Shown: positions 1 through 10,376 of the stretch, in pieces | Position numbering within the stretch: position 1 is the stretch's first letter | Layout of the letters: every line of letters begins with the position of its first letter | Virus record (IMG/VR): IMGVR_UViG_3300027706_000225 | DNA from: a virus | Strand: one strand, 5' to 3' | Length of the DNA: 10,376 bases | Translations under genes and position numbers: made by a program | The notes under the pieces: generated by a model | The model's database searches: none | What the model was told of the DNA's origin: nothing | What the model saw: only the letters and a program-made list of their open reading frames with translations

Positions 1-241
1 CCTTGATGTCCTCGTAGAAGAGGTGCTTCTCCTCGTGGTTGCCGAGGATGCAGGCGGGTTTCCCCTGTCTCATCTCGAGGCGCATCGCCAGGTCGACACA
101 GCCGGCGCTGTCAGGACCGCGGTCGATCAGGTCGCCCAAGAAGAGGACGTGATCCTCTGGGCGTGCCTGGCACTTGTCCAGCAGCTCTTCGGCTTCCTTC
201 AGGCAGCCGTGCAAATCCCCAACGAGAATCAGTCTCCCCAT
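1..241 (-). CDS. Ser/Thr protein phosphatase, PPP/calcineurin-like metallophosphoesterase (lambda-PPase / PrpA-like); partial, C-terminus beyond window start
   Basis: Minus-strand translation from ATG (241-239) reads MGRLILVGDLHGCLKEAEELLDKCQARPEDHVLFLGDLIDRGPDSAGCVDLAMRLEMRQGKPACILGNHEEKHLFYEDIK. It contains the three N-terminal metallophosphoesterase signature motifs GDxHG, GDxxDRG and GNHE, in the spacing typical of the family. The frame stays open to base 1. Confidence 0.85.
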   Translation of the reverse strand, partial: MGRLILVGDLHGCLKEAEELLDKCQARPEDHVLFLGDLIDRGPDSAGCVDLAMRLEMRQGKPACILGNHEEKHLFYEDIK

Positions 242-251
242 GATGGGGAGA
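233..251. repeat. Perfect 9-bp inverted repeat (tctccccat g atggggaga) centred on the phosphatase start codon
   Basis: Read directly: 233-241 tctccccat, spacer g at 242, 243-251 atggggaga. The arms are exact reverse complements. The minus-strand ATG (241-239) lies inside the left arm, and no SD is present upstream. Confidence 0.6.
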
Positions 252-256
252 TAGTA

Positions 257-421
257 CTACTTCTCTGCCCGGTGGTCAGCGAGGCACGTTTGCTCTGATT
301 CCGTCCCACAGTGCGGACAGGTGACCGTCACCTTGCACTTCTTGTGGTGGCCCTCGTAGAACCAGGTGCCGATCAACCAGACGAGGATCGCAGCGTCCAG
401 GACCGCAGTGAGAGCTTCCAT
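257..421 (-). CDS. Small membrane / zinc-ribbon-like protein (54 aa)
   Basis: Minus-strand ATG at 421-419 overlaps the upstream gene's TGA (423-421) as TGATG. Translation MEALTAVLDAAILVWLIGTWFYEGHHKKCKVTVTCPHCGTESEQTCLADHRAEK shows one hydrophobic helix followed by C-x6-C-x2-C-x6-C. The stop TAG at 259-257 lies 15 nt upstream of the phosphatase ATG. Confidence 0.5.
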   Translation of the reverse strand: MEALTAVLDAAILVWLIGTWFYEGHHKKCKVTVTCPHCGTESEQTCLADHRAEK

Positions 422-774
422 CAGTTCACCGCCAGGCGGTTCGTCGGCGGTGCGATGTCTCGGCTGAGGTCGATCCCTTTGTTGGGGGTGTTGAACGTTG
501 CATCGAACTCGATGACCTGCAGCGGCTCCGGCGGGAACTCGTCCAGGCGCCAGCCCGGGCCCTCCAGATGCTCGCGGCCCTTGGGCACGCCGAACTCCGG
601 CAGCGTCTCACGTTCGAAGATGTCATCGTCGTCCAACATCGTGACGTCGGACTCGCTGGCGAGCTGGGGCAGTGCACCCTTCGGCTTCGTCCCCCACTTG
701 CCGACGACGTACGCCAGCCACATGAAGCCAGCAAGGTAGAGCCACACCTGCACGCGGTCAATGAACTTCTTCAC
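421..774 (-). CDS. Hypothetical membrane-anchored protein (117 aa)
   Basis: GTG start (774-772) overlaps the upstream gene's TGA (773-771) as GTGA, with SD GGGAGAG 5 nt upstream. Translation VKKFIDRVQVWLYLAGFMWLAYVVGKWGTKPKG... has an N-terminal TM helix and an acidic stretch (MLDDDDIFERE). The same ORF in the 6-frame track (421..1164) is an over-extension through the upstream gene. Confidence 0.55.
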   Translation of the reverse strand: MKKFIDRVQVWLYLAGFMWLAYVVGKWGTKPKGALPQLASESDVTMLDDDDIFERETLPEFGVPKGREHLEGPGWRLDEFPPEPLQVIEFDATFNTPNKGIDLSRDIAPPTNRLAVN

Positions 775-1070
775 GTTGTCTCTCCCATGGCGATCACGTG
801 GTGGTGACCCTTGTTGACCCACACCAGCTCGAACGTAGTCCCGGGAGGCAGTGGGTTGGACGGTGCGAACGGAAACTCGAGGACGACATCGGTGTTGTTC
901 TGGCCCGACATCGCCTTGATGTGGACGGGCCACGGGTGAGCACGCTGGCTCGGCGCCAGCAGCTGGAGGTGATCGCCCAAACGTGGCCTGTGATCGTGCT
1001 GGTGGAAGTGGTGCGACGACCACTGCAGCTTTGCGGACACGATTGCTGGGACGGGGAGGGCGACTGCCAT
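771..1070 (-). CDS. His-rich small protein (99 aa), possible metal binding
   Basis: ATG at 1070-1068 reads MAVALPVPAIVSAKLQWSSHHFHQHDHRPRLGDH...VWVNKGHHHVIAMGETT, with strong GC3 bias (about 80%). The track's upstream extension to 1160 runs into the AT-rich repeat-bearing intergenic region and is unlikely to be coding. GGGAG lies about 15 nt upstream. Confidence 0.55.
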   Translation of the reverse strand: MAVALPVPAIVSAKLQWSSHHFHQHDHRPRLGDHLQLLAPSQRAHPWPVHIKAMSGQNNTDVVLEFPFAPSNPLPPGTTFELVWVNKGHHHVIAMGETT

Positions 1071-1215
1071 GGTTGTACGTATACTCCCATACACGAGTGT
1101 ATACTGCCATAGTATGCTTGAACGCCCATGGCATGCACTTGCTTTTGAGCAGTACGTCACTCACAATTGTTCACTCAGCGAAACGTTACGTTGCTTGCAT
1201 GATGCGGGTTTCAAG
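1071..1215. promoter_or_regulatory. AT-rich divergent intergenic region with two 13-bp direct repeats, GTATACTcCCATA (1079-1091) and GTATACTgCCATA (1099-1111), plus GTATAC/TACGTA palindromes
   Basis: GC content is visibly lower than the flanks. The repeats are spaced 20 bp apart, about two helical turns. The region sits between the divergent minus-strand 4-gene operon and the plus-strand endonuclease VII gene. No convincing -35/-10 could be called. Confidence 0.4.
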
Positions 1216-1635
1216 ATGACTCGCACTCCACTTCGACAATTCTTGTTGAATCGCGGTGTGCTTCGCCCCAACACTCATGGTGGGTGGATGTGTGTGAAAC
1301 GAAAACCGCGACAATGTGAGTACTGTCATAACGAGTACGTGCCTGTTTCACGTACGCAACGTTGGTGTAAGACCTGTTGTCCTACTCGAAAAGATGCAGG
1401 TAGAATGTCAACATATGGGCTAACAATCTCAGCCTTCAACGAGATGATGCTTCGCTCTAATGGACGATGCGAAATTTGCGGGGAATGTTTTTCTGATGTT
1501 CCTTGTATCGACCATGATCATGTCACCAAGCGCGTAAGAGGTTTGCTCTGCACACAGTGCAACTTGCGATTGGGACATGTTGAAGTAGGACCAGACTGGT
1601 ATGTCAAAGCAGCCGCGTATCTCCAACGAGCGTGA
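1216..1635 (+). CDS. Recombination endonuclease VII family protein (phage T4 gp49-like, Endonuclease_7 / HNH-type)
   Basis: Translation contains CEICGECFSDVPCIDHDHVTKRVRGLLCTQCNLRLG. This is the Endonuclease_7 signature: a C-x2-C and C-x2-C zinc knuckle flanking DHDH...RGLLC..CN..LG. An N-terminal C-x2-C/C-x3-CC cluster is also present (CEYCH...CKTCCP). Start ATG at 1216; the track's upstream extension lies in the AT-rich intergenic region. Confidence 0.85.
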   Translation: MTRTPLRQFLLNRGVLRPNTHGGWMCVKRKPRQCEYCHNEYVPVSRTQRWCKTCCPTRKDAGRMSTYGLTISAFNEMMLRSNGRCEICGECFSDVPCIDHDHVTKRVRGLLCTQCNLRLGHVEVGPDWYVKAAAYLQRA

Positions 1636-1891
1636 ACTTCCCTCCGATGTCCTCCAGTTCCTCCTGGACCACCCCGACGAGGTCCAGCACGTCCGCTACC
1701 GCATGAAAGACATGGAGGAACGGATGATGCGGCCGATTCGCGAGGAAGAGGAGAGGAAACGACGTGCAGCCCTTCCCCTCAAGAAGTGCACCGCCCTGCC
1801 CTACACCAACTGCCAGAACATGACGCCGGGAGGCTACATCTGTGATGACTGCGCAGCCGAGTATCGAGAAGACCCCGACGCTTTCAAGTGA
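1601..1891 (+). CDS. Small Cys-rich (zinc-ribbon-like) protein; start uncertain (ATG 1601 overlapping the EndoVII 3' end, or ATG 1703)
   Basis: High GC3 in this frame runs from at least 1631 to the TGA at 1889-1891. The C-terminal part reads KKCTALPYTNCQNMTPGGYICDDCAAEY, four Cys. The only in-frame ATGs are at 1601 (35-nt overlap with the endonuclease gene) and 1703. Confidence 0.4.
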   Translation: MSKQPRISNERELPSDVLQFLLDHPDEVQHVRYRMKDMEERMMRPIREEEERKRRAALPLKKCTALPYTNCQNMTPGGYICDDCAAEYREDPDAFK

Positions 1892-1925
1892 GCCGTTCGA
1901 CCTCGACGCCCTTGAACGAGAGGTC

Positions 1926-2249
1926 ATGCGACGGGCTGACTCCATGACGCCCGAGCTGCTGCCTCGCCTGCTCATGGCGTTGCTCAAACGTGACTCGTTG
2001 GTCTACTGCGAGCGGCACATGACGAAGCTGTTCCCGTACATCCGAGCCCAGATCAGCCTGACCCGGGCCCGACGGAACTACTACCGGGACGATTGGGTTC
2101 AACCCTGCTCCCAAGACGCATCGCTTTACGGCATCGTCAGCTCGCCGGTCAGCACTGAGCGGCTGTACAAGATGGCACTTGAACACCGAGACAGAGTCCG
2201 CCAAGAATATCGGTCAACACCGTGCGTCTGCTTCCAGCCGCACCGCTAA
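1926..2249 (+). CDS. Hypothetical protein (107 aa; alternative start ATG 1842 would give 135 aa)
   Basis: ATG 1926 is preceded by GAGAGG 4 nt upstream, and the frame shows GC3 bias. ATG 1842 would overlap the previous gene by about 50 nt. Stop TAA at 2247-2249. Confidence 0.45.
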   Translation: MRRADSMTPELLPRLLMALLKRDSLVYCERHMTKLFPYIRAQISLTRARRNYYRDDWVQPCSQDASLYGIVSSPVSTERLYKMALEHRDRVRQEYRSTPCVCFQPHR

Positions 2250-2265
2250 CCCAAGGAACGACATC

Positions 2266-2673
2266 ATGAGCGAGAACGAGAACCAGGAACAGGCATCCGA
2301 GACGGTGCAGACGGAGAAGGAGAGCGCCGTCAACAGCATGCTCTCCGCGATCGCGTCGCGCATCAAGGACAGCAACCCCGAGGTCGTGGAACGCTGGCAG
2401 GACGCCCAGGTCGAGAAGGAAGTCTCCACGAGGGTGGACCTGCTCGACAAGGCGATGCAACGCCGGTTCCAGTGCCTCACCGAGCTCAACAAGGTCAACC
2501 GCCCCGACAACGAGACGTTCAACGCCGACGGCTCGCGGGCCAGCGCCTCCTACTCGAAGGACCGCCTCAAGGCGATCAAGGACGCGAAGGAAGCGCTCGC
2601 CAAGGTGGAGCACGCCCTCGAGAAGGCGTTGGTCCACAACGAGTGGCAGAAGATCAAGGAGCTCAAGGGCTGA
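2266..2673 (+). CDS. Hypothetical acidic, predicted helical protein (135 aa)
   Basis: ATG 2266 with AAGGAA 8 nt upstream. Translation MSENENQEQASETVQTEKES...ALAKVEHALEKALVHNEWQKIKELKG is E/K-rich and predicted helical. Stop TGA at 2671-2673. Confidence 0.65.
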   Translation: MSENENQEQASETVQTEKESAVNSMLSAIASRIKDSNPEVVERWQDAQVEKEVSTRVDLLDKAMQRRFQCLTELNKVNRPDNETFNADGSRASASYSKDRLKAIKDAKEALAKVEHALEKALVHNEWQKIKELKG

Positions 2674-2700
2674 ACAAGCCCCCGCGGCGGGCAGTACAAT
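2671..2700 (+). promoter_or_regulatory. Candidate sigma70-like promoter TGAACA-N18-TACAAT giving a leaderless transcript at ATG 2708
   Basis: TGAACA at 2671-2676 and TACAAT at 2695-2700. The -10 ends 7 nt before ATG 2708, which has no SD. This is consistent with the leaderless mRNAs common in high-GC Gram-positives. Confidence 0.3.
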
Positions 2701-2707
2701 CTGCCGC

Positions 2708-3070
2708 ATGACAGACGACGAAGCGAAGACACTGAGGGCGGCGCTCGATGAGAACGTCGCCCTTCGTGACAACTTGAGGTCGACACAGGAGCGGTGCAGC
2801 GCGCTGCTCACCGAGAACCGGGCCCTTCGCCACCAGCTCGCGACGATGAAGCTGCGGTGGCTCCAGCTGCTGGAGATGCCGTGCTGGGAGCCGGGACCCG
2901 ATGATGGTACGCTCGTCTTGAACTACGAGGTCAAGCACGGCGACCACAAGGACAACCGGATCATCATCGAACGAGACGTCAGCCCGCCGTCGCACCGTTG
3001 CGTCGAGAGCGGGCACTCGTACGGGCACGGAGACACCTGCTACTACTGCGGGCACAAGGACGAGACATGA
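2708..3070 (+). CDS. Hypothetical protein with N-terminal coiled coil and C-terminal Cys/His cluster (120 aa)
   Basis: ATG 2708. Translation reads LRAALDENVALRDNLRSTQERCSALLTENRALRHQLATMKLRW then ...HRCVESGHSYGHGDTCYYCGH. The stop TGA (3068-3070) overlaps the next ATG as ATGA. Confidence 0.55.
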   Translation: MTDDEAKTLRAALDENVALRDNLRSTQERCSALLTENRALRHQLATMKLRWLQLLEMPCWEPGPDDGTLVLNYEVKHGDHKDNRIIIERDVSPPSHRCVESGHSYGHGDTCYYCGHKDET

Positions 3071-3615
3071 GCGAAGACATCAAGTGGGTCAAGCCCTGGT
3101 GCAAGATGAACCTCGACGAGCTGGAGGATTACCGCGGCTTCGTCGTCGCCGTTCATCCGGAACACGGCATCATCAACGCTGCACGGAACGTCGCCACGCT
3201 GCACGAGCAGCTGGAGTTCACGAAGCGGAAGGTGCGAGCAAAGGTCGCCGTCGTCTACACCAGCGACTACCTGCCCCCGCTCGACGATGCTCGCATGGAG
3301 GATGACGACGGCGAAGAGCCGGTGCCCGAGGATCCGGATCCCCCGCCCCCGCTCGCTCCTCCCGTCGATCTCTTCGACACGACCGAGATCACGCTCGACG
3401 GTTCACGGCACCCTGAGGCTCCGATCGAGGCCGAACACGGTCTCGCCCCTCTTCCCAACGATGGCCCGGGACCCGAAAAGGCCACACCGTTCCCCAGCAA
3501 GGACCCCCAGCCGCCCTTCACGCCCCGCCGTGACCTCAGCAACCTGAGGGTCGATGGGGTCATGCACCCGGGTGCCCGAGGTTCCTGGGGCGGGCGTGGT
3601 CCTCGGTACGACTGA
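3067..3615 (+). CDS. Hypothetical protein with Pro/Asp/Glu-rich low-complexity C-terminal half (182 aa)
   Basis: ATG 3067-3069 overlaps the upstream stop (ATGA). Translation MSEDIKWVKPWCKMNLDELEDYRGFVVAVHPEHGIINAARN... is followed by EDPDPPPPLAPPVD...PQPPFTPRRD. The track's start at 2998 is an upstream over-extension. Confidence 0.6.
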   Translation: MSEDIKWVKPWCKMNLDELEDYRGFVVAVHPEHGIINAARNVATLHEQLEFTKRKVRAKVAVVYTSDYLPPLDDARMEDDDGEEPVPEDPDPPPPLAPPVDLFDTTEITLDGSRHPEAPIEAEHGLAPLPNDGPGPEKATPFPSKDPQPPFTPRRDLSNLRVDGVMHPGARGSWGGRGPRYD

Positions 3616-4200
3616 CCTAGTTAACATGTGACTTGGCACGTTTACGTTGACTGGACGCTTGAGGAGACGCCTCGACCATTTTACGTGGGAAAGGGCACTC
3701 CAGATCGTCTTCGAAAGAAGCAACGTAACATCGTTCACTCTCGCATCGCGAAAAAGTACGGCATGCGACGCGAGGTTGTGTTGACAACTGATGTTGAGCG
3801 TCAAGCGCTTGATGTCGAAGTTCAACTCATTCAAGAACATCGCACGTTTGTGGACGGCGGTACTGGTTGGTGGGGCGCCAATCTTACGTTGGGTGGCGAG
3901 GGCGTTTCGGGCACACACATCAACAAGGGTCGAACGTTCAGCGCCGAACATCGTCAAAAACTCAGTCAAGCTCGTCGTGGCAGGGCGCCTTGGAACAAAG
4001 GACAGCAAAACGTCTACACGGATGAAGCCCTTGCCAAGATCAAGAAAGCACGTTCACGTCAAGTCACATCAACGGAAACGAAGCAGAAGATTGCTGACGG
4101 TGTCCGTCGTTCATGGAGCAAACGATGCGACTGACAATGGGACAGCTTCGAAAACTTCTGCGTGAAGTAGGGGCAAATAATTCGTGGCCGGGCCAGCCGT
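3616..4200 (+). mobile_element. Second low-GC island carrying a free-standing GIY-YIG homing endonuclease gene
   Basis: Composition drops to roughly 50% GC from about 3616 to about 4200. The island holds a single endonuclease ORF inserted between two ORFs of the plus-strand block. Confidence 0.45.
3628..4134 (+). CDS. GIY-YIG homing endonuclease with C-terminal NUMOD3 DNA-binding repeats (I-TevI / Seg-like)
   Basis: The N-terminus VTWHVYVDWTLEETPRPFYVGKGTPDRLRKKQRN...LIQEH...N..GG matches the GIY-x10-YIG, conserved Arg, catalytic Glu and Asn architecture. The C-terminus has two NUMOD3-like repeats, GRTFSAEHRQKLSQARRG and TSTETKQKIADGVRRSW. The only available start is GTG 3628, and the SD is weak. 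Confidence 0.8.
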   Translation: MTWHVYVDWTLEETPRPFYVGKGTPDRLRKKQRNIVHSRIAKKYGMRREVVLTTDVERQALDVEVQLIQEHRTFVDGGTGWWGANLTLGGEGVSGTHINKGRTFSAEHRQKLSQARRGRAPWNKGQQNVYTDEALAKIKKARSRQVTSTETKQKIADGVRRSWSKRCD

Positions 4201-4454
4201 ATGGTCGGAGCGTGACATCGCCCGACATCAACTCACGCGAACAGCTGGGCGCGATCTCGGCGAAGGCTATCGACACCGTGGCAGACCCGGACGGTCTGCC
4301 CGATCACCTGCTCGAACCCCAGGTGGACCCCGAGGACTGCTTTGGTCCCGTTCCACCCGATGCAGAGCCCCCGTACGTGGGGCAAGATCCCTTCGCTCGG
4401 GACGTCAGCCCGAACCCGACTGGCACCATCAAGCGCGGTCCTACGCGCGTCTGA
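4137..4454 (+). CDS. Hypothetical protein (105 aa); start uncertain
   Basis: The frame is open with high GC3 after the first dozen or so codons. It ends at TGA 4452-4454, overlapping the convergent minus-strand gene by 14 nt. The first 60 nt are still low-GC and may belong to the endonuclease island. Confidence 0.3.
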   Translation: MGQLRKLLREVGANNSWPGQPYGRSVTSPDINSREQLGAISAKAIDTVADPDGLPDHLLEPQVDPEDCFGPVPPDAEPPYVGQDPFARDVSPNPTGTIKRGPTRV

Positions 4455-4788
4455 CCTCGGCGTCGAGGCGGTCCCGTTCCCAAGTCCGTTGCCGCTCTTC
4501 CCAGACGGGATCAGCGATGCGACGGATCCATCCAAACTTCCCTTCGTGCCAGGCGAGTCGTGCAGAGGCTCCGAGGAGCAGGAAGCGCCAGTGACCGACG
4601 AATGCATTCCTGGGCTCTGGAACGTACTCTTTGCCGATGACAGTCCAGGGAGTCTCGCTCTCCCAGAAGACCGGGTTGGGGTCGGTGAACAGCGGCTTGT
4701 CTCCCTCGACCTTCTCGCGGACGAAGAAGAACATCATGCCCGGGTAGATGTCCTCGTGGTTCAGCTGCTCACGTTCGGGGAAGTTCAT
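4441..4788 (-). CDS. Hypothetical protein (115 aa)
   Basis: ATG 4788-4786 with GGAGGA about 12 nt upstream. Strong GC3 bias. Translation reads MNFPEREQLNHEDIYPGMMFFFVREKVEGDKPLFTDPNPVFWESETPWTVIGKEY... It overlaps the upstream gene by 20 nt. Confidence 0.6.
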   Translation of the reverse strand: MNFPEREQLNHEDIYPGMMFFFVREKVEGDKPLFTDPNPVFWESETPWTVIGKEYVPEPRNAFVGHWRFLLLGASARLAWHEGKFGWIRRIADPVWEERQRTWERDRLDAEVRRA

Positions 4789-5116
4789 CGTCCGTCACGT
4801 CCTCCATGCCCTGCTGGCGTGCGAACTCACGGATGAAGTTATCAAAAGCGAGGCGGATGACGCCGAGGTCGACCAGCGTCACCTTGCGCAGCTCGTGGTC
4901 TGACCACGAGAGCGTGTTGATGGCGGTGCCCAATGGGCGCTGGAAGTCAAATGCGGGTCGCAGCATCAGCCGCGTGTGTTCGGTGGACGGGTTGCCCGGT
5001 GTGATCGGGGGACTGGTCTCGATCTTCTTGGACATCACCTGGTAGATGATGTGGTTCTTCAGGGTCGTATGCTCGGTCTGCTTGCCCGTCCACACGACGA
5101 GGTCGCCCTCATTCAC
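4769..5116 (-). CDS. Hypothetical protein (115 aa)
   Basis: GTG 5116-5114 overlaps the stop of the upstream gene (GTGAATGA), with GAGAGG about 9 nt upstream. Very high GC3. The track's start at 5212 would overlap the upstream gene by about 100 nt. Confidence 0.5.
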   Translation of the reverse strand: MNEGDLVVWTGKQTEHTTLKNHIIYQVMSKKIETSPPITPGNPSTEHTRLMLRPAFDFQRPLGTAINTLSWSDHELRKVTLVDLGVIRLAFDNFIREFARQQGMEDVTDDELPRT

Positions 5117-5399
5117 GGTCCATGCCTCTCGAGATAGCGATGTCCCTGATGATGTTGCCGAGTTGCTGGTAAGCTGTGCCGAGTTGGACAAGGTCAGGCG
5201 CCTCCACTTCATGCCATTGTACCCTCTTGTCCCGCAAGACGCTGGGTCCTGTCACCGTCCACACGGGTTCGAGCCAGATGTAGGCACCCGCTGCTTTCTT
5301 GACCCGCCACAGGACACCCTCTCCAGCGCCATTGAATCGTGCCATGGTGACTATGTCCCCGGGCTGGTAGGGGTTTTCTCGAGGGCGGTTGGTGGGCAC
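5109..5399 (-). CDS. Hypothetical small protein (96 aa)
   Basis: GTG 5399-5397 sits 4 nt after the map stop, with GGAG about 10 nt upstream. An alternative ATG lies about 57 nt downstream. GC3 is moderate, about 69%. Translation reads ...PGDIVTMARFNGAGEGVLWRVKKAAGAYIWLEPVWTVTG... Confidence 0.45.
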   Translation of the reverse strand: MPTNRPRENPYQPGDIVTMARFNGAGEGVLWRVKKAAGAYIWLEPVWTVTGPSVLRDKRVQWHEVEAPDLVQLGTAYQQLGNIIRDIAISRGMDRE

Positions 5400-5403
5400 G
5401 GTC

Positions 5404-6171
5404 CTAGCTCCTAGAGGCTGCCGCGGTCCTTCCTATCAGGGGCAGCGTCAGCACCTCGTAACCCGTCTCAGTCACCAGCACCGTGTGTTCGAACTGCGCT
5501 GACAACGAGCCATCGACGGTACGAACCGTCCACTGGTCAGCGTCGATCGTGATGTCGGCAGTGCCCAGGTTGATCATGGGCTCGATTGTGAACGTCATGC
5601 CAGGGACCAGGATGGGCCCGCCGGTGTGAGCGAAGTGGTTGACGTGGAGCTTGTTGTCATGGAAGATGCGGCCGATGCCGTGGCCACCGAACTCCCGGAC
5701 CACGCTGCACCCGTTGACGTTGGCCAGGCGTTGGATCTCGTTACCCACTGCATTGAGGGGTGCACCCGGTTTGACTTGTTGGATGCCAGCCAACATCGCT
5801 GAGTGGGTGACAGTGATCAACCTCATCGCCTCATCTGAGACCCGTCCGACAGCGACGGTGGCGTTGCAGTCGCCGAAGTGGCCGTCCAGGATCGTCGTCA
5901 CGTCGATGTTGACGATGTCGCCTTCCTTGAGGACGTAGGGACCCGGGATGCCGTGACAGACCACGTCGTTGACGCTGGTGCAGCAGGACTTGGGAAAGCC
6001 TCGATAGTTGAGGGGCGCCGGGCGGCCTCCCCTTCTCACTGTGTCATTGTGGACGATCCGGTCGATGTCTGCTGTCGTCATCCCCGGCCTCACCGAGGTG
6101 CAGGCGAGGTGCAGGGTCTGGGCCGCGTGGCGGCAGGCGGCACGCATCTTGGCGATGTCTATGGGTTGCAT
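5404..6171 (-). CDS. map: Type I methionine aminopeptidase
   Basis: The translation contains the full MetAP-I motif set: VCHGIP, GDIVNIDV, DGHFGD, GHGIGRIFHD, FTIEPM and QFEHT, which supply the five metal-ligand residues D, D, H, E, E. Length 255 aa. AAGGAG sits 6 nt upstream of ATG 6171. Confidence 0.9.
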   Translation of the reverse strand: MQPIDIAKMRAACRHAAQTLHLACTSVRPGMTTADIDRIVHNDTVRRGGRPAPLNYRGFPKSCCTSVNDVVCHGIPGPYVLKEGDIVNIDVTTILDGHFGDCNATVAVGRVSDEAMRLITVTHSAMLAGIQQVKPGAPLNAVGNEIQRLANVNGCSVVREFGGHGIGRIFHDNKLHVNHFAHTGGPILVPGMTFTIEPMINLGTADITIDADQWTVRTVDGSLSAQFEHTVLVTETGYEVLTLPLIGRTAAASRS

Positions 6172-6524
6172 GCTAGCTCCTTGATCTCCTCACGCAGCTT
6201 GTCGATCTCGGGATCGGGCCGCCACAGCCATCCTACCGCCTCGATGTCCTCGAAGTGGAAGATCTTGCACGACGGCAGATGGAGCAGCAACGCGGGCCAC
6301 TTGCGGAACACCTCGCGGTCGAAGGTGCTGTCGGTCTCTGGGCACTCGCCCCACGAGGCGATGACCAGCCAGAGGTCGCCGTACTCCAACATGATCCGGT
6401 GGTCACTGATGTCGAACCGGGAGTTGGGCACTCGCCACAGGCCGTTGTGGTCAGCATCTTCTCTGAGCTCGGTGGAGGTCAGCAGCTCGCCGGGGATGGC
6501 GTACATAGGAGCGCTTAGGGGCAT
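6159..6524 (-). CDS. Hypothetical protein (121 aa)
   Basis: ATG 6524-6522. The last 13 nt overlap the map start (ATGCAACCCATAG). Translation reads ...LWLVIASWGECPETDSTFDREVFRKWPALLLHLPSCKIFHFEDIEAVGWLWRPD... Confidence 0.55.
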   Translation of the reverse strand: MPLSAPMYAIPGELLTSTELREDADHNGLWRVPNSRFDISDHRIMLEYGDLWLVIASWGECPETDSTFDREVFRKWPALLLHLPSCKIFHFEDIEAVGWLWRPDPEIDKLREEIKELACNP

Positions 6525-6769
6525 GGCACGTAATCCCGGACGTCGTACCAGCCCATCGTGTTGTTGCCGAGAGACACCAGCAAAGCATCCTCCAGGAACT
6601 TGTCAAACCCAATGATCAATGCGACTTCGTTCTTCTGGCTGTACCTCAGGATGCGACCCTTGTTTCCCGGTGAGGTCCGGAAGGAGTGACCCGGTTCAAG
6701 CAGGACCAGGTCACCCGGCCGGGGTGCTCCGCTCTCCGCAAAGAGGCGAACCTTCTTGGTCCGGGTCAT
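6515..6769 (-). CDS. Hypothetical protein (84 aa)
   Basis: ATG 6769-6767 with GGGAGCAGG immediately upstream. Translation reads MTRTKKVRLFAESGAPRPGDLVLLEPGHSFRTSPGNKGRILRYSQKNEVALIIGFDKFLE... It overlaps the downstream gene by 10 nt. The track's TTG start at 6808 lies inside the upstream hairpin and is less likely. Confidence 0.5.
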   Translation of the reverse strand: MTRTKKVRLFAESGAPRPGDLVLLEPGHSFRTSPGNKGRILRYSQKNEVALIIGFDKFLEDALLVSLGNNTMGWYDVRDYVPCP

Positions 6770-6790
6770 CCTGCTCCCATTTAACGGCAT

Positions 6791-6822
6791 CAGGCCGCCC
6801 CAGGACAACCCAGAGCGGCCTG
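6791..6822 (-). terminator. GC-rich hairpin (8-bp stem caggccgc/gcggcctg, 16-nt loop) 19 nt downstream of the flotillin stop; putative intrinsic terminator without a clear U-tract
   Basis: Arms at 6791-6798 and 6815-6822 are exact reverse complements, extendable by G-U and C-G pairs. The hairpin sits in the only sizeable intergenic gap of this minus-strand block. Confidence 0.35.
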
Positions 6823-6840
6823 AATGGAGTCACCTACTGG

Positions 6841-8796
6841 TCAGTCGGACGACTTCTCGGACGGCTTCCGGGCACCGTTGCCGTTGGCCTTGGGCTCGTG
6901 CTTGTCGCCCGTGATCAGGTTGGCGAGTAGGACGCTGGCGAGGTTGTTGATGCCGCCGCCTCCGCCCTCACCGCCACCACCTGCGACGATCTGCGGGACG
7001 AGCGGGTGCTTGCCGTTGGCGAGAGCCCGAGCGACCTCGATCGTGGCGTAGTTGGTCTGGTCGACGGCGAGCGCCTTGGCCTTGATGACCTCGGCTTCCG
7101 CCTGACCGACTGCGGTGATGCTCTTGCCGTTGGCTTCGCCGGTCATCTGGATGACCTTCGCATCGGCCTCAGCCTGGACCGTCTTCGCTGCGGCTTCCGC
7201 CTGGGCGTTGACCGTCTTCACCTTGGCCTGGGCCTCGGCCTTGACGACGTCCATGTCGGCGCTGGCCTTGGCGTTGATGACCATCGACCGCGAGTCACCT
7301 TCCGCCTTCTTCACGGCCTGCTGGGCCTCGAACTCGGCGATGGCGACCTTCCGTTCGGCGTCGACGACCTTGGCCTGCGTGGCGGCAGTCGCCTTCGCCT
7401 GCTCGAGGTCCTTGCGCTTCTCCTCGGCGAGGCGCTGGGTCTCGAAGGTCATCTGCTCCTGCTCGGCGATCTTGCGATCGGTGAGGGTCTTCATCAGCTC
7501 CTTCGGCGGCGTGATGTCACCGATGAGAGTGTCGACGGCGACGACGTTGTAGTCGGCCAACGCCTTGCTGATGGCGTTCTTGGCGTCGTCCTGGCGGTTC
7601 TTGCGGTCACCGAGGAACTTGATGACGTCCGAACCCTGAGCGGCGTTGCGGAAGTAGTTGCCGATCGTCGGCTCCAGGACCTGGGTGACCAGGTTGGCGA
7701 CGTTGCCGAAGCGAGCGATCACCTTCGGAGCGTCCGTCCTGGGGATGTGGATGATCTGCGAGACGTCCAGGTTGAACGTGAACCCGTCGTTGGACCGCAC
7801 CGTGATGGTGCTGAGGTTCTTGTCCAGCATGTGAGCCTCGGTCTTGCCGGTCGCCCAGTTCAGGACGATGTTAGCCGTCGGCACGCTCTCGACCCGGTGG
7901 GTGTACGGGTTGATCGGATAGCGACCGGGATCGAGGGGCTCGGCCCAGACGCCCTTCTCACCCTTGCTGACGAGGTTGCCGTGCTTGAAGGCCTCACCGG
8001 TGACATCGACGCCGGGTTTGCCGACGAAGGCGATGACGCAGCCGGCGTGAGCGATGGGCACCTCGGTCATGTCGACTTCCTCGACCGTGGCGAACAGTGG
8101 GTTGATGAAGTACCGTCCCGCCAGGATCACCTGCTCTTGCAGGCCCTTCTTCCCTCCGTTGTCGAGGAAGATCTGCGGGTTCTGGTACATGTTGTGTCCG
8201 GAGATCTCGGGACCCGCGATGTCACCGGTGTCGAGGGGCGTGCCCTCCTTGGTGGTGACGACGCCGACCTTGTTGTCCTTGATCTCGGTGCAGTTGCAGA
8301 GGTTGACCTCGAACAGGCCGGTGTTGATGCGGTACTGCCCGGGCGGGATGATGGCGAGCTGTGGACCACGTTCGCCGCCGCCCAGCAGGAACTGACGAGC
8401 GTTCTGGAACGAGTCGCACTCGACCGTCTTGCCGAGGATGCGCCCGCCGCTGATCGCCTTGCCATCGCGGCTGGTGACGACGCCGAGCTTTCCACGCTCG
8501 ATGGTGATGAACTTCTGGATGTCGATCTGGTACTGCCAGGGCCACAGACCGAAGTGGATGCCCGGGGGCAGGGTGTCGGCTTGGACACCGGCCTCACCGT
8601 TGAGAGCGACGATCGCTCCGTCGGGGAGTGCCTTGTTGGCGCCGAAGAGGACGAACTTCTTGGTGACGATGCCGATGGCGTCTTCGGGGATGCTGACCAT
8701 CCCGAACAGCCTCAGCACGAGCCGGTGCAGGACCAGCGCGAGGAGGACGAGGATGCCTCCGACGATGAGGGGCAGGTGGGAAACGACGGATTCCAT
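6841..8796 (-). CDS. Flotillin-family SPFH (band 7) domain protein, YqiK-like (651 aa)
   Basis: ATG 8796. The protein has an N-terminal TM helix (LPLIVGGILVLLALVLHRLVL), an SPFH core (STITVRSNDGFTFNLDVSQIIHIPRTD...RKNRQDDAKNAISKALADYNVVAVDTLIGDITPP) and a long flotillin-type EA/AK-rich coiled coil (AKATAATQAKVVDAERKVAIAEFEAQQAVKKAEGD...AEAQAKVKTVNAQAEAAAKTVQAEADAK). A Gly-rich tail follows (GGGGEGGGGG). Confidence 0.8.
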   Translation of the reverse strand: MESVVSHLPLIVGGILVLLALVLHRLVLRLFGMVSIPEDAIGIVTKKFVLFGANKALPDGAIVALNGEAGVQADTLPPGIHFGLWPWQYQIDIQKFITIERGKLGVVTSRDGKAISGGRILGKTVECDSFQNARQFLLGGGERGPQLAIIPPGQYRINTGLFEVNLCNCTEIKDNKVGVVTTKEGTPLDTGDIAGPEISGHNMYQNPQIFLDNGGKKGLQEQVILAGRYFINPLFATVEEVDMTEVPIAHAGCVIAFVGKPGVDVTGEAFKHGNLVSKGEKGVWAEPLDPGRYPINPYTHRVESVPTANIVLNWATGKTEAHMLDKNLSTITVRSNDGFTFNLDVSQIIHIPRTDAPKVIARFGNVANLVTQVLEPTIGNYFRNAAQGSDVIKFLGDRKNRQDDAKNAISKALADYNVVAVDTLIGDITPPKELMKTLTDRKIAEQEQMTFETQRLAEEKRKDLEQAKATAATQAKVVDAERKVAIAEFEAQQAVKKAEGDSRSMVINAKASADMDVVKAEAQAKVKTVNAQAEAAAKTVQAEADAKVIQMTGEANGKSITAVGQAEAEVIKAKALAVDQTNYATIEVARALANGKHPLVPQIVAGGGGEGGGGGINNLASVLLANLITGDKHEPKANGNGARKPSEKSSD

Positions 8797-8869
8797 GTGT
8801 TCTTTCTTCTTTCAGATGTGCGAAAGCCCCGGCCGCCACAAGGACGACCGAGGCTGTTCGCGGTTGGGA

Positions 8870-10376
8870 TCAGGCTCGGGCCGACCGGCTCGCGCCGTTC
8901 GAGGCCTCGGTGCCCTTGGTCAGGGTGGCGAGCTGGTTGCCCAGCACGGTGCCCTTGAGCAGCTCGTTGAAGATCTCGGCGACGCCCTTCTTGCCACCGC
9001 CGATGATGGCCAGGGGCGCCATCGCTTCGGCGAGCTTCTCGGCGAGAGCCTTGTCTCCGAAGGCCTGGAGAGCCGCGATGAACGCCGGTTCGATGGCCTT
9101 GCCCTTGTCGACCGTGGCTTGGACCTGGGCCGCGAGCTTCTCGAGCTCGAGCGCCTGGAGCTGGGCCTGGTGAGCACGTTCCGAAGCCTGGCGGGCTTCC
9201 TGGGTCGCCAACTCGAGAGCCGCGACTTCCGCCGCAGCCTTCTCGTTCGCCAGGTTGTTGGCCGCACGGGCCGCGTTCGCCGCCGCTTCCGCAGCGAGCT
9301 GGTCGGCCTGCTGCTTGGCGTTGTTGGCGATGAGCGAGAGGTCGAGAGCGAGCTTCCGCTCCGCGTTGATGCGCTGCAGCTCGAGGGTGGCGCGCTGCGT
9401 CTCCGCACGGGCCTCCTCGGTCGCACGCTTCAGCTCCTCGGTCTCCTTCACGAAGTCCAGCTTGCGCCGCTCTTCCGCGAGGACGAGGGTGTTCTGGATG
9501 ACGGACCGCTGCGCGGCGACGAGGAGCTTCTCGACGTCGGCATTCTGCATCTCGATGCCGAGGACCTCGGCGTCGTAGATCCGCATGTTGTTCTCGGGGA
9601 ACACCGTGCCGGTGCGGGCCTCGTCCTTCGAGTGCTTGGCACCGAGGATGATGTCCCGGAGGATCGGGGTGTGGTTGCCGTAGAACTCCTCGATGCCCAG
9701 CTTCTGCACCGCCGAGCGGATGCGAGACCGCATCGCGTCGCAGAGGAACTTGACGTAGTTGTCCACCGCGAACCAGCGCTCGGGGTTGTCACCCTCGAAG
9801 TTGACGCGGTAGGAGACCTTGACGTTGAGGCGGCAGAAGTCCTTGGTCTCGACCTGGATGACGTCGCTGACCATGTTGTTGGCGACCTGCAGGTACACGT
9901 CGCGCTTCAGCTGGTCGGTCGACTTCGGCTTGCCCGTCGAGAGCGAGAGGACCTGCGGGTTCTCGTCGTACTCGAGCATGTAGGTGCCCGGACCCTGGAT
10001 GACCCGGCGCTGGCCGCCCTTGCTGACGAGCAGCATGGCGTAGCCGGTCCAGAGCGTCACGGCGACGGCGCCGTCGTACTTGGTGTTGAGGATGACCGAA
10101 CGCGGAGCGGTGAACTTCGACTTGCGGTCGAAGGCGTCGCCCGGCAGCGCGTTGCTGGCGTTCTTGATCAGGACGCGGCCGCGAGAGAACTCCCTTAGGA
10201 AGCGCGGGATCGTCGTCCGGTCGCGCTCGCCATAGAGCCAGCTCGGGCGGATGACCGTCAGCGGCAGTTTGCCCGCGTCGGCGAGGTCCCAGAGAATGCG
10301 CTCGCAGTCGACCTTGCTGCGGGTGTAGTAATCCATGAACCAGACGTTCTGTCCCAGGGGCTCGGACTCGTCCACA
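8870..10376 (-). CDS. SPFH-like domain protein with C-terminal Ala/Glu-rich coiled coil; partial. The N-terminal visible part resembles the C-terminal half of an extended-SDR NAD-dependent epimerase/dehydratase
   Basis: The frame is open from the window end to TGA 8872-8870. The SPFH-like core reads VIQVETKDFCRLNVKVSYRVNFEGD...MRSRIRSAVQKLGIEEF...LRDIILGA, preceded by a hydrophobic segment (AVAVTLWTGYAMLLV). The coiled coil reads KLDFVKETEELKRATEEARAETQRATLELQRINAERK...LAAEAAANAARAANNLANEKAAAEVAALE. The visible N-terminal 110 aa carry YTRSK...LPLTVIRPSWLYGERD...IPRFLREFSRG, an SDR-like Y-x3-K / YG / IPxFI pattern. Confidence 0.7.
   Translation of the reverse strand, partial: VDESEPLGQNVWFMDYYTRSKVDCERILWDLADAGKLPLTVIRPSWLYGERDRTTIPRFLREFSRGRVLIKNASNALPGDAFDRKSKFTAPRSVILNTKYDGAVAVTLWTGYAMLLVSKGGQRRVIQGPGTYMLEYDENPQVLSLSTGKPKSTDQLKRDVYLQVANNMVSDVIQVETKDFCRLNVKVSYRVNFEGDNPERWFAVDNYVKFLCDAMRSRIRSAVQKLGIEEFYGNHTPILRDIILGAKHSKDEARTGTVFPENNMRIYDAEVLGIEMQNADVEKLLVAAQRSVIQNTLVLAEERRKLDFVKETEELKRATEEARAETQRATLELQRINAERKLALDLSLIANNAKQQADQLAAEAAANAARAANNLANEKAAAEVAALELATQEARQASERAHQAQLQALELEKLAAQVQATVDKGKAIEPAFIAALQAFGDKALAEKLAEAMAPLAIIGGGKKGVAEIFNELLKGTVLGNQLATLTKGTEASNGASRSARA

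Follow-up and report, generated by a model that had tools for sequence, protein, structure and literature searches.

Gene content of the minus-strand block

We analysed a 10,376-nt stretch of DNA (hereafter the window) from the IMG/VR virus record IMGVR_UViG_3300027706_000225. Its source phage is uncultured and huge, with a source contig of 32.9 kb and relatives of up to 340–369 kb. The first 1215 nt carry four minus-strand genes, which are members of a gene cassette in uncultured giant, mostly soil-derived phages. The features of this region are as follows:

1–1215, minus strand: four genes in the order D, C, B, phosphatase (A)
771–1070, minus strand: gene D, a small soluble protein of 99 aa with 11 His
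421–774, minus strand: gene C, 117 aa, with a GTG start overlapping the D stop (GTGA)
257–421, minus strand: gene B, 54 aa, with a start overlapping the C stop (TGATG)
2–241, minus strand: first 80 codons of the phosphatase, ATG at 241–239, the remainder lying past the window edge
251–256, minus strand: -10-like hexamer (TACTAT here, TACAAT or TAGAAT in relatives), 9 nt before the phosphatase ATG
233–251, minus strand: palindrome UCUCCCCAU-C-AUGGGGAGA, enclosing the phosphatase start codon
1072–1635, plus strand: endonuclease VII insertion of the homing-endonuclease type (Pfam PF02945, E = 9e-15)
1079–1091 and 1099–1111: 13-nt direct repeats GTATACT(C/G)CCATA, spaced 20 nt

The stop/start overlaps GTGA (771–774) and TGATG (419–423) and the 15-nt gap (242–256) between the B stop and the phosphatase ATG, which the first-pass annotation of this DNA had reported, are all present in the sequence; the gap contains no Shine-Dalgarno motif. 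The four ORFs proved to be genuine genes, with purifying selection on D, C and the phosphatase (dN/dS of 0.20, 0.07 and 0.02, respectively, for the pair L001/L005) and homologues of all four in related phages. Between the window and strain L009, B shows two synonymous and no non-synonymous differences. A 247-aa ORF at 421–1164 and the antisense ORFs of 1–1215 were dismissed, since the region is accounted for by frame-specific conservation and by the GTG start of C, which is conserved at the D stop. In the public gene call, D begins at an internal TTG and is 69 aa long; because homologues keep the N-terminus of D, the 99-aa reading is favoured. At the other end of the block, the window edge truncates the phosphatase, whose stop codon overlaps with the gene that follows, so the unit is larger than four genes and runs past the edge.

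Searches of 50,697 phage records returned zero matches either by megablast with window positions 1–2500 or by tblastn with C. No member of the D, C or B families came up in the cultured-phage records searched, C being the one family searched there directly, and a search of 185,579 species genomes did not find C either. None of D, C and B scored above threshold against Pfam, PHROGs or NCBIfam or gave a match in sequence and profile searches of the PDB, and neither Pfam nor PHROGs annotates any of the partner families. IMG/VR was scanned with patterns back-translated from a single C or D sequence, without a match. Scanning the window for Rfam families and tRNAs likewise gave nothing.

D had been described as a histidine-rich 99-aa protein. 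The length and the 11 His were confirmed, but the homologue alignment limits the His richness to one subclade. The structure model of D, built on a six-sequence alignment, predicts a six-stranded beta-barrel of the translation-factor type, which superposes on domain II or III of EF-Tu or eIF2-gamma. In predicted fold, D is thus like the domain III or II beta-barrels of the translational GTPases (eIF2-gamma, EF-Tu, EF1A and SelB), but it differs from them in being a stand-alone 99-aa protein without a GTPase domain, with an identity of 7–21% and zero sequence-level matches to these barrels.

The repeat-bearing divergent region at 1071–1215 had been proposed to drive the operon. This region lies in the mobile endonuclease VII insertion, which has a GC content of 47–50% against 60–65% in its flanks and is absent from the 98%-identical strain L009, where 59 nt stand in its place; the proposal is not supported. 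The 13-nt repeat itself is real (shuffles average 0.04 matches), and its second copy overlaps an 11-nt near-copy (1103–1113) of the D start-codon junction at 1063–1073. As a clade-wide promoter motif it was rejected, being absent from all related loci and present only in the endonuclease insert.

Class and relatives of the phosphatase

PPP phosphatases encoded by phages are familiar from lambda onwards; to our knowledge, most of their targets and partners have yet to be identified. The 80-aa fragment in the window matched Pfam PF00149 Metallophos with 55.5 bits (cut-off, 21.5; E = 1.4e-14), and the full-length protein has 257 aa (L001:9986-10759). Nine phage sequences share GDLHG, GDLIDRG, GNHE, VHAG and GHS without variation, and the phage alignment shows no change in any metal or phosphate ligand motif. 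The protein is a PPP-family metallophosphatase of the bacterial type, and its catalytic site is intact in sequence. Like lambda PP (NinI/ORF221), it is a phage-encoded single-domain PPP enzyme with GDxHG, GDxxDRG and GNHE, and its N-terminal 80 aa, the part scanned, matched PHROG 246 'NinI-like serine-threonine phosphatase' (E = 4e-19); its similarity to lambda PP 1g5b extends over residues 5–72 only (E = 3e-5). The closest cultured-phage homologues, those of Sinorhizobium phages phiM12 and phiN3, are 27–28% identical. The metallophosphatase call of the first-pass annotation was thus borne out, but a specifically lambda-type enzyme is not supported, its best solved relative being an ApaH-like phosphatase (ALPH) from a trypanosome.

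That relative is T. brucei 2qjc (E = 5e-28 with the full-length protein, over residues 2–227), followed by the phosphatase domain of Clostridium PnkP (4j6o). Among NCBIfam models, ApaH PRK00166 ranked first with 91.5 bits, followed by Pnkp and then PrpE, and every score was far below its cut-off (91.5 vs 176, 66 vs 750 and 59 vs 340). TIGR00668 gave 46.4 vs 222.85 and TIGR04075 gave 65.9 vs 750, so that the protein was assigned neither to ApaH nor to Pnkp, and its 257 aa correspond to a phosphatase domain alone. These relatives favour an alternative in which the enzyme hydrolyses nucleotides or RNA ends and is not a protein phosphatase, namely an ApaH-like Np4N hydrolase, an Np4A-cap remover or a PnkP-like 2',3'-phosphate end healer, which we consider plausible but short of likely. 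Bacterial PPP protein phosphatases are told from ApaH by an (I/L/V)D(S/T)G motif (PMC2887360); throughout the phage clade this position reads LDGG or IDGG, with Gly for Ser/Thr, which would suit a hydrolase. So would the barrel predicted for D, a fold often in contact with RNA, and the precedent of ALPH1, the mRNA-decapping enzyme of trypanosomes (PMC8220851, PMC10415143). However, ALPHs are defined by changes in GDxxDRG, in which the second Asp is lost (neutral) and Arg becomes Lys (PMC8220851), and the phage enzyme keeps GDLIDRG where 2qjc has GDLVNKG; it therefore falls outside the ALPHs despite 2qjc as its best solved relative. An end-healing system would also need a kinase or ligase domain or gene, and none was found in the neighbourhood of the phosphatase, while bacterial PPPs of the same group often dephosphorylate phospho-Tyr/Ser/Thr in vitro (PMC2887360). 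The signals for substrate class thus appear to conflict, with HMM scores favouring the ApaH/ALPH models and motif criteria favouring protein phosphatases. A nucleotide or RNA-end hydrolase would imply that the cassette acts on alarmones or RNA instead of phospho-signalling.

In a neighbour-joining tree, the phage phosphatase clade is sister to chromosomal Myxococcota phosphatases, which is the first lead on a host or on gene exchange for this uncultured phage clade. The Myxococcota PPP/ApaH-like phosphatases (COG0639 group) are 46–52% identical to the phage enzyme over the full length and have a C-terminal tail in common with it (VHGDVSVFS vs IHNDVSTFS or GVGTY). The Myxococcota genes encode ~232 aa with IDTG, whereas the phage enzyme has (L/I)DGG. 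Families C, D, B, E, F and K are all absent from the neighbourhood of the Myxococcota genes, which indicates that the partner genes are a phage addition. M. xanthus has five such phosphatases, one of them the 'ApaH-like phosphatase PrpA' to which PMC8220851 refers (its ref. 59), and Myxococcota have very many Ser/Thr kinases (PMC2887360). The literature on phage ApaH-like phosphatases and on M. xanthus Pph2/PrpA provided general context only.

Partner genes in related phages

Across the related phages, the phosphatase is the constant element of the cassette. We searched IMG/VR and JGI metagenomes from the phosphatase side, which frees the synteny count from the bias of searching with C, and found C upstream of the phosphatase in 11–13 of 22 independent lineages; overall, C has this position in about half to two-thirds of the lineages sampled. 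Over searches from either side, the loci with C upstream were L003–L008, L011, L013–L015, L021, L043, L045 and L049, and further L053, L056, L059, L061 and L066. C was not detected beside ~40% of orthologous phosphatases. Seen from the C side, the pairing is present in close relatives, and in distant C members (E = 1e-7 to 1e-25) a Metallophos gene lies 0–3 genes further downstream; the pairing persists to ~35% identity in C, and no C without a downstream phosphatase was found where enough sequence existed. Within the phage phosphatase clade, C-bearing lineages fall on either side of the root, indicating that the pairing is old. D is found in about a third of the sampled lineages, overlapping or abutting C where present, and B occurs in only three, always immediately before the phosphatase. 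Elsewhere, the slot between C and the phosphatase is filled by the small-gene families E and F, the latter a membrane protein (L015, L021 and L059), or has taken in a GIY-YIG endonuclease (L020) or a reverse-strand gene (L013). Thus, the small genes C and B do recur beside the phosphatase, and the concern that they might not be conserved there was not realised; with B in three lineages, D in a third and C missing in many, however, the four genes do not form the fixed stoichiometric set that had been claimed.

The genomes with C all come from a single phage clade whose backbone is broadly collinear and in which IF-1 and Gp23-like genes are also nearby, and the upstream small genes were found only in phage and metagenome contigs of this clade. 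Inheritance, and not selection, could therefore explain why C lies next to the phosphatase. D-C and the phosphatase would then be separate units without a common function, kept adjacent by the conserved backbone, an explanation that we regard as unlikely, though it carries appreciable weight. It accords with the synteny of the flanking genes, with a slot that accepts inserts as unrelated as B, E, F, the GIY-YIG endonuclease and the reverse-strand gene, and with the lineages lacking C; it accords poorly with a pairing that survives low C identity on both sides of the clade root and with the phosphatase always found downstream of C where sequence sufficed.

The C family comprises 32 representative clusters, in which the N-terminal helix and the C-terminal tail are conserved and the acidic linker between them varies; the tail reads PL+VI.FD.TFN...D[IV]A.P..KLDVN-COOH, ending in DVN. 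The AF2 model of C has an overall pLDDT of 58, too low for a fold search, and is confident for helix 2–27 only. A single confidently modelled N-terminal helix together with a strongly conserved tail is the pattern of a docking peptide.

C and B had been described as two tiny membrane proteins. As the transmembrane criterion, we required a stretch of ~19 residues scoring above 1.6 on the Kyte-Doolittle scale in the family as a whole. The best 19-residue window of C scored 1.26, only 1 of 37 family members reached 1.6, and most members carry Arg, His or Asp within the helix; at the family level, C is probably not a membrane protein. B has a single hydrophobic helix, after which come EGHHK and four Cys (C29, C35, C38 and C46). 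Its homologues in two distant lineages (L015:1190-1363 and L021:3259-3495), which lie directly upstream of the phosphatase, are 64% and 53% identical to it, and the four Cys are invariant in all three. The three proteins scored 1.87, 1.68 and 2.55, as expected of a single-pass membrane segment, and B looks like a membrane protein. B matched zinc-binding families (Pfam/NCBIfam DUF7577 and YnfU) weakly, below the cut-offs. With C under the hydropathy cut-off, one tiny membrane protein, B, is left rather than two.

The first-pass annotation had also offered a phospho-signalling or anti-host role for the cassette, which is a guess. Spelled out, two small membrane proteins would hold the phosphatase at the membrane, and the phosphatase would reverse a kinase-based host defence. 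The hydropathy of B and its juxtamembrane basic and Cys cluster, the presence of membrane family F in the slot of three lineages, and the closest cellular relatives in the kinase-rich Myxococcota (PMC2887360) are consistent with such a module. C, however, is not a membrane protein at the family level, B and F are confined to few lineages, and signalling partners (kinase, FHA or other) are missing from the neighbourhood. Of seven cassette proteins run against the PADLOC models, six (D, C, B, the phosphatase, GT2 and the basic protein) had no match, and the Cys-rich protein had a single chance-level one. Nothing marks the cassette as a defence system, and we judge the anti-defence module to be very unlikely.

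Putative expression units and gene C as a candidate phosphatase partner

The junctions between the genes vary among relatives. In most D-bearing lineages, seven of those examined, D and C overlap by 4 nt (GTGA or ATGA), and they are separated by a 1-nt gap in L008, and B meets the phosphatase at TAATG in L015. The -10-like hexamer is kept 7–10 nt before the phosphatase ATG in at least seven lineages (L003, L004, L005, L007, L008, L011, L022, L045 and L059). The lack of a Shine-Dalgarno motif together with this conserved box suggests that the phosphatase probably begins a separate, second expression unit, which would reach into the downstream genes. We infer a promoter function for the box from its sequence conservation; a sigma-70 consensus scan upstream of D and of the phosphatase found nothing. 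For the D-C unit, relatives have a TACACT box 6–7 nt from the ATG, which suggests a leaderless mRNA. The 51 nt around the palindrome fold at −18.9 kcal/mol (z −2.4), and L005 has the same fold (z −3.3); in other lineages, the hairpin flanks the hexamer instead, with compensatory changes.

Of the coupled four-gene operon that had been proposed, the D/C and C/B overlaps hold, but the unit is longer and the phosphatase has its own promoter-like box. In the subclade of the window, this element between C and the phosphatase weakens the case for stoichiometric co-expression, and its recurrence right before the phosphatase ATG also favours mere neighbours without a common function. Against mere neighbourhood, the C stop lies 1–2 nt from the phosphatase ATG in L019, L053 and L056 (AACTGAcATG) and in L061 (TGAccATG).

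Our best explanation, which we hold to be evenly balanced between right and wrong, is a phage cassette with the PPP phosphatase as the effector, C as its partner, and B and D as optional members. The cassette lacks any known function, and the role given here is one that we infer. There would be two expression units, one comprising D-C and transcribed from the divergent region, the other comprising the phosphatase and downstream genes with their own TAC(A/T)AT box; on read-through RNA, the hairpin would lock the phosphatase AUG. The phosphatase may strip phosphate from host phosphoproteins (Ser/Thr/Tyr), from dinucleoside polyphosphates or from RNA 5' ends. C would be made together with the phosphatase, bind it via the conserved, otherwise unstructured C-terminal tail, and serve as its regulatory, inhibitory or targeting subunit. 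B could be an optional membrane-anchored zinc-binding adaptor, and D an optional beta-barrel partner of C. The Myxococcota enzymes work without C, which speaks against this explanation.

The cassette offers a concrete, testable pairing, in which a single phosphatase clade is accompanied recurrently by the small protein C and optionally by a few other partners. If C regulates the phosphatase, it would add a new kind of regulator to those of phosphatases and provide a handle on the effect of huge soil phages on host phosphorylation or nucleotide signalling; if the adjacency is inherited synteny alone, the locus is a set of hypothetical phage genes like many others.

In eukaryotes, the regulatory subunits of PPP phosphatases use short linear motifs for docking, the RVxF partners of PP1 being an example, and C may be likened to them by analogy. 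Most C members have an [RK]-[VI]-[IV]-x-F stretch that appears to fit a loose RVxF pattern, and the C of the window differs from it, with Q replacing R/K. C is largely unstructured in the model, and its short tail is strongly conserved. The fit to so short and degenerate a pattern may be due to chance, and we know of no PP1 docking groove in bacterial-type PPPs. A broader and improbable reading is that C founds a phage-specific family of PPP regulators, whose tail docks and inhibits or targets the enzyme, with B, D, E and F as interchangeable adaptors, and that huge phages use it to rewrite host phosphorylation. The tail features concerned would be the PL[RK][VI][IV]xFD strand and the invariant C-terminal DVN. 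If true, such a family would be a viral or prokaryotic counterpart of the one-catalytic-subunit-many-regulators logic of PP1 and PP2A, in huge phages that possibly infect Myxococcota.

Gene layout and coding status of the small genes

The window opens with four successive minus-strand ORFs, as the first-pass annotation had described:

771-1070 (-): gene D, 99 aa, ATG start, 11 His
421-774 (-): gene C, 117 aa, GTG start
257-421 (-): gene B, 54 aa, ATG start
241-2 (-): phosphatase, first 80 codons, continuing past the window edge

The GTG of C overlaps the TGA of D as GTGA (771-774), the ATG of B overlaps the TGA of C as TGATG (419-423), and a 15-nt spacer (242-256) separates B from the phosphatase, whose 80-codon fragment matches Pfam Metallophos (55.5 bits; threshold 21.5). 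Two 13-nt repeats (1079-1091 and 1099-1111) are likewise real and above chance expectation. The earlier observation was largely right; its interpretation, a candidate membrane-associated phospho-signalling or anti-host operon, was partly right.

The small ORFs D, C and B are genes. Homologues of D, C and the phosphatase were found in many contigs, and dN/dS for the L001/L005 pair of related contigs (dS about 0.5-0.6) was lowest for the phosphatase (0.02), followed by C (0.07) and D (0.20), indicating purifying selection on all three. The public gene call shortens D to 69 aa; the 99-aa reading is supported by conservation of the first 30 residues in homologues. B initially seemed confined to the strain group of the window, but homologues (64% and 53% identity) were later found in the distant lineages L015 and L021, in both cases directly upstream of the phosphatase, and D9, W15, EGHHK and four Cys are invariant in the three homologues.

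Window positions 1-10186 are 100% identical to the ENA contig k141_609427 (L001, 32.9 kb), on which C and B are residue-for-residue identical and the full-length phosphatase has 257 aa. There, a GT2-like gene overlaps the phosphatase stop with its start, and the string of co-directional genes therefore runs on past the window. L001 further encodes IF-1 and the following three proteins, whose genes lie in the window:

5404-6171 (-): methionine aminopeptidase
6841-8796 (-): SPFH/Band 7 protein, 651 aa
8870-10375 (-): major-vault-protein-like protein (MVP shoulder and repeat domains; PF11978, E 3e-30)

This gene content, together with IMG/VR relatives on contigs of 72, 340 and 369 kb, identifies an uncultured huge phage. 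Cultured phages are all distant: megablast of window 1-2500 against 50,697 phage records gave no match, and the best protein match of the phosphatase among cultured phages is 28% identical. The final 190 nt of the window (10187-10376), which do not match L001, give the vault-like ORF a weak NAD-epimerase-like N-terminus; they come from a different assembly or from a chimeric end of a contig.

A flexible cassette around the phosphatase

The search from the C side recovered close relatives and distant family members (E 1e-7 to 1e-25), and all contigs with enough sequence have a Metallophos gene 0-3 genes downstream. The search from the phosphatase side, in which IMG/VR and JGI metagenomes were scanned and HMMs were then run over the flanks, was unbiased towards C. 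It placed C upstream of the phosphatase in 11-13 of 22 independent lineages, D in about 7, and B in one besides the window clade and L015. In four loci (L019, L053, L056 and L061) the C stop lies 1-2 nt 5' of the phosphatase ATG. The cassette is conserved in phages, with C recurrently adjacent and sometimes tightly coupled to the phosphatase. D, C, B and the phosphatase all recur, but the set varies between lineages; the window shows a single variant of a flexible cassette. In the NJ tree, C-bearing lineages fall on either side of the phage phosphatase clade's root, so C and the phosphatase form an old pairing that was lost repeatedly. The main alternative is that this synteny was inherited without shared function.

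The position upstream of the phosphatase can also be taken by either of two small-gene families that lack annotation: the unrelated family E, directly upstream in several lineages without C, and the membrane protein family F, in three lineages.

Family E: L007:1094-1336, L013:656-898, L015:1002-1184, L027:3249-3494, L048, L065; 60-81 aa, (F/Y)GT(R/Q)G motif
Family F: L015:707-979, L021:2981-3283, L059; 90-100 aa, one strongly hydrophobic helix

On the 3' side, several lineages carry a very basic, highly conserved protein with a TGATG overlap (pattern MSQ.D+AKKKAKAKTS..W.RDRMNETHRKG+...), and a Cys-rich protein of 127-135 aa accompanies this block. In the window's genome, three inserted genes, one of them the GT2-like gene, separate the phosphatase from the basic protein.

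Basic protein, 51-64 aa: L003:6804-6965, L004:6774-6950, L007:2178-2333, L001:12733-12909

The phosphatase and its partner proteins

The PPP metal and phosphate ligands are all invariant in the alignment and the active site is intact. ApaH-type models scored highest, and the nearest solved relative is the T. brucei ApaH-like phosphatase (ALPH) 2qjc (E 5e-28), followed by the PnkP phosphatase domain; lambda PP matches over the N-terminal 70 residues only. NCBIfam scores were all far below cut-offs, which excludes ApaH, PrpE, Pnkp and PrpA/B as equivalogs of the enzyme. ALPHs alter GDxxDRG (PMC8220851), whereas the phage phosphatase retains it; at the position of the (I/L/V)D(S/T)G criterion (PMC2887360) it has (L/I)DGG. 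On these literature criteria the motifs point both ways. The closest cellular relatives (46-52% identity) are encoded on chromosomes of Myxococcota, among them Myxococcus, Archangium, Pyxidicoccus, Corallococcus and Cystobacter. These conserved proteins of about 232 aa (L072-L151) share the C-terminal tail of the phage enzyme and form its sister clade in the NJ tree. Their genes have no C, D, B, E, F or K neighbour, and the partner genes are phage-specific. The sister genes possibly mark a host or gene-exchange link for the huge-phage clade; the host assignment is tentative because the phage contigs span GC 36-62%.

Family C (32 representative clusters, all 61-166 aa) has no match in Pfam, PHROG or PDB. 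Its alignment comprises a conserved N-terminal helix, a variable or absent linker and a conserved tail ending exactly in ...KLDVN; only the helix has any confidence in the AF2 model. The helix usually includes Arg, His or Asp, and the window's C has a Kyte-Doolittle value of 1.26, with the cut-off of 1.6 reached by one of 37 family members; the label "TM protein" was therefore rejected. B has one hydrophobic helix above the cut-off, followed by a C4 cluster. The best viral matches of D are giant-virus translation GTPases. Confidence in the model of D is lowest at the His-rich loop (residues 19-27), which is missing from L007-, L003-, L011-, L015- and L021-type homologues, and H90 is the sole invariant His.

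The phosphatase would be the effector, with host phosphoproteins, Np4N or RNA ends as its substrates; C may bind it via its tail, and B, D, E and F could be optional adaptors. A nucleotide or RNA substrate, the second alternative, is compatible with either an effector cassette or inherited synteny. The suggested defence or anti-defence role found no support, with no meaningful PADLOC match for the cassette proteins. The cassette joins a phage PPP phosphatase, an enzyme of a known kind, to small partner families not described before.

Endonuclease genes and putative expression signals

The repeat-bearing divergent region, previously taken to drive the operon, is part of a low-GC mobile insertion (GC 47-50%) carrying an endonuclease VII gene. 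The 98%-identical strain L009 lacks this gene, with 59 nt (L009:277-335) in place of window 1072-1635 (+), and the 13-nt repeats were found nowhere else among related loci. The gene is a presence/absence polymorphism between strains. The insertion took the place of the D promoter region and supplied the 96-aa gene at 1601-1891 with a new N-terminus. An 11-nt near-copy, ACTGCCATAGT (1103-1113), of the D start junction, ACTGCCATGGT (1063-1073), lies 40 nt inside the insert. Another mobile-type endonuclease gene of low GC (52-53%) lies at 3628-4134 (+); its product has a NUMOD3 motif, and its N-terminus is GIY-YIG-like. In L020 GIY-YIG genes flank the phosphatase on both sides.

L009 and five other lineages keep the ancestral intergenic region, in which two TACACT boxes stand back to back, both at 6-7 nt from their respective ATGs, as is expected of leaderless transcripts. 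No Shine-Dalgarno sequence precedes the phosphatase. A TAC(A/T)AT or TAGAAT hexamer is conserved 7-10 nt 5' of its ATG, also in L022, which is without C, and in most lineages forms the loop of a 5-8 bp hairpin with compensatory changes (pairing in 97% of cells, covariation in 4 of 6 pairs, a score reached by 0 of 500 shuffles). In the window and L005 the pairing partner of the 3' arm is instead codons 2-3, so that the AUG is enclosed. The hexamer and hairpin may be read as an independent expression start of the phosphatase unit.

An element of this form recurs in the clade: a G+C-rich stem of 5-8 bp, a TA(C/G)AAT loop, the returning stem, 0-3 nt and an ATG. Seven sites were found in 126 kb (1.4 expected), all seven abutting a start codon, with compensatory changes in the stems. 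Its candidate roles are those of a promoter for leaderless mRNAs presented on a hairpin, an operator acting on translation, or a site of processing.

Stem-loop element: window 2690-2707 (+); L003:5980-5997, L004:5982-5999, L007:1349-1368, L045:2300-2321, L059, L011, L022(-)1587

Follow-up and report, generated by a model that had tools for sequence, protein, structure and literature searches.

Two unrelated, probably homing, free-standing endonuclease genes behind native leaders in a huge-phage-like gene block

Within a 10,376-nt window of viral DNA (IMG/VR record IMGVR_UViG_3300027706_000225), two nuclease genes lie in separate islands of low GC content, raising the question of what these genes are, how they came to stand where they do and how they are expressed. 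From sequence comparison, we consider it likely that they are two unrelated free-standing homing endonuclease genes (HEGs) inserted into the single plus-strand gene block of a huge-phage-like genome, spreading by homing and expressed from native signals. Judged by its relatives, the source is an uncultured huge-phage-like genome: IMG/VR relatives of the window reach 369 kb, and an uncultured phage of 642 kb encodes an SPFH protein with 54% identity to the window's. The islands are not an assembly artefact, as three assemblies of the region were 100% identical. In agreement with the preliminary description, which had placed both genes in one co-directional block, every gene from 1114 to 4454 is on the plus strand, with minus-strand genes flanking both sides.

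The first site comprises three elements (L numbers below denote loci of relatives):
1072–1113, plus strand: native AT-rich, promoter-like leader, TGTAC-N-GTATACTGC-N5-ATG, from comparison with relatives
1114–1635, plus strand: HEG 1, Endonuclease VII-type (DHHRN/F-CphI-like), 173 aa, from PF02945, PHROG, homologue alignment and AF2 model
1601–1891, plus strand: native gene o96, from the L033 and L039 orthologues

The HEG 1 ORF is open from ATG 1069 (1069–1635, 188 aa), and homologue alignment points to ATG 1114 as the likely start, from which its residues are numbered. Its earlier assignment to the EndoVII/HNH type was borne out by profile searches. PF02945 (Endonuclease_7) matched aa 114–186 of the 188-aa ORF with 54.8 bits (E = 9e-15; curated cut-off of 23.6 bits), stopping 2 aa before the C terminus, and PHROG endonuclease VII families matched with E = 3e-23. 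The catalytic and zinc motif CX2-4C...DHDH...R...CX2C-N, which defines the DHHRN family (PMC6083498), is intact (C119-x2-C122, D133-H134-D135-H136, R142 and C146-x2-C149-N150); all of these residues except D135 are invariant in a 23-sequence alignment. The AF2 model (pLDDT 91) predicts an N-terminal three-helix DNA-binding domain (aa 5–46) that is helix-turn-helix-like, a Cys4 zinc ribbon and a C-terminal beta-beta-alpha nuclease (aa ~99–171, nt ~1408–1626). By its sequence, HEG 1 belongs with the Endonuclease VII-motif enzymes of the F-CphI/Hpy99I type.

Shared catalytic cores also bear on whether the EndoVII gene serves the phage itself as a Holliday-junction resolvase or as a packaging nuclease, similar to T4 gp49, with the GIY-YIG gene at the second site a housekeeping repair nuclease and both native despite their odd composition. 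PF02945 is named for the T4 resolvase, the HEG 1 family profile matches T4 EndoVII (PDB 1e7d, E = 1.5e-14) as well as R.Hpy99I (3fc3, E = 8e-14), and a syntenic EndoVII homologue occurs in L039. This explanation is nevertheless scarcely credible. Most syntenic relatives lack both genes at the corresponding junctions, several EndoVII paralogues occur per 20 kb at differing positions, and GC3 is far off the native values. The nuclease motif, placed by Pfam, AF2 and the Hpy99I alignment, lies at the C-terminal end, after a DNA-binding domain, as in the ‘endonuclease clade’ of Fang et al. (PMC6083498) and not as in the resolvases; gp49, a structure-specific resolvase, instead has an N-terminal nuclease and a C-terminal dimerisation domain. 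The Hpy99I match spans the upstream zinc ribbon and reaches the C terminus in both proteins, although Hpy99I has a partner methylase and none is present in the window.

The second site is organized similarly:
3616–3627, plus strand: native leader CCTAGTTA (3616–3623) with a 4-nt spacer, from comparison with relatives
3628–4134, plus strand: HEG 2, free-standing GIY-YIG + NUMOD3 gene, 168 aa, GTG start, from NUMOD3 profile and predicted structure
3628–3912, plus strand: GIY-YIG domain of HEG 2 (aa 1–95)
3928–4128, plus strand: NUMOD3-type helical repeats of HEG 2 (aa 101–167)
4125–4454, plus strand: native gene o113, from ORF and orthologue comparison

The proposed combination of GIY-YIG and NUMOD3 in HEG 2 was recovered by two different routes. 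NUMOD3 (PF07460) matched aa 101–127 with 31.1 bits (cut-off of 20.4 bits), whereas PF01541 (GIY-YIG) gave no match to the protein at E ≤ 0.1, and the GIY-YIG domain was therefore established through structure prediction, in which the beta-beta-alpha-alpha-beta-alpha fold is present. A precomputed PF01541 match exists for 7 of 69 homologues, and a PDB profile search returned a marginal hit to 9u75 (E = 0.034) and a weak match to the I-TevI DNA-binding domain (1i3j). All 30 homologues compared retain Y6, Y19, R27, E64 and N85, which the predicted topology assigns to the canonical GIY-YIG catalytic Tyr, Tyr, Arg, Glu and Asn. GTG 3628 is indeed the sole possible start, as first described, and its use is explained by its occupying the position of the native o113 GTG behind a conserved leader.

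Comparison with relatives lacking the insertions delimited both sites precisely. At the first, the leader (1072–1113) belongs to the first gene of the plus-strand block and now abuts the HEG 1 start codon. The pattern TGTAY...GTAYACTGC-N4-6-ATG is also found 5′ of o96 in L033 and 5′ of an unrelated first gene in L034, and GTAYACTGC occurs once per locus, at the first-gene leader site; we infer that the leader is a promoter for a leaderless mRNA. The reported overlap of the EndoVII 3′ end with the next ORF amounts to 35 nt: the start codon of o96 (at 1601) and its first ~8 codons lie inside HEG 1. Orthologues of o96 in L033 and L039 start at the position of codon 9 of the window gene, which is not a start codon there, and GC content returns to the native level straight after the HEG 1 stop codon (1633–1635). 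L033 has an empty o117|o96 junction, and no EndoVII gene occupies it in L034, L036-type loci or L055, while in the distant relative L039 it holds an EndoVII gene 42% identical to the window copy.

At the second site, the leader that directly precedes the o113 start in relatives here precedes the HEG 2 GTG. CCTA[GCA]TTA followed by 4–7 nt and GTG or ATG was found 5′ of o113 in L033, L034, L039, L036, L038, L047, L069, L051, L055, L062 and others. In the window, the o113 ATG lies 10 nt inside the HEG 2 ORF (ATGCGACTGA). Empty o182|o113 junctions occur in L033, L034/L049, L039, L036 and about 20 other loci; among the loci compared, a HEG abuts o113 only in the window and in L046, the closest relative, which carries a 48%-identical NUMOD3 gene at this site. 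The o113 proteins of the window and L046 are 81% identical, with L047 as close at the nucleotide level. Since the window and L046 are close relatives, a single acquisition of the GIY gene in a common ancestor may account for both copies. Each HEG thus fits exactly into the junction of a conserved native upstream element with the ORF normally served by that element, its start codon is at the native start position (for HEG 2, the native GTG), and the displaced o96 and o113 now start within the 3′ end of the HEG.

Paralogues of the two genes were found at no fewer than eight other positions in relatives. EndoVII paralogues occupy the m96/MetAP gap (L034/L049), the m115/m147 gap (L063), L034 2318–2725 and L001 4276–4677. 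GIY paralogues lie downstream of o113 (L067), in the o113/m96 gap (L053/54), beside a Metallophos gene (L075) and, in L036-type loci, between Metallophos and o117, the last matching PF01541 with E = 9e-7. Both genes have their own ORF between host genes, no intron and presence/absence polymorphism, as expected of free-standing HEGs, and an Rfam scan of the window returned no family, group I introns included. Empty junctions, same-site homologues and scattered paralogues together uphold the description of two unrelated, independently mobile HEGs.

The composition of the islands had been read as a sign of recent acquisition. Both GC troughs are real: HEG 1 (1114–1635) has 48.3% GC and a GC3 of 0.43, and HEG 2 (3628–4134) has 52.7% GC and a GC3 of 0.51, compared to 61.9% GC for the whole window and 59–66% GC with a GC3 of 0.68–0.95 for native genes. 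The estimated background of about 62% was correct, but the 48–50% given for both islands fits only the first. Recency itself did not hold up. In a search of 5.8 billion proteins, the nearest EndoVII homologues were at most 50% identical and the nearest GIY homologues 47–61%, the 61% over partial length only; with a near-identical donor copy missing from the databases, recent transfer is unsupported. The same-site EndoVII gene of L039 has 39% GC compared to 57–62% in its flanks, yet its divergence from the window copy is similar to that of the flanking genes (35–61% identical). A gene about as diverged as its flanks and still lower in GC implies that low GC is a persistent family trait and not a clock. 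Paralogues of both families are nearly always below their own genome in GC. A low-GC island accordingly cannot date an acquisition, because nearly all HEG copies in this clade are low in GC whatever their apparent age. For the EndoVII site, an ancient insertion that was inherited vertically and lost several times would fit the comparison as well as repeated homing.

Such long residence suggests asking whether one or both genes are decaying, immobile remnants, fixed and tolerated as carriers of the o96 and o113 start signals. The GIY protein is the shortest of its family (homologues are mostly 190–260 aa), with fewer NUMOD3 repeats than homologues and no extra DNA-binding domain, and could on this basis be losing specificity. 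Both native genes now rely on start codons that lie within the HEGs, which would make deletion costly, and same-site homologues are just 42–48% identical. Against decay, both ORFs are full-length by comparison with several homologues (173–198 aa) and free of frameshifts, conservation extends to all metal-binding and catalytic residues, and the predicted folds are confident, which leaves this explanation quite improbable.

Under homing, the preferred reading, the HEGs would be expressed from the native signals, and o96 and o113 would be translated by termination–reinitiation coupling with the HEG upstream. During co-infection with a HEG-less relative, the enzyme would cut at or near the empty leader/start junction, and double-strand-break repair would copy the HEG and some flanking sequence from the HEG-bearing genome. 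The first 60 nt of o113 (4125–4184) are a candidate for such a co-conversion tract: their GC3 is 0.35, compared to 0.75 in the rest of the gene and 0.65–0.75 in the same segment of L033, L034 and L039. The window o113 also has a 5–7 codon deletion relative to orthologues, and its 5′ allele, MGQLRKL(I)LREVG, is common to the window and L046, the other HEG-bearing relative. This segment may be a co-conversion tract from a lower-GC relative, a plausible donor given that the phage clade spans 43–68% GC; selection on translation initiation could instead account for the low GC.

A further, tentative extension is that both lineages are ‘leader-capture’ homers, whose recognition sites are the leader/start-codon junctions of o96 and o113. 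If so, insertion alone would set the HEG downstream of a native expression signal, which at the first site is possibly the promoter for a leaderless mRNA, and would make the host gene translationally dependent on the HEG, so that HEG loss becomes costly. The 42–48%-identical HEGs at the same junctions would then represent long-lived, site-faithful lineages circulating among huge phages of 43–68% GC.

The intact ORFs and catalytic residues, despite apparently long residence in the clade, would also suit nucleases that are not pure parasites but are kept as weapons, benefiting their carrier by cutting the genomes of related phages in a co-infection (marker exclusion) or competitor DNA, whether modified or not. 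Free-standing HEGs of T4 do cause marker exclusion (PMC2988022). We regard this role as unlikely here, and it is compatible with homing and hard to tell apart from it by sequence. PADLOC defence families gave no match to the GIY protein and, for EndoVII, only a marginal, non-significant REase_II hit (E = 0.004, 14.7 bits), and no partner methylase or immunity gene was found near either nuclease gene among window ORFs and Pfam matches.

Both genes are ordinary free-standing HEGs of known kinds, unusual only in the precision of their insertion points. HEGs that carry the Endo VII motif at the C terminus form an established family (Fang et al. 2018, PMC6083498). By motif layout, HEG 1 resembles its member F-CphI of cyanophage S-PM2 in the catalytic motif, its C-terminal placement and the occurrence as a free-standing phage gene beside the gene targeted, which for HEG 1 is a candidate. 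F-CphI acts in concert with a psbA group I intron, whereas no intron was detected in the window, and HEG 1 differs further in its N-terminal three-helix domain and extra Cys4 ribbon. HEG 2 shares the minor-groove-binding NUMOD3 element with I-TevI and the free-standing, intergenic position with the T4 Seg genes (SegA–G). Unlike I-TevI, it is not intron-encoded, and its NUMOD3 repeats are followed by neither a zinc finger nor a helix-turn-helix; compared to both, it falls below PF01541 detection as a divergent subfamily (motif PFYVGKG) and resides in a high-GC huge phage instead of T-even phages.

The arrangement of overlapping starts likewise has precedents. In T4, the mobE, segC, segF, mobA and mobC ORFs overlap native neighbours by 1–24 nt (Edgell, Gibb & Belfort 2010, PMC2988022); the window HEGs also overlap native ORFs. 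Translational coupling, expression from neighbour signals and co-conversion of flanks during spread are described for free-standing HEGs of that phage (PMC2988022). HEGs of T4 usually begin within the end of the preceding gene, whereas in the window the HEG takes the native start and the downstream gene is displaced into the HEG. HEG-rich jumbo phages, overlapping starts and co-conversion having been documented before, these genes leave the understanding of HEGs unchanged. They provide two sharply delimited HEGs in an uncultured huge-phage clade with empty and occupied alleles both at hand, and candidate target sites for two poorly characterised subfamilies, the HTH-ribbon-EndoVII type and a Pfam-invisible GIY-YIG/NUMOD3 type.

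A near-identical 12-nt motif, ACGTT(T)ACGTTG, had also been proposed as a promoter or recognition element shared by the islands. Both copies exist, 2–4 nt away from the positions first given (1185–1196 and 3642–3653):
1183–1193, plus strand: motif copy 1, ACGTTACGTTG, inside the EndoVII ORF, no functional element
3638–3649, plus strand: motif copy 2, ACGTTTACGTTG, inside the GIY ORF, no functional element

The proposed function was not sustained, with both copies intragenic and the resemblance at chance level: an 11-nt match between the islands with one indel or better arose in 201 of 300 dinucleotide-preserving shuffles. The two copies are in different reading frames, and the second encodes H-V-Y-V-D, the GIY strand of HEG 2.

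The GC content of the window (61.9%) drops in two sharp dips, at ~1075–1640 and 3600–4185, each coincident with a single plus-strand ORF (1069–1635 and 3628–4134). GC3 is 0.43 in the first, an EndoVII-type ORF, and 0.51 in the second, a GIY-type ORF, compared to 0.68–0.95 in all remaining window genes, so the two low-GC islands described from the sequence alone were reproduced by computation. Minus-strand genes lie on either side of the plus-strand block (1114–4454). An assembly artefact is excluded, because a 32.9 kb ENA contig and a Logan contig match the window at 100% identity over the common parts, both islands included. The two homing endonuclease genes (HEGs) and the native genes downstream of them are as follows.

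1114–1635 (+), HEG 1, EndoVII type, from its likely start
1601–1891 (+), o96, native gene downstream of HEG 1
3628–4134 (+), HEG 2, GIY-YIG type with NUMOD3
4125–4454 (+), o113, native gene downstream of HEG 2

The EndoVII identity of the first gene was confirmed by profile searches, in which ORF 1069–1635 scored 54.8 bits against Pfam Endonuclease_7 (cut-off of 23.6) and matched PHROG endonuclease VII families with E = 3e-23. Close homologues begin at M16 of this ORF, which places the likely start at ATG 1114 and gives a predicted product of 173 aa. Invariant in the family alignment are CxxC, DHDH, R and CxxC-N, the motif that defines the F-CphI 'DHHRN' homing endonuclease family (Fang et al., PMC6083498). 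The second gene had been described as GIY-YIG plus NUMOD3. Its NUMOD3 part was recovered directly (31.1 bits, cut-off of 20.4), together with a match to a PHROG homing endonuclease family. The Pfam GIY-YIG profile gave no match in ORF 3628–4134, and a PDB sequence-profile search with the GIY family returned marginal matches only; the GIY-YIG assignment is instead supported by Y6, Y19, R27, E64 and N85, invariant across 30 homologues, and by a predicted model (pLDDT of 84 overall, >90 for residues 1–90) with the β-β-α-α-β-α order of GIY-YIG domains. GTG 3628 is indeed the sole possible start of this ORF. Neither nuclease had an informative match in PADLOC or NCBIfam.

The neighboring window genes encode a methionine aminopeptidase (MetAP), a 651-aa SPFH protein and a major-vault-protein (MVP)-like protein. 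A 642-kb uncultured phage (LR756502.1) encodes an SPFH protein with 54% identity to that of the window; this phage was of no use for synteny because SPFH is the sole gene in common within ±20 kb. The whole window had no megablast match among 50,697 phage records, and a related-locus search in viral contigs with o182, the native gene preceding the second insertion site, found no relatives. Syntenic relatives were found among IMG/VR viral contigs reaching 369 kb in length, and further relatives came from metagenomes; the GC content of this phage clade ranges from 43 to 68%.

Empty and occupied alleles of both junctions are well defined in these relatives. In the 369-kb contig L033, o96 and the divergently transcribed o117, which precedes the first insertion site, are just 57 bp apart with no nuclease between them. 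The o182–o113 gap is ~14–29 bp in L033, L034/L049 and L039, all without a nuclease; L036-type loci, which yielded no o182 homologue, have the leader directly against the o113 start, again with no nuclease. L034/L049 and L036-type loci are free of a nuclease at the o117–o96 junction as well. The o113 start region was seen in ~24 distinct loci, and an HEG abuts o113 only in the window and in L046. The latter is among the closest relatives (o113 protein 81% identical), and its contig begins within a NUMOD3 gene (48% identical over 48 aligned residues) that overlaps the o113 start. At the o117–o96 junction, the 156-kb contig L039 carries an EndoVII gene 42% identical to that of the window, with 39% GC and a GC3 of 0.30 against flanks at 57–62% GC. 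Nuclease genes of both kinds were also present elsewhere.

EndoVII and GIY-type genes at other positions in relatives and on the window's own contig (L001)
L034/L049: EndoVII gene, between m96 and MetAP
L034 2318–2725: EndoVII gene
L063: EndoVII gene, between m115 and m147
L001 4276–4677: second, shorter EndoVII gene on this contig, 5–7 kb upstream of the window, 133 aa, GC3 of 0.71, near native
L067: GIY-type gene, just downstream of o113
L053/54: GIY-type gene, between o113 and m96
L075: GIY-type gene, beside a Metallophos gene
L036-type: GIY-type gene, between Metallophos and o117 (PF01541, E = 9e-7)

In almost every one of these copies the GC content lies below that of the genome carrying it; the L001 gene, which matches Endonuclease_7, may be an older, ameliorated copy. 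Judged from sequence comparison, this patchy, position-variable spread is the signature of free-standing HEGs. No RNA family, group I introns included, was detected with Rfam at gathering thresholds, and flanking direct or inverted repeats, sought as a transposon signature, were short and of chance-level quality. The profiles, conserved residues and empty and occupied junctions together upheld the main reading of two free-standing HEGs in a huge-phage genome, each a new member of a different known kind; jumbo phages rich in HEGs have already been reported (PMC12880540). The apparent occurrence of P0002 in three contexts was rejected as one locus assembled three times. A different 115-aa ORF of native GC and with no detected endonuclease similarity lies upstream of the leader at the o182–o113 junction in L074 (678–1025), L047 and L069, which marks this junction as a general insertion hotspot.

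Comparison with relatives lacking the insertions placed both insertion points exactly, between a native leader and a native ORF. At the first site, a box common to relatives (TGTAY-N15-20-GTAYACTGC-N4-6-ATG) lies upstream of the first plus-strand gene and ends 4–6 nt ahead of the ATG of whichever gene leads the block: o96 in L033, an unrelated gene in L034 and the EndoVII gene in the window. At the second site, CCTA[GCA]TTA followed by 4–7 nt and GTG/ATG is found upstream of o113 in >12 relatives.

Native leaders at the two insertion points
TGTAY...GTAYACTGC box: window 1074–1108, up to 1113 before ATG 1114; L033 7797–7836; L034 7412–7452
CCTA[GCA]TTA leader: window 3616–3623 plus 4 nt (to 3627) before the GIY GTG; L033 ~9987–10000; L034 ~9969–9982

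The box contains a TAnAnT hexamer 6–8 nt from the ATG, and we infer that it is a promoter yielding leaderless or near-leaderless mRNA. It was not among the calls of a generic sigma-70 scan; promoter and intrinsic-terminator scans gave no call at the island borders, and terminators were not detected anywhere. The second leader, which is not Shine–Dalgarno-like, is kept across relatives with o113 proteins 44–81% identical and is thus better conserved than the coding sequence. Since this native leader plus 4 nt precedes GTG 3628, the unusual GTG is the native o113 start position, taken over by the HEG. At their 3' ends, both HEGs run into the displaced gene. As originally described, the EndoVII gene overlaps the next native ORF, by 35 nt, with o96 starting at ATG 1601 and gaining ~8 extra N-terminal codons compared to its orthologues; o113 starts at ATG 4125 inside the GIY ORF, whose stop lies within ATGCGACTGA. 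Free-standing HEGs of T4 are documented to have overlaps and translational coupling of this sort (PMC2988022). Insertions of this kind are well known; the way in which the leader is captured here is a neat detail. A 13-nt direct repeat (11/13 identical) brackets the GIY insertion, with CGGTACGACTGAC at 3604–3616 forming the end of o182 and CGATGCGACTGAC at 4123–4135 the start of o113. It is possibly microhomology used at insertion; three further repeats of like quality occur within the same 800 nt, and we do not treat it as evidence.

The 5' end of o113 is itself atypical. Its first 60 nt have a GC3 of 0.35 versus 0.75 in the remainder and 0.65–0.75 for the same segment in HEG-less relatives, the segment carries a 5–7-codon deletion, and its allele is also that of the HEG-bearing L046. 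These features fit co-conversion, in which flanking sequence may have come in along with the HEG from a relative of lower GC. Nucleotide comparison against 24 relatives identified no donor, the tract being short and its alignments unstable. Alternatively, the low GC could reflect selection on the new initiation region.

Two elements of the preliminary description did not survive. Recent acquisition is not borne out, as the best homologues are ≤50% (EndoVII) and 47–61% (GIY) identical. In L039, the EndoVII gene at the corresponding site has diverged as much as its own flanks yet has a lower GC than the window gene; low GC is therefore a standing property of HEGs in this clade and no dating tool. 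The 12-nt motif proposed as a shared functional element lies inside both ORFs (1183–1193 and 3638–3649) in different frames, at chance level, with a match that good or better between the islands in 201 of 300 shuffles.

The ACGT tetranucleotide is ~2–2.5-fold above dinucleotide-based expectation in the islands (7 versus 3.9 expected in 1072–1635; 10 versus 4.3 in 3616–4184, with 10 reached in 0.3% of shuffles). The excess is absent from native genes and from most homologous HEGs of other phages, and may be a faint donor signature common to both islands, or chance.

In the last ORF (8870–10375, minus strand, running off the window), matches to the MVP shoulder domain (PF11978, E = 3e-30) and to a vault repeat (Vault_3, E = 4e-7) precede a long coiled coil rich in Ala and Glu, a predicted architecture that is MVP-like. 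A literature search found no paper directly connecting MVP with huge or jumbo phages. Adjoining it is the 651-aa SPFH/Band_7 gene (6841–8796, minus strand), and both proteins have counterparts 54–84% identical in the related huge-phage contigs L033, L034, L004 and L053. At the N-terminus of the last ORF, ~67 aa (10175–10375, minus strand) are similar to the C-terminal portion of NAD-dependent epimerases (PF01370, E = 3e-4), reflecting either a fusion with the MVP-like ORF or an epimerase gene that lies upstream and shares its frame. On the same contig, 5–7 kb upstream of the window, L001 3021–3290 encodes an eIF-1a/IF1-like protein.

Follow-up and report, generated by a model that had tools for sequence, protein, structure and literature searches.

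A major vault protein gene next to a YqiK-type flotillin gene in a huge bacteriophage, with an apparent SDR fusion that is most probably a chimeric contig end

Major vault protein (MVP) has long been regarded as eukaryotic, and its function is still unsettled. D39 barrel-and-cap particles, 78-mers, are a feature of the eukaryotic vault. Bacterial MVP homologues are on record (Daly et al. 2013, PMC3762200), full-length MVPs are encoded by the human-gut Caudoviricetes ctOa11 and ct2Ri15, in which none of the partners TEP1, PARP4 and vault RNA were found (Santos et al., bioRxiv 10.1101/2023.11.10.566534), and MVP-like genes occur in Borgs, giant extrachromosomal elements (10.1101/2024.11.05.622173). 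The phage and extrachromosomal MVPs, of unassigned function, group with bacterial and not with eukaryotic ones (10.1101/2023.11.10.566534; 10.1101/2024.11.05.622173). MVPs of phages have thus been on record since 2023, and the gene described here adds one more.

The window, by which we mean the whole stretch of DNA analyzed (10,376 nt), is a contig of 10.4 kb which belongs to a huge (jumbo) bacteriophage of high GC. Relatives in IMG/VR include contigs of 72 kb and 369 kb, the longer of which, IMGVR_UViG_3300005529_000001, is the nearest scaffold; the "uncultured phage" records LR756500-3, of 462-735 kb, contain matches as well, and the related contigs have phage-type neighbours, namely T4-type, DnaB, Pol III and Endonuclease VII genes. 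A giant eukaryotic virus, considered on account of the high GC, the MVP and the MetAP genes, was dropped as the source because the relatives are IMG/VR phage contigs with this set of genes. Homing-endonuclease-type genes, an Endonuclease VII and a NUMOD3 ORF, are found in the genome, as an earlier note on this DNA had stated. By description, the carriers identified here differ from ctOa11 and ct2Ri15 in being high-GC environmental huge phages, and their MVP in having a zinc-ribbon extension and an adjoining YqiK-like gene.

Two ORFs lie in tandem on the minus strand: gene B, upstream (8870-10375), whose 501 codons run off the end of the contig, and gene A, downstream (6841-8796; 651 aa), separated by a 73-nt spacer (8797-8869). 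A promoter and terminator scan of positions 6600-10376 gave no minus-strand sites, spacer included; the site-free spacer is compatible with, and weakly suggests, co-transcription of the two genes. The earlier note had described both products as SPFH proteins with a coiled coil. The two ORFs and their tails rich in Ala, Glu, Lys and Gln are indeed there (fraction of these residues 0.54-0.66 at aa 451-550 of gene A and aa 351-450 of gene B), while the SPFH/Band_7 Pfam domain is found only in the downstream protein, the upstream one being an MVP.

Judged by its sequence, gene B is the C-terminal half of an MVP homologue and not a flotillin. Its native part, about 431 codons plus the stop (8870-10165, minus strand), runs from the end of a linker and repeat R9 (aa ~71-160) through the shoulder (aa 166-276) and the cap helix (aa ~281-427) to a C-terminal cap region. 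In Pfam, the MVP_shoulder domain (PF11978; 9548-9880 in the window) is recognized with an E-value of 3.4e-30, at 104.9 bits where the cutoff is 25, and one Vault_3 repeat with 30.5 bits against 28.8. Rat and human MVP are both matched by phmmer, aa 121-426 aligning to aa 476-794 of the rat protein (2e-21); the alignment thus reaches into the cap-helix coiled coil, which follows the shoulder directly; aa 301-450 are rich in Ala, Glu, Lys and Gln. In the AF2 model of a relative (P0005) the cap helix is a single helix of 136 residues, with pLDDT of 77-92. The hydrophobic segment which had been proposed to precede an SPFH core, aa 102-120, coincides with a conserved beta-strand sequence of R9 and is not a membrane span, since its mean Kyte-Doolittle value is only 1.15. 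An NCBIfam search returned nothing useful for the protein of either gene.

Of the MVP repeats (PF01505/PF17795), only R9 lies inside the window; R1-R8 would be located beyond it. These repeats occur in P0127, a full-length MVP more than 90% identical and about 94% identical over the MVP part of gene B, and in the related contigs L138 and L139; in P0005 they are backed by Foldseek matches to MVP R1-R7. With the full-length AF2 model of the latter, whole MVP chains rank first (E ~1e-26), crystal structures of R1-R7 give 2e-8, and the shoulder is SPFH-like in fold. The suggestion of paired flotillin-like scaffolds therefore holds in that both genes encode proteins of the SPFH cage or scaffold class, and fails in that the upstream one is an MVP. 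The complete protein in the phage clade is about 1,060 aa long and includes a zinc-ribbon N-terminal extension of about 185 aa. Three related contigs (L009, L138 and L139) carry a full-length MVP gene, followed by Band_7 and MetAP genes: the succession of MVP and YqiK-like genes is, on this gene order, a pairing conserved in the clade.

In comparison with eukaryotic MVP (rat, human and rabbit; PDB 4V60, 4HL8, 9BW5 and 9Z4W), R9, shoulder and cap helix of gene B can be aligned by sequence, whereas the N-terminal repeats of the phage proteins are barely detectable in this way. Identity in structural alignment is about 17%. Unlike in the eukaryotic protein, R8 and R9 of the phage MVP are set apart by a long stretch of low complexity, and this clade has, in addition, the zinc-ribbon extension. 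No TEP1, PARP4 or vault RNA partners were found among the annotated neighbours. Gene B is 44-64% identical to MVP-like proteins of 830-877 aa. The MVPs of bacteria (Melainabacteria, Sericytochromatia, Microscillaceae and Riflebacteria; 815-877 aa) share the same length class and Pfam architecture and are 44-50% identical to its MVP part, but are found in a chromosomal or MAG context, gene B in a phage.

The remaining, 5' portion of gene B has a different origin. Its first 63 codons are SDR-derived, the resemblance being far beyond chance, as the earlier note had proposed: YTRSK, VIRPSWLYGERD and IPRFLREFSRG are found at aa 17-66, in frame with the rest and with no intervening stop, and YTRSK (aa 17-21) aligns with the catalytic YxxxK motif of planctomycete SDRs. 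Three Pfam families match this same stretch just below threshold (Epimerase, 20.7 against 20.9 bits; NAD_binding_4, 18.0 against 20.1; 3Beta_HSD, 13.8 against 22), because the fragment is too short. Over the 64 SDR residues, identity to Planctomycetota SDR genes is 91-92% (E about 1e-39), including those of the MAG contig CAWFIC010000003 (91% at the amino acid and 90.5% at the nucleotide level) and of Ga0066388_100681797 (92% aa); the matching genes are chromosomal, on contigs of up to 6.3 Mb with bacterial gene neighbourhoods. Base composition and GC3 do not flag the piece as foreign, GC3 being 0.905 against 0.908 +/- 0.047 in the phage genes. Two other readings were rejected. As a source of the fragment, a 326-aa SDR gene near MVP in the related phage L005 is unrelated (best local E 0.62), and fragmentary SDR hits of 76-116 aa (P0121-P0126), possible small phage genes at first sight, result from frameshifts in bacterial contigs assembled from long reads with many errors.

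With extended SDRs (NAD-dependent epimerases/dehydratases, PF01370; Isosphaeraceae-like MAGs, Singulisphaera) gene B codons 1-63 share the YxxxK region and the strands following it, but represent an internal fragment only, of about 64 residues. The N-terminal Rossmann part with TGxxGxxG, which homologues carry as VLVTGATGLLGSHL about 150 residues upstream, would lie off the contig; at the other end, full-length homologues run on as RGRVLI(L/V)GKGDNPLSAVYAGVVADA for about 125 more residues, the substrate-binding part, which in the window are replaced by MVP from RGRVLI onward. As it stands, the piece is not an enzyme.

A genuine, fixed SDR-MVP fusion, in which the SDR takes the place of R1-R8 and is displayed on a mini-vault of R9, shoulder and cap helix, could be read from the unbroken ORF, which is continuous from YTRSK onward, as originally claimed. 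The MVP sequence in it starts where one domain naturally gives way to the next, and stand-alone MVP C-halves of 436-480 aa in other phages start in the same linker. We nevertheless regard such a fusion as extremely improbable: the SDR is cut about 125 residues short, inside its C-terminal part, the DNA of the piece matches bacterial chromosomes with 90.5% identity, and an SDR Pfam domain, and hence a fusion of this kind, is absent from the best 120 MVP homologues.

Evidence from a second assembly bears directly on the join. The ENA contig k141_609427 agrees with the window at each of the 10,186 positions downstream of the junction, with 0 mismatches, and diverges fully upstream of a 21-nt motif, TCTCGCGGCCGCGTCCTGATC (10166-10186, minus strand), the leftmost stretch still common to the two, as defined by an alignment of the window, the ENA contig, L009 and five planctomycete loci; the junction thus falls at about 10166-10186 and not, as first placed, at about 10040-10100. 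The ENA contig ends 40 nt upstream of the junction, and may stem from the same reads as the JGI contig; its 40 upstream bases are unrelated to the window and encode YAAVAAVATPAGAS, the MVP R8-R9 linker. Full-length P0127, in the same 90% cluster, reads YAAVAAVASPSGAS before and RGRVLIKNASNALPGD after the junction point, and we infer from such relatives that the native MVP continuation would be present in this exact strain. The native linker, the full-length MVPs of the relatives and an SDR cut in mid-domain together speak against the SDR-SPFH fusion of the earlier note; that the ENA contig has the native linker largely refutes a fixed fusion, and three close relatives have a native MVP as well.

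On the planctomycete side, SDR genes read IPRFLREFGRGRVLI before and LGKGDNPLSAVY after the junction point. The junction motif, which encodes SRGRVLI and contains a NotI palindrome, resembles CGCGGCCGCGTGCTGATC of planctomycete SDRs, although known relatives match the phage at only 17 of the 18 nt of the junction. The join is in frame because both genes, planctomycete SDR and phage MVP, encode the peptide (S/G)RGRVLI in the same reading frame. Very probably, then, the SDR join marks a chimeric end of the contig, produced most likely in assembly or library preparation, and is not a phage gene. On this reading, 190 nt internal to a Planctomycetota SDR gene (10187-10376, minus strand) would have become attached to the phage MVP gene at the 21-nt stretch; an identical or near-identical stretch in both genes, in the same frame, would automatically yield an uninterrupted ORF, and gene B would be the 3' part of a full-length phage MVP gene with gene A directly downstream. 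Both assemblies break within 40-190 nt of the junction, and tens to thousands of shared 18-21-mers are expected, under stated assumptions, between a phage genome of about 370 kb and a complex metagenome.

Alternatively, the junction may exist in real DNA molecules, formed by a rare event of illegitimate recombination of the phage with the chromosome of a planctomycete, perhaps its host, at a microhomology of about 18-21 nt; it would then be neither a normal phage gene nor a functional fusion. Joins mediated by microhomology look like the one in the window, the equal GC3 of SDR piece and phage is compatible with a planctomycete host, and planctomycete and phage co-occur in the sample by construction. 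We consider this quite unlikely, less so than a fixed fusion: a contig identical over 10.2 kb has the native linker, which leaves room for a subpopulation at most, the window ends 190 nt into the SDR gene, and the junction occurs in no other IMG/VR contig. Searches of IMG/VR with the junction 30-mer and with the terminal 43-mer of the window gave 0 matches each, so that no longer copy of the contig is in IMG/VR.

Aside from the chimeric end, the second gene of the pair deserves description. Gene A (Pfam Band_7, PHROG 200) encodes a YqiK-type SPFH/flotillin-like membrane protein, with Band_7 (PF01145) at aa 283-461 (98.6 bits, the cutoff being 23.6; E 5.7e-28). A transmembrane helix (aa ~8-30) is followed by four beta-rich repeats (~34-306), the Band_7 domain, a long helix rich in Ala, Glu, Lys and Gln (~432-594) and a Gly-rich tail. 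The Kyte-Doolittle maximum, 2.6 at aa 10-28, indicates an N-terminal membrane anchor, and the AF2 model, from which secondary structure was taken and which is of low confidence (pLDDT 58.8), places helices at 2-30 and 432-577. Gene A is 80-95% identical to copies on related huge-phage contigs and 52-63% identical to bacterial proteins annotated as "SPFH domain-containing protein / YqiK"; its homologues are named YqiK by JGI. Among PDB entries, QmcA, prohibitin and flotillin-2 are matched weakly by sequence.

The N-terminal anchor, Band_7 and long C-terminal coiled coil are shared with YqiK/flotillin-type SPFH proteins (the E. coli YqiK family; QmcA, 8Z5G; the flotillin complex, 9BQ2/9L3G). Unlike these, gene A is phage-borne, and its anchor is separated from its SPFH domain by beta-rich repeats spanning about 270 residues. 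Foldseek ranks MVP before prohibitin and flotillin for the gene A model, a lead only at pLDDT 58.8, and by the same lead the beta-rich repeats may resemble those of MVP. By analogy with the solved SPFH complexes among the fold matches, the product would probably be an oligomeric, membrane-anchored SPFH cage.

The phage MVP itself would probably form a vault-like shell inside infected cells. That it builds, jointly with the YqiK-like protein, a vault-like compartment in its host, perhaps attached to, or acting together with, an SPFH cage anchored in the membrane, and with zinc ribbons in the lumen holding cargo (nucleic acid or a host factor), is a speculative and rather unlikely proposal.

The SDR-SPFH fusion, being most plausibly a contig-end chimera, should not be propagated; the window illustrates well that a short shared sequence, in the same frame, may generate a seamless false fusion ORF. 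As to the family, MVP is encoded by environmental huge phages, in a clade which adds a zinc-ribbon domain and a conserved flotillin-like neighbour, and bacterial or phage vaults would offer a tractable system for what vault shells do.

Two large ORFs lie side by side on the minus strand: ORF A (6841-8796, 651 aa) and, upstream of it, ORF B (8870-10375, 501 codons), which runs off the window end. As the window is the complete 10,376-bp JGI contig (record P0001), B is truncated by the contig end. Both products have the Ala/Glu/Lys/Gln-rich helical tails already noticed, and the motifs quoted from B in the earlier note are present, in frame with the rest of the ORF. A motif scan of the 73-nt spacer between B and A found no terminator or promoter motif on the minus strand.

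The reading of B as a flotillin was not borne out: the protein matches, in Pfam, the shoulder domain (3.4e-30) and the Vault_3 repeat belonging to major vault protein (MVP), aligns with aa 476-794 of rat and human MVP (2e-21), and its homologues are MVP-like proteins of 830-877 aa. The "hydrophobic segment" is a conserved beta-strand sequence of repeat R9, GAV..TLWTGYAMLLV, with hydropathy below the level of a membrane span. When the model of P0005, a full-length relative (pLDDT 78-92 across R9, shoulder and cap helix), was used in a structure search, whole MVP chains (E ~1e-26) ranked above MVP R1-R7 crystal structures, and these above SPFH cages; the proposed "SPFH-type core" is therefore right at the fold level, but not as a flotillin.

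The SDR resemblance at the start of B is, in contrast, genuine. Three related Pfam SDR families match aa 5-73, just below threshold, and a search with the first 64-67 residues alone returned only SDR proteins. This piece (window 10187-10376) finds its closest matches among chromosomal genes in Planctomycetota MAGs: a gene on a 6.26-Mb contig is 91% identical across all 64 residues, several other MAGs reach 86-88%, and Singulisphaera and Tautonia 60-68%. A soil metagenome contig gives 92%; at the DNA level, the best MAG is 90.5% identical. The matched genes are surrounded by ordinary bacterial ones (RND efflux, FGE-sulfatase, aldo-keto reductase). Judging from these matches, the piece is real SDR sequence, bacterial in origin. 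Full planctomycete proteins, of ~340 aa, read ...PVDESEPLGQNVWFMDYYTRSKVDCERILWDLAGAGRLPLTIIRPSWLFGERDRTTIPRFLREFGRGRVLI-LGKGDNPLSAVYAGVVADA..., with ~125 further residues after it.

The ENA contig ERZ27279671 k141_609427 (32,878 bp), which encodes exactly protein A, matches the window base for base from the motif TCTCGCGGCCGCGTCCTGATC (window 10166-10186) downstream, at all 10,186 positions, and in the 40 bases upstream is unrelated to it, with 33 mismatches. These 40 bases encode YAAVAAVATPAGAS, the low-complexity linker that full-length homologues have ahead of RGRVLIKNAS-type sequence (P0004, YAAVGAVATPPAGRRGVMIKGSS; P0002, YGAVAAVATPEAHRRGFTIKGSS); P0127, a full-length protein in the 90%-identity cluster of B, reads ...NEAYAAVAAVASPSGASRGRVLIKNASNALPGDAFDRKSKF... 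From this native linker and the planctomycete reading it follows that (S/G)RGRVLI is common to both genes at the junction, encoded in the same frame by near-identical DNA; known SDR relatives have CGCGGCCGCGT-N-CTGATC in common with the phage (17/18 nt). A crossover anywhere within this stretch gives a seamless ORF, precisely the in-frame join described in the earlier note. Under simple assumptions, a ~370-kb genome compared with 10^8-10^9 nt of other sequence is expected to share tens to hundreds of 21-mers, and thousands of 18-mers, by chance. The join could also be a rare real recombinant, which we regard as unlikely.

That it represents a fixed functional fusion is hardly credible, given that native MVP is found in the otherwise identical contig and, full-length at the same syntenic spot, in three related phage loci, L009 (~94% identity), L138 and L139 (~75%), that the 120 best MVP homologues all lack an SDR domain, and that such a fusion would break off the SDR inside its C-terminal part and leave the MVP without R1-R8. 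For the same reasons, and because the foreign sequence is limited to 190 nt at the extreme contig end and both assemblies (JGI and ENA) end within 40-190 nt of the junction, the join is very probably either an in-silico misjoin or a chimeric library molecule, the two taken together. The SDR-SPFH fusion suggested by the earlier note is thus refuted in substance, and the SDR-MVP fusion is not a real feature. The chimeric piece (window 10187-10376; Planctomycetota MAG CAWFIC010000003, Ga0066388_100681797) shows an Isosphaeraceae-like planctomycete co-occurring with the phage. GC3 does not separate it from phage genes (0.905 vs 0.908), and co-occurrence and equal GC3 are a weak hint to Planctomycetota as possible host.

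In the clade of the window, the MVP ORF has a conserved in-frame N-terminal extension of ~185 aa (L009:10001-10560; L138:4120-4700; L139:4147-4720), which would lie upstream of the window's contig end and is absent from the more distant phage MVPs L005, L140 and L142. At its start is a zinc ribbon, M.KC.MCRGSGWYQ...CPYC.GRG, with weak Pfam matches to Anti-TRAP (6e-4) and DnaJ_CXXCXGXG (0.018); a low-complexity linker comes next. As the N-termini of MVP come together at the inner waist in eukaryotic vaults, the zinc-ribbon domain would lie in the lumen. One phage lineage has MVP as two neighbouring genes, split inside the R8-R9 linker (L143:3639-6311; also L144; protein on 19 contigs): an N-half of 431 aa, which shares 57% identity with aa 1-418 of P0005, and, 66 nt apart, a C-half of 436 aa (P0046). 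This boundary coincides with that of the chimeric junction of the window. Another C-half, P0038 (480 aa), stands alone. In a Hainich groundwater phage (227-351 kb), MVP is called as two ORFs of 199 and 696 aa (L002/L003:9399-12091), each aligning to full-length MVP, which points to a frameshift, a stop or a further split.

The sequence of protein A makes it a YqiK/flotillin-type SPFH protein: Band_7 (Pfam) spans aa 283-461 (5.7e-28), it matches PHROG 200, and hydropathy indicates a strong membrane helix at its N-terminus. Identity is 52-63% with "SPFH domain-containing protein / YqiK" encoded on the chromosomes of many bacteria and 80-95% with copies on large phage contigs. A low-confidence AF2 model places a ~145-residue helix after the SPFH domain. 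Between membrane anchor and SPFH domain lie four beta-rich repeats (aa ~34-306; window 7879-8697, minus strand), with the recurring motif PG.Y.INP...V...GVV..G; full-length MVP (1e-8) and MVP R1-R7 (2e-4) rank above prohibitin and flotillin for the same model, so that the YqiK-like family may possess MVP-type repeats.

Relatives of B are located on IMG/VR viral contigs of 72 and 369 kb, on groundwater contigs of 227-351 kb, and in "uncultured phage" GenBank records LR756500-3 (462-735 kb). Genes near MVP in these relatives encode T4-type small proteins, PD-(D/E)XK, Endonuclease VII, DNA methyltransferases, an intein-split Pol III alpha, and DnaB with Pol A. The order MVP, Band_7 and, further downstream, methionine aminopeptidase is kept in the window and k141_609427, L009, L138 and L139; the Band_7 neighbour is missing in more distant MVP-bearing phages. 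The aminopeptidase, phage-encoded (window 5404-6171, minus strand; Peptidase_M24, 4e-49), is retained downstream of MVP in L002/L003, L009, L138, L139 and L142 (57-86% identity). Two plus-strand ORFs each fall in a local GC dip (0.49-0.57 vs 0.60-0.66): a 168-aa NUMOD3-containing one with a degenerate GIY-YIG-like start (window 3628-4134), missing from the ENA gene set, and a 188-aa Endonuclease VII/HNH one (window 1069-1635). An Endonuclease_7 ORF is present in only one of L002 and L003, as would be expected of mobile homing genes. In the related 88-kb phage contig L005, DNA polymerase III alpha is found in three ORFs with intein/Hint domains (16640-22552), with an endonuclease-like ORF between the pieces.

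MVP homologues have been described in bacteria in 2013 (PMC3762200), in phages in a 2023 preprint (10.1101/2023.11.10.566534) and, as MVP-like genes, in Borgs (10.1101/2024.11.05.622173), and phage SPFH proteins form an existing PHROG; the real content of the window is therefore of known kinds. Domain content, conservation and synteny are directly observed. The phage MVP retains the repeats, shoulder and cap helix through which eukaryotic vaults assemble, and a vault-like shell in the infected cell is its probable product. The YqiK-like protein A probably forms a membrane-anchored SPFH cage, resembling the complexes solved for QmcA, HflK/C and flotillin.
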